Positions 1 through 64,000 of a stretch of DNA of 64,000 nucleotides are shown piece by piece. Position numbers and translations under genes: made by a program. A model generated the notes under the pieces. The model saw nothing but the letters and a program-made list of their open reading frames with translations. It was not told where the DNA came from and searched no databases. The stretch comes from a virus. The stretch is taken from the IMG/VR virus record IMGVR_UViG_3300034524_000181, positions 1-64,000 of that record; one strand, 5' to 3'. How positions within the stretch are numbered: position 1 is the stretch's first letter; the number at the start of each line of letters is the position of its first letter.

Positions 1-2523
1 TCAAATCAGGTCTATAAATCTTGTTTCTGTTGTACCGTCCTCGTATTCAATAACCACTTCAACGCCCACCTGGCCGTTTTCGCCCTTTTCAAGGTTTTCG
101 GAAGCAATCTGCGCTGAAAATGTATAACTTTTACGTGTTGCTGGGTATACCGTCTGTGACAGACTCTTTGTCATACCAGGTACACCAACAGCCTTGAAGG
201 AAGCAGTTCCCGAAACACCATTCTCAGTATCCACTTCAAAGCCGGAATTGACCCAGTAGGCAAAACCATCATCCGCTCTGGAATTGCGCAGATGGTTGAA
301 TGGTACCATATCTTTAATGTCCTGACGGTTTACCAACTCTGCTGAGGACAGCGCATCCGCTGCCTTGTCCCACTGTGCTGAAGAATCGCCAAGTTCCCGC
401 AGTTTAGTTGAAAGCTCAATCACTGTTTTCCATGGTTCCTGCAAGTTATACTGCCTTCTCACAACACGAGTCTTTACCAAAAGGCCTAGTTCTTTATCGT
501 CCACTGTAACAATATCACCCAGTTTCCATGCTTCGTGCTCATAACCGGTTAGCGCAGATAAATCCATTGCAGACAGTACATAAGAAACGCGAGGCTTCGA
601 ATATTCTGCAAGCCGCATTTTTGCATATTCCAGCATCTGATACGGATTTGTAAACGACGAACAATCAAGCGTCGACACCCTCACTTCACTGGAAAAAGTG
701 TAATCTTCCACGTATTCCTTACCTCCATTAATTGAAGCGAAGGTCAATCCGTCCTTTCCATAAGCATAGAGCTTTGTCACTAATTCACGTGTATCGACTA
801 CCCGCTGAATACTTTTCAAATTCTTTCTATATGAAAAAAGCGCTCCGCTATCAGTACCACTAAAAGTCAAAAGGTGTACCTGGCGGTTGGCGCTGTCAAA
901 CACCAGATCGCCGCCATAAATATTCTGTACGGTGCGAAGGATGGATAAGGCATTTTTTTCTGTACACTGCCATGTCCGTTTCGTAGTGACAGTAACATTT
1001 CCTACTGTCCAGCCTGTACCCAAAAGTGCATATTGCATCGGAACATCTGCAGTATCTGCATTGAATTCTCTAGGTTCTTTTTCCGCACTGAAAGACAGAT
1101 CGTAAAATACCGCTTCAGCATATACTTGCGTAATAACACGCCCATCTTCGCTTTTATTGTCCGTTAAGGTTCGGATCCGGTAAATGTCATTTACGATTTG
1201 CACTTGTTTTTCATTTTCCAGTGTGCTTCTTTTTGGATCATGGAACGGAAGCTTGAATTCCAGCGTATCCGCACCGTTCACCTCACCAGTGACAATGATA
1301 TCAAAGGCATTTTCAAGAACAGCTTCCCATGCTCCGTTTTTGTCCAAAATCACAGGACGGGCAAAGCCTAATTTCTCATAGGGCGCTTTCGGTATATCAT
1401 GAAGCTGTATTTCCAGAAGTTTTGGCGTCTTCAACGGATCGCTGCTGGTAAGGGTAACACGGAACCTTATATATTGCCGATTTGGCGATTGAAGTTCACC
1501 GCTGGTTCCCACAGCCTGCCATGCAGACCATTCTTCAAGATCATCGCTTGTGCTGGTCTCTACTAGAGACACTGAAGTAACACCTGCAGTATATTCGCTT
1601 GTCACAGCTACACGACCGCTGCCCGATAATGCACATGGAACCGCCCTTGTATAAAGTACGCCACTTGCAGGATACTCGCCATCTGTTGCTTTAAGGGTGA
1701 CTGCGCCAGGCTCTGCCAAAGCATCTACATCCGAAGCCGCATCCCCACCGTTTGCATGTAAAGACGACTTAAAATATAACAGCAAATCATCAGCTGTAAG
1801 CTGTGAGTCCGTTTCCAGAAACCAGTCGTCGAAGCCTCCGGCATAGTAGTAGGTATTTGCATGCATCCCCATAATAATGTCTGCTATACATTCCCGATTC
1901 AGCTCTCCCGAAAAGGAACGCACAGGCGACACCCAGGTTGCCCCGTCGCTGCGATCGCATATGATGTTCTGTACCTTTTTGTTGCTTACTTCAATGATGG
2001 AGGCGATAAAGTACCAGCCGCCGTTTTTTAAGGTAATGGTAGCTGTTTCACTCTGGTCGTAGATTAGTGTGCCGGAGGAGTTATACAACATCAGCCTAAG
2101 TCTTCCTTGATAAAGTGAAACATAAAGAATTGGCTGACCAGGTCCTTGGCGGGTATTGAATATGGGTATATATGTCTGGCCGACCGAATAGGTGGTAGGA
2201 TTAATCCAACCGCCTACAACAATCTTTTCGCCCAGATTGCTAAAGAAACTCCCATCATTTTCTGCTATAAGATGGGTCTTTTCAGAAGTCGGATTAACAA
2301 TATTTTGCCTAAAGTATCTTCCGAATCTTCCAGCAATAAGGTTTGCTGATGTACCTGACCAGCCGGAGATGGTAAAATGTCTGCCATGTCCCGATGAATC
2401 CATAAGCTGAAGATTTTCGTCTGGTGTTTTTTCATTAAATCGCCATAAAGCAGACATCCTTGATGTTACAGGAAACTCACCGGTAAAATCCTCTTGGCTC
2501 GTTAGAATTGATTTTATCGCCAT
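1..2523 (-). CDS. Phage tail tip protein (LamG-like N-terminus, tail endopeptidase/Tal-like core, N-terminal part of a CBM-like domain)
   Basis: 840 aa downstream of Dit; ALWRFNE/GRFG LamG-like motifs, TKLYAYGKDGL, NHLRNS; close paralog at 47154-49676. Confidence 0.85.
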   Translation of the reverse strand: MAIKSILTSQEDFTGEFPVTSRMSALWRFNEKTPDENLQLMDSSGHGRHFTISGWSGTSANLIAGRFGRYFRQNIVNPTSEKTHLIAENDGSFFSNLGEKIVVGGWINPTTYSVGQTYIPIFNTRQGPGQPILYVSLYQGRLRLMLYNSSGTLIYDQSETATITLKNGGWYFIASIIEVSNKKVQNIICDRSDGATWVSPVRSFSGELNRECIADIIMGMHANTYYYAGGFDDWFLETDSQLTADDLLLYFKSSLHANGGDAASDVDALAEPGAVTLKATDGEYPASGVLYTRAVPCALSGSGRVAVTSEYTAGVTSVSLVETSTSDDLEEWSAWQAVGTSGELQSPNRQYIRFRVTLTSSDPLKTPKLLEIQLHDIPKAPYEKLGFARPVILDKNGAWEAVLENAFDIIVTGEVNGADTLEFKLPFHDPKRSTLENEKQVQIVNDIYRIRTLTDNKSEDGRVITQVYAEAVFYDLSFSAEKEPREFNADTADVPMQYALLGTGWTVGNVTVTTKRTWQCTEKNALSILRTVQNIYGGDLVFDSANRQVHLLTFSGTDSGALFSYRKNLKSIQRVVDTRELVTKLYAYGKDGLTFASINGGKEYVEDYTFSSEVRVSTLDCSSFTNPYQMLEYAKMRLAEYSKPRVSYVLSAMDLSALTGYEHEAWKLGDIVTVDDKELGLLVKTRVVRRQYNLQEPWKTVIELSTKLRELGDSSAQWDKAADALSSAELVNRQDIKDMVPFNHLRNSRADDGFAYWVNSGFEVDTENGVSGTASFKAVGVPGMTKSLSQTVYPATRKSYTFSAQIASENLEKGENGQVGVEVVIEYEDGTTETRFIDLI

Positions 2524-2527
2524 GTTA

Positions 2528-3301
2528 TCACCTCCATCTGCTTTTTGCCTGTATTTTTAACTCAGTAAAGGTCGCGTTTTCTGCGGCAATCTCAATATGA
2601 TTAACACCTTTCCTGAGAATTGGAAAATTCAGATCCTGCAGGCTGGGAAGACCATTTCTCAAGGTTCGGCCTGTTTCATCAATAGCTTTAGCCGTTACCA
2701 TGCCAGAATCGATAACAAGTGTCTCACCTTCAGATAATGAGCCAACAATTCGCAATTCCTCTCCGTTCGTAATAAGCGAAATATAGCTTGATGAGGACGT
2801 TGATATCAAACCCTTCAAGAGATAAACCGGATTGGAATCCGCATTTCCTTTAACCCTCTCCAATTCATGCAGACCTGTTTCAGAAAGAACAAATATCTCA
2901 TCTTCCAACGCATAAGCATATGGGTCGGGACAAACAAACCGAAGTTCAAAGCTGCCCGCTGTCCGCAATATCCGCTCACAGTCAACCGCTTCTGATAAGC
3001 GAGCCATGAAATATCGGTCGGGCAAATCATCTAGAACAAGTTGTTTAAGACCGTTTTCCGGATTTAACCATTCAGCAACATTATCAAGAACCGATACAAG
3101 CTCAGTAAAACTGCGCTGGGGAAGCACACTACAGCTAATTATTATGTTTCGTTCTGATATGTCGCAGCCAAAATCTGCAATACCTGCTTTGCCCGGCACA
3201 GTTTCAAATGAATTGCGCAGGGCAGGGGAGACCTGCCATTTGGTAAGTCTTGCTCGTATTTTCATACTTTGCGACGATATTCCATTGTAGATAAATCCCA
3301 T
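2528..3301 (-). CDS. Distal tail protein (Dit)
   Basis: Follows tape measure; VPGKAG and LRFVCPDPYAY motifs. Confidence 0.85.
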   Translation of the reverse strand: MGFIYNGISSQSMKIRARLTKWQVSPALRNSFETVPGKAGIADFGCDISERNIIISCSVLPQRSFTELVSVLDNVAEWLNPENGLKQLVLDDLPDRYFMARLSEAVDCERILRTAGSFELRFVCPDPYAYALEDEIFVLSETGLHELERVKGNADSNPVYLLKGLISTSSSSYISLITNGEELRIVGSLSEGETLVIDSGMVTAKAIDETGRTLRNGLPSLQDLNFPILRKGVNHIEIAAENATFTELKIQAKSRWR

Positions 3302-3314
3302 ATGCTTCCCTCCA

Positions 3315-5501
3315 TTACGCTGTTATAAAACGTCCCTGCGCCCTTGAACCTGTCTGCATCAGGTTATATAACTCCTGTGAAATCCTACGTATGTCTTCTT
3401 CACCACGAACAATCATCTGCTGCACCACAACAAGCGGCCCGGAAGCTAAACCGCTAAATCCACCTCTTCCACTTACATTAATATCAGGAGATATATTAAA
3501 ATCTGTCGGCACTGCATTTTGCATATCGTCTGCCACTCTGGCCATAGCCTTGTCAAATCCCTCACCAATACCCAGTGCCATATTGCCGCCAATACCTTCA
3601 AAAACAGTGGACGGAGATCTGATTCCAAGAAAATTCTTTACTCCATCAACAATACCGGAAAAGAAACCGGAAACCTTATCCTTAATCCAGCTACCAAGGC
3701 TTTTAATACCTTCCCAGATGCCTTTTACAATGTTCTTACCAATCTCAACCACTGAAACAACCGCCTTGCCCAAGCCTTCTATAATAGCCGCAACAATCTG
3801 AGGTAAAGACTTTACTAGTTCTGGAATGGCTTTCACAAGCCCGGCAGCAAGCTGTACGATAAGCATAATTCCTAATTCTATGATCTTCGGCATATTGTTC
3901 GTCACAAAGTCAATGATTGCTGTAATTATCCTCGGCAGTGCTTCAATGAGTTCTGGCAATGCGTTTAAAAGTCCCTGCGCCAGTCCCTGAATCAATGTAA
4001 AAGCAGCTTCAAGGATTTTGTCCATGTTATCCAGCAGTCCTTGCACAATGGTGATTACTGCTTGAACCGATGCTGGAATTAGCTCCGGTAATGCTTCTCC
4101 AAGCCCCATTACCAACGCTGTGATTAGCTGCACAGCTGCATCAATGAGTAAAGGCAGGTTATCAATGAGTGCTCCTACAATAGTCATGACCGCATCTACT
4201 GCTGCTGGAATCAGCTCCGGCAGCAGGCTCAAGAGAGTTTGAAGCACCTGAGAGAACAATTCAGTTACAGTTTGCAACAGCATGGGAAGCAGATCTTTGA
4301 CTGCTGAGATAATAGAACCAGTTGCCTCCGGCAGGGCTGCCACGATATTCTCCAAAACCGGTACAATATTTTTAACTACAGCCTGAAAGGCATCCACAAG
4401 ATTTTGGGTTAGGTTCGTCATATCAGCGTTCGCATTGCCAAGTCCTGCTATAAACGAACTTAGAGAGGCTTGTAAAAGACCAATGGAACCGCTGATGGTC
4501 TGGGTAGACTCTCTTGCGAAGTTGCCAGCATACTGTTCGGTTTTTTCAAAAAACATCTGCATGGCGATCTCGGCCTTTTCGGCATTGGTTGCGCTATTCC
4601 AGGCAAAATCCAGCCCTTTTGCAAGAGCATAAGCTTCGATGGTAGTGGCGTTCATGGCGACACCCAGATTATCCATCATGGTGAAGTTACCCTTGGCTGC
4701 GCCAGCGATGGATTCCATAGCAGTCTGCATGTCAATACCCATAACCGAAGCCATATCTGCCGCTCGCTGCATGGCCTTCTCGGTAAGTTCCAGACTTTTT
4801 TGCTGATCGACACCAGCACCCTGAAACAGTGCGCCCATTTTGTTGGCGGTGGCAAGGTACTCGGATTGGGACAAGCCCAGATTCTTGTAGGCTTCTTCTC
4901 CCGTTTTTTGGATACGTGCAGCATATTCTCCAAACACAGCTTCAGAACCACCAAGGTTCTGCTCAAGCTCACCAAACTGCTCCACGACCTCTTTTCCCAG
5001 CTTGATGGCAGCCGCGCCCGCTGCGGCTGCTGCAGCACCCATAGCCGCGCCAACACCTTTAAGAACGCTGCCCAGCTTCTCAAATTTCGAGCCGGATTTT
5101 TCGGCATTGTCTCCACTTTCCTTCAATTCGTCCCCAAGCTCGTCTGCACTTTCAGCAGACTGTTCGAGCTCGCGCTCCATTTTGTTCAGTTCGGCTTTTG
5201 CATTATTAAGCTGTATTTGCCACGACTGAGTACGTCTGTCGGTTTCTCCGAAAGATGAGGCGGCATTGGCAAGCGCTTTCTCCAAAGTAGCTATTTTTTC
5301 TTTCTGCAATTCGATCTCTTTGTTAAGCACCTTGTTTCTTGCAGTAACAGCTTCAACTGATTTATCTTGCTTATCAAACTGAGATGCGACCAGGTTCATT
5401 TCGCTACCCAGTACCTTAAAACTTTGGTTGATCTCGCGAATGGCGTTTTTAAATTCCTTTTCGCCTTCAATCCCGATCTTCAAGCCAAAATTGTCTGCCA
5501 C
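3315..5501 (-). CDS. Tape measure protein
   Basis: 728 aa, helical Ala/Leu-rich repeats, GIRSPS motif, GTG start after GGAGG. Confidence 0.9.
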   Translation of the reverse strand: MADNFGLKIGIEGEKEFKNAIREINQSFKVLGSEMNLVASQFDKQDKSVEAVTARNKVLNKEIELQKEKIATLEKALANAASSFGETDRRTQSWQIQLNNAKAELNKMERELEQSAESADELGDELKESGDNAEKSGSKFEKLGSVLKGVGAAMGAAAAAAGAAAIKLGKEVVEQFGELEQNLGGSEAVFGEYAARIQKTGEEAYKNLGLSQSEYLATANKMGALFQGAGVDQQKSLELTEKAMQRAADMASVMGIDMQTAMESIAGAAKGNFTMMDNLGVAMNATTIEAYALAKGLDFAWNSATNAEKAEIAMQMFFEKTEQYAGNFARESTQTISGSIGLLQASLSSFIAGLGNANADMTNLTQNLVDAFQAVVKNIVPVLENIVAALPEATGSIISAVKDLLPMLLQTVTELFSQVLQTLLSLLPELIPAAVDAVMTIVGALIDNLPLLIDAAVQLITALVMGLGEALPELIPASVQAVITIVQGLLDNMDKILEAAFTLIQGLAQGLLNALPELIEALPRIITAIIDFVTNNMPKIIELGIMLIVQLAAGLVKAIPELVKSLPQIVAAIIEGLGKAVVSVVEIGKNIVKGIWEGIKSLGSWIKDKVSGFFSGIVDGVKNFLGIRSPSTVFEGIGGNMALGIGEGFDKAMARVADDMQNAVPTDFNISPDINVSGRGGFSGLASGPLVVVQQMIVRGEEDIRRISQELYNLMQTGSRAQGRFITA

Positions 5502-5528
5502 ATAACCGCCTCCTTTCCTGCAAAATTT

Positions 5529-5720
5529 TTAAATTCCATAAGGTATCACATCATCAATGGTCAGCATGCGCTTCGGTTTGGACAGTCCTAAAAACTGTCT
5601 ATGGCACTCCCATAAATCAAGCAGGTACCCAATAGGCATTAGCCATACTTCATCCTCTGAACGGTTGAGCTGGACAGTGCCGTAATATAAAAGCCGAGTG
5701 AACAATTCCTCATCGCTCAC
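5529..5720 (-). CDS. Tail assembly chaperone C-terminal extension (-1 frameshift product)
   Basis: In the -1 frame behind slippery A-AAA-AAC at 5732-5738. Confidence 0.75.
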   Translation of the reverse strand: MSDEELFTRLLYYGTVQLNRSEDEVWLMPIGYLLDLWECHRQFLGLSKPKRMLTIDDVIPYGI

Positions 5721-6100
5721 TCGGCCGGTGTGTTTTTTAAGTCATCCTCACTTTCAACGTTTCTTTTGGTACCCTTGAACATTGCTTCCATGATAGCGTC
5801 TTTATATGCTGCCAGTTCCAAGGGAGATGTGAGAAGTTCCACTGTCTCTTCAGTCAGGAGTTCACGCTTATCCTGATTTTTGAGGTTGTGTATCAAAATG
5901 CTCTGGTTAGCCAGCAGTGTAATCAGCCATACCACTTCGTCAAGAGCCATCTCGAAGTTCTCGGTTTTCATCAGTTTCGTGCCGAGGTTTTCAAGACCGC
6001 CGTACCTTTTTGCAATCTCCTTTGTCGCTTTAGTGGTTAGAATAAGCTGATATTCTTCATCGCCGATTTTGATAATTGCGCTTCTGTCATTATCCTGCAT
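5717..6100 (-). CDS. Tail assembly chaperone
   Basis: Between major tail and tape measure genes; slippery site near 3' end. Confidence 0.8.
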   Translation of the reverse strand: MQDNDRSAIIKIGDEEYQLILTTKATKEIAKRYGGLENLGTKLMKTENFEMALDEVVWLITLLANQSILIHNLKNQDKRELLTEETVELLTSPLELAAYKDAIMEAMFKGTKRNVESEDDLKNTPAE

Positions 6101-6699
6101 TATTCGCTGCCTCCTCCCACAGCAAATACCGGCTCATAAACTTCCGTATACCAGCCGGTAATAGTTTCAGGCGATACACCGGGATCGTCTTCGCTGACCT
6201 CCGCCTTCCAAGGGTGCTTTCCCTGGCCATCTGGTTTGTTACGTCTCATGACTGTCCCTTCAATGGTGGGTGTCGAAAAGGTAATGCTATCACCTTTCGT
6301 TTGGAGATTTGTAGCCGGGATTCCGAATTTAACCCTGTAAAGCCAAAAATACCTGTACTTGCCGTTAGCTTTCTTGGCTCTAAAGCCGATTGCTACAGGC
6401 GCGCCTCCATCCTCACTGGCAGAAATCAGCACCTTATTGTCATCAAGGGTGGCTCCCGTCAAAACCTCAGCAGCGTCTACTCCGATATCTGCAACACCAA
6501 GAGTCAGGGTGCCGCTTTGAAATTCCTTGACCACTTCTGCCGCCCCGTCATCGGCATAAAGTGTCGCCTCTGCCAGCTCCACAGAAAGCTCTGCCGTAAT
6601 AGCCTTAGCCAGCGGAACAGGCGTGTCGTATGTCTCTTCTCCGTTTTCATTCTCAGTTATTTTGGCATAATATAACCTGTCCAGTCCGATTGTGGCCAT
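6100..6699 (-). CDS. Major tail protein (phi13-like)
   Basis: MATIGLDRLYYA and LYADDG motifs. Confidence 0.88.
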   Translation of the reverse strand: MATIGLDRLYYAKITENENGEETYDTPVPLAKAITAELSVELAEATLYADDGAAEVVKEFQSGTLTLGVADIGVDAAEVLTGATLDDNKVLISASEDGGAPVAIGFRAKKANGKYRYFWLYRVKFGIPATNLQTKGDSITFSTPTIEGTVMRRNKPDGQGKHPWKAEVSEDDPGVSPETITGWYTEVYEPVFAVGGGSE

Positions 6700-6704
6700 G
6701 TTTT

Positions 6705-7049
6705 TCATTCCTCCTTTACTTCATACTCTTTTGCCACATCAATGGCATAGTGGTGATAGCCGGTATCGTCCTCATGGCCTATATACCGCCTGTCGGTAAT
6801 GGTAAAGCCTGCTTGGAGCAATGTGTTCACTATTTCGTTTTTACGGGCAGTGTAGTTTCCCTTTATAAATAAAGACAACCTTACCTCCTGGGTTTCTACC
6901 TGAGGCCGGTTGTCTGCAAAAACTTCAAATGTATCTGTCATCGGAGTAATGACAAGGTACTCATCTGGCGGTACACCGCTAAATACCCCGGTTTCAATGG
7001 GGATACCCAAACCATCTAATAACGAGTTTAATTCTGACAATATGCTCAT
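6705..7049 (-). CDS. Tail terminator/completion protein
   Basis: Position; DTGYHHYAID motif. Confidence 0.7.
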   Translation of the reverse strand: MSILSELNSLLDGLGIPIETGVFSGVPPDEYLVITPMTDTFEVFADNRPQVETQEVRLSLFIKGNYTARKNEIVNTLLQAGFTITDRRYIGHEDDTGYHHYAIDVAKEYEVKEE

Positions 7050-7477
7050 ATACGACCCAGCTCCTGTTCCAGTCTTGACTTCATTACTTCGATGCAGGAC
7101 TTCCTTGTAGCTGATTTTGCCGGTTTCAAAAAGGGCCTTGGAGGCTGCCCGGACTTGCCATACTCAATAATATTAGCAATCTTCGCATTGCTTACCCCAT
7201 CCTTCCTTGGTTCAGTAAAGCCGATTTTTATGTTGTGGTTTCCATCCCTGTCCTGTTTGGCAGGAGAGAGTCCCAAAGCATTTACCAATTCACCGGTTGC
7301 TCTGGACGGATATTTAGTGCCGCTCCCGATAACTGACTGAAGATTGGACTTCACTTTTGAAAGAACCACTTCCCCGCCTGCTTCCAGCACCTTAGGTATG
7401 ATTTCGTCTGTTCTTTCTCCAAGTCTGGATAACTTGAGCAAGAACTCTTCCGGCATTTTAACTTCCACCTTAGCCAC
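7046..7477 (-). CDS. HK97 gp10-family neck protein
   Basis: IEYGKSGQPPRPFLKPA motif. Confidence 0.85.
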   Translation of the reverse strand: MAKVEVKMPEEFLLKLSRLGERTDEIIPKVLEAGGEVVLSKVKSNLQSVIGSGTKYPSRATGELVNALGLSPAKQDRDGNHNIKIGFTEPRKDGVSNAKIANIIEYGKSGQPPRPFLKPAKSATRKSCIEVMKSRLEQELGRI

Positions 7478-7493
7478 GTTGCAGCCCCTCCTT

Positions 7494-7829
7494 TTATGCT
7501 TTGCTTGATTTCACCTTTTCCGCAAGCACCTCAATATACATTCCACGTCCTTTTACGTCCTCAACACTGATAATGTTGTACCTGCCATCGCTGCAAACGA
7601 GTACAAGATCTGTGGTAATTTCAAGGTTAGGTATCTTACGGAAGCGGAACAAGGCAGACGCCTGCGAAAACGCCGCCCTGTTTGCCCATTTTTCACTGCC
7701 ATGCCTATCTTCCTTGTATGCCCTTACCGAAGCAAGAATAACATCACCTTTTTCAGCAAAACCCTCACTGTCCTTAACCGGCTTGGTTGAGATAATATCC
7801 ACAAAAGTTCTCATTTTCCCAAAGCCCAT
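7494..7829 (-). CDS. Head closure/head-tail adaptor
   Basis: Position; FRFRK and YNIISVED motifs. Confidence 0.8.
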   Translation of the reverse strand: MGFGKMRTFVDIISTKPVKDSEGFAEKGDVILASVRAYKEDRHGSEKWANRAAFSQASALFRFRKIPNLEITTDLVLVCSDGRYNIISVEDVKGRGMYIEVLAEKVKSSKA

Positions 7830-7831
7830 AT

Positions 7832-8140
7832 TTACACCTTCCAATCCCGGTCGAGCCGCAACAAAAGGTTAACTGTATTCCATACCTGCTGTCCAGCCTG
7901 CACACTATCCCCAAAAAAGCCAGCCGTCGAGCCATCCCTGCTTTCATAAAAATGGCTCGACAGCATAATGACAGCCTGCTCAGTAGTAGGCAGCATGGGG
8001 TTTTCGGCATAATATCCTTCCGGCTTTTTCTGGTAACTTTCCGCATAGGCCACTGCGGCTTTGATATACTCTTGTAAAAGTGCGTCATCTTCGCTGTGCT
8101 GCAATATGAGGTTTGCTTTAACCTTCTCCAAAAGTTCCAT
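7832..8140 (-). CDS. Head-tail connector (gp6-like)
   Basis: EDDALL and HFYESR motifs. Confidence 0.85.
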   Translation of the reverse strand: MELLEKVKANLILQHSEDDALLQEYIKAAVAYAESYQKKPEGYYAENPMLPTTEQAVIMLSSHFYESRDGSTAGFFGDSVQAGQQVWNTVNLLLRLDRDWKV

Positions 8141-8161
8141 GCCGCAGCACCTCCGTTTTCA

Positions 8162-9364
8162 TTAAGCTGATTTCTGCTGCAGTATCTTGACTGCTTCAGA
8201 CAGTACCAGCTTGCCATCTACACGCTGGGTTGCCATGAATCCAACTTGTCCGGTCGCAGCATACAACTCATTAAGCCGCTTAAAAACCCTGCCCTGACGG
8301 TCTGCCACCCAGTAATAAGAAAAATCGCCGAATACAATCGTTTTTGCTCCGGCGGCAATGGCTGGCATAAATGCAGAAGTTTTAACTGGACGATTGAGGA
8401 TAGTATCCGGTGTTCCAGCAGTTACAGAAGGCTGCCAGAGATACTGACCGTTGTTGTCTTTGAGCTTCCTTATAGCTTTAATTGTCGAATCATTTATAAT
8501 GAATACAGCGTTCCTGCGGTACGGAGACTTTAGGCTGTAGAACAAGTCCATGATCTCGTCAAGGGTAATGGCTGTTGCACTCGCCGCAGTTACTCCTATC
8601 TCGCCACCGCCGTTATCTGCCAAGATACCGGTTGGCTTGCCAGATCCGTCACCGATAAAAAATGCTTCCTCCTCTTTTGCTCCGATTCGGCGGGCGAATT
8701 CTTTGGCTATATACTGCTCAAGGTTGAATACACTATCGTTTAACAATTCCTCTGACACCTTGATCATAGTAGCCAGCTTATATGCGCCGATGGATACCTG
8801 TGCAAAGGAGTCATCGCTTTCGGGAATCTGGCCTTCCTCATCCACCCAGGATGCAGTACCCTTGCTTGCCACCACAGGAATTTTCTTGTCACCGCTGGAC
8901 GCGGTAATAACATTGGCAATCTGCCTAAAGATATTCTCCTCCTCCAGTGCTTCCACAAGAGTACGCTCAAAGTCGTCGGGAACAAGATATCCACCTTCGG
9001 TGTCCTCTCCAATCTGCAGCGCGTTGTGTACGTCATATTTGCGCCTGCCGCGCATCATGTTCCAGAAAGACTGCCTATACTCATCGCTGGCACGTCCGGT
9101 TTTTTCATTGTTGCCAGATATGGAAGTGGGTTTGTCTGTAATAGGAATATTCAACGGTTTTGACAGTTCCAAATCTATGGCAGCCTGACGCTCAAGACGC
9201 TCTATTTCTTTGCCCAGCGCAATAACGTCGGCTTCCATTTTTTCATAAGTCGCGGTATCCTCCGGTGAAAGCAGTCCGTCGTTCCCGCGTTTGCTGTCGA
9301 GGAAAGCTTTAGCAGCTTCCCATACTTTAGCGCGTTTTTCACGCAGTTCCAGTATTTTGCTCAT
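8162..9364 (-). CDS. Major capsid protein (HK97 fold)
   Basis: GGYLVP, ASWVDE, GDGSGKPTGI, FGDFS motifs. Confidence 0.93.
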   Translation of the reverse strand: MSKILELREKRAKVWEAAKAFLDSKRGNDGLLSPEDTATYEKMEADVIALGKEIERLERQAAIDLELSKPLNIPITDKPTSISGNNEKTGRASDEYRQSFWNMMRGRRKYDVHNALQIGEDTEGGYLVPDDFERTLVEALEEENIFRQIANVITASSGDKKIPVVASKGTASWVDEEGQIPESDDSFAQVSIGAYKLATMIKVSEELLNDSVFNLEQYIAKEFARRIGAKEEEAFFIGDGSGKPTGILADNGGGEIGVTAASATAITLDEIMDLFYSLKSPYRRNAVFIINDSTIKAIRKLKDNNGQYLWQPSVTAGTPDTILNRPVKTSAFMPAIAAGAKTIVFGDFSYYWVADRQGRVFKRLNELYAATGQVGFMATQRVDGKLVLSEAVKILQQKSA

Positions 9365-9377
9365 AATCAAATCCTCC

Positions 9378-10103
9378 TTAAGGTTTTAATAAAAAAAGCC
9401 GCTTTTCAAGCGACTCAATTGGTGTTCCTTTTGGTTTTTCTTTTGGTTTAAGCTTTTGCAGGATGGAATTTGTTACTGCCTGCCTACTGAAGATCATTCC
9501 TCCTGATACTTCAAATTCGGATGGGAATGATTCATCCTCCATAAACAAGATTCCATCGGCAAAGCCAAGTTCCACCGCTTTTCTTGCGTTAAACCAGCTT
9601 TCTGCATCCATTAGGTGCGATATTTTTGCCCTGGAAAGTCCGGTTTTCAGCTCATAAGCGTTGATGATGGATTCCTTTATTTCTTCCAGCATTGCGATAG
9701 CTTTCTCCATTTCTTCTGTATCACCGATGGCTATTGTCATAGGGTTGTGAATCATCATCATGCTGACTGGTGACATAAAGACGTCACCTCCGGCCATAGC
9801 TATGACCGAAGCGGCGCTGGCTGCAATACCGTCAATCTTTACCGTCACTTTGCCTTTGTAATCCATAAGCATGTTGTAAATTTGATTAGCTGCAAATATA
9901 TCTCCGCCAGGGCTGTTGATCCAGATCGTTATATCACCCTCTCCGGACAACAGCTCTGATTTGAACTGTTTGGGAGTTACTTCGTCTCCCAGCCAGCTTT
10001 CTTCAGCTATTGGGCCGTCAATATATAATGTCCGGCTGCCATCATCGTTTTGTATCCAGTTCCAGAAGCGGCGAACCGGTTTTGGTTTTTGTGATTTGTT
10101 CAA
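9378..10103 (-). CDS. Prohead protease, ClpP-like
   Basis: INSPGG, AASAAS, MMIHNP motifs; probable TTG start at 10103 after GGAGG, overlapping the portal 3' end. Confidence 0.9.
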   Translation of the reverse strand: MNKSQKPKPVRRFWNWIQNDDGSRTLYIDGPIAEESWLGDEVTPKQFKSELLSGEGDITIWINSPGGDIFAANQIYNMLMDYKGKVTVKIDGIAASAASVIAMAGGDVFMSPVSMMMIHNPMTIAIGDTEEMEKAIAMLEEIKESIINAYELKTGLSRAKISHLMDAESWFNARKAVELGFADGILFMEDESFPSEFEVSGGMIFSRQAVTNSILQKLKPKEKPKGTPIESLEKRLFLLKP

Positions 10104-11364
10104 CTTTTGATCCCTCCGTTTCAGCATTGTTTTTGCCTGCAAATGCACCTGCATCGGCAAGCCTGGTCATGTTACCGTTAACAAGATACAGATCTCCGCC
10201 CAACTCCGCCGGAATCCGGTTCATGTCCTCAAGCTCACGGATATCGTTAGCAGACATCCAGCCGTTCTGGCGAGCTACAGCATAACCATTCATGCGGCTT
10301 GCATAATCACCGCGCAGAAGGCCATCTACATTGAATTTGACAAAGTATGCCCGCTTCTCTGATGGTAAAAGCAGCGCTTTTTGGAGAGCCTGTTCCCAAC
10401 GCACCACCCACGGGTCAAGCGTGTATTTAACAAATTCCAGAGATTGCTGTTCGATGTTTGAAAAGCTTGACTTTTCAAGATCTCCAACCATATGGGGAGG
10501 TACTCGGAATATCCGAGCAATTTCATTTATCTGAAACTTTCTTGTCTCTAAAAACTGTGCCTGTTCGGGTGGAATGCCGATTGGTTGAAACTTCATTCCC
10601 TCTTCCAGAACTGCAATGCGATGAGCATTGGCACTTCCTTGATAAACAGCGTTCCAGCTTTCCCGCACCTTTGCCGGATCCTTTAATACGCCGGGATGTT
10701 CCAGAACGCCACCCGGATTTGCTCCGTTGGCAAAAAAGGATGCACCACACTCCTCACAGGCAATAGCCATGCCTATGGCGTTCTTGGCCATAGCAATAGG
10801 GGAGTATCCAATCAGCCCGTCAAAACCGAGTCCCGGGATGTGAAGAACCTCCTCACTTCGTAGGTATATAAGGCCTGCTTTTGGATTAACCCTGCTCTCA
10901 TCGCTGTCGCGCCGATAAGTGTAAAACAGTTCTCCGTTTGGAGCCCTGTCTACCGTCATTTTGTTTGGCAAAAGTGGATAAAGCGCCAGCACTCGTCCGG
11001 AACCGTCCCTAATAATTTGAGCGTAAGCATTTCCCCATAAAAGAAGATGACTCATCAGTGTTTCTCGGAACACGAATGAAGTCATCTCAGGGTTTGGTTC
11101 GTCATGGAGTAAATAATAGAGCGGGTGGGTCAACGCTTTTTCTTTGCCACCGTCTTCTTTATAGCGGTACACATGAAGCGGAAGCCCTGCGATGGCTTCT
11201 GCAAGTATCCTTACACAGGCATACACTGCAGTTGTCTGCATAGCAGTCCGCTCATTTACAGTCTTTCCGCTGGATGTGCCGCCGAAGAAAAAGCTATATG
11301 CATTACCGAACAGGCTGTTTTTCGGCTTGTCCCTTGCTTTGAACAAACGGGAAAATACACTCAT
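10042..11364 (-). CDS. Portal protein (HK97 family)
   Basis: LLWGNAY, GYSPI, IARIFRVPP motifs. Confidence 0.93.
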   Translation of the reverse strand: MSVFSRLFKARDKPKNSLFGNAYSFFFGGTSSGKTVNERTAMQTTAVYACVRILAEAIAGLPLHVYRYKEDGGKEKALTHPLYYLLHDEPNPEMTSFVFRETLMSHLLLWGNAYAQIIRDGSGRVLALYPLLPNKMTVDRAPNGELFYTYRRDSDESRVNPKAGLIYLRSEEVLHIPGLGFDGLIGYSPIAMAKNAIGMAIACEECGASFFANGANPGGVLEHPGVLKDPAKVRESWNAVYQGSANAHRIAVLEEGMKFQPIGIPPEQAQFLETRKFQINEIARIFRVPPHMVGDLEKSSFSNIEQQSLEFVKYTLDPWVVRWEQALQKALLLPSEKRAYFVKFNVDGLLRGDYASRMNGYAVARQNGWMSANDIRELEDMNRIPAELGGDLYLVNGNMTRLADAGAFAGKNNAETEGSKVEQITKTKTGSPLLELDTKR

Positions 11365-12965
11365 ATGATCAACAGCCCCCTTTCATCATAAATTGATCCA
11401 TTGCGCTCATCCCCGTCATGCCTTAACGCGCGGTCAAGCGCCATAATTAACGCTACCGCACCATCTATTCTCTCGGTGGACTTTTCTTTATCAGGCTTTA
11501 TGTTTCCGGCGGGATCAGTTTTGACATAGATATTGTCCATCATCCACCGCAGTACTGGATTACCACCATGGGCGATGCGTTCTTCCAATGTCAGCTTCAT
11601 CAACTCTTTTGTAGGCGGCGACATATCCTTGAAACCCTGACCGAATGGAACAACCGTAAACCCCAAAGCCTCAAGGTTTTGCGTCATCTGAATTGCGCCC
11701 CAGCGGTCAAAGGCTATTTCCTTAATGTTATATTTCATTCCGAGTTCCTCAATAAAGGTTTCGATAAAGCCATAATGCACGACGTTACCCTCAGTGGTAT
11801 ATAAAAAGCCTTGCCTTTCCCAGACATCATAAGGCACATGATCTCTCCGCACACGCTGATCAATATTCTCCTCCGGTATCCAGAAAAAAGGTAGAATCTG
11901 ATATTTATCAGATTCATCAAGCGGTGGAAACACCAGCACAAAGGCGGTAATATCGGTAGTAGATGACAGGTCAAGTCCTCCGTAACAGGTTCTGCCGCGC
12001 AATTTTTCTGCATCAACAGGAAACGCACACTTATCCCATTTATCCATTGGCATCCAGCGCACCGATTGTTTCACCCACTGATTTAAGCGGAGCTGACGGA
12101 ATAAATTTTCCTCTGCAGGATTTTGCTTGGCATTTTCACAAGCCACCCTCAGTTTTTCGATGTCAACTGTAATGCCTAGTGACGGATTAACCTTTCTCCA
12201 TACCTTTTCACTTGTCCAGTCGTCGGTATCGGATGCGCTGTAGATAACAGGGTAGAAAGTCGGATCTATCTTACGTCCCTGCAGAATATCCTCTGCCTTT
12301 TGATGCACTTCCCAGCAGATGGAATTGCGGTCGGTGCCAGCAGTCGTAATCAGGAAGAACAACGGCTGCTTCCTTGCATCGCCAGATCCGTGAAGCATTA
12401 CATCATAAAGATCCCGGTTTGGCTGGGCATGAAGTTCGTCAAATACCACACCATGGACGTTTAGCCCATGTTTCGTATATGCCTCCGCTGAAAGCACCTG
12501 ATAAAAACTGCCTAACGGTTTATATACCAGCCGCTTCTGCGACAGCATTGGTTTAATTCGAGACTTTAATGCCGGACACTGTTCCACCATATCTACCGCA
12601 ACGTCGAAAACAATGGATGCCTGCTGACGGTCAGATGCACACCCGTAAACCTCGCCACCATGCTCGAAATCACCGCATGTCAGGTATAAAGCGATTGCCG
12701 CTGCAAGCTCGCTCTTACCCTGCTTTTTTGGGATTTCTATATAGGCAGTGTTAAACTGCCGGTATCCGTTAGGTTTCAAGATTCCGAATATATCCCGGAC
12801 AATTTGTTCCTGCCAGTCAATGAGTTCAAAAGGCATCCCATACCATTCGCCCTTGGTATGCTTCAAGCAGTTTATAAAAGTAACAGCGGCATCCGCCGCT
12901 TCCTTGTCATATCGAGAATCTTCCGCCATAAACTTTGTTGGTTTATACCGTTTTAACTTCCGCAG
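11361..12965 (-). CDS. terL: Terminase large subunit
   Basis: PKKQGKS Walker A, VVFDE, GGLDLS, RIDGAVA; probable CTG start at 12965, 8 nt after GGAGG. Confidence 0.92.
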   Translation of the reverse strand: MRKLKRYKPTKFMAEDSRYDKEAADAAVTFINCLKHTKGEWYGMPFELIDWQEQIVRDIFGILKPNGYRQFNTAYIEIPKKQGKSELAAAIALYLTCGDFEHGGEVYGCASDRQQASIVFDVAVDMVEQCPALKSRIKPMLSQKRLVYKPLGSFYQVLSAEAYTKHGLNVHGVVFDELHAQPNRDLYDVMLHGSGDARKQPLFFLITTAGTDRNSICWEVHQKAEDILQGRKIDPTFYPVIYSASDTDDWTSEKVWRKVNPSLGITVDIEKLRVACENAKQNPAEENLFRQLRLNQWVKQSVRWMPMDKWDKCAFPVDAEKLRGRTCYGGLDLSSTTDITAFVLVFPPLDESDKYQILPFFWIPEENIDQRVRRDHVPYDVWERQGFLYTTEGNVVHYGFIETFIEELGMKYNIKEIAFDRWGAIQMTQNLEALGFTVVPFGQGFKDMSPPTKELMKLTLEERIAHGGNPVLRWMMDNIYVKTDPAGNIKPDKEKSTERIDGAVALIMALDRALRHDGDERNGSIYDERGLLII

Positions 12966-12997
12966 CTTTGCCGCCTCCTTTCCTAAAATTGAGCAAG

Positions 12998-13027
12998 AAA
13001 AAAGGAACCTCAGGGATGAAGTTCCTC
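12998..13027 (-). terminator. Intrinsic terminator ending the amidoligase module, just upstream of terL
   Basis: AGGAAC/GTTCCT stem plus T-run; equivalent hairpin at 60704-60730. Confidence 0.6.
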
Positions 13028-13067
13028 TCGTTAGTGGATTTCTATGAAGCCTGTTACGTTATTACTG

Positions 13068-13262
13068 TTATCGTTTGCCTGTCAGGATAAACTCGGCATA
13101 TTCTTTTTTGTGTTCATTTAGAAAGACCACCAATTCATAAAAACCCTTTTTGTATGCCTCCTCCTGCACTCTTGGCAAGTCAAACATATTGCAGACACCG
13201 CTGTCCCGTATGACAATTATCTGCCGGTAAATCTTATCAGTTATCAGATTTTCGTTACCCAT
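13068..13262 (-). CDS. DUF5049-like small protein
   Basis: IRDSGVCNMFD...FILTG motif. Confidence 0.75.
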   Translation of the reverse strand: MGNENLITDKIYRQIIVIRDSGVCNMFDLPRVQEEAYKKGFYELVVFLNEHKKEYAEFILTGKR

Positions 13263-13265
13263 GTC

Positions 13266-13733
13266 CTACACCTCAGACTTCTCTGCCGCTGAAACTGAAT
13301 CGCGTACCGCTTTATTGAGAACTGAAATATCAAAACCCGCGTCTATATATCCGTGCCGAATCACCTCGTAATAGTAACGACCCGGTGCTCCCAAAGGTCT
13401 ACCTTCATTCATGATATACACCATTGCGGGTACCCACTGCCCTTTGAAACGTACCTTAACCGTTTCTTTCCGGTATAGATGCGGATAACCTTCATATCTG
13501 TCCAGCGCCTCCTCATCATTAGGCATGATTCTCCAAAGCAGTACCGGTACACTTTCACCTTTTTGTTTTTCTATTGTCGCTACTGCGCCGCCATTCCCTC
13601 CTCTGAATAACAGCCGGTATCCTGTGAGTTTTGCACTCCCCAGCACTTTTGCCGTTGGGCAGCGGTATGCCATCTGCCTTAAGTTCAGATTGCTTCCGTA
13701 TGCTAAATATATGGTTCCTTTTTCTTTGCTCAT
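13266..13733 (-). CDS. Gamma-glutamylcyclotransferase (AIG2-like)
   Basis: YLAYGSNL and LDRYEG motifs. Confidence 0.88.
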   Translation of the reverse strand: MSKEKGTIYLAYGSNLNLRQMAYRCPTAKVLGSAKLTGYRLLFRGGNGGAVATIEKQKGESVPVLLWRIMPNDEEALDRYEGYPHLYRKETVKVRFKGQWVPAMVYIMNEGRPLGAPGRYYYEVIRHGYIDAGFDISVLNKAVRDSVSAAEKSEV

Positions 13734-13793
13734 CGTATCATCCTCCTTGTATTTACCAAGGCAGAGGCGGAGTCCACCCCTGCGCTTGTCTAT

Positions 13794-14693
13794 CTATGCT
13801 GCCCGAAACCGCCATGCTGCGTTACCATCAAGGTGTTTGCAAAGATGCTCCCGGCAGTTTTTGAACTCATCACCAATAAGTCCTATGCGGTTGAGATATG
13901 TCCGCATGGCAAACTTCTCATTTTCAACCTGTGGTTTCTTGCTGGAAGCGCATTTTTGCGTTAACGCCTGATGGTTTAACGCAAGGGCAAGCACTATGTA
14001 GCTTCTAATTTTTCCCGCATGAAGTTCGCTGTTAAAGCCTCGAAGCTCAATTGTCCCATTGCCGTTAAAAAAGCTGTGCAGGTTCAAAAAGTGGTATCTG
14101 CTATTATGGTAATGGGTGCTTCGGCTTTCGCTGTAACCTTCGTACCAGATGCTCTCAATCGCCGCCATGGTTTTGGGCTTACGCCGATTCATCTTCTCAA
14201 CCAGTGCCGCATCCATCTTTTTACAAAACCGCATCCTGTCCGGCTCAATCTGCAATGCTTTATAGAAAAGGTCATTCTTGCTGGCGATAATGTTGATAAA
14301 ATTACGGATGCTTCGCGGTGTGTGGTCTGCACCGTCTATATGGATATGAATTCCACAGCTTGTGTTTGCAAAACCTCCAGCCTTGCGAAGCCTCCTTATC
14401 AATTCCTGCAGGGTTTCAATGTCTTCGCGGTATGTCAGTATCGGGCTTACCAACTCGACGCTATATTCCCGGCCAGCCGCCACAATCCTGCCGTTTTCCT
14501 TTTTCTGAGTCCGGATGCTCCCGTCGCTCATGAATTTCCATATCCGTCCATCCGGTGCTATAACCTTTTGGGTATCGTAATAATCTCCGATGGATTCAAT
14601 CCTTCCTCCAAGAAAAGCTGCTGCAGTTTTTGCCGCCTGTTTTCTTGTAATCCCCGTCAATTCTACCTCGATTCCAAATCTCGTTGTAAGCAT
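13794..14693 (-). CDS. Amidoligase_2 family (COOH-NH2 ligase) protein
   Basis: FGIEVE, DGSI, ELVSP, CGIHIH, TIELR motifs. Confidence 0.88.
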   Translation of the reverse strand: MLTTRFGIEVELTGITRKQAAKTAAAFLGGRIESIGDYYDTQKVIAPDGRIWKFMSDGSIRTQKKENGRIVAAGREYSVELVSPILTYREDIETLQELIRRLRKAGGFANTSCGIHIHIDGADHTPRSIRNFINIIASKNDLFYKALQIEPDRMRFCKKMDAALVEKMNRRKPKTMAAIESIWYEGYSESRSTHYHNSRYHFLNLHSFFNGNGTIELRGFNSELHAGKIRSYIVLALALNHQALTQKCASSKKPQVENEKFAMRTYLNRIGLIGDEFKNCREHLCKHLDGNAAWRFRAA

Positions 14694-14738
14694 TGCGCTT
14701 TCTCCTCGCTTTCTCTGTGTTTTTTGCCCTTTGGCAGT

Positions 14739-14772
14739 GTACATTAGGCCATTGAAAACACAGGATAGCAAG
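14739..14772 (-). promoter_or_regulatory. Recurrent phage promoter/operator motif (CTTG[A/C]T...ATGT)
   Basis: Related copies at 16045-16078, 42304-42337, 62369-62403 and 63506-63540, each just upstream of a gene. Confidence 0.55.
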
Positions 14773-14834
14773 GCAATTCTGCATGAGTTTCCGCTGGATT
14801 TTGGAAGATTTTTCGCATCTTAATTTGTGTACAT

Positions 14835-15284
14835 TTACAGCTTTCTGATCATATCTACACCATAAGCTGCACCCAGAGAAGAACCGCTGTCCCAGTTGAT
14901 GTGAATGGTTCCGATATCATCTACAAAAGAGACTGTACCTTGGTCTCCTGGTTTCAGCTTAGAGTACGGATCATCCATGCAGATAAGCTCAACGCGTTCT
15001 CTACCATCCGGCATTACCAACACTCCATCAGACTGTCCCCGCTGCTTAACCAGCAAGCAAAGCCACACTCCATCCTCATTAACGTGACAAAACCCTTTGT
15101 TTTCCTCAATAAATGTGCGGTCAACGCATAGGTCGGCAACGAAGTTGTCATAGTCAATCTTTGAAAGCTCGATGGTTTTTACAACTGCAAATCGTTTCCT
15201 CGTCTCATACCGATGCGGCACTTTTAGATCCTCAATCCTAAACGGATGCTTGACAAAGAAGGCGGTGCTATGAAAATCATTCAT
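14835..15284 (-). CDS. Apparent fusion of a DUF6329-like and a DUF4314-like protein
   Basis: C-terminal half aligns to stand-alone 62462-62689 (MDDPY..G..GTV..VDD.GTIH..WDSGSSLG). Confidence 0.6.
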   Translation of the reverse strand: MNDFHSTAFFVKHPFRIEDLKVPHRYETRKRFAVVKTIELSKIDYDNFVADLCVDRTFIEENKGFCHVNEDGVWLCLLVKQRGQSDGVLVMPDGRERVELICMDDPYSKLKPGDQGTVSFVDDIGTIHINWDSGSSLGAAYGVDMIRKL

Positions 15285-15978
15285 TTTCGTCCACCGCCTT
15301 TGCTCTGCCTTTCCGGTACGCCCCGTTGCCGGACAGCCTTGAAAGCAGCACCTTGCGTTCAGTTTTGAAGTTATCACCTATAAATCCCAACCTAAGCAGG
15401 AAACAGCGAAAAGCATATTTTTCATTATCTGCTGGTTTTTCGTTGCGCAGCACTCGCTTCTGTGCTTTTGCCTGTTCTGCCATTTGCTTTGCCAGCGTTA
15501 TATATGTCTGCACCTCATCGGCATTTAGGGTCGCGTTCCAGAAAGGGAAGGAAATCTCATCATTTTCAGTTAATACTTCAAGTTCCCGTTCAATCGACAT
15601 CGCTTTCTTTATCAATGTCTCTTTGCTGGCCAGCATATTATTAAGGTTTTCAAGGCTTGTCTCGCTAAAGCCCTCCAAAAAAAGAGTAATTGTCATGGTT
15701 CCCTCTGCTGATAAGCCCGCCATATTCAGCGCGTCAATAACAGAACGGATGCTTTTGATTTCATTAAGACTGATTTTCGGTGAGTGAACCACACTGTCCC
15801 TGTCAACCGTCCAGCTGCCAGCGGATTTCTCGTCGTTAACCTCATACATAAACCCCGGTGCTCCGGCATAGCGCACCTGGCCTTCAAGGGCTTCAGCTAT
15901 GACTGAGGCAATGGCTTTTCTCTCCTGACCGACAACCTTCTGTGAAAAGCGAAAGCTGTTATTGTTCATGCCATACAC
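15277..15978 (-). CDS. Phage 'virulence-related' conserved hypothetical protein
   Basis: NEKYAFRCFLLRLGFIG motif; paralog at 62689-63477. Confidence 0.7.
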   Translation of the reverse strand: MYGMNNNSFRFSQKVVGQERKAIASVIAEALEGQVRYAGAPGFMYEVNDEKSAGSWTVDRDSVVHSPKISLNEIKSIRSVIDALNMAGLSAEGTMTITLFLEGFSETSLENLNNMLASKETLIKKAMSIERELEVLTENDEISFPFWNATLNADEVQTYITLAKQMAEQAKAQKRVLRNEKPADNEKYAFRCFLLRLGFIGDNFKTERKVLLSRLSGNGAYRKGRAKAVDENE

Positions 15979-16085
15979 CTCCCCTCAAATAAGCTAAAAC
16001 ATTTCTGATTCCCATAAAAAATCCCACCTTTCCTTTTTGGTGGGGTACATTAACGCTCTGTTTTGAGGGGAAAGCAAGGACATTT

Positions 16086-17339
16086 TTAAGCAATCTGTGT
16101 TTCCGCGTAAGGTATTTTTTCGCTACCTGACACCAAGAATACTGAATCTGCTCCAAATTGTGAAACATAGCGCTTTACAATCACATCGCAGTATTTCGGG
16201 TCAAGCTCCATCATAAAACAAACCCGCCCGGTCTGCTGCGCCGCAATCATTGTCGTACCAGAACCACCGAACAGGTCAAGGGCTAAATCTCCAGTATGGG
16301 AACTGTTGAGCATTGCCTTTGCTACAAGCGAAACCGGCTTCATGGTGGGGTGCTCCTCCGATACTTTAGGACGGGGGATCTCCCAAACATCTGACTGTTT
16401 ACGGTCTTTAAGCGGGCAAAGACGTGTCCCTTCAAGCCAGCCATACCAGATCGGCTCGTACTGGGTATGATAGTCCTTTCTGGATAGTACCAGGCTGTCC
16501 TTTTTCCATATAATTGTGCTCGACCAGTGATACCCTACCTCACGCATGACGTTCATCAAACTGCCCCATTCCTGAGCACTCATTACCACATAGGTCATGC
16601 ATCCGGCTTCAGAAACCTCTTTCATGCAATTAAAAGCGCGCAATAAAAAAGCGCCGAATTCTTCGGTGCTCATCTTGTCATTTAGAATTTGCCTTGGCTT
16701 CCAGCTCGGATGCTTGGTATCTGAACCATAATCCACGTTCCAAGGCGGGTCAGTGAAAACAAACCTCGCCTTTTGGCCATCCATCAGCTTTTGCACATCT
16801 GAAAGCAGGGTGCTATCACCGCACATCAGCCGGTGGCCGCCAAGCGTCCATATATCGCCCCTTTTGGTAACTGGAGTTTTAATCTCTGCTGCTGCCTTTT
16901 CTGCATCGAAATTATCCTCTTTGACATTTGTGGTTGTTTTATCGCGGAACAACTCATCGATTTCCGCGGCATCAAACCCGGTAAGGGAAATGTCAAAGCC
17001 ATCTTCATTCAAGTCCATAAGCAAATCAGTCAAAAGCGGAATATCAAACTCGCCGCTGATTTTATTCAGAGCGACATTGAGCGCCTTTTCCCGTTGTTCA
17101 TCCAAATCAACTACAACACAGTCGATCTCCTTATACCCCAAAGCTGTTAGTACTTTATACCGCTGATGTCCGCCGACAATATTCCCGGTTCGTTTGTTCC
17201 ATATGACCGGCTCTACATATCCAAACTCTTCAATAGACCGACGTAATTTTTCATATTCAGGGTCGCCCGGCTTTAAATCCTTCCGCGGATTATATTTCGA
17301 AGGTTTTAATTTTTCTGCTGGTATTTTCAGTATATCCAT
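16086..17339 (-). CDS. ParB-N fused DNA amino-methyltransferase (beta class)
   Basis: YNPR/GGHQR ParB motifs, DPPW, HPTMKP, DLFGGSG. Confidence 0.88.
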   Translation of the reverse strand: MDILKIPAEKLKPSKYNPRKDLKPGDPEYEKLRRSIEEFGYVEPVIWNKRTGNIVGGHQRYKVLTALGYKEIDCVVVDLDEQREKALNVALNKISGEFDIPLLTDLLMDLNEDGFDISLTGFDAAEIDELFRDKTTTNVKEDNFDAEKAAAEIKTPVTKRGDIWTLGGHRLMCGDSTLLSDVQKLMDGQKARFVFTDPPWNVDYGSDTKHPSWKPRQILNDKMSTEEFGAFLLRAFNCMKEVSEAGCMTYVVMSAQEWGSLMNVMREVGYHWSSTIIWKKDSLVLSRKDYHTQYEPIWYGWLEGTRLCPLKDRKQSDVWEIPRPKVSEEHPTMKPVSLVAKAMLNSSHTGDLALDLFGGSGTTMIAAQQTGRVCFMMELDPKYCDVIVKRYVSQFGADSVFLVSGSEKIPYAETQIA

Positions 17340-17344
17340 AAATC

Positions 17345-18643
17345 TTAACCCTCCAGTTTGATGGCTTTTTCACCGGTGAATTCCTCCCAGCGCTTAACAG
17401 CTAAATCACAGTAAATAGGTGATAACTCCATCGCATAGCATTTACGCTCGGTCTGTTCAGCCGCAATTATAGTGGTTCCGCTACCGGAGAACGGTTCAAG
17501 CACAATACCGCCCTTATCGCTGTGCATTTTGATGCACCGCCATGGAAGCTCCACAGGGAACATTGCCGGATGCTCCTTGTTTGCCCTGACAGTCGTCATT
17601 TCCCATATGCCAGCATAGCCCCATTTCTTGCGTTCTTCCTTTGTAAGCCGTTTCACAAATTTATAACTGTGTCCCGCAAAGGCCGAAAGCCATACATATT
17701 CCTGATCGTTATATTCCTCAGTCTCGCCTTTATTACTGAAGGCTGAAATATACTCATACTGCTGTACCGGCTTATTTGAAACAAGGTGATAGGGGCCTAC
17801 GCCGAAGTTTTGCCCCTGCTTCTTCCAAATACGGATCCAGATAGGTCGATAGCCATTGTCCAAAAACATATTCACGCTGTACACGCTGGTTGGTTCAATA
17901 AACTGGGAGCCGGTTGCATATAAATCACCTAAATTCCAGCAGACAATATCTGCATACCTGCACAAATTTCTAATCACTGGGCGTACTGTTTCAAACCATG
18001 GCTCAATCCCAGCTTTTTCATATTCTTTACCTACCCCATATGGAGGGGAAGTCACTGCCATCTGTGCGTGACACCCTTCCATCAACTTCTCAAAATCCTC
18101 ATCCTTAGTAGAGTCGCCGCACATCAAACGATGATTCCCAAGAAGCCAGATATCGCCCCGCTTCGTTACCGGCTCGCGCTGCATGATTTCCTCATGCGCT
18201 TTATCTATGTCAAAGCTGTCTTGTACCGCCTCTTTGGAATACCATCGGTTAAGCAGTTCGTCTATTTCAGAAGCGTCAAACCCTGTAAGCGAAACATCAA
18301 ATGCACCTGCGTCCAACTCAGCCATTAGCTCGGCCAGTTTATTCTCGTCCCACTCTCCCTGAATCTTATTGAGGGCAAGATTAAGCGCTTTTTCTCTCTG
18401 CGGGTCAAGATCTACAACGACGCAGTCTATCTCAGTCTGTCCCAAGTCCAGCAAAACCTTTAAGCGTTGATGCCCGCCTACCACATTACCTGTCTTTTGG
18501 TTCCAGATAACAGGCTCCACATAGCCAAATTCCTCTATTGACCGTTTCAGCTTTTCATATTCCTTATCGCCGGGTTTTAAATCCTTGCGCGGGTTGTATT
18601 CTGCAGGATTAAGTTTGTCAACAGATATTTTTTGTATGTTCAT
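17345..18643 (-). CDS. ParB-N fused DNA methyltransferase (SPPY, N4-cytosine type)
   Basis: YNPR/GGHQR, TSPPY, HPAMFP, EPFSGSG. Confidence 0.88.
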   Translation of the reverse strand: MNIQKISVDKLNPAEYNPRKDLKPGDKEYEKLKRSIEEFGYVEPVIWNQKTGNVVGGHQRLKVLLDLGQTEIDCVVVDLDPQREKALNLALNKIQGEWDENKLAELMAELDAGAFDVSLTGFDASEIDELLNRWYSKEAVQDSFDIDKAHEEIMQREPVTKRGDIWLLGNHRLMCGDSTKDEDFEKLMEGCHAQMAVTSPPYGVGKEYEKAGIEPWFETVRPVIRNLCRYADIVCWNLGDLYATGSQFIEPTSVYSVNMFLDNGYRPIWIRIWKKQGQNFGVGPYHLVSNKPVQQYEYISAFSNKGETEEYNDQEYVWLSAFAGHSYKFVKRLTKEERKKWGYAGIWEMTTVRANKEHPAMFPVELPWRCIKMHSDKGGIVLEPFSGSGTTIIAAEQTERKCYAMELSPIYCDLAVKRWEEFTGEKAIKLEG

Positions 18644-18800
18644 GTTGCATTCTCCTGTTCAATATTTTCTCAAGACCCTTTTTAGCACCCTCACAATCTC
18701 CGTTTAATACTTGTCCCCGCAGGGTCTTAAACTGCTGCTTCGTTAAATGGTCTTTATATTTTCTAAGTTCTCTAAGAAAGATTGAATTTGTTTTATGCAT
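18618..18800 (-). CDS. Hypothetical phage protein
   Basis: 60 aa, overlaps both neighbours. Confidence 0.6.
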   Translation of the reverse strand: MHKTNSIFLRELRKYKDHLTKQQFKTLRGQVLNGDCEGAKKGLEKILNRRMQHEHTKNIC

Positions 18801-19351
18801 CAGCCACCCCTCCTGGCTGTCAGGAGTTTTTCCATCACATCATCGTGGGGAGTTGCCCCTTTGTATTCGGTAGCACAGTTTTCCCGCACAACTTGGTAAA
18901 TCTGATACCACAGGTTATTGGCCTGTTTCATGAAGCTTTGACTCATGGCCACATAAGGCGACGGGATGGCATTGCCAGTCGTCGGATGCTTGGCAAGAAA
19001 GCCAAATTCGGTGATACATTCCTCGCACTGGATCCACCGCGCCACGCTCTGGGCATATTGCTCTATAAGCTGCGCAGGAATAAGATGAACACATCTGCGT
19101 TCCTTAAGCCACTGCCATGTTTTTTCGTATATTTCCACCGCCAATGTTGTTTTGCCGTTCTTCTGCTTTGCGGCAAGATAATCCCTTGGTGGCGGCATGC
19201 TCTGGCCTTCCAGTTCCGCAGCATCCGTAAACTCCATTACCATGAGCTTTCGTCTGCCAGGGTTTCCTTCCAAAATCTTATCCGCCAGCGGCTTTTTCTT
19301 CTGTCCTGCGCCAATGCGCGCCCCGCCGCGGTTGGTACCGTCTTTTGCCAT
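18800..19351 (-). CDS. terS: Terminase small subunit (P27 family)
   Basis: MAKDGTNRGG.R.GAG and GNPG motifs; follows HNH. Confidence 0.85.
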   Translation of the reverse strand: MAKDGTNRGGARIGAGQKKKPLADKILEGNPGRRKLMVMEFTDAAELEGQSMPPPRDYLAAKQKNGKTTLAVEIYEKTWQWLKERRCVHLIPAQLIEQYAQSVARWIQCEECITEFGFLAKHPTTGNAIPSPYVAMSQSFMKQANNLWYQIYQVVRENCATEYKGATPHDDVMEKLLTARRGG

Positions 19352-19394
19352 ACACATCACCTCGATTCCTGTAAAAATAAATGGGGGATATACC

Positions 19395-19475
19395 CCGTTT
19401 GAAACTGCGATTTTTCGCGCGTGACCCCCCGCCCGTTGCACGAAACATATCCACTAGAGATTTTGACCCCCCTAC
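19395..19475 (-). other. Candidate cos/packaging region
   Basis: GC-rich G-run segment (GGGGGGTCA twice) between HNH and terS, the usual cos position in HNH-assisted phages. Confidence 0.5.
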
Positions 19476-19831
19476 CGTCTTGCCCACCGCTCTCCTTCGC
19501 GGGCAGTGATCGAAGAGTGACATCTTTTACACAGGCTCATAAGGTTGCTGTCTGCATTGGTTCCGCCTTTAGACAAAGGGATGATATGGTGCACCTCTTC
19601 GGCCGGAGTGAGACTTCCGTACTTTTGACACTCCTCACAAAGCGGATGCTCTGAGATATATCTGTCTCTGATGCGTCTCCATCTCCGGTCATAGCGTTTT
19701 CTTGTTTGGGGATCTCGTTCATATTTGTTGTAATAAGCATCAACTTGCTTTTGATGCTTATCGCAGTACCTTCCGTCCGTCAGCTCAGGACAGCCGGGAA
19801 AGGAGCAAGGCCTTTTTGGCTTTCTTGGCAT
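19472..19831 (-). CDS. HNH endonuclease (packaging-associated)
   Basis: CEEC, VHHIIP, N-LMSLCKRCH. Confidence 0.9.
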   Translation of the reverse strand: MPRKPKRPCSFPGCPELTDGRYCDKHQKQVDAYYNKYERDPQTRKRYDRRWRRIRDRYISEHPLCEECQKYGSLTPAEEVHHIIPLSKGGTNADSNLMSLCKRCHSSITAREGERWARR

Positions 19832-19913
19832 CTTGGCCACCTCCTTTACGGGTATAAAAAAAGCCCTCACGGCTTCATCCCATGAAGGCTTATCCATAAC
19901 TTTTCACAATACC

Positions 19914-19960
19914 ATTATATTCGGATTTTTATTGAATTTCATCTCATAAAAATCTCATCT
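19914..19960 (-). promoter_or_regulatory. Activator-dependent late promoter, copy 1
   Basis: ATGAGAT direct repeats upstream of TATAAT; 19-bp core identical to 20300-20318. Confidence 0.6.
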
Positions 19961-19966
19961 GGAATA

Positions 19967-20197
19967 CTAAACAGCACATTTACTTTTCGCCCATGGCATT
20001 CTGCCGTTATAATACTTATCCGAAATATACCGCTGCATATCGGATGGTAAAGCCGCCAGCAAACGGTAAACCTTTTTCCTGTCTTCCTCTAAATCTTGGG
20101 CGCTTTTATAGAATGAACATTTCTCTTGTTGACACTTGCGTACAGTCAGTATATTGCAGCTATTCTTTCCGTTACTGCCAAAGCATTTATCGACCAT
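19967..20197 (-). CDS. Small Cys-rich hypothetical protein
   Basis: 76 aa with RBS; four N-terminal Cys. Confidence 0.6.
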   Translation of the reverse strand: MVDKCFGSNGKNSCNILTVRKCQQEKCSFYKSAQDLEEDRKKVYRLLAALPSDMQRYISDKYYNGRMPWAKSKCAV

Positions 20198-20273
20198 TTT
20201 TCCTCACTCCTGTTTTATGGCATAAAAAAGCCCCGAAGGGCTTATGAATTTTTATATCATTTTCCACGATATC

Positions 20274-20320
20274 ATTATATATGGGATACCTGTGTTTTAC
20301 ATCTCATAAAAATCTCATTT
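20274..20320 (-). promoter_or_regulatory. Activator-dependent late promoter, copy 2
   Basis: Same repeat plus TATAAT directly after the RinA/ArpU-like gene. Confidence 0.6.
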
Positions 20321-20776
20321 CTACTTCCCGTATAAAAGCAGTGCCAGATGATTAAGCGCCTTGTCCTTCCTGCGGTACACCTGTGCTCTTTCAAGAAACA
20401 GCTTCTCTCCGATGTTTGCTACAGCTTCTGTCTTGCTCACATCATTAACGAAAAATTCTGTCAGTATAAACTGTTCTTCCTCCGACAGGGCTTCCCAAGC
20501 AGGCTTGAACCACTCCATATATTCTAATGCCCGCCTGTAACGTTCTTTCAACACATCAATCTCGTCAAGGCAAGCAGCAAGGCGTTCTTCACCGCTTTTG
20601 GGATTGTGTTTGCCCGGAACTCCGGTAATCTTTGCACTATGAGGGCTTGTCATACGGGTTTCAACTTCATATATATCCTCATCACTGTGCTCGATAATGT
20701 ACTGCATGCTGCTGTAATCTTTCAAAGCTTCAACAGCAGCCGCTTTTTTATCTAAATACTGCCATGCAATCAGCAT
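20321..20776 (-). CDS. RinA/ArpU-like late transcriptional activator
   Basis: C-terminal HTH (LSEEEQFIL..F...IGEKLFLERAQVYRRKDKAL); position before packaging genes. Confidence 0.7.
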   Translation of the reverse strand: MLIAWQYLDKKAAAVEALKDYSSMQYIIEHSDEDIYEVETRMTSPHSAKITGVPGKHNPKSGEERLAACLDEIDVLKERYRRALEYMEWFKPAWEALSEEEQFILTEFFVNDVSKTEAVANIGEKLFLERAQVYRRKDKALNHLALLLYGK

Positions 20777-20867
20777 ATCGCACCTCCAAAAAATCAAGAT
20801 AAAAAACCTTGATCTTTGAAGCAGTGTGCTTTTTTGCATTGCTTTGCAGTGCTTGTTTCCTTGTTCG

Positions 20868-21170
20868 TTATTGCTTCGTTCCTTGCAGAAGGTCATACTT
20901 TTCCAGAATAACCTTCACCTCATCTACCGAATTGACAATCGCTGCCACCCCTCCGGCATTGAGGATTTTTTTGATGGTTGCTTCCTGCAGTTTTGTTGTC
21001 TTTCCCGATGGGGTTTTTACTTCAAAAGCTATAAACCGCCCATTTACACAGGCAATAATGTCCGGTATTCCTGCTGTCCCGTACATACCGCCATGTTCCT
21101 TCCAACAGAAACACCCTGGTACTGTCTTTAAGTACCGCAGGATTTTAGTCACAATACTCTTTTCAGACAT
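20868..21170 (-). CDS. VRR-NUC domain nuclease
   Basis: GIPD...FEVK.P.G....LQ motif. Confidence 0.88.
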   Translation of the reverse strand: MSEKSIVTKILRYLKTVPGCFCWKEHGGMYGTAGIPDIIACVNGRFIAFEVKTPSGKTTKLQEATIKKILNAGGVAAIVNSVDEVKVILEKYDLLQGTKQ

Positions 21171-21189
21171 AACCGCTCATCCTCCAAAA

Positions 21190-21466
21190 ATGTTACCTTT
21201 TCTCCTCTTGTTACCCTGGTATTTCTAAAAAGGTAACTTCTCAAACCCGCTTTACAAGCGCATTTTAGGATTTTGTTACCTTGTTACCTCTTTTTTGGGG
21301 TAGGTATAGACACAAATATTTATATTTTTTTATTTTTTATTTTTTCAAAAAATAATTTCATCTCTCGCACGTATATATAAAGTTGAGGTAACAAAGGTAA
21401 CATCAGTAACAAGTGGCTATTCACCAGCGTTTCGGGCGTTACCTTTTTGTTACCTTGTTACCTTTT
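21190..21466. repeat. GTTACC/GGTAAC repeat cluster with AT-rich core; candidate phage replication origin
   Basis: About 10 copies in both orientations around an A/T tract, downstream of the primase-helicase. Confidence 0.6.
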
Positions 21467-21472
21467 TCAATA

Positions 21473-24028
21473 CTAAAGAGGCTCAATATCTGTGATTTCA
21501 AAGCCGCTCACATCGCATCGCTCTTTCAGTATCGAGAAATCAAGAGCCCACGCTTTTTTTGTTTCATTCCCGAAACGCATCGTTTTATTGCTCTCTATAA
21601 AAAAGTCACTTTGCCTCAATTGCTTCAGAAACTGGTTATACGGAAGACATTCACCTGTGATTGCATAATCGCGTCTGTACTTGGTATAGCGGTCATATAC
21701 ATCGCAGAAACGAATCCCGATAACCTTGCCGCCTTTATCAAAAGTGTAATCCTGATTTGGAGCCAGTTTCATCCGGGCCATGATTTCCAGCGTCTGTTCT
21801 ACAATGGTCTTGTTATTGCTGCCGCCATCCAGTAAGTACTCCTGCACACCGTTTTGAAGATATCGAATACACGCCCCTTTGTTAATGGGAAACACTTCAG
21901 ACCATGTAACATTAAGGAATTCACACAGTTTGTTTACTAGGCTCAATCCGGCATAGCAACAGGCGAGATTATTGACGATACGGGATGGAAACTCATCAGA
22001 TATCTCTGACTTTGCTTCCTCATACCATTTCTCCGCATCCACGGGCGATACTCTGAGCGCTATATCCAGCAGGCTCCGACCGAAGCTTCCAAGCAGATCC
22101 GCTTTTGCACACAATTTATAAAATGCTTGCCTATGGCTAGCTGGTTTTAAGTCCTTCTTGCTGAAAAGCAATTCTATGCTCCGTTCCCTGATAGCCGCTT
22201 CGTCCGGGGATTCCTCACCAGCCACAATGATGGGTGCCAACAGTTCATAAGTAACAGCACTTTGATCCGCCCGGCCGCGGACACCTTCATGCCCGTCATA
22301 TGCATCACGAAGATGGTTGTATAAGGCATTAAGCCTTAATTTGTCTATCTTTGAAGGTTTGAATTCATCCATCAGCTGTGGTATCAGATTCGATGATGCA
22401 GAATCCTTCATCAATGTAAATGCAGTAACCTGTGTAGCCGCGCGGATTTTACTGCATGAAAATACCGGCAGAATAACCCGCTCCAATGTATTACTCTTTC
22501 CGCTACCCTGTTCTCCGACAAGCAATAAATGCGGAAATTTAATGCCCGATTTTTTAAGATGCGGTTTAATAAAGCATCCGGCCACCCAGGCCATCACTGA
22601 CACCGTTTTTATGGGTTCGTTATAGCTGAGGATCCACTCTCCAAGCATAACAAGCTGTTCCTTTGTCAATGGCTCAAAGGTAAGGATATCGGTTGTTATG
22701 CTTTTATACTTATCAAGCTGCACGATATCTTCAACAATGCTGCCTCCGGCTTCAATGGCACCATCCGTTGAAACATAGACCATCCGTCCGCCATGCTCAT
22801 AAATTCCAAGAGCCTTGACCCCTGTCTTCCGTACCCACTCCATTTCGGATATATAACCTTTAAGCAGTTCTAAATCCCCTTCAGAGCCAAAATAGCCTAA
22901 GGATATTGTCCGGCGGTTCAAGATATTTTTAAATTTTTGGATGTTATTGAAGTCGGTAGTCATAAATGTCTGGCGGTATATTTCATCACGGATTGTAATA
23001 AGATCAGCAGTCATCTGCGTTTCATCTTCCGATACAATCATCTCCACCGGTTGAATGATAAAATTTGTTATAGGATACACACTTTCGCCTCTGGTGCGGT
23101 AATACCTGCCCTCATGTTCAAAGATAACTGACTCGCTTTCGCGGCTGTATACGTTCTCTGTAACTTCAATGGCCTTATCCAGTGTCTCCTGCCCATATGT
23201 TGCTCCACTTGCATGATGTACCGTATCCCACTTTTCCCGGAATAACCCGGAATTTCTAAACAGCCTGTCCATCTGCTCTTTGTTTTTGCCTGACCAAAAA
23301 GCCAGCATACAGCAAAGAGCAAGGTCGGCTTCGGACTGGCTCGGATACCCTGCTTCCTGCCATTTTCCTTCCCATAGCAGATCAAATTCCTTATGGTTTT
23401 CGGCTGTACGGGCTTTCTCCAGAATTTCTTCATCTGTAAGCGGCTCTAGCTTAACCACCTTACTGTCTTTCTTGCTTTTTCCTCTCCGTTTTTTACTTTT
23501 GATATAATTCTCATGTATCCAGGCCAGTGCTCCGTTATCTTCGGCAATGCTATCAGGAGTCCCGGGCAACGGGTCGCCGGTCATTGTGAAGTACCTGCTG
23601 TGAGCATACATTTCAACGCCGGTTTTTGTGTTTTTATTGCCTTTGGCAGGCATCTCCCCTTTATAGAAGATATGAAGCCCGGTTCCTGAAGGACTGATTT
23701 CCGTATAGGACGGAAACCGCTCAAGGATATCCTTGGCGGTATCGCTTAATTCCCCAGTATTTTTGTCGCGGCAGTGATCGATGTCAACTCCTACTAAGCC
23801 TCCGCCTTTTGCGAATACAAAACCCAATCCGGTATAGAGATATTGTTCTTTAGCCGCAATCGCATCGTCAAGGGTCGACCAATCGTTTGGATTAGTGCTT
23901 GAGGCTTTTCTGCCGGTTAAGGGATTGTAAGGGATTTTACTGTCTTTTCCGTCCTTCGTGTTGGGTTCCAGACGCCAGCAGATCCATTGCTTCCGGTTTG
24001 CCAATTCTTTAGGGAATGAGATGCTCAT
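21473..24028 (-). CDS. Primase-polymerase (AEP, NrS-1-like) fused to a helicase/ATPase
   Basis: GVDIDHC, SPSGTGLH, SQSEADLAL, GEQGSGKS. Confidence 0.82.
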   Translation of the reverse strand: MSISFPKELANRKQWICWRLEPNTKDGKDSKIPYNPLTGRKASSTNPNDWSTLDDAIAAKEQYLYTGLGFVFAKGGGLVGVDIDHCRDKNTGELSDTAKDILERFPSYTEISPSGTGLHIFYKGEMPAKGNKNTKTGVEMYAHSRYFTMTGDPLPGTPDSIAEDNGALAWIHENYIKSKKRRGKSKKDSKVVKLEPLTDEEILEKARTAENHKEFDLLWEGKWQEAGYPSQSEADLALCCMLAFWSGKNKEQMDRLFRNSGLFREKWDTVHHASGATYGQETLDKAIEVTENVYSRESESVIFEHEGRYYRTRGESVYPITNFIIQPVEMIVSEDETQMTADLITIRDEIYRQTFMTTDFNNIQKFKNILNRRTISLGYFGSEGDLELLKGYISEMEWVRKTGVKALGIYEHGGRMVYVSTDGAIEAGGSIVEDIVQLDKYKSITTDILTFEPLTKEQLVMLGEWILSYNEPIKTVSVMAWVAGCFIKPHLKKSGIKFPHLLLVGEQGSGKSNTLERVILPVFSCSKIRAATQVTAFTLMKDSASSNLIPQLMDEFKPSKIDKLRLNALYNHLRDAYDGHEGVRGRADQSAVTYELLAPIIVAGEESPDEAAIRERSIELLFSKKDLKPASHRQAFYKLCAKADLLGSFGRSLLDIALRVSPVDAEKWYEEAKSEISDEFPSRIVNNLACCYAGLSLVNKLCEFLNVTWSEVFPINKGACIRYLQNGVQEYLLDGGSNNKTIVEQTLEIMARMKLAPNQDYTFDKGGKVIGIRFCDVYDRYTKYRRDYAITGECLPYNQFLKQLRQSDFFIESNKTMRFGNETKKAWALDFSILKERCDVSGFEITDIEPL

Positions 24029-24450
24029 TTACACCGCACCTCCTCGCATCGTTCATTAAAATACCGGATCGGAATGCTGCGCTGCTTTGCCTTTTCAATC
24101 TCAATGGACATCCCTTTAGTAATTTTTCTGCCAAATACCCACACTTCTGAGCACTTTGACATCAGTACCATGCCAAAGTACAAGCCCAGATTTCGCATTT
24201 GTTCATCATCGTCGTCCATAAACTGCGGAAACAAGAGGTGCGGAGCAATAGGTATGCAATTCCTGCTCACTGCAAAGCGGCAATACCCCTGAGCCTTACG
24301 GATATTGCGTTCAGTGTCCCCGGCATATGGGCTGCAGATAAATACCATCGGTCTGTAAGGCGCTTTCCTGGCCTCTCGCTCAATCCTAAGCAGTGCTTCA
24401 TAAGGTGTGGGGTCGTAATATCCTTCCGCGTTAAACTTGCTGATACTCAT
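24025..24450 (-). CDS. DUF4406-like (nucleoside deoxyribosyltransferase-fold) protein
   Basis: FICSPYAG, APHL, GM..EI motifs. Confidence 0.7.
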   Translation of the reverse strand: MSISKFNAEGYYDPTPYEALLRIEREARKAPYRPMVFICSPYAGDTERNIRKAQGYCRFAVSRNCIPIAPHLLFPQFMDDDDEQMRNLGLYFGMVLMSKCSEVWVFGRKITKGMSIEIEKAKQRSIPIRYFNERCEEVRCK

Positions 24451-24465
24451 GGTATTACCCCCTGC

Positions 24466-25287
24466 CTATGCGCTTTTTTGTTCACGTTCGATTACAGGCA
24501 ATATACCTTTCTTGTTTTTAAGAAGGTCATAGATAAACAGCCTTCCTTTTTGTGTCCAATATGTGTGCATTACGCTTCTTTCTGCATCAATAGCATGGGT
24601 CTTGGATTGCGTGTATCCTTGATCGGCGTACTCCTGATATAAAAGCCAGCAGTTTCCCATTTTGTACTGTACCCCAAGTTCATGAAGCAGCTTATTGAAA
24701 GCGCGGCCAGACATTCCGTAATCCTTGGCAATCTTGCTGATCGGAACAAGGCTTTTATTTTGCAATATGAGATCATAATAGCTCGCCTTGGGCTTTAGCT
24801 CGCTGATAATCTGTTTATTCTTTGCATTTTCTATTTCTAAAGATTTCCGTCTGTCGCGTTCTGCCTTTAGTTCAGAGAAAATCCTGATACCATACTCCGG
24901 ATTAGAAATCATCTCTTCGATAACTTTATCTGTAGCATAAACTCCATATTTTCTGATCGTGGGCAGCACTTCATCAAAGACCCATCTTTCAAAGCGTTCA
25001 GCAGCAGAAAGTTTACTACGTATAATGAGACGATATAGATTTCCCTCGGTAATATAAGTCCGTTCAACATGCTGTTCAGTCGAGATACCATATTGATTTG
25101 TAGTTAAGGTGACCCCGTCGTGTTTCACGACCCCGTCTGGTTTGCAATGGCGTTGTATCGCATCACGAGGGTTACTATATCCTAGCATCCTTGCACAATC
25201 CGTTGCAGGAAAGTATTCCTTTCCATCAATAACGAGTACTTTAAGTTCTCCAAATTCTGTATTCTTAAAAACCTGTAAATTAGTCAT
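24466..25287 (-). CDS. Phage antirepressor (Bro-N + KilAC)
   Basis: FKNTEFG, FERWVFDEVLPTIRKYG, WTQKGRLF. Confidence 0.9.
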   Translation of the reverse strand: MTNLQVFKNTEFGELKVLVIDGKEYFPATDCARMLGYSNPRDAIQRHCKPDGVVKHDGVTLTTNQYGISTEQHVERTYITEGNLYRLIIRSKLSAAERFERWVFDEVLPTIRKYGVYATDKVIEEMISNPEYGIRIFSELKAERDRRKSLEIENAKNKQIISELKPKASYYDLILQNKSLVPISKIAKDYGMSGRAFNKLLHELGVQYKMGNCWLLYQEYADQGYTQSKTHAIDAERSVMHTYWTQKGRLFIYDLLKNKKGILPVIEREQKSA

Positions 25288-25291
25288 AATA

Positions 25292-27214
25292 TCAATCCTC
25301 CATTTCTTTCATTTCTCCAAAATTTCTTCCTACCGAAGCCTCTGCCACGATAGGTACATCAAATTCAGGGAAGGGTTGTGTTTCCATACACTCTTTTATA
25401 AAAACAACTGCTTCGTCCACCTTGTCTTCCGGTAATTCAAAAACCAGCTCGTCATGTATCTGCAGCATAGGTTTCAGCCAAAGCCTTTCGGGAAGTCCAC
25501 TGATGATGCGCCCACAGGCAAGCTTTAGAATATCTGCCGCTGTACCTTGAATAGGTGTATTTAATGCGCACCGCTCGGCAAACGACTTCTTGCCCCAATC
25601 TGATGACCGAATTCCCAGCAAGTATCTTCGCCTGCCCAGCCATGTTTCTGTATAGCAGCTTACAGCAGCCCGCTTTTTTACCTCATCCTGCCATTTGGCA
25701 AGACCGGGGTATCCGGATTTCAAGTTTTGAATGATGGTCTCACATTCGGACAAAGTTGGGTTCAGCCCAGCTTTAAATTTAAGTGTTCTCTGTAAGCCAG
25801 TAGGAAACAGGCCATAGAACACACCGAAATTGCAGTTCTTTGCAATGGTCCTACGCTCTTTATAATGTGGAGCATTTTTGTCTGCTGCCTCCTCAAAAGG
25901 AATGCGGTAAATAACAGAAGTGGTCTGAGCATGGATATCACCGCCAGTACGATAGGTTTCCAGCATACGTTTGTCCCTGCAATAAAATGCTCCGACGCGC
26001 AGTTCTATCTGTGAAAAGTCAAGGGATAAAAGAACCTTTCCGGCTGGCGAAATGATAAATTTCCGTACGCCTATTGGGTCATTATCTTTCTGCGGGCAAT
26101 TCTGCATATTCGGGTTTCTTGACGCAAATCTGCCTGTCTCTGTCCCCAGTGGCATAAGGTCCGGATGAATCCTGCCGGTATCCTCATCAATAAATCGAAG
26201 ATACCCGTCTATATAGGTGGATTTGAGTTTGCCCCATTTGCGGTACTCTTGCACCAGATCAAATAAGCGAGCAAGTTCAGGCCTGTTGGATTCACACCAT
26301 TCTTTTAATAGGATCATGGTTTCATCATCGGCAGCTTCCTGATGTTTTGCGGTCGTTTTCATTACCGGAAGACCGAGATCCACAAAAAGATATTTTTTAA
26401 ATGCTGAAGTTGAAGCATTTGCCCCAATCTCTACATTGCCGATAATTCCGGCAATCTCTTTTCTGATACTGACAATCTTTTCTGCGGCTTCCGCTTGTTT
26501 CTTCAGCATGGCTGACTTATCCACCAATATGCCGTTATACTTCATTATCCCGACATATACTGATGTAGGCGATTCTACCTCTTCCACAATAGTTCTGTGT
26601 TTGGGTAAAAATCTATCAAACCACTGATTGAAAACATGATACAAGCGAAGAGTGTAGTCGCTGTCAGCACAAGCGTAGCGGACAGTCTTCTCATCCTGAG
26701 GGTTCAATTTATCGAAAAACCGACCTTCAGTAACCGTTGAGAATTCTGTCATTTCTGCTTTGCAGAGTGCAGGCGCAAGCGTTTTAAGTCCGCTGTCAGC
26801 AAGATTTCTGAACTCCCACTTGCTTTTTAATGTAAGTTGTGATGCTGCAATCGTGTCATAGCAAGGCTTTTGAAGGACGATACCTCTTGCGTAAAGGAAC
26901 ATAGACTCAAAAGCCAGATTATGAGCAACTTTTATTACATCTTTTGATTCGAATAGTAATTTCAGATAATCCCATATTGCCGCCTGGTTCTCTGCATTTC
27001 GCCCGCTACGATGTTTAAGTGGAACATATATAGCAGTCCCTTCTGATACTGAAAAACTGATCCCTGTAATATCTGCTTTATGAGCATCCAGAGCTGCACT
27101 TTTATCGTTCCTCCATTTATCGTGGGGTGACGTTTCAAAGTCGAAAGCAAATAGGACAGTGTTTTTCAGATACTCTTTTATTTCAGACAGCATATAAACA
27201 CATTTGTATCCCAT
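25292..27214 (-). CDS. Phage family A DNA polymerase with 3'-5' exonuclease
   Basis: FDFET, TGRFAS, DFSQIELR, AKNCNFG..YG, QIHDE. Confidence 0.92.
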   Translation of the reverse strand: MGYKCVYMLSEIKEYLKNTVLFAFDFETSPHDKWRNDKSAALDAHKADITGISFSVSEGTAIYVPLKHRSGRNAENQAAIWDYLKLLFESKDVIKVAHNLAFESMFLYARGIVLQKPCYDTIAASQLTLKSKWEFRNLADSGLKTLAPALCKAEMTEFSTVTEGRFFDKLNPQDEKTVRYACADSDYTLRLYHVFNQWFDRFLPKHRTIVEEVESPTSVYVGIMKYNGILVDKSAMLKKQAEAAEKIVSIRKEIAGIIGNVEIGANASTSAFKKYLFVDLGLPVMKTTAKHQEAADDETMILLKEWCESNRPELARLFDLVQEYRKWGKLKSTYIDGYLRFIDEDTGRIHPDLMPLGTETGRFASRNPNMQNCPQKDNDPIGVRKFIISPAGKVLLSLDFSQIELRVGAFYCRDKRMLETYRTGGDIHAQTTSVIYRIPFEEAADKNAPHYKERRTIAKNCNFGVFYGLFPTGLQRTLKFKAGLNPTLSECETIIQNLKSGYPGLAKWQDEVKKRAAVSCYTETWLGRRRYLLGIRSSDWGKKSFAERCALNTPIQGTAADILKLACGRIISGLPERLWLKPMLQIHDELVFELPEDKVDEAVVFIKECMETQPFPEFDVPIVAEASVGRNFGEMKEMED

Positions 27215-27271
27215 GCGGTTCTCCTTTCCGCCCTATCGGAGATGGAAGTTACTCTCCGATAGGGCCTTTGA

Positions 27272-27769
27272 TCACTTAAGCGGCTCAGTAATTTCACCTG
27301 ATTCAGGGTCTACGGTTATTACGTCTTCACTGACAGGTTCAGTATCATGGCCTACGCGGGTACTGAATGCTTTGACCTGTTCGGAAAGCTTGGCTATCAG
27401 TGCATATTCGTCAGCGGTCAGATCCCGATCTACTGCAAACTGAGCTTGGGAATAGGTGATACCGCTTGAATTGGTCGCCTTTTTCAAAGAAAAGCGAGTA
27501 ACAACGCTGTTTGATTTTTTGCCTTTAGAAAGCAGCCTTTTGATGTAACGAGAGAACTCTTTCAACGATCCTGTGGGCAAAGAGAGTATCAACGGGAAAA
27601 TCTCCCCTTCACGCAGTACATATATCCTGCGGCGGTTCTTGCAAGCTTTGCTGCCGTTTTCCCCCGAACCAAACTGATTATATGGACATTTGGCACAGCT
27701 TCCTCCGGGGTCTCCTTCGCCGGTTATACCATCAAAGCTTCCGCAATCCGGTGGGTTACTGCCTCCGGT
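27272..27769 (-). pseudogene. 5'-truncated Cys-rich phage replication-module protein
   Basis: Phage-like frame [14 protein letters not shown]...[11 protein letters not shown]...ACKNRRR with no cognate start; abuts ilvB DNA. Confidence 0.7.
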
Positions 27770-28744
27770 ATGCCTGTAGCAACTACCTTAATGGGCTTAG
27801 GCGGTTTTCCTTCAACCCACCCCTTGTATACAGGATTGGTTGGAATGCATGGTACAAAAACTTCAAACCTTGCGGTTTCCAATTGTGACTTATTTATTGC
27901 TGTCGGCGCAAGGTTTAGTGATAGGGTAATAAGCGATGTAAAAAGATTTGCACCCAATGCAAAGATCATGCATATTGACATTGACCCGGCCGAAATAGGA
28001 AAAAATATTACTGTCCAGTATCCGATGGTTGGGAATATTAAAAAAATACTGCACAAACTAAATCAGATGATTGATGAAAACTAAAGAAAAGAATGGATTG
28101 AACAAATTCAACTTTGGAAAGAGCAGTATCCGCTCTCCTATGATAAAAATTCATCATTAAAACCCCAGTTTATCATAGAAAAAATATATGAGCTTACAGA
28201 AGGAAAGTCCCTTATTACAACGGAAGTAGGTCAAAACCAATTGTGGGCTGCCCAATATTATAAATACACCGGACCCAGGACCTTTATATCCTCAGGCGGG
28301 CTAGGAACCATGGGTTATGGCCTCGGAGCATGCATTGGAGCACAAATTGGCAGACCGGATAAAAAGGTATTTAATATTGCAGGGGACGGAAGTTTCCGCA
28401 TGAACTGTAATGAACTTGCTACAGCTGTTGAATACAAATTACCTATTGTAGTGGTAATATTAAATAATCACGTACTTGGAATGGTAAGGCAGTGGCAGGA
28501 TCTCTTTTACGGCAGCCGTTTTTCATGCACTACCATCGATAGGGGAACCGATTTTGTAAAGCTTGCGGAAGCCTATGGCGCGAAAGGAATACATGTTACC
28601 AGCAATTATGAAGTGGAGGATGCAATAAAAGAAGCACTGGCGTCATCTGGTCCGGTAGTAATAAATTGCGAAATAGACAGGGATGAAAAGGTATTTCCAA
28701 TTGTACCACCCGGTGCACCCATTGTGGAAAGCATTGTTGAATAA
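27770..28744 (+). pseudogene. ilvB: Acetolactate synthase large subunit, 5'-truncated, with in-frame TAA at 28082-28084
   Basis: [33 protein letters not shown]; both ORF pieces are in one frame. Confidence 0.88.
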
Positions 28745-28768
28745 AATAATAGTCAAATTAAATAAACC

Positions 28769-28806
28769 ATAAGGGGCAGACACAGTTGTCCGTCCCTTAT
28801 TTTTTA
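28769..28806 (+). terminator. Intrinsic terminator after ilvB
   Basis: ATAAGGG..CCCTTAT stem plus T-run. Confidence 0.7.
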
Positions 28807-28873
28807 TGCATTTTAACGAGGTAGGTAGGACATAGCCATATATTTTTTTTGGCGCACAAAAGAATTCAAAAGG

Positions 28874-28902
28874 TTGCAATCTCTTATAAATAAAAGTATA
28901 AT
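28874..28902 (+). promoter_or_regulatory. sigmaA promoter for the corA leader
   Basis: TTGCAA-17-TATAAT. Confidence 0.75.
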
Positions 28903-28971
28903 ATCATTAGGTAATTAAATAAATTTTTAAAATAAAAAAACACAAGATTTAAGTAAAGGATGGTGATGTTA

Positions 28972-29124
28972 ATGGATACGGATCCTTATCCGAACCAAAG
29001 CAGTATGTATAGAAGTTTTTGCAAACAATATACATACGAGATGTATAAAAAAATTCAAAAGGGTTTGGCAGAGGAAGAGTATTTTTTGACATTGCCAGAA
29101 ATAATTTACTTTAATACCGTATAG
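28972..29124 (+). CDS. Putative 50-aa leader peptide (MDTDPYP..., MgtL-like) upstream of corA
   Basis: AAGGA/GGTG RBS, ATG...TAG; 3' part complementary to a downstream anti-SD segment. Confidence 0.6.
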   Translation: MDTDPYPNQSSMYRSFCKQYTYEMYKKIQKGLAEEEYFLTLPEIIYFNTV

Positions 29125-29250
29125 TGGTGGGTTAGGTTGTCAAAAAGCTACTCTTTCTCGTCATGCACAAGTTAAATGCACTTTAAATGATGTAGTCAAT
29201 AGATCCACGAACTGCAATTTAAAACAGACTAAGAGAATGGGGGTAGCAGA

Positions 29251-30183
29251 ATGCTATGTGTATACAAGACGATAGATGGAAAGATTCAAGAAATGGACAG
29301 GATTGAAGAGGGTTGCTGGATTAATCTAGTATCTCCGACTGAAAGTGAGATTGATAGCGTAGTGCAAGCACTTAATGTAGATCCCGGCTTTTTGAGAGCT
29401 GCGTTGGATGATGAAGAGGCATCGCGAATTGAATCGGAGGATAACCAAACACTTATTATTATCGATATTCCATTAGCGCAACAAGATGAGGATACAATTT
29501 ACTTTTCCACCATACCCTTAGGTATAGTTATTACTGATAAAAATATAGTTACCATATGTTTGAAGGAAAATTCCATAATTAATGAATTTTCAAATGGTAT
29601 TGTAAAGTCCGTTTATACGAATATGAAGACGAGATTTGTCCTGCAGATATTCTTTAGAGTTGCAACCCGGTTTTTACAGTATCTTAAGCAAATAGATAGA
29701 ATAAGTAACGAAGTGGAGAATCAGCTTCATAAATCTATGAAGAATAAGGAGCTAATCCAACTGCTTGGACTAGAAAAAAGCTTGGTTTACTTCTCCACAT
29801 CCTTAAAAGCTAATGAAATTACAATGGAAAAGATTCTAAGAGGTAGAACTATTAAGCTTTACGAAGAAGATCAGGACTTGTTGGAAGATGTAATTATTGA
29901 GAACAAGCAGGCTATCGAGATGTCTAATATATATAGCAGTATATTAAGCGGTATAATGGATGCCTATGCATCTATAATCTCAAATAATTTAAATATAGTA
30001 ATGAAGTTTTTAACATCCGTAACGATTGTACTGTCTTTGCCAACGATGGTAGCGAGTTTTTATGGTATGAATGTTGAGCTGCCGTTTCAGCATTCGCCCC
30101 ATGCCTTTTTGTTTACCATATCGTTGTCCCTTGTATTGGTATGTACAGCTACATTCATTTTGGTAAAAAGAAAAATGTTTTGA
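29251..30183 (+). CDS. corA: CorA family Mg2+/Co2+ transporter
   Basis: C-terminal two TM helices with YGMN signature. Confidence 0.93.
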   Translation: MLCVYKTIDGKIQEMDRIEEGCWINLVSPTESEIDSVVQALNVDPGFLRAALDDEEASRIESEDNQTLIIIDIPLAQQDEDTIYFSTIPLGIVITDKNIVTICLKENSIINEFSNGIVKSVYTNMKTRFVLQIFFRVATRFLQYLKQIDRISNEVENQLHKSMKNKELIQLLGLEKSLVYFSTSLKANEITMEKILRGRTIKLYEEDQDLLEDVIIENKQAIEMSNIYSSILSGIMDAYASIISNNLNIVMKFLTSVTIVLSLPTMVASFYGMNVELPFQHSPHAFLFTISLSLVLVCTATFILVKRKMF

Positions 30184-30189
30184 AAATAA

Positions 30190-30342
30190 TTGACTTTTTA
30201 GGAGATTTGACGTATACTATTGATTAAGTTAGTTTAAGATGAGTTGAGTAATTGTATAAGCTGAGATGAGTTTAGATGAGATGAGCCTATAACCGAGTTT
30301 TTTGAAATAACAGCGGTAGGGTTTTTCGTCCTACCGCTTTTT
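30190..30342 (+). promoter_or_regulatory. Promoter plus TRAP-type attenuator leader (11 NAG triplets) plus terminator; regulated gene absent
   Basis: TTGACT-17-TATACT; AAG/TAG/GAG triplets at 30226-30285, mostly 2-nt spacers; AGCGGTAGG..CCTACCGCT-T-run. Confidence 0.7.
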
Positions 30343-30349
30343 GTATTTT

Positions 30350-31834
30350 GGCTCTTTGTCAATAGTTGGGGTGGGATTTTTTGCAATCCCGCTCCATTAC
30401 TATTTTTAGCCCTAATTTTGTGTTATGAATGAGATGGATAGAGATATACGTGTTTTAGGGTGCACTTAATAAACCTAGCTAAAATGTAGGCTTTTTACAG
30501 GTATTCACTTTTAAGATGTTTACCTAGTACAGTGAAGAATCCTATTGCGAAATCTATAAAAGTTTTTAAGTCCAAAAGATATTCGCTTTAACACCTTGAT
30601 CTTATTGTTGAAACCTTCAGTTGGGCCGTTAGTATAACCATATTTAAAAGCATTTTTAATTTCTTTATGCCATCTTCTATATGTATCTGCACACTTCTCA
30701 AACTCTGGTATTCCAGAGCTTTCTGCATTTTGAATCCACTTAGCTAATTCCATACATTGGTAGGAATATTTATCGCTTTGGCAGATTTCATAAAACCATT
30801 CTTTAAGTTTATGGGCAATACGTAAGTCATCATTATATAAAAGCATTAAATCAACAGCTTCTTTATTCTCATCCTTAAGTTTGTGATAGCGGGTTAAAAT
30901 CAGTTTTCTACTCCGTTTATAGTATTTTCTAAGAGTAGTAGTCATAGATTTCTGTATGCGTTTTCTCACATTTTCAATAGCCCAAGTTACATGCCTAATA
31001 AAGTGGTATTTATCAATAATAATTATGGCTTTAGGGAAAAATACTTTAGCTAAATCAACGTAAGGTTGCCACATATCACATACAAAGAATTTAACCTTAT
31101 TTCTTTCCTCACGAGAAAATCGCTTGAAATAACTCACAAGATCACTTTGACATCTATCAGGAATAATATCTAAAACTTTGTTCTTTTCGCCATCAACAAG
31201 AATACATTGATACTTTCCAGTCTCTGCATTACCCTTAAATTCATCAATACAGAGAACCTTAGGTAGTGTAGGAATACCATAATTAATATGATTAAAAATA
31301 CGAATAACAGTAGAAACAGAAACATTAGCAGATTTAGCCACAGAAGTTAGACTAGTTAGCTTAGTAAGCTCTTGGCAAACAAAAAATGCTAATCGATTAG
31401 TCATGCGTTGATAACGAGGCAGAAAGTTATATGACTCATAAAACCTCTTTCCACAAGAGCAAACATACCTTCTTTTGCGAAGTACAAGGTAGGTATGCTT
31501 AAACTGTAAAGGTAAATCCTTAATTGTTTGTTCTCTATAATCATGAATTCTAGAGGTTTTAGAGCCACAAGCAGGACAAGTATGTTTTCGTGGCTCTGTT
31601 GTAATATAGATCTTAACAAAAGAATCACCATGTGATATTTTAGTTACTTTAATCCCTTTTAAATTTAATAATTGTGTGATAAAATTAGATTGCACTTGTG
31701 AATAAACCTCCTTTTTATGTTTGTTTGAGCAATTAACATTTTAGCAGGTTTATTTCACGAGTGCATTTTATTTTTAGGGAAAAATAAATGTTGGAGTACA
31801 TTTTTTTATACACCCCAACATTTATTATAGATCC
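30350..31834 (-). mobile_element. ISL3-family insertion sequence
   Basis: 24-bp imperfect TIRs GGCTCTTTGTCAATAGTTGGGGTG / GGATCTATAATAAATGTTGGGGTG; no direct target duplication. Confidence 0.9.
30520..31695 (-). CDS. ISL3 family transposase
   Basis: CPACG zinc finger, IDEF, CDMW, DKYH, EGFNNKIK. Confidence 0.93.
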   Translation of the reverse strand: MQSNFITQLLNLKGIKVTKISHGDSFVKIYITTEPRKHTCPACGSKTSRIHDYREQTIKDLPLQFKHTYLVLRKRRYVCSCGKRFYESYNFLPRYQRMTNRLAFFVCQELTKLTSLTSVAKSANVSVSTVIRIFNHINYGIPTLPKVLCIDEFKGNAETGKYQCILVDGEKNKVLDIIPDRCQSDLVSYFKRFSREERNKVKFFVCDMWQPYVDLAKVFFPKAIIIIDKYHFIRHVTWAIENVRKRIQKSMTTTLRKYYKRSRKLILTRYHKLKDENKEAVDLMLLYNDDLRIAHKLKEWFYEICQSDKYSYQCMELAKWIQNAESSGIPEFEKCADTYRRWHKEIKNAFKYGYTNGPTEGFNNKIKVLKRISFGLKNFYRFRNRILHCTR

Positions 31835-32074
31835 TTTTTACATTCGCCTAAAGTTAATGGGTATGAGCAACTACAGATATTTATTGAGCCGAAAGGTACC
31901 CACCTTGTCAAAAATGATAGTTGGAAAGAAGATTTTTTATTGCAACTTGAGTCAAATGCGATTCCTATAGTTAAATTTGCAGACGACAATAATTACAGGA
32001 TTTGGGGATTCCATTTCTTTAACAGGGATTTAAGACGTAAAGAGTTTGATGAAGATATGAACCGACTTTTATAA
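31835..32074 (+). pseudogene. 3' remnant of a type III restriction endonuclease (Res)
   Basis: 79 codons ...QIFIEPKGTHL..DSWKEDFL..., cut exactly at the IS end. Confidence 0.7.
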
Positions 32075-32194
32075 TATATCGCATTGATATAAGTTATTGA
32101 TAAGTTTTTATTTGATTTACATCCATCCTGTATCCTCAACCCCCTATAAAAAAGGGGGTTATCTAATCTGGTAACTCAACTATTAATTTTCAGG

Positions 32195-32457
32195 GTGGTT
32201 GATATGTTCCCGTAAACAATAAAATAAGGGTTTCCTGACATTGCCACATCCGGCAAAGTGGCATGGAAAAAAGCTAAATGTCTGGAAACCCTTTATTTAC
32301 AAGCTTTTCAGTTCTTTATTTCTCCACCCTTGACATCAATGTCACGCACTCCACATGGCTCGAGAGGATAGAACGAATGTCATTTGAGTATGTCCGTTCT
32401 CGGAAACATATCCACTGCATTTTTGGCACTATCGGTAGACGGGAACATGTCAACCAG
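32195..32457. other. Cluster of rlmD(rumA)-derived attachment half-sites, including probable attR of prophage B
   Basis: Minus strand HVECVTLMSRVEK* (32357-32316), AVDMFPRT (32418-32395), LVDMFPST (32457-32434); plus strand VVDMFP*T (32195-32218). Confidence 0.72.
32221..32298. repeat. ~22-bp inverted repeat downstream of the rlmD 3' fragment
   Basis: AAATAAGGGTTTCCTGACATT ... AATGTCTGGAAACCCTTTATTT. Confidence 0.75.
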
Positions 32458-32494
32458 CTATAGTCTGCTAGTTAGATAGAATTTCAATAATTTT

Positions 32495-33110
32495 TTACAA
32501 ATCAAACAAATCATAAACAGGTGGTTCGAGTCTATCCCAGTAGTCTCCTTCAGCTTCAAACAAAGTTGCTATTCCAAACTCTATTGCACCGAATTCATTA
32601 CGTTTGTATTCTTCCCAATTATCCCATGCTTCAGGGTTTACAACAATATTTTCACTAATCATGGGTAACAAATTATTGATATATATTTTCTTCTTTTCTT
32701 CTGGCAAACTCAAGAGTTGCTGTTTATACTTTGCAAATAAAGCATCATTTTCCTTGAGCCAAGATATAATGCAATATGTTTTCTCGCCTTCTGGAAACAC
32801 CATAACAAAAATATGCTTTGCTGAAACATTAGGATTTAGCAAGTTTTGTATTTTGTTCCCTTCCAAATCATGTGTCATAGCTTCAAAACCAGTACCCGCA
32901 AATCTAACTGGTTGATCAAACTCCCACACAACACTAGAAAGCACATCATAGTTACCAGTCAATAAAGCAGTATCAAAGATTTTTTTAACATTCTGAAAAT
33001 CATCAATTGCCATATGCATTCCACGATATGGATTATCTTCATCTGGTATATCTGCTAATGACGGTTTTATTTTAAACATGTACCTTTCTATGTTAACAAC
33101 TTCTTGCTTT
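32495..33110 (-). pseudogene. C-terminal part of the interrupted SEC-C domain protein
   Basis: Frame KQEVVNIERYMFKIKP... joins in frame to ...EYHKK from 36132-36587. Confidence 0.75.
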
Positions 33111-33120
33111 GAAATGAGTC

Positions 33121-33165
33121 ATAAAGCAACTTCACTTTCTTTATTGAGAGCGAAGTTGCTTTTGT
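33121..33165. terminator. Bidirectional intrinsic terminator after the ATPase
   Basis: AAAGCAACTTC..GAAGTTGCTTT stem. Confidence 0.75.
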
Positions 33166-33203
33166 TTAATTTAGGTTTTTGAGGAAAACCAAACTAAAAT
33201 ATA

Positions 33204-35741
33204 CTAACTGTTTTTATTTAAGTTCATATTGTTGAAAATTTTTACAATTTCATACCAAAGAACTGATACAGCTGCAATACCTACGGCTATAAAGAACTGT
33301 GATAATGATAATGGTGCAAGATTTAGAATTCTGTTAAGAGGAGTGTAAAGCATTAACAAAAGACCTGCAACAGTACCAATAATAACAGCCCACATAACTT
33401 TATCTTTAATTAGATATTTCATCGTCTTAAATGCATTATCATAATTTGAACTGTTTACTTGAACTAAAAATAAATTTGCAATCATTATAATACTAAGTCC
33501 CATTGTTCTCGCCAATTGTGGATTTTCAGGTTGTTGTTTAATAAGCATATAATATGTTCCAAAAGAAGCTATGAATATAGCCAGCCCCTGTAGAATACTT
33601 TTTGTCAATACTCCAGCTGTAAGAATTTTTTCATTAGGATCCCTTGGTTTTCGATCCATTATGTTACTTTCAGCAGGCTGACGTTCTAAAACAATAGAAC
33701 AAGTTGGGTCAATAATAAGCTCTAAAAGCACAACATGCACAGGAAGCAATAAAAGACTTGCAGGACTAATATTTAAAAGAGGTGCAAACAGTGATGCAAA
33801 TGCAATAGGAATATGAATAGTAAATACATAACCTATAGCTTTTTTGATGTTATCATAAATTCTTCTTCCATCTTCAATTGTATGAACAATTGTTGAAAAG
33901 TTATCATCCATCAAAATTAAATCAGCAGCTTCTCTTGCAACCTCAGAGCCACGCTTGCCCATTGCAATTCCTATATCTGCATATTTAAGAGCTGGAGCAT
34001 CATTCACACCATCACCTGTCATGGCAACAACTTCACCATTTTCCTTAAATGCTTTAACTATGCGCATTTTATGTTCCGGCAAAACTCTTGAAAATATATT
34101 TGCATCATGGACACGTTCCATAAGTTCAGAATCTGTCATATTGTTCAGTTCATCACCAGTAATAATATTATCGCTGTTTTTCATTCCAATTTGTTTTGCA
34201 ATGGAACTTGCCGTGATTCCATTATCACCAGTAATCATTACTACACGAACCCCTGCTTTATTACACATCTTGATATCTTCTTTCACAGATTCTCTTGGAG
34301 GATCAGCAAGACCAATTAAACCTAAAAATGTTAACTTGCAATCAGTAATATTATCAGGAATGTCAGATTCACTCTTTGGATTCATTGTACCAACAGCTAT
34401 TACTCTTAAACCTTCCCTTGACATTTCATTTATTTTATTTTCAATTTGCTTTCTTTGTTCGTCTGATAATTTGCATATAGTCAATATACTTTCAGGCGAA
34501 CCTTTTGCTGCAATAACAATTTCTCCATCATGTCGCCAAACATGCCCCATCATTTTAAGTTCATTTGTAAATGCATATTCGGATATCAGTTCACCACCAA
34601 ATAAATGGTCTTTTGAAATTCCAATGCTTTCACAATGTAAAAGCATTGCCTTCTCCATTGGGTCATATGCATCTGTTTCACAGCCAAGCCCCATAATTTC
34701 ACATAAGTTATAATTATCATCATCAATTGCCCAAGTATCCTGAACAGCCATTTTGTTCATTGTAATCGTACCTGTTTTATCTACACAAAGAACTGATACA
34801 GCACCTAATGTTTCAACAGAAGAAAGCTTGTGAACAAGAGACTGTTTTTTAGCAAGACGCCATGCACCCATAGATAAGAACACTGTCAATATAACAGGAA
34901 ATTCTTCAGGTATCATAGCCATTGCTAAAGTTATTCCTGATAAAATACTTTCAATAATTCTATCTGTAAATTTATGATCCGGAATATTGAAATAAATTAT
35001 TACTGTAACAAGAATAAATAAAATACCTGCTATTATTGCACATGTCTTAACAATGCTGTTTGTTTGCTTTTCTAAAGGCGTTGGACTGTCTGGAGCAGAT
35101 GCTACATTAATACCTATTTTACCATACTCTGTATTAGAGCCTATTTTATCTACAAGAATTGTAGCACTTCCTTGCGTAACGAGAGTACCTGCATAGCAGT
35201 AATCCTTGCGCCAATAATCTGTATTATTTTTATCGGCATTATCAACAGTCACTTTCCAAACACCTACAGATTCACCTGTAAGAGATGATTCGTCAACACA
35301 AAGATCACTTGCCTTGATAACCTCACCATCAGCAGGAATTTTAACGCCTTCGTTGATTATCATTAAATCAGTTGGGACTAAGTCTTCACTTAAAATTGTC
35401 TGCTCTTTTCCATCTCGAATAACTATTACATGTGGAGCTGATAAATCTTTAAGTGCATTTAATGTTTTGTCTGTCTTCCATTCCTGAATTATTTCTATAC
35501 TGATGATACCAATTACAAAGATTAGCATAATCACACCATCTCGTGGTTCACCTAATATAAAATAGATGATTGATGCAACAATTAACAATAAAAACATCGG
35601 CTCTAAAACAATGTGAATAACCTTGCTAATAAAACTTTGTTTTTTTACAGTTGCCAGTTCGTTTTTACCAAACTGTTCCTGCAACTTTTTGGCTTGCTCA
35701 CTTGTCAAGCCTTCTAAATTTTGATTTTTTTGTTCTGTCAT
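33204..35741 (-). CDS. Cation-transporting P-type ATPase (P2-like)
   Basis: TGES, IPEEFP, DKTGT, KGSPE, GDGVNDAPAL. Confidence 0.93.
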   Translation of the reverse strand: MTEQKNQNLEGLTSEQAKKLQEQFGKNELATVKKQSFISKVIHIVLEPMFLLLIVASIIYFILGEPRDGVIMLIFVIGIISIEIIQEWKTDKTLNALKDLSAPHVIVIRDGKEQTILSEDLVPTDLMIINEGVKIPADGEVIKASDLCVDESSLTGESVGVWKVTVDNADKNNTDYWRKDYCYAGTLVTQGSATILVDKIGSNTEYGKIGINVASAPDSPTPLEKQTNSIVKTCAIIAGILFILVTVIIYFNIPDHKFTDRIIESILSGITLAMAMIPEEFPVILTVFLSMGAWRLAKKQSLVHKLSSVETLGAVSVLCVDKTGTITMNKMAVQDTWAIDDDNYNLCEIMGLGCETDAYDPMEKAMLLHCESIGISKDHLFGGELISEYAFTNELKMMGHVWRHDGEIVIAAKGSPESILTICKLSDEQRKQIENKINEMSREGLRVIAVGTMNPKSESDIPDNITDCKLTFLGLIGLADPPRESVKEDIKMCNKAGVRVVMITGDNGITASSIAKQIGMKNSDNIITGDELNNMTDSELMERVHDANIFSRVLPEHKMRIVKAFKENGEVVAMTGDGVNDAPALKYADIGIAMGKRGSEVAREAADLILMDDNFSTIVHTIEDGRRIYDNIKKAIGYVFTIHIPIAFASLFAPLLNISPASLLLLPVHVVLLELIIDPTCSIVLERQPAESNIMDRKPRDPNEKILTAGVLTKSILQGLAIFIASFGTYYMLIKQQPENPQLARTMGLSIIMIANLFLVQVNSSNYDNAFKTMKYLIKDKVMWAVIIGTVAGLLLMLYTPLNRILNLAPLSLSQFFIAVGIAAVSVLWYEIVKIFNNMNLNKNS

Positions 35742-35856
35742 AATAAGTTACCTCCAGTTTTTGCTTTTTAAGCATTATTAAGATAGCTCTATGGCATTGC
35801 AAATTCTAATTATATGTTTCAAATAAGTATAAAAAAACACACCTATGAAACATTTT

Positions 35857-35946
35857 ACTGTCCCACAGATGTGAAATAATTCAATCTGCTGCTGTTTCCA
35901 GCCCGGCCCCACGAACAATATTGTTCATCGCCTGCTCAGTTTGTAC
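35857..35946 (-). ncRNA. NiCo (czcD) riboswitch
   Basis: GUACAAACUGAGCAGGC...GCCGGGCUG..CAGCAGCAGAU...AUCUGUGGGACAGU; overlapping terminator hairpin plus U-run at 35830-35873. Confidence 0.85.
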
Positions 35947-35980
35947 CGTAGATTTATATGCAGTGCAAAGAGATTTTTAT

Positions 35981-36009
35981 ATTATAATATATGAAAATTA
36001 TTTTGTCAA
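35981..36009 (-). promoter_or_regulatory. Consensus sigmaA promoter of the riboswitch-ATPase unit
   Basis: TTGACA-17-TATAAT. Confidence 0.85.
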
Positions 36010-36116
36010 GTGCAATTCAATTTCCATTTTATATTATCCAATAATCAGGTGCTGATTATATATGTTGCAATTACAGTATTTGTTTACATTTTTTATATTA
36101 AAGTCATATTGTTGCC

Positions 36117-36587
36117 TTATTTAAGAATTATCTTTTTATGATATTCAATGGCAAAACATCTATATGTATAAAGGAAAATATGCTGTATGCTTTTGTCAAA
36201 CATTCCATCCTCGATAGGTTGAAATACCGTCTTATCGTGATATCCACAAAATCCTGTAAAAACAGTTGCTTCTTTTCTACCGTACACAGTCATTGGCGCA
36301 AATGGATTGTCCGATTTTGGACAAGGCATATACACTATACCATTAGAAGATAAACGCTTGATTATTTTATTGTTTTGGATTGAATGTGCCCCGATTATTT
36401 TTTCAGAGCATTCGTCTGATTTAGGATGTAGACATCTTTTAATTCTCGATTCTTTTCGCACTTTTTTATAGGTTTCTAGAAGATTAAGTGGATTAGAATA
36501 GTAAACATCATCAGCTTTTCCAAGACAACATTTTTTATATTTTTTGCCGCTACCACATGGACAAGGATCATTTCTTCCTATTCTCAT
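36117..36587 (-). pseudogene. N-terminal part of the SEC-C domain protein
   Basis: [29 protein letters not shown]; last four residues come from the insert. Confidence 0.8.
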
Positions 36588-36695
36588 TATTTTTCACCTT
36601 CATTCGCAAATAGTACTAAACAAACCGTCGTGTCTTTCAACAGATTCTGAACTCCAGTTATCCTAGTGTCTATAATAACATCTGTACTCAAAAAT

Positions 36696-37514
36696 CTATA
36701 TTTCCTCACAACTGGTTATTTGCTCAGGCGGAATATCTATTTCGTCTTTTATATATAAGAACACTTCAGAAATCAAATTATTATTAGCTCGATCAATCGC
36801 ACGGCTTACCATCCACCGTTTTATATGTACAATTTCCTCATCTGTCAGTTCTTCTTGAGTATCATTTAAGTCAAAATTGAACCGATGGATTTGATCTATC
36901 GTTGCGTAAAAATTCACTTTATAGCCTTTACTACGTTTAGCCCATTCTTCCTCCATCTTTTTCAAATCCGGAAAAGCAGCGGAAAGTTTCATCAAAAATT
37001 CTGGTCTTTCATGAATATTTGTTCCATAGGAAAAAATATCATCATTCATCATAAATCCATTAACGCAATAGTCGTAATAAACTCGATGTGCAATCGGCTT
37101 GAGATATTTCTCCGGAGACATTGAATAATCATTATTCCTATACCAATCATAATCCACATTGTACTCTTTACCTTTATAGAACAATAAACGTCTTTCCACA
37201 TCAAAAAATACGCCATTGGATTTTAGCATTCTGCTTAATAGAGTATCCCCAGATAAAACCTTTTGGAGATTCTTTAAGCCTTGACTATGAATTTCTCCGC
37301 ATTCATCTAAAGACCCTATAACATGAAATCCCCATATTCTAATAGTATCCATATTGATGTTATTTACCTTTGCTGCATTGCGATCCCAAAATTTTTCAAA
37401 CTCATTATTACTATTGATAATAAGCTCTTCAATATATTCTTCTCCAGACATATTAAAGAAAGTAAGTAAAAAATCATACGCTCTATCAGGTGTTCTCAAG
37501 TCAAAATCATACAT
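36696..37514 (-). CDS. Hypothetical cargo protein (possible ART-like fold)
   Basis: 272 aa, AT-rich; FH(x8)I(x3)GL motif. Confidence 0.55.
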   Translation of the reverse strand: MYDFDLRTPDRAYDFLLTFFNMSGEEYIEELIINSNNEFEKFWDRNAAKVNNINMDTIRIWGFHVIGSLDECGEIHSQGLKNLQKVLSGDTLLSRMLKSNGVFFDVERRLLFYKGKEYNVDYDWYRNNDYSMSPEKYLKPIAHRVYYDYCVNGFMMNDDIFSYGTNIHERPEFLMKLSAAFPDLKKMEEEWAKRSKGYKVNFYATIDQIHRFNFDLNDTQEELTDEEIVHIKRWMVSRAIDRANNNLISEVFLYIKDEIDIPPEQITSCEEI

Positions 37515-37535
37515 TTAACTACCTACCTTCTATAA

Positions 37536-38036
37536 TCATAGCTTTGGTTTTGGCAACTTAATATTAGTGTTACCACCAAGAATGCTTGCGCCTATACCAA
37601 CAACTGTAAAGACTGCCAATGTGCCTAACGAAATCATTCTCCAGTTAAATCCTTTGTTTTCTGTATCCTTACTTTCGGCCATTTTTGCAATTTCCATCAT
37701 TTTTTCGATGTAATATTTTTTCTCCTCGAAAGGCAAGTCACCCTTCGCCAAACAAGTCTTTAAGGCATCAATGACTTCATTGTATATGTCATAGCACTGC
37801 TTGCTACTCGCTGAATTTCCATCCAGTGTTTTTTCCATGACACTTCTATAATCTTTCAGCACTTCCAAAGCCATTTTTGCAAACTCTGGGAATTGCTCTA
37901 ACGCTTTCTTTGCAACTTCTGGCTCCATATTCTGCAGCATGGATGCAAAAGTCATAATTTTATCTTTTGTAATATACCGAAAATCCGGAATATTCAATTG
38001 TTGTAAAACTTCTCGTTCTGTTAATTGATTACTCAT
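37536..38036 (-). CDS. Hypothetical protein with C-terminal TM helix
   Basis: 166 aa; hydrophobic MISLGTLAVFTVVGIGASILGG. Confidence 0.65.
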   Translation of the reverse strand: MSNQLTEREVLQQLNIPDFRYITKDKIMTFASMLQNMEPEVAKKALEQFPEFAKMALEVLKDYRSVMEKTLDGNSASSKQCYDIYNEVIDALKTCLAKGDLPFEEKKYYIEKMMEIAKMAESKDTENKGFNWRMISLGTLAVFTVVGIGASILGGNTNIKLPKPKL

Positions 38037-38077
38037 TATGTAATCCCCCTATCTTATTAAAGCATAAATTTGCTCCC

Positions 38078-38590
38078 TTAATCACAAAAACTCGATTTGT
38101 ATTTCATTAGCGTATCTTCAACCTCATGCCAGATAGTTACCGTTTCACCGTCATCCTCAAATACTTTACCGTGACTTTTAGGTCCATCCAACTTCATCTG
38201 TGAGTAATTATTCTTAAAAGTTGGCACGTACAGTTCCGGGTTGTTTTCTTCACTGCATAAGCGTTCCATCATATCTATGGTAGCACGACCTGTGGCGGCA
38301 ACCGCCTTAAAATAAGCACGGATGATCTTGTGGTTATATTGATTCGACTTTATAGCCCATACTGGGATTCGTTGATTTGCTTTTCCGTAAAAATCCCTGT
38401 TTGTATCTTCATTCTGTCTTGCTATTGTTTTTGGGTTATAGGCTTGTGATGCTTTTTCAAAGGTTTTTGCAATATACCAACGCATACAGCTTTCCACTGC
38501 AACATCTTGTATTTCATTTGTTAAATTCAATGCGATGCAGAATTTCTCATACACATCTGCATCCACTGTAAAGGTCACGCTCTTATTCAC
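38078..38590 (-). CDS. Hypothetical protein with RHH-like N-terminus
   Basis: SVTFTVDADVYEKF; GTG start after GGAGG. Confidence 0.6.
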   Translation of the reverse strand: MNKSVTFTVDADVYEKFCIALNLTNEIQDVAVESCMRWYIAKTFEKASQAYNPKTIARQNEDTNRDFYGKANQRIPVWAIKSNQYNHKIIRAYFKAVAATGRATIDMMERLCSEENNPELYVPTFKNNYSQMKLDGPKSHGKVFEDDGETVTIWHEVEDTLMKYKSSFCD

Positions 38591-38725
38591 CGTCTACACC
38601 TCCACTATTTACTCTATTACAAATTATACCACTAATTTGTAAATACTAATAAACTAATTTGTATTGACTCATTAAAAAACACCCTGCATTTCAGCAAGGT
38701 GTTAGATTCTAATAACTATTTCTAT

Positions 38726-40297
38726 TCAATTTTCAATGTCTATACTAATGCCTGACTTAAATTCCACTTCAACCCTGCCATCGTGAATCGTAACTTTTTC
38801 AATAAGCCTCCTTACTAACTGTTCATCATATTCCTCTAACTCGCAGGATTGCTCATTAAAGAAATCAGTCATTTCAGCTATTCGTTGCCTTTTCCCTTCT
38901 CGCTCTGCATTCTCTACAAGTGCATTTTGCTTTAACTCCCGAAGTCGATAAATTTCATCAGCCACATCTTCATAGTCATTCTTGGATTTTGCTTGTATAA
39001 GGAGCTGTTGTTGTAACTCTTCCAATTTTCTATCAATATCATCGGTGGCATTATCATTTTTTTCATTAAGTACGGTAGCTATGTTTTTCTGCAAGGTTGA
39101 GAGGAAAGGCTCTTTGTTAGCCAAAAGTTCGTTAATAGCCCTGACCACTGCTGTCTGTAATGTCTCCTCGTTTATGGTAGGGGCCGTACATTCAGATCCT
39201 TTTTCCTCTAAACGGCTGACGCATCTCCAAACAATAGACTTGTAACCTCGGTTATTCCAGTGTACTCGTCGGTAAATATCACCGCATTGCCCGCAGTAAA
39301 CAATACTCGATAAGGCATATTTACTACTATAGACTCGCTTTTTACCGCCCTTACCGCCTCGGAGATTCGCTCTTCGAACCATCTCTTCTTGAACCTGCAT
39401 AAAAAGGTCACGGGGAATGATAGGTTCATGGCTGTTTTCCACATAATACTGGGGAACAATACCATTATTCTTGACACGCTTTTTGGAAAGGAAGTCAACC
39501 GTATAGGTCTTTTGCAAGAGTGCATCCCCGATGTATTTTTCATTCTGCAGTATCTTTTTCAGTGTTTCAGGTCTCCATTTTGCTTTGCCTGCCGCTGTTA
39601 GAACACCGTCTGCTTCCAGTCCTCTTGCTATTTGTAAAAGGCTCGCACCCTCAAGGTACTCCCTGTAAATCCGTTTAACAACCTCAGCACCCTCTGGGTC
39701 AATCACCAATTGCTTATTTTCATCTTTGGTGTATCCAAGGAAACGCTTGTGGTTGACCTGAACTTCACCTTGCTGATAGCGATACTGAATACCCAGCTTA
39801 ACGTTTTGGCTTAAGGACTGGCTTTCCTGTTGGGCAAGGGATGCCATAATGGTCAGCAGGACTTCACCCTTAGAATCCATGGTGTTTATATTCTCTTTTT
39901 CAAAGAACACAGCGATGTTTTTATCCTTTAACTGACGGATGTATTTAAGGCAGTCCAACGTGTTTCTGGCAAATCGGCTTATGGATTTTGTGATGATCAT
40001 GTCAATATTGCCTGCCATGCACTCTTCAATCATGCGGTTGAATTCATCACGCTTTTTGGTATTTGTACCTGTGATACCGTCATCCGCAAAAATCCCTGCC
40101 AATTCCCATTCCTTGTTCTTCTTAATATAATTTGTATAATGCTCAATCTGAATGTCATAGCTCGAAGCCTGCTCCTCACTATCCGTTGAAACACGGCAGT
40201 AAGCAGCCACTCGAATTTTGGGTTTGCTTTCACTATTTTTATTATTTCCGACTCGTTTAATTGCTGGAATCACTGTTACATTCCTACTTACCGCCAC
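38726..40297 (-). CDS. Large serine recombinase
   Basis: [16 protein letters not shown], zinc ribbon CGQCG. Confidence 0.93.
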
Positions 40298-40300
40298 TGG

Positions 40301-40714
40301 TTACACCTCACTTTCTATCAAACTGTAAGCATATTCTGCCTGCTTGTATGGGTCTTCATATTTTTGCACCAGAGACTTTGCTTTGAACTTTACAGGATAA
40401 TCCGTTTTTGGTTCATCTTTAGGCTCCCATATCCTTCCTAGCTTTTCTGCTCGTTTTCGTCTTTCTACTCTGGCTTTTTCAAAGGTCTCCTCATCAATAA
40501 TTGGAGGGTAGAATTCATCGCCAAGGTAGTGCTTATTCTGCAACATCTTACTTACTGTGGCATGGTAGCAGTCTATCCCAGCTTTTTTAGCAGCACCCTT
40601 CAAAGAAAGTCCTGCCAAGTATCCTGAAAATAATTCTTTTACCCGCTCCGATGCTATTTCATCCACAACAGCCTTACCGTTTTCAATTCTATATCCATAG
40701 GGTATGTGACCCAT
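40301..40714 (-). CDS. Small recombinase-domain-only protein
   Basis: PYGY...LQNKHYLG...PPIID..F; no catalytic domain. Confidence 0.85.
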   Translation of the reverse strand: MGHIPYGYRIENGKAVVDEIASERVKELFSGYLAGLSLKGAAKKAGIDCYHATVSKMLQNKHYLGDEFYPPIIDEETFEKARVERRKRAEKLGRIWEPKDEPKTDYPVKFKAKSLVQKYEDPYKQAEYAYSLIESEV

Positions 40715-42280
40715 CTAATTCACCAACCTTTCCTTCAATGTGATTCCGCATTTTAATTCAAATCCAACTATCTCTCGTGAATAAACAATAATCTTCTCTG
40801 CGTAATTTTCAAACAGCTCATCCTCATAGGTTTTGAGCATTTTGGACTTAGTGGTAAACTTAAGCAGACGGTCAACCTCGTCTACTTTTGCAAAATTGCC
40901 ATTGATGGAACGAGTAAGTTGATCCTTTTCAGCAAGAAGTCTTTCTCTTTCTGCTTCCAGTGAAATCTTTTCTTTATTAAACAGAGCAGGTTCCAGATAT
41001 CCTTTGGCCAGTAAACCTGTCAGCATCTGGCTCTGCTCCATGTTGTTTTCAATCTTAGTTTCCAACTCTTCAATTCTGAGAAAACTCGCTGCACTATTCT
41101 GGTTACGTAACCCATCCAAAAGTGGTTTTAATATGAACTTCTGACCGAAAATGAGTTTATTCATCATCGTAACAAATGCCGTCTTTATATCATCATCTCG
41201 AATGAACTGCATAGAACATTCCGTTATCTGGCTTATATGCTTGCTACAGCACCAAGCAATGTATTTTCTTGTTCCAGACGAATGAATCCGTCTTTTAAAG
41301 GTACTGCCACATTCCGAGCAGATAATTTTGCTGGAGAAAGAATATCGGTTTTGATATTTGTTATTGCGCTTTTCGATGCCTTTTTCCTTTGCTCTCTGAG
41401 TGAGAATGGCATCCACAGCTTCAAAATCTTCATGGCTGATAATTGCCTCATGGTGGTTTTCTACTAGATACATATTTTTCTCACCATAATTGGTGTGCCT
41501 GTTAAAATGGCGGTCAGTATAGGTCTTTTGCAAAATAACATCGCCAGTATATTTTTCATTGGTCAGAATCCCTCGAATGGTAGTAGCCGTCCAACGACCA
41601 CCTCTTTTTGATGGAATACCCTTTTGATTAAGATCATCTGCAATTTTCTGTGTACCTTTTCCCGATAATACCTCTGCAAAAATATACTTCACAACTTCAG
41701 CCTGCTTAGGGTTTATCACCATTTGACCATCAATGTTGTCATAACCATATGGTGGATATGAAATCTTAAAAGTTCCGTTCTGAAATCGTCTTTGAATTGC
41801 CCACTTAGTATTTTCCGAAATGGAAATGGACTCACTTTCTGCAAGCCCACTTAATATAGAAAGCATCAACTCACTTTCCATTGATTGGGTATTGATATTC
41901 TCTTTCTCAAAATAGATGTAAATACCCAGGTCCAACAGTTTACGAACCATCTCCAAACAATCCGTAGTGTTTCTCGCAAACCTACTAATGGACTTTGTAA
42001 TAATTAAGTCAATCTTCTTATTTTCACAATCTGACAGCATTCTGAGAAGTTCCGTTCGGTTTTCTTTTTTGGTGCCACTAATTCCCTCATCATAATACAA
42101 GCCAACATACTCCCATTCTGGGTTTGCCTTTATGTAAGTCTCATAATGGGATTTTTGTGCTTCTAGGCTCACTAACTGTTCATCACTGTCCGTAGAAACA
42201 CGACAGTATGCGGCCACTCGTAGTTTAGGTTTGATAATCGATGCAACCTTATTTCCTTCTATTTTCGTTATCTTTTTCAT
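40715..42280 (-). CDS. Large serine recombinase
   Basis: [26 protein letters not shown]. Confidence 0.93.
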   Translation of the reverse strand: MKKITKIEGNKVASIIKPKLRVAAYCRVSTDSDEQLVSLEAQKSHYETYIKANPEWEYVGLYYDEGISGTKKENRTELLRMLSDCENKKIDLIITKSISRFARNTTDCLEMVRKLLDLGIYIYFEKENINTQSMESELMLSILSGLAESESISISENTKWAIQRRFQNGTFKISYPPYGYDNIDGQMVINPKQAEVVKYIFAEVLSGKGTQKIADDLNQKGIPSKRGGRWTATTIRGILTNEKYTGDVILQKTYTDRHFNRHTNYGEKNMYLVENHHEAIISHEDFEAVDAILTQRAKEKGIEKRNNKYQNRYSFSSKIICSECGSTFKRRIHSSGTRKYIAWCCSKHISQITECSMQFIRDDDIKTAFVTMMNKLIFGQKFILKPLLDGLRNQNSAASFLRIEELETKIENNMEQSQMLTGLLAKGYLEPALFNKEKISLEAERERLLAEKDQLTRSINGNFAKVDEVDRLLKFTTKSKMLKTYEDELFENYAEKIIVYSREIVGFELKCGITLKERLVN

Positions 42281-42332
42281 CGCCTCACCTCCTTCTTGGT
42301 AGGTCACATATTACCTCTGAACGCCCAGTATA

Positions 42333-42563
42333 TCAAGGAATATCGGGCATTATCTGTGCTAACATAGGTGAGAAAGTTTCGCGGTTTAATAGCATAATTT
42401 TGTTGAACTCTTCCTTTGAAATAAGACCCTTATCAAGCATTTGATGTAATAGCTTTTCCGCCCTATAATAATCAAATTCTCTTTGAAGAGCCTCGGCACT
42501 TAGATATTTCCTTTTTGGATTTAATAGTAGATCCTGTTTATCTGTAATTTTAGTAATCTGCAT
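42333..42563 (-). CDS. SHOCT-like domain protein
   Basis: MLDKGLISKEEFNKI motif; precedes the recombinase trio. Confidence 0.75.
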   Translation of the reverse strand: MQITKITDKQDLLLNPKRKYLSAEALQREFDYYRAEKLLHQMLDKGLISKEEFNKIMLLNRETFSPMLAQIMPDIP

Positions 42564-42694
42564 ATAGGTAACCTCCATTTCTACAGGTAGACCCCTGCAC
42601 CTATATGCAAAAAAATTCGGTGATTCGAACCCCTAAAAAAGCAAAAGACCCGAAGAGCTGTTACACTCCTCGGGTCATTAAAATTAGCTGTTCG

Positions 42695-43396
42695 TTAACC
42701 ATACTTAATAAAGGCATCGGTAAAGCCAGCTTTCTTAGCTTTGGCAAGTTGCGCTTCCGCATTGGCTTTTACAGAATAGGCACCGATTTGAACACGATAA
42801 TATTTCTTTCTCTCCTGTTCTGCAGGCTTCTCTCCTTCACTTAATAGCTTTTTCACATCCGCTCTGAAGGTATCCATGCTTTTTCCATGCTTTGGAAACC
42901 AGTTTCTCGGATCTCCATGATTACTTGCGATTCCTTTTTGATATCCTTCATAGTGGCCAATAACATCTTTTTCGGTCAAGTTATAGAGCTTGCAAAGATA
43001 CACACACAGTTCTACCGCTTCCTTATAAACTGCATTAAAATACGAGGCATCGGTCAAACCGTCCTCGCAGATTTCAAAACCAATATGAGTATCATTTGCC
43101 TTTCCACCTGTATGCCATCCACGATGGTCCCATGGCAGAGTTTGATAAGTGGCAATTGAACCATTCTTAAGCTTTCCAATGAAAGCATGGACGCAAACCT
43201 GTCTTCCGTCAGGTCTATCCTGATTCCAGTGATTATTGTACTGATTTACACCTAATAGACCATCATCCGGTCCAACGTATCTACGAAGATAAGGATTGTT
43301 GGCACCGGTGCTATGAACCATGATACCTTTCGGTGTAATCTTTTTTCCTGCCTTATAACATGCATTTTCAGTCAGAATAAGTTTTCTTAGATTCAT
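42695..43396 (-). CDS. Endolysin (Amidase_2 + SPOR)
   Basis: MVHSTG, GFEICE, HGDP; YRVQIGAY. Confidence 0.9.
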   Translation of the reverse strand: MNLRKLILTENACYKAGKKITPKGIMVHSTGANNPYLRRYVGPDDGLLGVNQYNNHWNQDRPDGRQVCVHAFIGKLKNGSIATYQTLPWDHRGWHTGGKANDTHIGFEICEDGLTDASYFNAVYKEAVELCVYLCKLYNLTEKDVIGHYEGYQKGIASNHGDPRNWFPKHGKSMDTFRADVKKLLSEGEKPAEQERKKYYRVQIGAYSVKANAEAQLAKAKKAGFTDAFIKYG

Positions 43397-43803
43397 TGTT
43401 CCTTACCTCCTTTATTATGCAACTGAACAAGAATATCTTTTAATTTTTCTGGTATTGGTAGTCCTAATCGACCAGCATTTTCTAGCATAGATACACCTTC
43501 ATTGGAGCAATAGAAAAAGATGATAGCAGTCCGAAGCACGCTCCCATCTCCAATCAGATTTGTATCAATCAAATGTCCAACTCCAACTAGAATAAAAATA
43601 AGTACTTTTTTGAATATGCCCTTAAACCCTATTTCACTTGATAGTTTCTTTTCAACAATGGCACACATGACACCGGTGATATAATCAGCCACCATTAATG
43701 CCACTAATGCATATAAAAATCCATCAAAACCTCCTAAAAACCATCCTAAAAGTCCACCAAGTACAGTAAACGCAGTTTGTATCCAACTCCAAATTTCCTT
43801 CAT
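43393..43803 (-). CDS. Holin
   Basis: DYITG, S..GFKG..KK, NEGVSMLEN. Confidence 0.9.
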   Translation of the reverse strand: MKEIWSWIQTAFTVLGGLLGWFLGGFDGFLYALVALMVADYITGVMCAIVEKKLSSEIGFKGIFKKVLIFILVGVGHLIDTNLIGDGSVLRTAIIFFYCSNEGVSMLENAGRLGLPIPEKLKDILVQLHNKGGKEQ

Positions 43804-43884
43804 TATTTTTACCTCCTTCATGATTGGTGCATATATAAAAAGAGTGTCTGCATTATCGCAAACACTCTTGGTTCAGTGTGTTAA

Positions 43885-46356
43885 TTATATTTGTTTAGGT
43901 AAGGCTTCCCATAACCTCATATCCTCCTGTCCCAGAGACCATATCGCAATCCCCCTAAGCTTCCATCGATACGCTGCCTCATTTGCCCAATAGACTAGGC
44001 TATCCACGTCTTGGTAGTAAAGAATTGAGAAGCCATCAGCATCCCCGAGAAATAGGCGTGAAATCCATACATTAATGTCCTTAGGCACAATCTTTACTGA
44101 ATAGTCATTTCCACAGACCAATGATAAAAGCTCTGAGTGAAAAAAATCATAATCCATGGAAATATCCTGACTTCTTGTTGAAGCTTCCTCCACATCACTG
44201 TTAACTGTAAAAACCTGAAACTCACTATCCCATGTAACACCAGTTCTTTCTAGTCTCCCATACTCCGTTCTAGTTCCATCTGGGAAGATTACATCAAATC
44301 TTTCATAAGGTTCATAAGTCCAGGCATCTCCTAATCTTATTAATTCACATAGAATACGTCCATCCGATTGAATTCCGGCATAACCACCTGAATAACCATC
44401 AAGCGACGCTGTGAATCGCAAAATACTACTTGCTCCAGAATAAACCCTTACAGAATTACTACGTATCCTCATTTCAATGGTGTACATTCTTGGATTTGAG
44501 CGAAGATCTGATGATGGAGTTTTAGAAATTTCGGTTGCATAGCTTCCGATTAGAGTAGAACCATTATATAGTTCAATACGCTGTGAATTAATATTTAAAC
44601 AGCAAAAGAGTTCTCCACAAAAAATGCCAGCTCGACCACTTCCATCTGAAGGAAAAGCTAATCTCGCTCTTAAATGAACATCTGAGAAACCATTATATTT
44701 CCACGCCAACCTCCCATGTCCATCAAGCTGTGAATAAGGGCGAGTAGCTGGATCATTCTTGTTCTGCCACACCTCCCACTCTCCGCTTAATGTTGTCCAA
44801 TAGCTGGATGGAAGCGGATTTTCATCTCGAAAGTCCTCATACCAAATTAGTGCTGAATCAGGCTTTCTACGAAGTACTTCCGTTGTCAATTTAAATCCCC
44901 GATCGGGCTGAACCATTAAACCGTTCACATCTTTAAACTGGCGAGGGGATAACATGAAGTCAGCCTCTCCAGCAGAAGGCTCTTCACTAAAGCTTGAACA
45001 TACCCGAAATCCATAGAACTGTACTCCTGTTACTGAGGGACTAACTGTGACAGTATGAGTTCCAGCTGAAAGATATACACTCGAAGCCAAAGAGCTCCAG
45101 CAAGTTGTTCTCCAATATGGCCACCATAACCTACTCTCACTAAATACCTTATTTATTCCGTCAAGCGAAACATGGATAGTATTCTTGTCCCAAAAAGGAA
45201 AAGAAAAGCGAATAGCTACATCATAAAAACCAGCAGATTCTATTTCAAATTCGTAGGTGGCTTCACCTTCATCTCCAAGTGTAATAAATTGAGATGAAAC
45301 TGATACATTACCAAAATAATTATCAGGTGTTCCACCACTACGGTCTATAAAGATTGTGCCAAATTCAGTTTTTTGTTGCTTACTATAGGCGGTCAAATAT
45401 CTGCGACGACTATAGGATTCCTCAAGTAATGGGTATGTTCTTGAAACAGCATCCCAGCCTTCCATGTAGTCATACACATGTGGTAACGCCCAAGGAACCT
45501 TATCATAATCATCCCAATACGCAATGATTGGAATCATTGGTTGAGGTGGCCCGTCATCAGTAAAGTTATATCCTCCTGTCATCCAAAGCTTTGCTGCATA
45601 ATAAGTGTTTGAAATCCCACGATATGTTATTCCAAGGTTCTCTGGTGTATCATGTATCCTCCAGTTCCAGCCATAGGCGGGCAATCCCAAAAATATTTTT
45701 TCAGGATTCATAACCCGAACAGCATAATCATAAATACCTTCCAACCAATCCCTCGGAGAAACCGGTCCCGGAGCAGAACCAGCCCATGCCATGCCATAAC
45801 TCATAATCGCTGCCGTATCACAGTACGGATTTAAGTCTTCATAGACACACCAATTTTCGCCACCAACCGAGCCTTGTACTCCCGTCATTCCTGGTAAACA
45901 AATATTAACGAGTTTAGAAGAATCATAGGCTTTGACAGTATTATATATGTCACGAAATAGGGCATTGGCAGCATCCTTGTTCTCGTAGCCACCTCCACGT
46001 TCCAAGTCTATATCAACCCCTGCACACCATGGATACTTTTCCATAATGCGAATGATCTCAGTAAGAAATTTATCCTTCGCACCACTGGTATTATTTCTAA
46101 GGGCAGTAAAAATAGAAGCTGTACCATGATTCATAATAGTCAGTAGCCATTTGATATGAGGCCAACGGTTAATATAGGTAAGCATACTGGATATGCTTGT
46201 TCCTGTTTCTGTTATTGTCCCGGTGATATCCACTTCAAAAGTAAAAATACCCACCGTATCAATTCGATCACCATAGTCTCGTAATGCTTGATACATGCGG
46301 GTATTCCCCATGAAACTCCAGACCATACAACGCTTACCTTTTAAATAGTCAATCAA
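43885..46356 (-). CDS. GH18 glycosyl hydrolase with inserted CBM/lectin-like domains (tail-associated)
   Basis: GVDIDLE, MSYG, LGLPAYG, C-terminal GIAIWSLGQED. Confidence 0.8.
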   Translation of the reverse strand: MIDYLKGKRCMVWSFMGNTRMYQALRDYGDRIDTVGIFTFEVDITGTITETGTSISSMLTYINRWPHIKWLLTIMNHGTASIFTALRNNTSGAKDKFLTEIIRIMEKYPWCAGVDIDLERGGGYENKDAANALFRDIYNTVKAYDSSKLVNICLPGMTGVQGSVGGENWCVYEDLNPYCDTAAIMSYGMAWAGSAPGPVSPRDWLEGIYDYAVRVMNPEKIFLGLPAYGWNWRIHDTPENLGITYRGISNTYYAAKLWMTGGYNFTDDGPPQPMIPIIAYWDDYDKVPWALPHVYDYMEGWDAVSRTYPLLEESYSRRRYLTAYSKQQKTEFGTIFIDRSGGTPDNYFGNVSVSSQFITLGDEGEATYEFEIESAGFYDVAIRFSFPFWDKNTIHVSLDGINKVFSESRLWWPYWRTTCWSSLASSVYLSAGTHTVTVSPSVTGVQFYGFRVCSSFSEEPSAGEADFMLSPRQFKDVNGLMVQPDRGFKLTTEVLRRKPDSALIWYEDFRDENPLPSSYWTTLSGEWEVWQNKNDPATRPYSQLDGHGRLAWKYNGFSDVHLRARLAFPSDGSGRAGIFCGELFCCLNINSQRIELYNGSTLIGSYATEISKTPSSDLRSNPRMYTIEMRIRSNSVRVYSGASSILRFTASLDGYSGGYAGIQSDGRILCELIRLGDAWTYEPYERFDVIFPDGTRTEYGRLERTGVTWDSEFQVFTVNSDVEEASTRSQDISMDYDFFHSELLSLVCGNDYSVKIVPKDINVWISRLFLGDADGFSILYYQDVDSLVYWANEAAYRWKLRGIAIWSLGQEDMRLWEALPKQI

Positions 46357-46934
46357 AGGCGCTCACTTCCTTCCTGCATTTCTTGAAACTCAAATAATAC
46401 CCGGGCTGATTTTCTGTCTTCTAGCTTTATCACATGTTTGCTATCACCGGATGCTGTATATTGAAAAAAACCTTCCTTATCAGTTGGGTTTCCGTTCTTT
46501 AAACACTGCCTAGTTGATGCTAGTAGCGAAAAGGTATCACCTGGACTAACTGCCTCATTAAATATCACCTTGTGCACCCCTGCTCCTTGAGACAATTGGA
46601 TACTGCCTGCAGCCATATTTTGGTTTGGATAAATATGACAGTCAAGGCCAGCGGAAGTTGAACCCAGATTGAAGAGAATAATCGTCTCTCCGCTTCGAAC
46701 TACTCCATTATAAAAGCGAACAGGAACAATTGTCTCATTCTCTCGATATTTTTGCAGCATGCTCTCTGTGTTAGTTGTATAACCAGTAAGGTGATTTCCT
46801 TCCTGTGCTTGAATATCAGTAAAATATACCGTACCTGTACAATCTTCAAGAAGTAAATTCACTGTTACGCTTACTACTCGTTTATCCTCTTTACAATGAA
46901 TCGTCTCGGTAAATCTGGTAAATGCAACTGACAT
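46353..46934 (-). CDS. Tail-associated protein; N-terminus resembles a CBM C-terminal half
   Basis: DCTGTVYFTDI, similar to 46944-47138. Confidence 0.65.
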   Translation of the reverse strand: MSVAFTRFTETIHCKEDKRVVSVTVNLLLEDCTGTVYFTDIQAQEGNHLTGYTTNTESMLQKYRENETIVPVRFYNGVVRSGETIILFNLGSTSAGLDCHIYPNQNMAAGSIQLSQGAGVHKVIFNEAVSPGDTFSLLASTRQCLKNGNPTDKEGFFQYTASGDSKHVIKLEDRKSARVLFEFQEMQEGSERL

Positions 46935-46943
46935 TTACACCAC

Positions 46944-47138
46944 CTACCCATCCAGCGTCCATTGTATTTCTGACACATGACCAACCCAGCCCGTAGCAAC
47001 AGAGCCACCTTGCAAAAGCATATCCGTAAAGAATACCTCACCAGTACAATCAGTAATGAAAAGACGGATGGTAAGCGACTTTATCTTGCCAAAACCTCTC
47101 GGTGTAATAGCATGAGCTGTCTGTGAAAAATAAGCCAT
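46944..47138 (-). CDS. Small tail-associated protein (CBM C-terminal half)
   Basis: DCTGEVFFTDM; own GGAGG; in frame with the upstream tail gene. Confidence 0.65.
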   Translation of the reverse strand: MAYFSQTAHAITPRGFGKIKSLTIRLFITDCTGEVFFTDMLLQGGSVATGWVGHVSEIQWTLDG

Positions 47139-47153
47139 ATCGCTACCTCCTTC

Positions 47154-49676
47154 CTAATAGAGATCAATAAACCTAGTTTCTGTCGAACCGTCCTCATATT
47201 CAATGACAACTTCAATTCCAACTTTTCCGTTTGGCCCTTTCTGTAGATTTTCCGATGCAATCTGCGCTGAAAATGTGTAACTCTTTCTACTAGCAGGATA
47301 CACAGTCTGTGATAGACTTTTTGTCATTCCTAAAACTCCCTCAGCTTTAAAAGAAGCTGATCCTGATACCCCATTATTAGGGTCCACTGTAAAACCTGAA
47401 CTTAACCAATAGGTTAACCCGTCATCAGCTCGTGAATTTCTTAGATGATTAAAAGGAACTAAGTCTTTTACTTCCTGACGGTCAAGAACATCAGCTGAAG
47501 ATAAAATATCAGCAGCTTTATCCCAAACAGCAGATGAATCCCCCAGTTCTCTTAACGTTGTTGATAGCTCCAGCACTGTTTTCCATGGTTCTTGGAGATT
47601 ATATTGTCTGCGTACCACACGAGTTTTGACAGATAAATTCAAATCTCTATCATCCACAGTTACTATATCACCTAGTTTCCATGCCTCATGCTCATATCCT
47701 GTCAACACTGATAAGTCCATTGCAGAGAGAACATATGAGATTCGTGGCTTCGCATACTGAGCTAAGCGCATATTAGCGAACTCAAGCAGCTGATAAGGGT
47801 TGCTGATTGATGAAGCATCCAGCGTTCCTACTCTAACTTCTGATGAATAGCTATAATCCTCAACATACTCTTTATTACCATTGATAGAAGCAAATGTTAT
47901 ACCATCTTTTCCATAAGCATAAAGGCGAGTGATTAGACTTCTAGTATCCACTACGCGCTGTATACTTTTCATGTTCTTTCTATAGCAAAATAATGCCCCA
48001 CTATCAGTACCTCCAAATGTCAAGAGATGTACCAAACGATTGGCACTATCGAAAATCAAGTCGCCTCCATGAATATTCTGTATTGTTCGTAGGATAGCTA
48101 ATGCATTCTTTTCTGTTGATTGCCATGTACGTTTAGTATTTACAGTTACGTTTCCTAATGACCAGCCAGTATTAAGTAAGGCATAGCGCATAGGGACTTC
48201 TGGTGTCTCTGCAACAAATTCCATGGGTTCTTTTTCAGCACTAAAAGAAAGATCATAAAATGCTGCTTCCGCATATACTTGAGTTACAACTCTTCCATCG
48301 GAGCTTTTCTCATCTGTTATAGTTCGAATACGATAAACATCATTAACAATCTGCACCTGTTTTTCATTGTCTAATGTCTCTCGCTTGGAATCATGAAATG
48401 GCAGTTTAAACTCCAGAATATCAGCGCCATTTACTTCACTTGTTACTACAATATCAAAGGCATTTTCTAACACTGCTTCCCAAGCCCCGTTAGTATCCAA
48501 CACAACTGGTCTTGCAAATCCAAGTCTCTCATAAGGAGGTTTTGGTATATCATGTAGTTGTATTTCAAGAAGTTTAGGAGTTCTACTGGTGTCTTGAGTA
48601 GATAATGTAATTCGATAACGAATATATTCTCTGTTTGGAGATTGTAATTCCCCACTTGTTCCAATAGCCTGCCATTCAGTCCAACTAGACAAATCATCTG
48701 ATGTAGAAGTTTCAACTAAGCTTATCGATGTTATACCTGCAATGTATTCACTTGTAACTGATACTCTACCCGTTCCAGAAAGCCCACAGGCAGCTGCTAT
48801 CGAATAAAACTGGCCACTTTGTGCATAGACTCCGCTTGTTGCTTTTAGTATGACAGAACCAGGGTCCACAAGAGCATCAACATCAGCAGTGCTGTCTCCA
48901 CCGTTTGCCAAAATTGAAGATTTAAAATAGAAAATAAGATCCTCCATGGTAAGCGAAGAATCTTTTTCATAGAACCAGTCATCAAATCCTCCTGCGTAAT
49001 AATAGGTATTTGCATGCATCCCCATCACAATGTCCGCAACACAGGATTGATTTAAGTCTCCCGTGAATGTTCGAACTGGAGATTGCCAGACAGCCCCATC
49101 ACTTCGATCGCAAAGTAAGTTCTGTACCCTTTTGCTGTTTACCTCAATGATTGATGCAATAAAGTACCACCCGTTATTCTTTAGGGGAATAGTAGGTGTT
49201 TCTGTCTGGTCATATATCAGGGAGCCGGAAGAATTATACAGCATTAATCGCAACCTTCCCTGAAATAAAGAAACATAAAAAATTGGTTGGCCAGGGCCTT
49301 GTCTAGTATTGAAAATCGGGATATACGTCTGCCCCACAGAATAAGTAGTTGGGTTTATCCATCCACCAACAACAATCTTTTCACCTAAATCACTAAAAAA
49401 GCTACCATCATTGGTAGCCACTAAATGCGTCTTTTCACTTGTTGGATTAATGATATTCTGCCTAAAATATCTTCCTAATCTACCAGATGATAAGTTGGCT
49501 GATGTGCCTGACCATCCGGATACAAAGAAGTTTCTGTTATGACCAGAATCATCTGCAAGCATGTTATTGCTATCTGGTGTAGCTTCATTAAATCGCCAAA
49601 GAGCAACTGTCTTCTCGCTTACAGGAAACTCACCTGTAAAATCTGTCTGTGATGTTAAGATTGATTTAATTGCCAC
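47154..49676 (-). CDS. Phage tail tip protein
   Basis: 840 aa, colinear paralog of 1-2523. Confidence 0.85.
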   Translation of the reverse strand: MAIKSILTSQTDFTGEFPVSEKTVALWRFNEATPDSNNMLADDSGHNRNFFVSGWSGTSANLSSGRLGRYFRQNIINPTSEKTHLVATNDGSFFSDLGEKIVVGGWINPTTYSVGQTYIPIFNTRQGPGQPIFYVSLFQGRLRLMLYNSSGSLIYDQTETPTIPLKNNGWYFIASIIEVNSKRVQNLLCDRSDGAVWQSPVRTFTGDLNQSCVADIVMGMHANTYYYAGGFDDWFYEKDSSLTMEDLIFYFKSSILANGGDSTADVDALVDPGSVILKATSGVYAQSGQFYSIAAACGLSGTGRVSVTSEYIAGITSISLVETSTSDDLSSWTEWQAIGTSGELQSPNREYIRYRITLSTQDTSRTPKLLEIQLHDIPKPPYERLGFARPVVLDTNGAWEAVLENAFDIVVTSEVNGADILEFKLPFHDSKRETLDNEKQVQIVNDVYRIRTITDEKSSDGRVVTQVYAEAAFYDLSFSAEKEPMEFVAETPEVPMRYALLNTGWSLGNVTVNTKRTWQSTEKNALAILRTIQNIHGGDLIFDSANRLVHLLTFGGTDSGALFCYRKNMKSIQRVVDTRSLITRLYAYGKDGITFASINGNKEYVEDYSYSSEVRVGTLDASSISNPYQLLEFANMRLAQYAKPRISYVLSAMDLSVLTGYEHEAWKLGDIVTVDDRDLNLSVKTRVVRRQYNLQEPWKTVLELSTTLRELGDSSAVWDKAADILSSADVLDRQEVKDLVPFNHLRNSRADDGLTYWLSSGFTVDPNNGVSGSASFKAEGVLGMTKSLSQTVYPASRKSYTFSAQIASENLQKGPNGKVGIEVVIEYEDGSTETRFIDLY

Positions 49677-49680
49677 AAGC

Positions 49681-50454
49681 TCACCTCCATCTGCTTTTAG
49701 CCATAATCTTCAGCTCCGAAAAAGTTGCTCCCGCCACTGAAACTGTTATTTCATTTTCACCTTTGTGCAGTATAGGAAAGTTAAGCTCATCCAAGCCTGC
49801 AAGCCCATTTCTAAGTGTATTTCCGTTTGCATCGGTAATTTTTGCAGTTACTAATCCACTATCAATGACAAGCACTTCATCTGCTGCCAAAGCCCCAAAT
49901 ACTCGTAGTTCTTCGCCATTTGTCGTAATAGAAATGTAGGTGGATGATGAGCTGCTGATTATCCCCTTAAGTTGATAAACCGGTTCTGAATCCGCATTCC
50001 CAGTTAACCTTTTAATTTCATGAGCACCAACACTGGAAATCGTAAATTGTTCATCTATCAGTGCATAGGCGTGTGGATCTGGACAAATAAATTTTAATTC
50101 AAAGGCTCCAGCAGTTCTAAGTAATCTCTCACAATCTACTTGTTCAGTAAGCCGAGCATAAAAGTATCGATCGGGAATATCCTCTAATACAAGCTGCTTG
50201 AGACCATTCATTGGATTAAGCCATTCTGCAATAGAGTCTAAAACGCTCACTAAATCTGCAAAACTCTTTTGAGGATATACATTACAGCTGATTGTTATGA
50301 TCCGCTCTGAACTATCACAACCAAAATCTGCAACTCCCGCCTTTCCTGGAACAACCTCATACGAATTTCGTAGAGCGGGCGATGCCTGCCACCTTGTAAG
50401 TTTTGCTTTTATCTTCATATTTTTTGAATTGATACCATTATAAACGAAGCCCAT
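49681..50454 (-). CDS. Distal tail protein (Dit)
   Basis: Paralog of 2528-3301. Confidence 0.85.
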   Translation of the reverse strand: MGFVYNGINSKNMKIKAKLTRWQASPALRNSYEVVPGKAGVADFGCDSSERIITISCNVYPQKSFADLVSVLDSIAEWLNPMNGLKQLVLEDIPDRYFYARLTEQVDCERLLRTAGAFELKFICPDPHAYALIDEQFTISSVGAHEIKRLTGNADSEPVYQLKGIISSSSSTYISITTNGEELRVFGALAADEVLVIDSGLVTAKITDANGNTLRNGLAGLDELNFPILHKGENEITVSVAGATFSELKIMAKSRWR

Positions 50455-50467
50455 ACATCGCCCTCCT

Positions 50468-53026
50468 TTATGCAGTTATAAATCTTCCTTGAGCTCGTGA
50501 TCCTGTTTGCATTAAATTATATAGCTCCTGTGAAATCTTCCGAATGTCGTCCTCACTTCGAACAATCATCTGCTGTATCGTAATTAATGAACCTTCAAAA
50601 GTTCCATAGCTGCTACTAATGCCAGCTCCATTCATATTCAGATTGGAGTTGATGTCAAAATCAGTAGGGATAGCATTTTGCATATCCTTACTAACACTAT
50701 TCATTGCTTTTTCAAAACCAACACCAATACCCTCTCCAAGGTTTTCGCCTATACCAGCAAATAATGTAGATGGTGAATGAATGCCAAAGAAATTTTTTAT
50801 TTTATCGACAACACCACCAAAAAAGCCTGAAATTTTATCCCAAAGCCAGGCTCCAGCATCTGAGATACCCTGCCATAATCCTTTGATCAAATTGGTTCCA
50901 ACCTGAGCCATTTGCCAAATTGAGCCTGTAAACCCTTTAACCAGTGCTGTAATAATTTGAGGTACAGCTTTTACAACCTCTACAATAATCGTTGGAAGGT
51001 TCTTAATCAGTGAAACTAACAGCATGATTCCCGCCTGAATAATCTGAGGTATGCTGCCAATAATAGCATTCACAAGAGAGGACACAATCTTTGGTATAGC
51101 AGTAATAACAGTCGAAATGATCTGTGGAAGATTTTGAACCAGTGCTACTAACAATTGCACTCCGGCATCAATAAACTGCGGAATTGAGCCCAAAATCGCT
51201 GTTATTAGCCCGTCGACAATTTGCGGAATTGCTTCTACAATTACTGTGATGATTTCTGGTAAAGCTGAAATTAAAGATGTTAGAAGTTGAATACCCGCTT
51301 CGATTATTTGAGGTATTGCACCAATAATAAAATCTACTATCCCAGTAATAATGACCGGCAATGCTGCAATCAACACTGGAAGAGCATCCAAAATACCCTG
51401 AGTTAGTCCAAGTACAAGCTGAAGTGCCGCCTCTAGGATCATTGGTAGGTTATCCAAAAGTGCCTGCACAATTTGTATCACTGCTGATACCGCAGCCGGA
51501 ATTAACTGTGGCAGTGCTTCTGCAATTCCACTGACAATAGTTCCGATCATTTGTACTCCTGCCGTAACAAGTGCTGGTAAAGTTTCAATGATTCCATTGA
51601 CTAATGTCATCAGTAGTATGACAGCCGCCTCTGTTATCTTCGGTAATGCAGAGGTAAGTCCTTGAACTAGAGAAATAATTATTTGAGAAGCAATATCCAC
51701 TACAATTGGCAACTGCTCAGAAATAAATTGAACTGCTTCTTCTAAGATTCCACCAAAAGCATCAATTAAGCCTTGAACACCATCTTTCTCAAAGGCTTGA
51801 GATAATTCATCAATCCAACCATTAACCATCGGAAGAACAGTTCCAGAAAGCATGGTTGTTAACCCTTCAGCAAGCTGCCCCTTTAACGAAGCAACTCCAT
51901 CCTCAAGAGTTGCCATTTGCCCAGAAAAAGTTTTGGATTGTGCTTCCATTGAACCATAGAAACGCCCACCTTCTGATGTTGCTGATGCAAATGCCTCCGC
52001 AACCATGTCTGCTGAAATTGCCCCTTTTGACATTTCCTCCTTGAGTTCACCGATGGATTTTCCGGTCTTACGTGAAATTTCCTCTAATGGGTTAAAGCCT
52101 GCATTAATCATTTGCATTAGGTCTTGCCCTGTTAACTTACCGGTTGAGGACATCTGTGCAAATGCTAAAGTTAAACTTTTGAATTTTTCGGCATCCCCCT
52201 GAGATATATCACCCAACTGTTTCATTCTTATTTGAGCTTCTTCTGCAGACATTCCAAAGCTCATAAGAGTTTGGGCTGATTGAGCAAGATCTTGCATTCC
52301 AAATGGAGTAGCCGCTGCTTCCTTTTTCAGATCATTCACTAACTTTTGTGCTTTTGCCTCATCGCCCAGCATGGTAGTAAACGATGCAGTATAACTTTCC
52401 ATTTGAGCGTTGTATTCAACGCCATCCTTCATCGCACCCACAAATGCTTTTCCTATTCCCGCAATAGCCGAGCCTAATGCTTTTACTCCACCGATTATGG
52501 CATCTGATAGCAGATTTGCTTTAAGTACATCTCCCAAAACAGAGGTTTTCTTAGTGGCATCATCCATTTCATTGCCAACATCATCAACATTATCAGCAAG
52601 TTCATCGGCTGCATCAGCAGCATCTTCCATGTTGTCAGCACTTTCATCTGTAGCATCGGAATGATCACGCAAACTCTTATTGTTATTTTCAAGTTCTCGT
52701 TCCATGCCATTGAGCTCAGCCAAAGCTTTATTTAATTGAATCTGCCAATTTTGAGTTCTACGATCATTTTCTCCGAAAGAAGTGGAGGCATTATCTAGTG
52801 CAGATCGTAGTGTCTCTATCTTTTCTTTTTGTGCATCGATCGTTTTTTCTAATATTTCATTACGCGCTGTTAAGGCTTGGATGGACTTATCATTTTTATC
52901 AAACTGGGAGCTGATTAGAGCCATCTCACTACCTAAGACTTTAAATGCCTGGTTAATATCACGAAGTGCATTTTTAAATTCCTTTTCGCCTTCCACTCCG
53001 ATTTTTAAACCGAAATTATCTGCCAA
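50468..53026 (-). CDS. Tape measure protein
   Basis: TTG start after GGAGG; AAATPF and GKLTGQDL tape-measure domain; GIHSPS. Confidence 0.9.
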   Translation of the reverse strand: MADNFGLKIGVEGEKEFKNALRDINQAFKVLGSEMALISSQFDKNDKSIQALTARNEILEKTIDAQKEKIETLRSALDNASTSFGENDRRTQNWQIQLNKALAELNGMERELENNNKSLRDHSDATDESADNMEDAADAADELADNVDDVGNEMDDATKKTSVLGDVLKANLLSDAIIGGVKALGSAIAGIGKAFVGAMKDGVEYNAQMESYTASFTTMLGDEAKAQKLVNDLKKEAAATPFGMQDLAQSAQTLMSFGMSAEEAQIRMKQLGDISQGDAEKFKSLTLAFAQMSSTGKLTGQDLMQMINAGFNPLEEISRKTGKSIGELKEEMSKGAISADMVAEAFASATSEGGRFYGSMEAQSKTFSGQMATLEDGVASLKGQLAEGLTTMLSGTVLPMVNGWIDELSQAFEKDGVQGLIDAFGGILEEAVQFISEQLPIVVDIASQIIISLVQGLTSALPKITEAAVILLMTLVNGIIETLPALVTAGVQMIGTIVSGIAEALPQLIPAAVSAVIQIVQALLDNLPMILEAALQLVLGLTQGILDALPVLIAALPVIITGIVDFIIGAIPQIIEAGIQLLTSLISALPEIITVIVEAIPQIVDGLITAILGSIPQFIDAGVQLLVALVQNLPQIISTVITAIPKIVSSLVNAIIGSIPQIIQAGIMLLVSLIKNLPTIIVEVVKAVPQIITALVKGFTGSIWQMAQVGTNLIKGLWQGISDAGAWLWDKISGFFGGVVDKIKNFFGIHSPSTLFAGIGENLGEGIGVGFEKAMNSVSKDMQNAIPTDFDINSNLNMNGAGISSSYGTFEGSLITIQQMIVRSEDDIRKISQELYNLMQTGSRAQGRFITA

Positions 53027-53052
53027 GATTACCTCCTCCTTTCGTTGAAAAA

Positions 53053-53256
53053 TCAAATCCCATAAGGAATAATGTCATCGATATAAAGTTCCCGCTTCGG
53101 TTTTGACATCCCAAGGAACTGCTTATGACACTCCCATAAATCCATAAGCAAGCCAATAGGTGTAAGCCATGTTTCCTCTTCAGTGCGATTTAAATGAACA
53201 GTTCCGTAATATAAAAGCCGGGTAAAGAGTTCATTCTCATTTACCCGGTTTGCACG
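53053..53256 (-). CDS. Tail assembly chaperone -1 frameshift extension (no own start codon)
   Basis: ...RVNENELFTRLLYYG...IPYGI*, homologous to 5529-5720; slippery site at 53256-53262. Confidence 0.75.
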   Translation of the reverse strand, partial: RANRVNENELFTRLLYYGTVHLNRTEEETWLTPIGLLMDLWECHKQFLGMSKPKRELYIDDIIPYGI

Positions 53257-53624
53257 TTTTTTGAGTCATCTTCAGACTCAATATTCCTTTTTGTTCCCTT
53301 GAACATAGCTTCTGTTAGAGCACTCTTATATGTCGCTAGTTCCAAAGGAGAAGTAAGAAGCTCAACTTCTTCTTGAGTAAGAAGCGGCTTTTTGTTATCT
53401 GGATTTCGCAGGTTATGAATGAGCAGGCTCTGATTGGCCATTAAAGTTATCAGCCAGACTATTTCATCCAGTGCCATTTCGAAGTTCTCAGACTTCATCA
53501 ATTTTTCACCCAAATTTTCAAGGCCACCATATCTACCCGCAATTTCTTTCGTGGCTTTAGTAGTAAGAATAAGTTCATACTCCTGCCCGCCAATATTAAT
53601 CATTGCACTTCGTTCTTTATCCAT
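53241..53624 (-). CDS. Tail assembly chaperone
   Basis: Paralog of 5717-6100. Confidence 0.8.
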   Translation of the reverse strand: MDKERSAMINIGGQEYELILTTKATKEIAGRYGGLENLGEKLMKSENFEMALDEIVWLITLMANQSLLIHNLRNPDNKKPLLTQEEVELLTSPLELATYKSALTEAMFKGTKRNIESEDDSKNVQTG

Positions 53625-53636
53625 TTCAATTCCCCC

Positions 53637-54239
53637 TTACTCTCCAATTCCACTAGAAGCTGCGAATGTGGGCTCATACACTTCGTTGAACCAGCTATTA
53701 ATAACCGTTGAAGTTACCCCTTCATCACCCTCGTTAACTTCCGCCTTCCATGGATGCTTACCTTGACCATCTAGCTTATTTCTTCGAAGCACTGTTCCTT
53801 CGATAGTTGGGGTTGAAAAAGTGATACTATCGCCTTTTGTCGCTAAGTTTGTTGCAGGAATTCCAAACTTCACACGATACAGCCAAAAGTATCGGTATTT
53901 ACCGTTTGCTTTTTGTGCTCTGAAGCCAATCGCAACTGGAGCTCCACCATCCTCACTGGTTGAGATGAGCACATGATTGTCATCAATGGTAGCTCCTGTT
54001 AAATCTCCGGCAGCTGCTACACCTATATCATCAATACCGAGTGTAAGGGTACCGCTTTTAAATTCTTTTACAATCTCAGCAGCACCATCATCTGCATAAA
54101 GAGTTGCCTCAGCAAGCTCAACGGAAAGTTCTGCACTGATTGCTTTTGCCAGAGGTTTCGGTGTTTCATAGGTTTCATCACCGTTTATGTCTTCAGTGAT
54201 TTTTGCATAATAAAGCCTATCAAGACCTATCGTAGCCAT
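53637..54239 (-). CDS. Major tail protein
   Basis: Paralog of 6100-6699. Confidence 0.88.
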   Translation of the reverse strand: MATIGLDRLYYAKITEDINGDETYETPKPLAKAISAELSVELAEATLYADDGAAEIVKEFKSGTLTLGIDDIGVAAAGDLTGATIDDNHVLISTSEDGGAPVAIGFRAQKANGKYRYFWLYRVKFGIPATNLATKGDSITFSTPTIEGTVLRRNKLDGQGKHPWKAEVNEGDEGVTSTVINSWFNEVYEPTFAASSGIGE

Positions 54240-54242
54240 TTC

Positions 54243-54596
54243 TTATTCCTCCATTTCCAATTGAAATTCATATGATTTAGCCACATCTATGGCATAATGG
54301 TGATAATCGGTATCATCCTCATGTCCAATGTACCGACGGTCCGTTATAGTAAAATCCGCACCCAAAAGAGTGCGGACAATAGTGTTTTTTATAGTTGTAT
54401 AATTTCCTTTTACAAATAAGGAAAGTCTAGCTTCCTGTACTTCATATCCTGGTGCATTATCAGCATGAACTTCGAATAAATCAATAAGTGGTGTAATTAC
54501 AATATAAATATCAGGAGGAACACCAGAAAACCGTCCTGTCTCTACTGGAATATTGCACATATCTGCAATGAATTTGAGTTCATTTAATATACTCAT
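54243..54596 (-). CDS. Tail terminator/completion protein
   Basis: Paralog of 6705-7049. Confidence 0.7.
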   Translation of the reverse strand: MSILNELKFIADMCNIPVETGRFSGVPPDIYIVITPLIDLFEVHADNAPGYEVQEARLSLFVKGNYTTIKNTIVRTLLGADFTITDRRYIGHEDDTDYHHYAIDVAKSYEFQLEMEE

Positions 54597-55024
54597 AAGT
54601 TTTCTACCTCCTGCTCAAACCTTTTCTTCATAGCGTCAATACATGCTTTTCTTGACGCACTTCTTGCAGGCTTTAAAAATGGTTTTGGTGGCTGACCTGA
54701 TTTTCCATATTCAATAATATTGGCTATCTTGGCATTACTTTCGCCATTTCTTCGTGGCTCCTTGAAACCCACCTTCACGTTAAAATTTCCATTCCTATCT
54801 ACTTTTGCCGGAGACAGTCCCAGGGAATTGACAAGCTCACCAGTAGACCGACTTTTCTCTTTTGTTCCACTACCAACTACAGCTTTCAAATTTGACATTA
54901 CCTTTTCTAAAACAATTTCTCCGCCTGACTCAAGTACTTTTGGAATAATTTCATCCGTCTTTTCTCCCAGTCTTGATAGTTTTAGAAGGAACTCCTCAGG
55001 CATTTTAACTTGTACTTTAGCCAC
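54593..55024 (-). CDS. HK97 gp10-family protein
   Basis: IEYGKSGQPPKPFLKPA. Confidence 0.85.
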   Translation of the reverse strand: MAKVQVKMPEEFLLKLSRLGEKTDEIIPKVLESGGEIVLEKVMSNLKAVVGSGTKEKSRSTGELVNSLGLSPAKVDRNGNFNVKVGFKEPRRNGESNAKIANIIEYGKSGQPPKPFLKPARSASRKACIDAMKKRFEQEVENL

Positions 55025-55352
55025 TTGACCCCACCACCTTTTTTGCCAAAACTTCAATATATATGCCTCTGCCTTTTACATCTTCAACATTTGTAATCTC
55101 ATAACGACCATCACTACACACAATCACCGTATTGGTAGACACCTCAACATCAGGTATCTTACGAAAGCAAAACAGAGCAGTCGCTTCAGAAAATACTGCT
55201 CGATTGGCCCATTTTTTATTACCATGACGTTCTTCTTTATAAGCACGAACAGAAGCAAGGATGATATCCTTAGATTTACCGAAACCTTCACTGTCTCTCG
55301 TTGTTTCAACGGATATGATATCAATAAAGGTGTTCATCTTACCAAAACTCAT
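55017..55352 (-). CDS. Head closure protein
   Basis: Paralog of 7494-7829. Confidence 0.8.
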   Translation of the reverse strand: MSFGKMNTFIDIISVETTRDSEGFGKSKDIILASVRAYKEERHGNKKWANRAVFSEATALFCFRKIPDVEVSTNTVIVCSDGRYEITNVEDVKGRGIYIEVLAKKVVGSSG

Positions 55353-55355
55353 ACT

Positions 55356-55676
55356 CTACACCTTCCAATCTCGGTCAAGTCTAAGCAGTAAATTTACAGT
55401 GTTCCAAACTTGTTGGCTTGCCTGGACGTTATCAGCAAAAAAGCCGCCAGTACTGCCATCTCGACTTTCATAGAAGTGAGATGATAACATGATGACGGCT
55501 TGCTCTGTAGTTGGTGGCATTTCATTTTCAGAATAATGTCCTTCTGGTAGGTGCTGATAACTCTCGGCATAAGCGATAGCGGTGTTGATATACATTTGAA
55601 GAAGCTCATCATCGCGTTCATGCTCGAGAATTAAGTTAGCTTTTACTTTTTCAAATAGAGTCATAACCGTCACCAT
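55356..55676 (-). CDS. Head-tail connector (gp6-like)
   Basis: Paralog of 7832-8140. Confidence 0.85.
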   Translation of the reverse strand: MVTVMTLFEKVKANLILEHERDDELLQMYINTAIAYAESYQHLPEGHYSENEMPPTTEQAVIMLSSHFYESRDGSTGGFFADNVQASQQVWNTVNLLLRLDRDWKV

Positions 55677-55683
55677 CCTTTTT

Positions 55684-55905
55684 TTAAGGCGTATCCGCAG
55701 TCATGATTCCTGCGGCTTTAAGCTTACTTAGTAAGGCATTAAAGTCTGTCACCAAAGCTTCTACAGTTTCCGCAGTACTTGCTGGTTGATTATCAAGAAC
55801 AGGGAGCCCAGTTACTTTGGCTCCCTCTTCAATTACAAGCTCTCCACCTATAACTGTCTTTTCCCCGCCTTGTTCGGTGTAGTTCTTTGCGTTATAGCTC
55901 ATCAT
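55684..55905 (-). CDS. Head fiber/decoration-like protein
   Basis: DFNALLSKLKAAG motif; follows capsid; absent from prophage A. Confidence 0.65.
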   Translation of the reverse strand: MMSYNAKNYTEQGGEKTVIGGELVIEEGAKVTGLPVLDNQPASTAETVEALVTDFNALLSKLKAAGIMTADTP

Positions 55906-55917
55906 TTACACCTCCCA

Positions 55918-57117
55918 TTAAGCCTTCTGCTGAAGAACTTTGATGGCTTCAGGTAAGATAAGCTTTCCATCTACACGCTGGCTCGCAAGGAAACCAACCT
56001 GCCCTGTGGTTGCAAAAAGCTCGTTTAAACGTTTGAAAGAACGTCCCTGTCTATCGGCAATCCAATAATATCCGAAATCACCGAAGGCAATAGTTTTAGC
56101 TCCAGCTTCAATAGTAGGAGCATAAGCTGAAGTATAAACCGGACGATTTAATAAAGTATCTGGAGTACCTGCTGTTAAAGAAGGCTGCCACAGATATTGA
56201 CCTTGACCGTCTTTCAGCTTACGGATTGCCTTTACTGTTGCATCATTCATCAGGAATACCGCGTTCTTTCTATATGGCGCTTTTAATGAGTAAACAAGAT
56301 CGATAATCTCATCTGCAGTAATAGCAGTTGCAGACCCTGCTGTCACTCCAAGCTGTGCTCCGCCTGTTGCGTTGAAAATACCAGTAGGTTTTCCATCTCC
56401 ATCTCCAACTAAAAAAGCTTCTTCTTCCTTAGCACCGATTCTACGGGCAAATTCAGTGGAGATATAATTCTCCAGATCAAATACACTGTCATTGAGAAGT
56501 TCATCAGAAACTTTAATCATTGTACCCAGCTTGTAAGCACCAATAGATGTCTGACCGAATACAGAATCACTCTCATCAAACTCCTCACCTTCGTCAAGCT
56601 AAGCAGCTGTGCCTTTGGTCACCACAACCGGGATTTTACGATCACCACTTGAAGTTTGAATAATCTTTGCAAGTTTACGGAATACATTCTCTTCCTCAAG
56701 AGTTTGAACCAAGGTGCTCTCAAATTCATCAGGAACAAGGTATCCTCCCTCAGAATCAGTGCCTACAGATAAGGCGTTTAACACATCATGACGAGGGTTT
56801 TTGCTACGCATTACGTTCCAGAATGCTTTCCTATATTCATCACTGGCTCTTCCGGTCTTTGTATCCATCCCTGGAACAGCTGGCTTTCCAGTAAGAGGCA
56901 TATTTACTGGCTTATTAAGCTCTGCTTCAAGAGCCTCTTGACGTTCCAATCTTGCTATTTCCTTACCGAGATTAATAATGTCTTCTTCCATTTTGTCATA
57001 GGTTGCTGCATCTTCTGCGGATACAAGCCCATCACTACCACGCTTTGAATCAAGAAATGCCTTTGCTGCTTCCCATGCTTTTGCGCGTTTTTCACGCAGT
57101 TCAAGAATTTTACTCAT
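55918..57117 (-). pseudogene. Major capsid protein interrupted by in-frame TAG (56599-56601)
   Basis: KGTAA*LDE aligns to KGTASWVDE of prophage A (TGG>TAG). Confidence 0.88.
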
Positions 57118-57128
57118 TTTTATTCCTC

Positions 57129-57809
57129 CTAATATTTCAATAAATTAAGCCGCTCATAAAGCGGCTCTACTGACTGTTTTACAACTGGTTTTTGAAGTTT
57201 ATTCATTAGTGAATTGGTCACTGCTCTTCTGCTGAATACAAAGCTGTCTTGTAGTGAACTCTCTCCTGGTTTGAACATAATGTCATCTGCAAAACCAAGC
57301 TCAACTGCCTTATTGGCGTTTAGCCAAGTTTCAGCATCCATCAGGTGCGACAACCTTGTTCTAGATAAGCCGGTTTTAAGCTCATATGCATTGATGATGC
57401 TCTCTTTCACTTCATCAAGCATTTGGATTGCTTTTTGCATCTCCTCACTATCGCCAATAGCTATGGTAAAGGGATTATGGATCATCATCAGTGAGGTAGG
57501 AGACATTAAGACTTCCGTCCCTGCCATAGCGATGACAGAAGCAGCTGATGCAGCAATACCGTCAATCTTTACAGTGACGTTTCCTTTATAATCCATTAGC
57601 ATGTTGTATATCTGAGATGCTGCAATACAATCACCACCAGGAGAGTTAATCCAAACTACTATGTCTCCTTCACCACTCATTAGCTCTTCTCTAAAAGCAG
57701 CTGGGGTAACATCATCCTCAAACCAACTCTCCTCGGCAATTGCACCGTTTAGATAGAGGGTTCGTGTCTGTGTATCTGTGTCGCGAACCCAATTCCAAAA
57801 TTTCTTCAT
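57129..57809 (-). CDS. Prohead protease, ClpP-like
   Basis: INSPGG, AASAAS. Confidence 0.9.
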   Translation of the reverse strand: MKKFWNWVRDTDTQTRTLYLNGAIAEESWFEDDVTPAAFREELMSGEGDIVVWINSPGGDCIAASQIYNMLMDYKGNVTVKIDGIAASAASVIAMAGTEVLMSPTSLMMIHNPFTIAIGDSEEMQKAIQMLDEVKESIINAYELKTGLSRTRLSHLMDAETWLNANKAVELGFADDIMFKPGESSLQDSFVFSRRAVTNSLMNKLQKPVVKQSVEPLYERLNLLKY

Positions 57810-59071
57810 TCAGGTTTTCCCTCCAATCCTTCTTTATTTGCGAAAATACCCGCATCTTCAAGTTTGGTCATATTGCCATTGATTAGATATAAATCTCCTC
57901 CAAGCTCTGGTGGGATTCGATCAAGGTTCTCAAGCTCCCTAATATCATTGGCACTCATCCAGCCGTTCTGTCTCGCGGTTGCATACCCATTCATTCGAGA
58001 AACATAATCACCTCGAAGCAGTCCATCTACATTGAACTTGGCAAAATAAAGTTTCTTTTCATCTGGCCTTAAAAGTGCTCGGCTGATGGTCTGCTCCCAA
58101 CGAATCACCCAAGGATCTAATGTGTATTTCACAAACTCCAGTGACTGTTGCTCAATATTAGAAAAGCTCGATTTTTCCAAGTCTCCTACCATATGTGGAG
58201 GTACGCGGAAAATTCGAGCGATTTCATTAATCTGAAATTTTCTTGTTTCTAAGAACTGAGCTTGTTCTGGTGAGATACCAATAGGCTGATACTTCATTCC
58301 TTCTTCAAGCACCGCTACACGATGAGAGTTACTGCTTCCCTGATAGGCTGCATTCCAACTATCCCGTACTTTTTGAGGGTCTTTAATGGTACCTGGATGC
58401 TCAAGTACCCCTCCTGGAGCAGCTCCGTTAGCAAAGAATTTAGCTCCATATTCCTCACAAGCAATTGCCATACCTATAGCATTCTTAGCCATTGCAATCG
58501 GCGAATAGCCCACTAGTCCATCAAAGCCTAAGCCAGGTATATGAAATACATCACTTGGTCTAAGTGTGACTGTCATACCTTTCATCGTAGGTGCTTCATC
58601 AGAATACTTAGTATAAGTATAATAAAGAGCGCCACTGGAATCCCGATCCACCGACATTCGATTAGGCATTAACGGATATAGTGCTATGACTTCGCCTTTG
58701 CCATTTCGAATAATTTGTGCATAGGCATTACCCCATAATAAAAGATGAGTCATTAACGTTTCTCGGAAAACGAAAGAACTCATCTCTGGATTTGGCTCAT
58801 CATGTAATAAAAAATACAGTGGATGAGAAAGTGCTTTCTCCTTACCACCGCTATCAGTGTGTTTATATAAGTGAAGGGGAAGTCCTGCCACAGCTTCTGC
58901 TAGTATTCTTACGCAAGAATAGACCGCAGTCATTTGCATTGCTGTATGCTCGTTTACTGGTTTACCGCTTGTTGTACCACCAAAAAAGAAGCTGTAATTG
59001 CTCCCTATGGTTCGGTTCTGAGGTTTATCACGTGCTTTGAAAATATTCGAAAACAATCCCATCTGCATCAC
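57806..59071 (-). CDS. Portal protein
   Basis: Paralog of 10042-11364. Confidence 0.93.
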   Translation of the reverse strand: MMQMGLFSNIFKARDKPQNRTIGSNYSFFFGGTTSGKPVNEHTAMQMTAVYSCVRILAEAVAGLPLHLYKHTDSGGKEKALSHPLYFLLHDEPNPEMSSFVFRETLMTHLLLWGNAYAQIIRNGKGEVIALYPLMPNRMSVDRDSSGALYYTYTKYSDEAPTMKGMTVTLRPSDVFHIPGLGFDGLVGYSPIAMAKNAIGMAIACEEYGAKFFANGAAPGGVLEHPGTIKDPQKVRDSWNAAYQGSSNSHRVAVLEEGMKYQPIGISPEQAQFLETRKFQINEIARIFRVPPHMVGDLEKSSFSNIEQQSLEFVKYTLDPWVIRWEQTISRALLRPDEKKLYFAKFNVDGLLRGDYVSRMNGYATARQNGWMSANDIRELENLDRIPPELGGDLYLINGNMTKLEDAGIFANKEGLEGKPE

Positions 59072-59080
59072 TCTCCTTTG

Positions 59081-60679
59081 CTACAAAATAAGAAGCCCTC
59101 GACCGTCATAAACAGAATTTCCTGATCCACCTTTGCGGATTGCTCGGTCAAGAGCCATAATGGTAGCGACAGCTCCATCGATTCTTTCAGTTGATTTTTC
59201 TTTATCAGGCTTGATATTCCCAGCAGGATCAGTACGTATAAAGATATTATCCATCATCCATCGCAAAACCGGATGTCCACCATGGGCCAGTTTCTCCTCT
59301 AAGGTAAGCTTCATTAATTCCTTTGTAGGTGGACTCATATCTTTAAATCCCTGACCAAAAGGAACTACCGTAAATCCTAGGTTTTCTAGGTTCTGAGTCA
59401 TTTGCACAGCTCCCCAACGGTCAAAGGCTATTTCTCGGATGTTATATTTCATACCAAGTTCTTCAATAAAACTTTCAATGTAACCATAATGCACCACATT
59501 TCCTTCAGTGGTGTGTAAAAACCCCTGTTTCTCCCATACGTCATAAGGTACATGATCACGCTTTACCCTTTGATCCAGATTATCTTCCGGAATCCAGAAA
59601 TAGGGAAGGATGATATATTTATCTCCCTCATACTCAGGCGGGAAGATAAGAACAAATGCTGTAATGTCAGTGGTAGAAGATAAGTCCAAACCACCATAGC
59701 ATGCACGCCCTACAAGGCTTTCTGGGTTTATAGTAAATGCACATTTATCCCACTTTTCCATAGGCATCCAGCGTACCGACTGTTTAACCCATTGATTTAA
59801 ACGGAGTTGTCTAAACAGGTTCTCTTCTGCTGGATTTTGCTTTGCACTTTCACAAGCAATATGAATCTTTTCTATGTCAACGGTAATGCCCATTGAGGGG
59901 TTGGCTTTCGCCCACACCTTTGGATCGGTCCAGTCATCATTCTCATCAGCACCATAAATAACTGGATAAAATGTAGGGTCAACCTTTCGCCCTTCAAGGA
60001 TGTCTTTAGCCTTTTGATGCACCTCGTAACAAATGGAGTGTGTATCATTTCCGGCAGTCGTAATTAAGAAATACAGTGGCTGCTTTCTTGCATCACCAGA
60101 GCCATGAGTCATGACATCGTAAAGCTGTCTATTTGGCTGAGCATGAAGTTCGTCAAATACCACACCATGCACATTTAGTCCATGCTTGGTATATGCCTCT
60201 GCAGATAAAACTTGATAGAAACTACCTAGAGGTTTATAAACAAGTCGTTTTTGCGATAGTACCGGTTTAATTCTTGCTTTCAGAGCTGGACATTGTTCTA
60301 CCATATCCACTGCTACATCAAAAACAATGGAAGCTTGCTGTCTGTCAGATGCACATCCATATACTTCACCACCATGCTCAAAATCGCCACAAGTAAGCAG
60401 TAAGGCAACCGCTGCTGCAAGTTCAGATTTTCCTTGCTTTTTAGCGATTTCGATATATGCAGTATTAAATTGACGGTAGCCATTGGGCTTTAAAATTCCA
60501 AAAACATCGCGGATAATCTGTTCCTGCCAGTCTATCAATTCAAATGGCTGCCCATACCATTCTCCCTTGGTATGCTTTAAGCAATTAATAAAAGACACCG
60601 CATTATCTGCAGCGTCCTTATCATATACCGAACCATCCGCCTTAAAGATGGTCGGCTTATATTTTTTTAGTTTACGTAT
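59081..60679 (-). CDS. terL: Terminase large subunit
   Basis: Paralog of terL in A; ATA codon 8 nt after GGAGG (the GTG at 60688 overlaps the SD). Confidence 0.92.
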   Translation of the reverse strand: MRKLKKYKPTIFKADGSVYDKDAADNAVSFINCLKHTKGEWYGQPFELIDWQEQIIRDVFGILKPNGYRQFNTAYIEIAKKQGKSELAAAVALLLTCGDFEHGGEVYGCASDRQQASIVFDVAVDMVEQCPALKARIKPVLSQKRLVYKPLGSFYQVLSAEAYTKHGLNVHGVVFDELHAQPNRQLYDVMTHGSGDARKQPLYFLITTAGNDTHSICYEVHQKAKDILEGRKVDPTFYPVIYGADENDDWTDPKVWAKANPSMGITVDIEKIHIACESAKQNPAEENLFRQLRLNQWVKQSVRWMPMEKWDKCAFTINPESLVGRACYGGLDLSSTTDITAFVLIFPPEYEGDKYIILPYFWIPEDNLDQRVKRDHVPYDVWEKQGFLHTTEGNVVHYGYIESFIEELGMKYNIREIAFDRWGAVQMTQNLENLGFTVVPFGQGFKDMSPPTKELMKLTLEEKLAHGGHPVLRWMMDNIFIRTDPAGNIKPDKEKSTERIDGAVATIMALDRAIRKGGSGNSVYDGRGLLIL

Positions 60680-60758
60680 AGCCGCCACCTCCTTATGGAT
60701 ACGAAAAAAGGAACCCCCTAAGAGTTCCTTAATATTTTATATAGTTGATTAGGCTATT

Positions 60759-60944
60759 TTATTTTGTTTTGTCTTCCCCTGTCAGAATAAAATGGACATA
60801 TGCTTCTTTATCCTTTTCAAGGTAATCTACTAGCTTACTATAGCCTTCTCTTAAAGCAATGCTAGTCACAATCGGGATATCAAACATATTTGTTTCACCT
60901 GAATCTCGAATGGCAAGTATTTGTTTTTTTATGGTTTGGTACAT
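60759..60944 (-). CDS. DUF5049-like small protein
   Basis: IRDSGETNMFD...FILTG. Confidence 0.72.
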   Translation of the reverse strand: MYQTIKKQILAIRDSGETNMFDIPIVTSIALREGYSKLVDYLEKDKEAYVHFILTGEDKTK

Positions 60945-61390
60945 TCATTATCCTCCTCAAAAGAATCCGCTACCGCTTTACGCAGAATCTCCACATCAAA
61001 ACCTGCACTTTTATAGCCGTCTAGAATGGTGCTGTAATAATAACAGCTTGGCTGGCCTAATGGCCTTCCTTCATTCATGATGTAGACCATAGCCTGAACA
61101 GTTTTACCATTCAATCTCACTTTAATGGTTTCTTTACGATATAAAAATGGCCATCCTTCATAGCGGTCAAGAGCCGCTTCATCTGCCGGTGTGATATCCC
61201 AGACTAACACTGGAACACTTTCGCCTTTGAAAGGCTCTATGGTTGCCACTGCTCCCGCGTGTGATCCTCTAAAAAGCAGCCGATAACCTTTTATTATACT
61301 TGCCCCAACTACCTTGGCTGTGGGGCATCTGTTTGCCATTTGCTCCAGATTAAGATTAGAACCATAGGCAAGATATAGTTTGTTACTCAT
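60929..61390 (-). CDS. Gamma-glutamylcyclotransferase
   Basis: YLAYGSNL, LDRYEG. Confidence 0.88.
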   Translation of the reverse strand: MSNKLYLAYGSNLNLEQMANRCPTAKVVGASIIKGYRLLFRGSHAGAVATIEPFKGESVPVLVWDITPADEAALDRYEGWPFLYRKETIKVRLNGKTVQAMVYIMNEGRPLGQPSCYYYSTILDGYKSAGFDVEILRKAVADSFEEDNECTKP

Positions 61391-61427
61391 TGCTTTCCTC
61401 CTTCCTAGTTTAGGGCCTTAGGGCAGC

Positions 61428-62327
61428 TCAAGCCGCCCGAAACCGCCAAGCTGCATAACCTGAAAGCGCTGCTGTTAAATGCTCTCTGCAGTTTTTGAAC
61501 TCTTCTCCTATAAAACCAATACGGTTTAGGTAGGTTCTCATGGCAAACTTTTCATTTTCTACTTGAGGCTTCTTCGCAGAGGCAAATTTTTGTGTTAAAG
61601 CTTGGTTGTTTAAAGCTAAGGCAAGAACAATATAGCTTCTTACCTTGCCTGCGTGCAGCTCGCTGTTAAAGCCTCTTAGCTCAACCGTATGATTCCCAGT
61701 AAAAAAGCTATGTAGATTAAGGAAATGGTATCTACTATTGTGATAATGTGTACCCCTGCTTTCGCTGTAGCCTTCATACCAAATGTCCTCAATCTGTCTC
61801 ATGGTTGTTGGCTTTTTGTGGTTCATCTTCTCAACTAAAATGCTATCCATCTTCTTGCAGTAGCGCATTCGCTCTGGCGCAATCTGTAGTGCTTTATAAA
61901 AAAGATCGTTTTTACTTGCAATAATATTTACAAAGTTTCGGATGCTTCTTGGTGTATGATTGGAGCCATCTAAATGAATGTGAATTCCACAAGAAGTGTT
62001 TGTAAAGGCTCCAGCCTTTCGAAGCTTTCTTACTAGCTCCTGCAAAGTTTCAATGTCCTCCCGGTAGGTTAGGATTGGGCTAACCAGCTCAACGCTATAA
62101 TCTCTACCTGCAGCTACTTTTCTTCTACCTTCTTTTCTTTGGCAGTTGATGCTCCCATCGTACATAAACTTCCACACGCGCCCATCTGGAGCTTTTACCT
62201 TCTTGGTGTCGTAGTAAGTCCCGCCTTCACTGTAATTGCCTTGCAAAAATTCTGCAGCGACCCTGGCTGCTTTTTCTCTTGTAATTCCTGTAAATTCAAT
62301 TTTGATTCCGAATTTTGCGCTTAACAT
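61428..62327 (-). CDS. Amidoligase_2 family protein (first motif Glu replaced by Lys)
   Basis: FGIKIE versus FGIEVE in A; other motifs intact. Confidence 0.85.
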   Translation of the reverse strand: MLSAKFGIKIEFTGITREKAARVAAEFLQGNYSEGGTYYDTKKVKAPDGRVWKFMYDGSINCQRKEGRRKVAAGRDYSVELVSPILTYREDIETLQELVRKLRKAGAFTNTSCGIHIHLDGSNHTPRSIRNFVNIIASKNDLFYKALQIAPERMRYCKKMDSILVEKMNHKKPTTMRQIEDIWYEGYSESRGTHYHNSRYHFLNLHSFFTGNHTVELRGFNSELHAGKVRSYIVLALALNNQALTQKFASAKKPQVENEKFAMRTYLNRIGFIGEEFKNCREHLTAALSGYAAWRFRAA

Positions 62328-62461
62328 CGTACCTCACTCCTTTTAAAGTGTGTTTATCCTTTCGGCATGTACATATATCACTCTAAAAGGCTTAAATAGC
62401 AAGACAATTCTTCAATATAAATCTACATATTTACTGCCATATTGGGCTTAAAAGTGTATGT

Positions 62462-62689
62462 TTACTCTTCGATTTTCTTGTATAAATCCTCTCCAAATAC
62501 CACTCCTAGGGAACTGCCTGAATCCCAACTGACGTGGATGGTACCCATGTCATCAACACTAGTAACCGTACCTTTAGCCCCAGGCTGAAGCTTGGTATAA
62601 GGGTCATTCATTTTAAGTAGCATGACACGAGTTCCTGGAGTGTAATAACTTCTAAGTTGCTTTAGCATTTCTGGGTGAATGATATTCAT
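62462..62689 (-). CDS. DUF4314-like protein
   Basis: GTRV..MNDPY..GTV..VDDMGTIHVSWDSGSSLG. Confidence 0.78.
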   Translation of the reverse strand: MNIIHPEMLKQLRSYYTPGTRVMLLKMNDPYTKLQPGAKGTVTSVDDMGTIHVSWDSGSSLGVVFGEDLYKKIEE

Positions 62690-63477
62690 TATTCACTCAC
62701 CTCCTCATGCTTAGCAGTTCCGCTTTTGAAAGCAGAGCTACCCAACAGTTTGGAGAGAAGAATCTTTCGTTCTGTTTTGTATTCTGGCCCGATAAAGCCA
62801 AGTCTTAGAAGGAAACAACGGAAAGCGTACTTTTCATTCTCCACTGATTTCTCGGTCGAGTTGACGCGGGTCTGCTTCTTTGCCATTTCACAAAGTGCTG
62901 TTACAAAGTGGGTATAAGCCTTAACCTCCTCTGCGGAGCACTCACTCTGGAACCAAGGGAAGGTTATAAATTCCTCATTTATGATAATGGGAATAGAATC
63001 AGTATCAAGTGCTTTCTTTATAAGGGTTTCTTTGCTTTCTACCAATCCTTTTAGGTTACCAAGTGCAGTTTCGCTAAAACCCTCCCTCGGCATTTGAATA
63101 ATCAAACTAATAGCTTCTTCGGTTTCATTTGATTCGCTGTATACGGGAGATTCTTCGTAATCATTATATGGGCTTACCCTTCCACCAAGAGCCGCTTCAT
63201 AGGGAATTTGAATATTTTCAGGAACAAGCTCTGCTTTTGGAAGTGGTGTGTCATATTCTTCCGTAGCTGCCTTGAAGTCATGAAAGCTTAATAGAGCATC
63301 AACCAGTTCAGAATTATCTGGTCCTCTGACTACTCCATTTTTGTCAATATTGTAGTCTGCCACCTCATATGCAAATGTAGGTGCTCCAAGATATCTTACA
63401 GGAGCATTCAGTTTTTGGCTGATTGCGTTGACTAACTCTTTTCTTTTTGCTCCTGTGACATTATAGTTTATCTGCAT
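62689..63477 (-). CDS. Phage 'virulence-related' conserved hypothetical protein
   Basis: YLGAPTFAY, NEKYAFRCFLLRLGFIG. Confidence 0.7.
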   Translation of the reverse strand: MQINYNVTGAKRKELVNAISQKLNAPVRYLGAPTFAYEVADYNIDKNGVVRGPDNSELVDALLSFHDFKAATEEYDTPLPKAELVPENIQIPYEAALGGRVSPYNDYEESPVYSESNETEEAISLIIQMPREGFSETALGNLKGLVESKETLIKKALDTDSIPIIINEEFITFPWFQSECSAEEVKAYTHFVTALCEMAKKQTRVNSTEKSVENEKYAFRCFLLRLGFIGPEYKTERKILLSKLLGSSAFKSGTAKHEEVSE

Positions 63478-63577
63478 TTTTATACCGCCTTTCTATTTTC
63501 GGTACATACATATATCACTCTAAAGGCTGTTAATATCAAGTCATTTAGGGCATCTTTCTGTAGAAAATACTGTTCCA

Positions 63578-64000
63578 TTAATCGGCGGTATTCCGTGCAG
63601 ATAACACAATGCCAGTCAGCACAAAACAGACGCATGGAAGTGCTACACCATTACCCCACATTTTGTACTCAGCTGAATCGGAATGGGGGTTGTTAAGCCA
63701 TTTTATAATTTGCTTTCTTGTTTTTGGCTTGCTGCTTTTACCTATGATTTTGCGATGGGTTTCCCAAACCTCCGTCCAGAATGAAATTTCATCTTCTGTA
63801 GGATTTTCCGTCCCAAGGTCATCACACCAATCATCAGGAAAGCCTTGTAATCTTGCACATTCCGTTGGTGTAAGCCTTCGAACAATATAGTCTGGTTCAA
63901 CCAATCCATTTTGGTATCCTGAATTAGTTCCATTGATTATCGTATTTGAAGTACCGTCCTGCCTGTAGTATTGACTTTCAGTTTTCATCTGAGGATAAAA
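63578..64000 (-). CDS. DNA (cytosine-5) methyltransferase, C-terminal part
   Basis: RRLTPTECARLQGFP (motif IX), GNGVA (motif X). Confidence 0.85.
   Translation of the reverse strand, partial: FYPQMKTESQYYRQDGTSNTIINGTNSGYQNGLVEPDYIVRRLTPTECARLQGFPDDWCDDLGTENPTEDEISFWTEVWETHRKIIGKSSKPKTRKQIIKWLNNPHSDSAEYKMWGNGVALPCVCFVLTGIVLSARNTAD

Follow-up and report, generated by a model that had tools for sequence, protein, structure and literature searches.

The leader of about 340 nt that precedes a corA gene in the stretch of DNA analysed here (64,000 nucleotides, hereafter the window) probably acts as a translational attenuator comparable to those of erm and mgtQ, with a sensor peptide resembling MgtL. 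We assign a probability of roughly 0.55 to the full reading, in which ribosomes operate a switch of four RNA segments, the M-D-x-D-P start of a regulatory upstream open reading frame (uORF) serves as the sensor and low cytoplasmic Mg2+ is the likeliest signal. The data show the elements, their conservation, selection for an open uORF frame through A and mutually exclusive folds as predictions; that ribosomes pause at MDxDP, which state is ON and which OFF, and that Mg2+ is what is sensed are the parts of this reading that we infer. In the textbook picture, Mg2+ control in Firmicutes is exerted by the M-box riboswitch, and Mg2+ sensing through the ribosome and leader peptides with N-terminal Asp, Glu and Pro has so far been documented in enterobacteria (MgtL, mgtQ). 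The window's leader with its M-D-x-D-P uORF is probably a ribosome-based magnesium sensor undescribed in Gram-positive bacteria; the literature searched, with most subscription journals outside its coverage, contains no description of an M-[DE]-x-[DG]-P uORF switch. The features of the locus are as follows:

28874..28902, plus strand: sigma-A type promoter, TTGCAA (-35) / 17 nt / TATAAT (-10), 10/12 consensus matches
28958..28967, plus strand: uORF Shine-Dalgarno sequence (SD) GGATGGTGAT, 4 nt 5' of the ATG
28961..28996, plus strand: segment z (segment 1), spanning the SD and start codon of the uORF plus codons 1-8; partner of A
28972..29124, plus strand: putative regulatory uORF, 50 codons plus stop (29122-29124), MDTDPYPNQSS..., with the candidate sensor motif M-D-x-D-P at codons 1-5
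29062..29097, plus strand: segment A (segment 2), lying towards the 3' end of the uORF, with the core GAGTATTTTTTGACAT (29077-29092); partner of z or B
29135..29166, plus strand: segment B (segment 3, anti-SD), at least 13 nt past the uORF stop; pairs with A or C
29233..29247, plus strand: segment C (segment 4), holding the corA SD GGGGG (29239-29243); pairs with B
29251..30183, plus strand: corA, 310 aa, CorA-family Mg2+ channel (Pfam CorA, E = 2e-55; GMN motif)
30312..30338, plus strand: terminator-like hairpin and T run 3' of corA

The promoter is present where a preceding reading of this DNA, made from the sequence alone, had placed it, and it is also kept in G002, one of the relatives introduced below. 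A scan of the region gave seven promoter-like sites when 8.4 are expected by chance, so that the match by itself is no proof. Transcription would start at about position 28909. Three RNA-library contigs join the leader to corA (28946-29795, 28935-29312 and 28905-29281). Coverage by X18 is confined to 29117-29361. The contig starts at 28905, 28935 and 28946 and the zero coverage of 28858-28904 are a weak hint to the promoter, because such contigs are unable to show a true 5' end; the libraries may also contain DNA, transcript ends are not shown by them and gaps like 28858-28904 are no proof. A terminator scan detected no intrinsic terminator within the corA leader and none after B:C, and the anatomy of the leader points to SD sequestration rather than to Rho-dependent termination.

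The window's leader as a whole folds at -80.2 kcal/mol (z = -3.4; 0/100 shuffles as good). Its z:A duplex (-36.7/-38.1 kcal/mol) and its A:B duplex (-33.5/-34.1 kcal/mol) were each equalled by 0/200 and 0/300 shuffles, while the B:C duplex is only modest (-17.5/-19.0 kcal/mol; 11/200 and 9/300 shuffles as good). In the minimum-free-energy fold A pairs with the SD, start and first codons of the uORF and B pairs with C, leaving A:B unused. Much of what the sequence-only reading had described could be recovered: the leader ORF with its MgtL-like N-terminus at 28972-29124, 126 nt 5' of corA; the near-complementarity of A and B (limits given there as 29066-29091 and 29138-29163), which is far beyond chance; and the alternative pairing of B over the corA SD in C (29233-29247), modest as it is in the window. 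Of the proposed switch of three segments, the competing pairings leading up to the corA SD hold, but a fourth segment has to be added, with z:A predicted to lock the OFF state.

A corA gene with 76-94% identity occurs in five genomes of one 11-genome Clostridia order, and the same leader precedes it in 5/5. These genomes, G1, G2, G3, G5 and G10 (G001, G002, G003, G005 and G010), together with the window (W) form the six-leader set. All five orthologous leaders carry the uORF with a strong SD, GGTGGTGAT, which like GGATGGTGAT in the window we take to be complementary to the 16S rRNA 3' end, an M-D-x-D-P start and segments z, A, B and C. Their uORFs have 40-50 codons, start with ATG in 4/5 cases and with GTG in one (ATG in 5/6 leaders including the window), and begin M-D-[TIA]-D-P-[YHD]-[PTE]-[NR]. 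The retention of leader ORF and A/B/C pairings upstream of relatives' corA genes, proposed beforehand as a check, is thus borne out in the five orthologs and, less strictly, in the far larger set of corA and mgtE leaders described below. As to the peptide, an acidic and Pro-containing N-terminus is kept as had been suggested, but the core is M-D-x-D-P rather than D-P-Y-P, since Tyr6 and the second proline, Pro7, vary among the six. Residues D, E and P account for 4/6 positions after Met in MDTDPYP and for 3-4 in the orthologs, counted by a criterion taken from the available portion of bioRxiv 10.1101/2021.02.02.429294.

Counted from 4 nt downstream of the A core, the uORF stop of these leaders follows after 15-25 nt, and the B core comes 19-81 nt after the stop. 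Four leaders read segment A in frame 0 and two in frame +1; the segment is conserved as RNA. All three pairings beat shuffles in the six leaders, bar B:C of G2, for which 45/300 shuffles were as good compared with 0-3/300 in G1, G3, G10 and G5. In the alignment, 87% of cells are paired for z:A against 43-53% with slid partners, and 94% for A:B against 41-49%. Segment B has shifted relative to C (40-110 nt) among leaders, with pairing kept. Cognate z partners reach -24.4 kcal/mol and non-cognate ones -19.4 kcal/mol (0/10000 permutations), a comparison that carries a caveat of matched GC content. The covariation that had also been anticipated is not significant, shuffles matching the score in 50/500 cases for z:A and in 180/500 for A:B. 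The signal is weak because the arms are nearly invariant; A:B shows one A-U / G.U / G-C series. In the MAFFT alignments B was out of place in L001, as was C in the window and in G2, and B:C was scored by scripts instead.

Searches with the peptides were insensitive. A profile of three leader peptides retrieved 3 proteins in 5.8e9; out of the 11 genomes of the order it picked up G001 and G002 alone and missed the leader-bearing G003, G005 and G010, and at class level (400 genomes scored) it returned G001, G002 and five weak matches (E = 6e-4 to 9e-3). An exact DNA pattern had 0 matches in viral contigs, where the closest CorA relatives show at most 56% identity (at most 62% in metagenome contigs). 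The A-core pattern matched in 8 of 401 genomes, five sites being the leaders; five other sites, with z-, B- and MDxDP-type motifs lacking in their vicinity, are seemingly protein-coding and were judged to be chance matches. The reversed pattern gave six matches as a control.

The uORF frame is open through segment A in 6/6 leaders, for which the chance is 0.045-0.10 per lineage and 1.2e-6 as a product over five lineages, independence assumed. Between the window and G002, substitutions by codon position number 11/11/7 in the uORF (dN/dS 1.5) as opposed to 12/9/104 in corA (dN/dS 0.03). With 19% nucleotide differences in the uORF against a dS of 0.9 in corA, the leader diverges far less than synonymous sites. 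Selection keeps the uORF open through A, while the peptide interior is not conserved as protein. It is extremely unlikely that the uORF encodes a small protein of 50 aa with a function of its own, such as a partner of CorA, or that the ORF is a chance frame. Gene callers do predict the uORF in three lineages, but a dN/dS of 1.5 without third-position bias, a length varying between 40 and 50 codons, C-terminal halves read in different frames and the lack of a Pfam or NCBIfam family all speak against a small protein. Seven leader peptides, too short for homology tests, matched no such family at E up to 10; a Pfam T4_RIIA1 match at E = 0.13 is noise. A chance frame is excluded by the open-frame odds and by the motif scan against strand controls described next.

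Upstream of corA, a uORF of the type M-[DE]-x-[DENG]-P is present in 42/152 loci and upstream of mgtE in 13/28, with 0 matches in reverse-complement strand controls. The wider-family set comprises 37 distinct corA leaders and 13 mgtE leaders with the core M-[DE]-x-[DG]-P. Codon 2 of the corA leaders is GAC, GAT, GAA or GAG in 18, 11, 6 and 2 cases, codon 4 encodes Asp or Gly in 36/37 (AAT, Asn, in one) and codon 5 is CCT, CCG or CCA in 27, 9 and 1. To judge from these codons, the uORF start is under peptide-level constraint in corA leaders. Gly rather than Asp occupies position 4 in 17/37 leaders, which makes for a poorer fit to a pure acidic-residue destabilisation model. About 13-17 nt separate the uORF stop from the main start codon in the mgtE leaders, and one of their peptides begins MEPGPLP; G002 has a second uORF, MDYDPLP..., that ends 15 nt before mgtE. 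For 17 leaders of the wider family, no consensus structure emerged from RNAalifold. A crude best-duplex search reached a z-score of -2 or lower for z:A in 15/37 leaders, for C:B in 7/37 and for A:B in 8/17 leaders having A before B.

These data bear on a switch made of RNA only, in which Mg2+ or temperature would act directly on the equilibrium of z:A, A:B and B:C, and the uORF would be a passenger or a folding aid. Such a device, in line with four islands kept as nucleotides, with an A segment read in two frames and with the slow divergence of the uORF, is nevertheless very unlikely: the frame through A is open in all six leaders, a strong SD and an ATG or GTG start are found in 37/37 wider corA leaders, codons 2 and 5 change only synonymously or conservatively, and the motif has zero matches on the opposite strand.

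Rfam contains no family that matches the leader (28740-29320); nine matches at E up to 10 are at chance level and unrelated. As had been claimed from the sequence, the M-box (RF00380) is missing: at the gathering score the window has no match, and relaxing the threshold to E up to 10 over 28740-29320 did not bring one up. It is also absent from the G002 corA locus, L166. In 4/5 orthologs (G1, G3, G10 and G5) an M-box of 145.8-154.3 bits lies directly upstream of the uORF, so the uORF device supplements the riboswitch in relatives and is no clade-wide replacement. Among the 42 uORF-bearing corA loci 11 have an M-box and 31 do not.

The last figure can also be taken to mean that the same uORF-driven four-segment attenuator answers to a signal other than Mg2+, namely to general ribosome performance as set by inhibitors, EF-P or ABCF activity, charging of Pro- or Asp-tRNA, or polyamines. 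The architecture is that of erm, cat and trp attenuators, which sense other things, and the one invariant Pro belongs to a kind of sequence that EttA and EF-P are reported to modulate, according to the accessible parts of PMC11282234 and PMC6460261. We consider this alternative unlikely, because the motif goes with Mg2+ importers of two unrelated kinds (CorA and MgtE), stands behind an M-box in 4/5 orthologs and 11/42 wider loci, and is without the runs of regulatory codons typical of amino-acid attenuators.

How a ribosome on the uORF would affect the preferred, Mg2+-responsive attenuator was addressed by folding. In free-RNA folds, A pairs with z (0.70-0.84) and B with C (0.51-0.76) in 6/6 leaders, and the corA SD is closed. 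With the P-site on codon 3 or 5, equilibrium folds give A:B at 0.56-0.92 in W, G2, G1 and G3. A P-site on codon 7 still gives A:B at 0.74-0.92 in W, G2 and G1, but at 0 in G3. A ribosome on codons 3-7 is hence predicted to flip 4/6 leaders to A:B (codon 7 excepted in G3), while G10 and G5 retain B:C even with z blocked (A:B 0.06-0.27). SD opening is predicted clearly in G2, G1 and G3 and is absent in G10 and G5. In the window it is not robust, rising from 0.20 to 0.40 in one set-up and from 0.23 to 0.24-0.27 in another, in which the corA SD is mostly paired with other partners after the switch. In the wider family, a ribosome on codon 3 raises SD accessibility by at least 0.15 in 10/37 corA and 5/13 mgtE leaders and lowers it in 0/50, an effect that is not significant overall (Wilcoxon p = 0.10). 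The logic put forward by the sequence-only reading, with a ribosome held at the uORF start favouring A:B, is supported by four of the six leaders but not by G10 and G5. Blocking of A, suggested there as a test, leaves B:C in place, as does a ribosome at the uORF stop.

We propose the following course of events. In the undisturbed RNA, z:A and B:C would form, both SDs would be closed and corA would be OFF. Ribosomes would enter the uORF while z is still free, ahead of the transcription of A. On full read-through the ribosome would unwind A, B would take C and corA would remain OFF. Where ribosomes instead linger at M-D-x-D-P, or keep falling off there, z would be occupied and A untranslated; A could then take B, and the released corA SD would turn the gene ON. 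M-D-x-D-P should be hard to translate, like EPDP of MgtL, since Asp serves poorly as donor and Pro as acceptor while the nascent chain is still very short, and low cytoplasmic Mg2+ is the likeliest condition to slow these codons. For N-terminal D/E/P clusters in general, translation is described as aborted or slowed, more so at low Mg2+, with MgtL EPDP as the type case (available parts of bioRxiv 10.1101/2021.02.02.429294 and PMC11282234). It counts against our scheme that for simple ribosome drop-off without re-occupation of z the four-segment design predicts OFF and not ON.

The opposite polarity is quite unlikely. Here efficient uORF translation would open z:A, initiating ribosomes would fill z, A:B would form behind them and corA would be activated, so that failure at MDxDP lowers corA. 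Free RNA is OFF in 6/6 leaders with the uORF SD itself sequestered, which implies that leaving the ground state takes some translation; the position of the mgtE uORF stops is a coupling-like geometry; and translation of mgtQ promotes mgtB, as stated in the accessible portion of PMC8092293. Yet B:C persists in folds where a ribosome covers A or sits at the stop, and less CorA at low Mg2+ would run against the M-box found upstream of this uORF in relatives.

The corA leader resembles several established systems. Attenuators of the ermC/cat and trp type set pairings 1:2 and 3:4 against 2:3, with a stall in segment 1 and, in erm, with the SD of the regulated gene as segment 4. The corA leader shares the four segments and carries the corA SD in segment 4, but no antibiotic inducer is expected, the predicted stall site is at codons 2-7 and B:C is not followed by a terminator. 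With MgtL of Salmonella and E. coli mgtA it has in common a short leader uORF ahead of a Mg2+ importer gene and Asp/Glu and Pro right after Met (MEPDPT... in MgtL, MDTDPYP here). MgtL, however, has 17 codons, whereas the uORF described here has 40-50 and must run through segment A; its output is Rho-dependent transcription termination instead of the predicted SD opening and hence translation; and the hosts here are Clostridia, with no detectable sequence homology to MgtL. In MgtL, D/E/P codons left untranslated at low Mg2+ let the mRNA refold and turn the transporter ON, going by the available parts of PMC11552253, PMC11282234 and bioRxiv 10.1101/2021.02.02.429294, a sequence of events that for corA we only infer. 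A precedent for translational control of a Mg2+ transporter by a uORF with acidic residues is Salmonella mgtQ-mgtB, where, in the accessible portion of PMC8092293, ribosome-destabilising acidic codons (Asp2, Glu5) are described and occupancy of region 1 permits 2:3 pairing, which frees the ribosome-binding site. Within that portion, mgtQ has eight codons, is intergenic in an operon and has no Pro requirement; the uORF considered here has 50 codons in a 5' leader, an invariant Pro5 and its SD and start within segment 1, and the transporter is of the CorA family.

The M-box riboswitch of Firmicutes mgtE and corA serves the same genes in the same clade and lies directly 5' of the uORF in 4/5 orthologs, but is an RNA aptamer acting via a terminator, while the uORF element would need a ribosome and occurs without an M-box in the window and G002. 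For corL, the uORF of gamma-proteobacterial corA leaders, translation is inversely related to corA expression, but corL acts with Rho and, as far as the available text of PMC11552253 goes, has few D/E/P residues; Rfam has no match in the window's leader. The pe20 operon of M. tuberculosis also combines an M-box with a following conserved small uORF with a conserved N-terminal proline, but this tandem acts with Rho, and the uORF is called genus-specific in the accessible part of PMC12810186.

At a little below even odds, we further suggest that the leader belongs to a large class, undescribed so far, of Mg2+ sensors that work through the ribosome in Clostridia and related Firmicutes, with M-[DE]-x-[DG]-P-(x)-P uORFs placed before corA and mgtE either alone or directly behind an M-box. 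The latter arrangement would provide two tiers, with the aptamer acting on transcription and the nascent peptide on translation initiation. The likeness to MgtL would have arisen by convergence, and the M-box would have been lost in the window's lineage, leaving the peptide switch alone to govern corA there. If this is true, ribosome-mediated Mg2+ sensing operates widely in Gram-positive anaerobes, and one principle acts on two unrelated importers via translation initiation instead of Rho, often stacked behind an M-box. This would bear on the ribosome as a general cytoplasmic Mg2+ sensor, and dozens of natural variants, differing in position 4 (Asp or Gly), in spacing and in the use of three or four segments, would be at hand for dissecting how such peptides work.

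Promoter, short upstream reading frame (uORF), three pairing segments and corA all lie where the sequence-only reading had placed them in the leader, i.e., the RNA upstream of corA. A further segment, z, was found as the partner of A in the minimum-energy fold.

Elements of the leader and of corA in the window
28874-28902, plus strand: promoter TTGCAA-17-TATAAT (10/12 consensus matches)
28961-28996, plus strand: segment z (Shine-Dalgarno (SD) sequence, start and first codons of the uORF)
28972-29124, plus strand: uORF (translation MDTDPYPNQSS...)
29066-29091, plus strand: segment A (3' part of the uORF)
29138-29163, plus strand: segment B (3' of the uORF stop)
29233-29247, plus strand: segment C (corA SD)
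29251-30183, plus strand: corA (Pfam CorA, 2e-55; GMN motif visible in the translation)

Promoter-like matches are no more common here than in shuffled sequences (7 found, 8.4 expected). Near-identical contigs from three metatranscriptome libraries bridge the leader and corA (28946-29795, 28935-29312 and 28905-29281), although such RNA-library contigs give neither ends nor strand and may include DNA; the stretch 28858-28904, immediately 5' of the predicted start, is missing from all three. Taken in full, the leader is unusually stable compared with shuffled sequences (z = -3.4), and its minimum-energy fold combines z:A with B:C and lacks A:B. The near-complementarity of A and B held up well, being equalled in 0/200 and 0/300 shuffles. 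The proposed alternative pairing of B with C is present in the minimum-energy fold but is only modest, with 11/200 and 9/300 shuffles as good. The noted absence of an M-box (Mg2+ riboswitch RF00380) was confirmed, as an Rfam scan of the leader returned neither this nor any other family even at E values up to 10; a NiCo riboswitch elsewhere is the sole Rfam match across the 64 kb window.

The record is an 87 kb provirus, which seems to merge two separate prophage-like blocks flanking a host island. The nucleotide sequence common to the two blocks is a single 1.5-kb stretch with 75% identity.

Genomic setting of corA in the window
1-27214: prophage block 1 (27.2 kb; tail, portal and terminase genes; Pfam annotation)
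~27.3-38 kb: short chromosomal island of roughly 10 kb (Pfam annotation), with ilvB remnant, leader and corA, ISL3 transposase, and P-type ATPase behind the NiCo riboswitch
27755-28741, plus strand: ilvB remnant (aligns in one frame to residues 91-421 of the partial IlvB of bacterial genome G002, 89% identity)
30520-31695, minus strand: ISL3-family transposase gene just downstream of corA
33204-35741, minus strand: P-type cation ATPase gene behind the NiCo riboswitch
35856-35949, minus strand: NiCo riboswitch (77.7 bits), directly upstream of the ATPase gene
38726-42307: two serine recombinase genes between the island and the second prophage block
43885-64000: prophage block 2 (from 43.9 kb; tail, portal and terminase genes; Pfam annotation)

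The gene order ilvB-uORF-corA is the same in G002, which makes corA host DNA enclosed by prophages rather than phage cargo. The ilvB remnant lacks its N-terminal part, contains an in-frame stop (28082-28084) and abuts a phage DNA polymerase A gene. From ~30345 (30345-30400), the summed depth of the RNA-library contigs is very high and their loose ends are numerous, as would be expected of a multi-copy repeat.

The closest CorA relative in three public collections (locus L001) shares 79% identity, all others 62% or less. A peptide search centred on the genome of L001 led to G002, and a CorA search found this corA in five genomes of the 11-genome order (G002 94%, G010 82%, G003 81%, G001 79% and G005 76% identity), all five of which carry the leader. 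A scan of 401 genomes of the class for the A-core pattern GAGTATYTTTTGRCAT placed it within such a leader in these five alone; five further matches lack any neighbouring z-, B- or MDxDP-type motif and were read as protein-coding sequence. In the resulting six leaders, the uORF spans 40-50 codons, starts with ATG (5/6) or GTG (1/6), is preceded by the common SD GGTGGTGAT and ends 15-25 nt beyond a point that is itself 4 nt 3' of the A core; from this stop to the B core there are 19-81 nt, and B precedes corA by 40-110 nt. The N-terminus reads M-D-[TIA]-D-P-[YHD]-[PTE]-[NR], such that the expected MDxDPxP conservation applies to M-D-x-D-P but not to position 7, which is P, T or E. A three-peptide profile gave weak matches in the class sample (G242, G321, G110, G204 and G149, loci L197-L201; E = 6e-4 to 9e-3).

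Across the six leaders, duplex energies range from -25 to -38 kcal/mol for z:A and from -19 to -34 kcal/mol for A:B, each equalled in 0-2 of 300 shuffles. For B:C (-15 to -19 kcal/mol), 0-9 of 300 shuffles are as good in five leaders, which is better than chance; in G002, with 45/300, it does not stand out from its shuffles. On MAFFT alignments, the proportion of paired cells is 87% for z:A and 94% for A:B, compared with 41-53% for slid partners. The pairing anticipated in relatives is kept, but covariation scores are not significant (reached by 50/500 shuffles for z:A and 180/500 for A:B), variation being nearly all one-sided, with one A-U / G.U / G-C series among the aligned pairs.

In equilibrium folds with the ribosome modelled as a 30-nt block, the free RNAs have A paired with z (predicted pairing fraction 0.70-0.84) and B with C (0.51-0.76). 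B:C persists in 6/6 leaders when the A core is blocked, in agreement with the proposal that a ribosome covering A favours B:C, and also with a block at the uORF stop, except in the window (B with C 0.32, A with B 0.41). The converse proposal, that a ribosome at the uORF start frees A:B and exposes the corA SD, fared unevenly. With codons 3-7 blocked, A:B reaches 0.92 in the window, 0.82-0.85 in G002 and 0.72-0.75 in G001, and in G003 0.79, 0.56 and 0 at codons 3, 5 and 7, but only 0.20-0.27 in G005 and, in G010, 0.06-0.08 for a block at codon 3 or 5, with 0 for one at codon 7. Predicted SD accessibility rises clearly in G002, G001 and G003 and does not rise in G010 or G005; in the window, it increases from 0.20 to 0.40 in one set-up but does not rise in another (0.23 to 0.24-0.27), because weak alternative partners capture the SD once it is freed. 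Two orthologs fail to switch in these folds, and covariation lends little support to the helices. As modelled, the topology is the classical one of 1:2 + 3:4 versus 2:3, segment 4 holding the SD of the regulated gene. In the leader, no terminator was found 3' of B:C.

In none of the six leaders does a stop interrupt the frame between the conserved start and the 3' end of A. After shuffling of the unalignable spacer, 4.5-10% of trials for each lineage kept it open; with the five lineages taken as independent, these values multiply to 1.2e-6. The two other frames hold 2-8 stops each. Between the window and G002, the uORF differs by 29 substitutions (11/11/7 by codon position, dN/dS 1.5) and corA by 12/9/104 (dN/dS 0.03, dS 0.9). 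The uORF lacks a third-position excess, so its interior residues are free, yet divergence of the leader is far slower than that of synonymous sites. Contigs of the three RNA libraries carry G to A at window position 29021, a Cys-to-Tyr change in uORF codon 17 that is consistent with an unconstrained interior. Four leaders read segment A in frame 0 and two in frame +1, so A is an RNA element.

For the wider family, 400 nt upstream of corA were re-scanned at 152 of 163 CorA loci (50-79% identity) for sense-strand uORFs of 6-90 codons starting M-[DE]-x-[DENG]-P. Such uORFs occur at 42/152 loci (37 distinct leaders), each with an SD-like word, and at none in the reverse-complement control. Codon 2 is GAC, GAT, GAA or GAG in the 37 leaders, codon 4 encodes Asp (19), Gly (17) or Asn (1), and codon 5 is CCT, CCG or CCA; the six leaders use GAT or GAC for Asp4 and CCT or CCG for Pro5. 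The start of the uORF peptide is constrained as protein. Pairing of each uORF start region is stronger with the leader sequence 3' of it (-24.4 kcal/mol) than with that of other leaders (-19.4 kcal/mol; 0/10000 permutations), a difference to which matched GC content may contribute. With a ribosome placed on codon 3, main-ORF SD accessibility is predicted to rise by at least 0.15 in 10/37 corA and 5/13 mgtE leaders and to fall in no leader; for the 37 corA leaders taken together, the shift is not significant (p = 0.10).

An M-box (146-154 bits) lies directly upstream of the uORF in G001, G003, G010 and G005; Rfam finds none in the window and G002 leaders. According to a purpose-built nhmmer profile of the M-box, 11 of the 152 loci combine uORF and M-box, 31 have the uORF alone, 13 have the M-box alone and the remaining 97 lack both. 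A pattern search of the five genomes revealed a second uORF in G002, the closest relative, ending 15 nt before the start of mgtE, in a region with neither an M-box nor any other Rfam family.

The mgtE locus of G002
L222:1514-1615, plus strand: uORF (MDYDPLPILN..., 34 codons, SD as in the corA leader)
L222:1634-2965, plus strand: mgtE (Pfam MgtE)

Among the best 30 MgtE matches in a 300-genome class sample, 28 had enough upstream sequence, and 13 of these carry a motif uORF (MDSDPLP, MEPGPLP, MDPGPLP...) versus 0 in the control. The stop of these uORFs is at most ~35 nt away from the main start codon and most often precedes it by 13-17 nt.

According to passages in several papers, EPDP after the initiator Met of MgtL destabilises the ribosome, translation being aborted within the first six residues; N-terminal D/E/P clusters generally have this effect, which is enhanced at low Mg2+ (bioRxiv 10.1101/2021.02.02.429294; PMC11282234; PMC11552253). 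In mgtQ, as described in PMC8092293, Asp2 and Glu5 act such that a ribosome on region 1 allows 2:3 to form, freeing the mgtB RBS. Other passages describe the uORF corL of enterobacterial corA, acting with Rho (PMC11552253), and an Mbox followed by a conserved uORF in M. tuberculosis (PMC12810186). The literature searched yielded no description of such uORFs in Firmicutes, and neither the uORF peptides nor the leader match a Pfam, NCBIfam or Rfam family. The present element may resemble MgtL and mgtQ in its working and is wired like erm-type attenuators; membership of any of these families is not demonstrable. It is a real, conserved, translated regulatory uORF inside a four-segment SD-sequestering switch. 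Mg2+ as its putative signal, together with the putative polarity of the response, is well motivated by the association with the M-box, corA and mgtE, and uORFs starting M-[DE]-x-[DG]-P are widespread upstream of corA and mgtE.

Follow-up and report, generated by a model that had tools for sequence, protein, structure and literature searches.

A probable head-to-tail joint between two rlmD-targeting phage elements whose ends carry conserved attB-like arms

The window, by which we mean the whole 64-kb stretch analysed here, is the first part of an 87,059-nt provirus record that begins inside one prophage (A) and ends in the cargo of an element holding a second one (B) (Table 1). The two prophages lie in the same orientation and are 68-70% identical in nucleotide sequence over their structural genes. 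Prophage B is a tailed prophage with two large serine recombinase (LSR) genes at its lysis end (38726-40297 and 40715-42307; amidase and holin at 42695-43821), each encoding Resolvase, Recombinase and Zn_ribbon_recom domains. These genes stand 6.3 kb from arm 1, the nearest piece of a short array of attachment-site-like sequences, with about 6 kb of cargo between. The small ORF that separates them (137 aa, 40301-40714, minus strand) resembles in size and place an ORF between the recombinase genes of a Streptococcus suis phage record. At its other end (record 81.7-87 kb), element B carries a Lamassu system (LmuA, LmuC, LmuB), an HTH gene and a type I methyltransferase (L004:17678-19998, L005:14-3059), and this Lamassu and type I restriction-modification cargo is transcribed convergently to the phage genes. 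Ion-transport genes are recurrent as end cargo, with a P-type cation ATPase and CorA in the window and TrkA/TrkH in the relative L251 (L251:1356-3372).

Table 1. Features in the window, by position and strand, labelled according to the reading favoured here.
Feature	Position	Strand	Description
Prophage A	1-27777	-	Truncated by the start of the record; same orientation as prophage B
Left-hand cargo of element A	27778-32119	.	ORF remnant, ISL3 transposase (30520-31695), CorA (29251-30183), 5'-truncated TPP-enzyme gene
Two copies of a ~22-nt repeat (GTTGAG...GATTAGAT type)	32120-32180	-	Terminate the P' module
Inverted arm, GTTGATATGTTCCCGTAAACA	32198-32218	+	attB-type half-site facing the core; fixed part of the left-end (P') module
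Long hairpin, then U-rich run	32222-32300	-	-36.4 kcal/mol, z -4.46; between tail and inverted arm
Surrogate rlmD tail, CAT GTG GAG ... AAA TAA (HVECVTLMSRVEK*)	32316-32357	-	Contains the P' half-site; left end of element A
Shared 9-nt core, CATGTGGAG	32349-32357	-	Inferred crossover dinucleotide CA at 32356-32357
P half-site of element B (GACAT, 15 nt, GAGC; 24 nt)	32358-32381	-	Directly left of the crossover
Arm 2, GTGGATATGTTTCCGAGAACG, VDMFPRT	32395-32415	-	Second attB-type half-site copy; 39 nt after arm 1, 31 nt before the P half-site
Arm 1, GTTGACATGTTCCCGTCTACC, VDMFPST	32434-32454	-	attB-type (rlmD 5'-arm-like) half-site copy; opens the conserved P (right-end) block of element B
Right-hand cargo of element B	32495-38590	-	194-aa unknown, P-type cation ATPase (33204-35741), SEC-C protein, three unknowns
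Recombinase module of element B	38726-42307	-	523-aa LSR, 137-aa ORF with partial Recombinase domain, 530-aa LSR
Prophage B	42333-64000	-	SHOCT protein, lysis, tail, head and terminase genes; extends to ~81 kb of the record

A sequence-only reading of this array had listed three rlmD-like 5' arms and one rlmD 3' tail within 260 bp, and all four pieces were verified at 32198-32454. It had also remarked that no rlmD gene lies nearby, and the corresponding domain (PF05958) is in fact absent from the entire 87,059-nt record. The separation of 39 nt that it gave for the minus-strand arms is correct from start to start, but its ~34 bp to the third junction becomes 37 nt when measured from the end of arm 2 to the CAT. 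On the minus strand, the order is arm 1, 18 nt, arm 2, 13 nt, P half-site, tail, hairpin and inverted arm, and the original list lacked the strong hairpin, the terminal repeats and the 24-nt half-site that separates arm 2 from the tail. The P half-site, as judged by eye, forms a dyad with ATGTC across the CA. The arms keep GAYATGTTYCC, four free letters and then AC, i.e. the pattern of the rlmD 5' arm (codons D-M-F-P-x-T), and the codon differences reported between them are real and sit at the free position. The 14-nt arm pattern GTNGAYATGTTYCC has three matches in the window against 0.00 expected from 100 shuffles; these are also the only three in the full record, where the reversed control pattern has none.

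The hairpin is probably a terminator for a rebuilt rlmD, although a simple terminator scan of 31900-32700 listed none, the hairpin loop being too long for its rule. In the same interval, the two promoter-like matches were not above those in shuffled sequences, and a search of 31800-32800 against Rfam gave just one chance miRNA match, far under threshold. Two ORFs that run across the array (61 aa on the plus strand and 45 aa on the minus strand) were rejected as spurious: they are not kept in relatives, where the partners differ. A single coding frame through arms 1 and 2 was considered too, since their 39 nt make 13 codons, but this fits the window alone; relatives have spacings of 30, 32, 38, 41, 50 and 51 nt and stop codons inside the arms, which rules out a coding reading. 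The ~22-nt repeat (GTTGAG..GAYAG.TTAGAT) follows the inverted arm in two to three copies in the window and most P' modules, and may be the binding site of some protein.

The first LSR of element B is 58-69% identical to recombinases of rum-integrating Streptococcus phages, of Erysipelothrix phi1605 and of gut phages. Element B belongs with the rum/rlmD-targeting, paired-LSR phages of the Phi-m46.1/"SMphage" kind. Exchange takes place at the CA of CAYGTNGAG, within the HVE codons near the end of rlmD; the sequence-only reading had noted that elements with tandem serine recombinases integrate at the 3' end of rumA/rlmD. Phi-m46.1 integrates at the 3' end of rum, and the 18-bp core given in Table 3 of PMC4288039 overlaps the core in the window. 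PMC4288039 and PMC13651849 describe further common traits, namely a siphophage-type prophage, paired LSRs by the lysis genes, a target in the HVE codons, and variable cargo between the core genes and both att sites. To these can be added a recombinase identity of 58-68%. The hosts differ, being environmental Firmicutes here, and so does the cargo, which is ion transport and phage defence here and drug resistance in Phi-m46.1/SMphage. The ends are also unlike: the right end in the window has attB-type arms, which Phi-m46.1 lacks, and the left-end module is different.

A search with the 523-aa recombinase in viral contigs gave 163 related stretches, of which 80 loci were retained. Downstream of the recombinase gene, at a distance of 2.6-8.8 kb, 11 of these loci have two arms 38-50 nt apart, and two further ones have a single strict arm; a match in L030 is unrelated. 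The 66 loci where no arm was found mostly end too early to tell (their DNA stops 0-5.9 kb past the gene), but L067 extends 10 kb past it and has a P-CA site without arms. The stretch between recombinase gene and arm 1 varies from 2.6 to 8.8 kb and has unrelated content, and conservation begins exactly at arm 1 and ends at GAGC-CA, beyond which each locus has a different rlmD-like tail. The 12 distinct sites that have the spacing of the window are 29% identical over the 60 nt upstream of the block, 83-100% within it and 39% beyond a point 12 nt past the core. Arm 1 is 96% identical and the P half-site 93%, in a comparison where the arm cores were fixed by the search pattern and the remaining positions were free. 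Order and spacing of arms 1 and 2 are kept at these 12 sites, mostly together with the codons, next to unrelated upstream cargo, and diverged versions of both arms are spread across about 12 spacer subfamilies.

A scan of the collection for an arm with a half-site retrieved 54 stretches. Counted with the window, these make 49 distinct blocks, 28 of them true sites and 21 chance matches, the latter all without a second arm and without an HVE continuation. In all DNA examined, GACAT-N15-RAGC-CA occurs at 27 distinct sites. Two arms are present at 23 of these, three at one, a single arm at two and no arm at one. Identical P blocks found with different tails (L186/L198, L216/L219, L191/L230) diverge straight after the CA, which places the crossover at this dinucleotide. 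Two S. suis phage records contain a stretch with 89% identity to the block of the window. A deletion form was also observed (L042:16686-16900, L044:16697-16900), in which the spacer after arm 1 leads directly into the final codons of the tail, without arm 2, P half-site or core.

The left-end (P') module can be recognized behind intact genes. In the L028 record, a complete rlmD of 465 aa ends in HVECVVLMSRVEK* and is followed by a hairpin of the same type, the inverted arm and two GTTGAG...GATTAGAT repeats; an Aneurinibacillus aneurinilyticus scaffold (L087) is 100% identical to it. Most of the 78 rlmD loci taken from genomes have diverse natural tails and lack the features of the module. The 21 distinct tails of element type are found after real rlmD genes of different taxa (9), after P half-sites (11) or after another end type (1). 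An inverted arm with at most one mismatch lies at +109 to +149 after the CA in 13 of the 21 distinct P' modules, and most have one to three copies of the ~22-nt repeat. Within one species, three empty sites (L234, L236 and L237) read AVDMFPRTGHVECVMLLSHK* and pass at once to a host gene, whereas an occupied one that is nearly identical upstream (L235) switches after CATGT to the surrogate tail, hairpin, inverted arm and repeats. These empty and occupied alleles of a single species imply that the element brings the module, which rebuilds the end of rlmD. The gene itself (PF05958) is present in one of five related records, a figure that says little because proviruses are trimmed and absence is therefore uninformative.

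The same left end harbours another mobile element in some loci. A group II intron (Rfam RF02003, 88.9 bits) lies inside the P' half-site of the surrogate tail, right after ATTGATGT, at L232:563-696 (plus strand) and L223:268-401 (minus strand), and by eye the same insertion is present in L199, L231 and L070; several of the joints concerned are independent. This end of the mobile elements appears to be a homing site of the intron.

These two end modules meet in the window. The relatives of prophage A, with polymerases 97-99% identical, have DNA in common up to 27777. Seven close ones have about 9 kb of upstream DNA, and two of these (L242 and L251) carry a module 90% identical to 32118-32357 of the window, 7.5-8.2 kb upstream of the polymerase gene. 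In both, the module is joined at the CA to other partners, different in each; that of L251 is an LSR gene reaching the crossover, an arrangement described in PMC4701971 for single-integrase rumA elements. The contigs of four public runs, compared with 29500-35500, tell a similar story. In an isolate assembly (X9), the left half (29500-32357) and the right half (32328-35500) are present at depths of ~1190-1200 each, on different contigs with other partners, and their loose ends at 32357 and 32349 are the edges of CATGTGGAG; the second contig has more joint-like copies. Still other partners are found in X10 and X12, and the contig breaks of X9, X10 and X12 all fall within 32349-32357. Loose ends of other run contigs lie at 32448 and 32455, i.e. 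at arm 1.

Because each half of the joint has other partners in relatives and in run contigs, we consider it likely that the array is P(B)-CA-P'(A), i.e. the right end of element B, the crossover CA and the left end of element A. The 3' end of rlmD would then hold two elements, one behind the other and head to tail, with 32120-32454 as an attP-like hybrid joint. Element B, made up of prophage B, its paired LSRs and 6 kb of cargo, would end in the ~100-nt block of arm 1, A-rich spacer, arm 2, spacer and P half-site. Element A, with its prophage and cargo, would begin with the surrogate tail, the terminator hairpin, the inverted arm and two repeats. We infer a full array of the form rlmD-B-A-tail, of which the 5' part of rlmD and both outer ends lie outside the record. 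The sequence-only reading had already attributed the array to recombination by serine recombinases that act at rlmD. This part of it is supported, and a tandem joint involves more than one element.

The association of element A with the module is suggested by the sequence of two of the seven close relatives, and one may ask if there is a tandem at all. The module might instead be the long-fixed end of the host's rlmD, left as a relic, the array a plain attR of element B, and prophage A, 4.5 kb away, an insertion with no relation to it. The CorA and TPP-enzyme genes beside the module do look chromosomal, the module of X9 keeps its downstream DNA while the upstream partner differs, and prophage A abuts a truncated gene: the TPP-dependent enzyme gene (27700-28744) lacks its 5' third, is frameshifted and abuts 27777, where homology to at least 13 prophage-A relatives ends. 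Yet, two prophage-A relatives have the module as their left end and carry other cargo (TrkA/TrkH) in between, natural empty sites lack it, and prophage A is oriented as B, as a tandem requires. We thus regard this alternative as improbable.

Element A may be defective. The distance from module to polymerase gene is 7.5-8.2 kb in relatives, and in the window it is filled by 5.1 kb with the truncated TPP-enzyme gene, CorA and ISL3; in L251, TrkA/TrkH takes the place of this left-hand cargo. Several kb of early genes are probably missing from prophage A, and the ISL3 element may have brought about their loss. The first early gene of prophage B showed no similarity to the ORF at 27724-28056.

An artefact was also considered, since a contig could join unrelated genomes through end-module repeats that are common in the sample. 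In X12 and X13, 32113-32514 is covered 5-15 times as deeply as its flanks, and modules are therefore multi-copy in communities. However, the two sides of the joint have just 9 nt in common, and the runs of four studies, among which the source may be, contain 97-100% of the sampled 31-letter words of 31500-33500 (all of them in X1). Since words across the joint recur in this way, we find a chimeric assembly extremely improbable.

The tandem could arise because the attL rebuilt by an element remains open to another one. An element first in line would restore the complete rlmD reading frame with its P' module, and the resulting attL would still resemble attB, so that a further element could enter; the two may have arrived in either order.

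The origin of the arms is a separate matter. The sequence-only reading had taken three arms from different rlmD alleles as the record of repeated recombination with secondary sites, maybe in different hosts, and had proposed an integron-like capture or inversion of cargo. Arm 2 does correspond to the 5' arm of a natural allele, the arms differ in the codons at their free positions, and some relatives have stacked cassettes without recombinases. But the same arms, in the same order and spacing, stand at 12 sites with unrelated cargo, which largely refutes their formation by repeated recombination of this element, and at least two arms are found at 24 of the 27 P-CA sites. Nor is the inverted arm a separate event, given its fixed place in the left end of the neighbour (13 of 21 modules). 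All exchanges with partners in the relatives map to the single CA core and none to an arm, where no inserted DNA was found, and among the contigs of the four runs no joint with a change of strand was listed that would suggest inversion of a segment. The idea of a hotspot of cargo capture holds for the family, in which the same end modules bound recombinase-less cargo, but fails for the arms as points of capture; likewise, looking for arms outside rlmD in relatives reveals P and P' end modules that bound cargo and arms that are not themselves exchange points. We consider the repeated-recombination scenario very improbable. The conservation of arms as components of element ends across the family makes them inherited parts, not a log of recombination at this locus.

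Where these parts came from is partly suggested by their letters. Arm 2 is letter-identical to the 5' arm of the natural rlmD allele DMFPRT (L234-L237), and in L197/L056 the match to the natural allele continues through GGGCAT. R or S at the free position of DMFPxT is absent from all 71 other rlmD alleles, and no natural allele with the codons of arm 1 was matched in viral contigs, a result of little weight in a collection that seldom contains rlmD. By their sequences, the arms look like captured rlmD 5' arms, and such is probably their ancestry, even if a simple exchange between attP and attB does not explain how a 5' arm reached the phage side.

Their spacing has a period of about 10 bp. The spacers are A-rich and cannot be aligned among the about 12 subfamilies, but the 21 successive half-site distances taken from these cluster at 30-32, 39-42 and 50-51 nt, with 44 nt represented as well. 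The periodicity amounts to R = 0.79 at 10.5 bp (Monte-Carlo p = 2e-5 against uniform distances), a statistic to be read with the fact that subfamilies were grouped by eye and share ancestry. The arms are extra half-site copies at conserved, phased distances from the crossover site. Whether they act as accessory sites bound by the recombinase is, in our view, about an even question. Several observations run counter to a function: the right end of Phi-m46.1 lacks arms, as does one P-CA site (L067), and the same P' modules are also found joined to armless ends of other types (L125, L242, X9).

The arms could also have the same anatomy and be inert. They would then be fossils of ancient nested integrations, in which attL was fused to attR after loss of an inner element, and would hitch-hike within ~100 nt of a functional half-site. 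A captured attL would be expected to match a natural allele as arm 2 does, through GGGCAT in L197/L056, and the variation in arm number from zero to three and the functioning of Phi-m46.1 without arms also fit this view. It is harder to see why fossils separated by unalignable spacers of unequal length would keep an 11-nt core and the AC, why length would change in steps of ~10 nt, or why the arms would be nearer to the consensus than a number of genuine rlmD arms that the family uses (GATCAGTTT in L105 and L137, for example). Stripped-down cassettes also retain them. We regard inert arms as rather unlikely, if clearly less so than the alternatives discussed above.

The most far-reaching reading of the arms, at somewhat less than even odds, is that this clade of LSR phages has a complex attP. 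Its P side would have between one and three attB-type half-sites and its P' side a single inverted copy, with A-rich spacers in steps of a helical turn. These copies would bind extra recombinase subunits, and the wrapped complex would set directionality or synapsis and represent the minimal end for mobilization in trans of defence and transport cassettes without recombinases. As accessory sites, at about even odds, the arms would build a phased and bent complex at attP and attR, and at attL through the inverted arm. A subunit bound to an arm could offer its coiled-coil to the subunit on the adjoining P-type half-site. Such a complex could aid synapsis or directionality and allow recombinase-less cassettes with the same ends to move in trans.

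To our knowledge, the accepted model of large serine recombinases includes no accessory sites. A published description of such arms was not found in the literature searched, which returned the standard picture of simple sites under 50 bp. The serine integrases studied so far have sites of this kind, e.g. Bxb1 (PMC1470463).

Stacking of elements at rum has precedents. Tandem elements with three att sites are described at this gene in PMC5053989, and phage-ICE tandems in PMC13651849, where two phage integrases act as drivers and bind every att probe tested. In these streptococcal tandems at rum and rplL (ICE-ICE, ICE-prophage, phage-ICE), a second element enters an att site of the resident, which results in three att sites and an internal hybrid joint, and the parts can leave singly or together (PMC5053989 and PMC13651849). 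The tandem in the window would differ in joining phage to phage.

Some comparisons with better-known systems are informative. The composite SCC islands of staphylococci (at orfX/rlmH) and the CIMEs of ICESt1 are stacked units with the same att repeats, many of which lack recombinases and depend on a neighbour. The SCC target is the 3' end of an rRNA methyltransferase gene, as it is here, and CIMEs use tyrosine recombinases; the recombinase pair and the target gene are different in the window. In lambda attP, arm-type sites, and in res, sites II and III, are extra recombinase-binding sites by the crossover that control direction or topology by phasing and bends. These systems use tyrosine integrases or small serine resolvases, whereas the arms here are putative sites by large serine recombinases. 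The likeness to integrons is a loose one, limited to promoter-poor cassettes stacked at one site. The mechanism proposed by the sequence-only reading does not apply, because the enzymes are serine recombinases and the P and P' cassette ends are double-stranded sites for them, without a folded attC, attI or the tyrosine recombinase IntI.

Cassettes bounded by the end modules occur in several relatives. An Aneurinibacillus scaffold (G003; L173 = G003:1-11200) has three successive joints, which bound a 52-kb prophage, a unit of ~3.9 kb with one MkoC-like helicase gene and a unit of ~6 kb with a PDC-S14 gene, a candidate defence gene, and others. Eight ORFs of the two small units were scanned, and no recombinase is encoded among them. 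The last tail of the series is interrupted by an IS. Recombinase-less units of 1.8 kb and 3.7 kb were found in L009 and L042. In a S. suis phage record (MN270276; L176:1-6160), a recombinase-less block of 4.7 kb with erm(B), lnu(D) and an acetyltransferase gene directly follows rum. This resistance block is closed by a right-end block of the type seen in the window, whose arms have DMFP codons while the host gene has DLFP, which suggests import from a non-streptococcal source.

Overall, most of the puzzle posed by the array is known biology, i.e. tandem accretion at the rlmD/rumA hotspot, here with phage beside phage in environmental Firmicutes. The joint is of a known kind of element, and the new part, which we did not find described, is the conserved architecture of arms at the element ends. 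The streptococcal "rum" system belongs to a far wider family, with ion-transport and anti-phage cargo at both ends. Large serine integrases are popular tools for genome engineering because their sites are simple. If the arms are true accessory sites, the family would offer a natural LSR variant with built-in control in cis, and a complex attP, if confirmed, would overturn the view that serine integrases need just simple sites of ~50 bp. The conserved ends would then define what is required to mobilize a cassette that lacks a recombinase.
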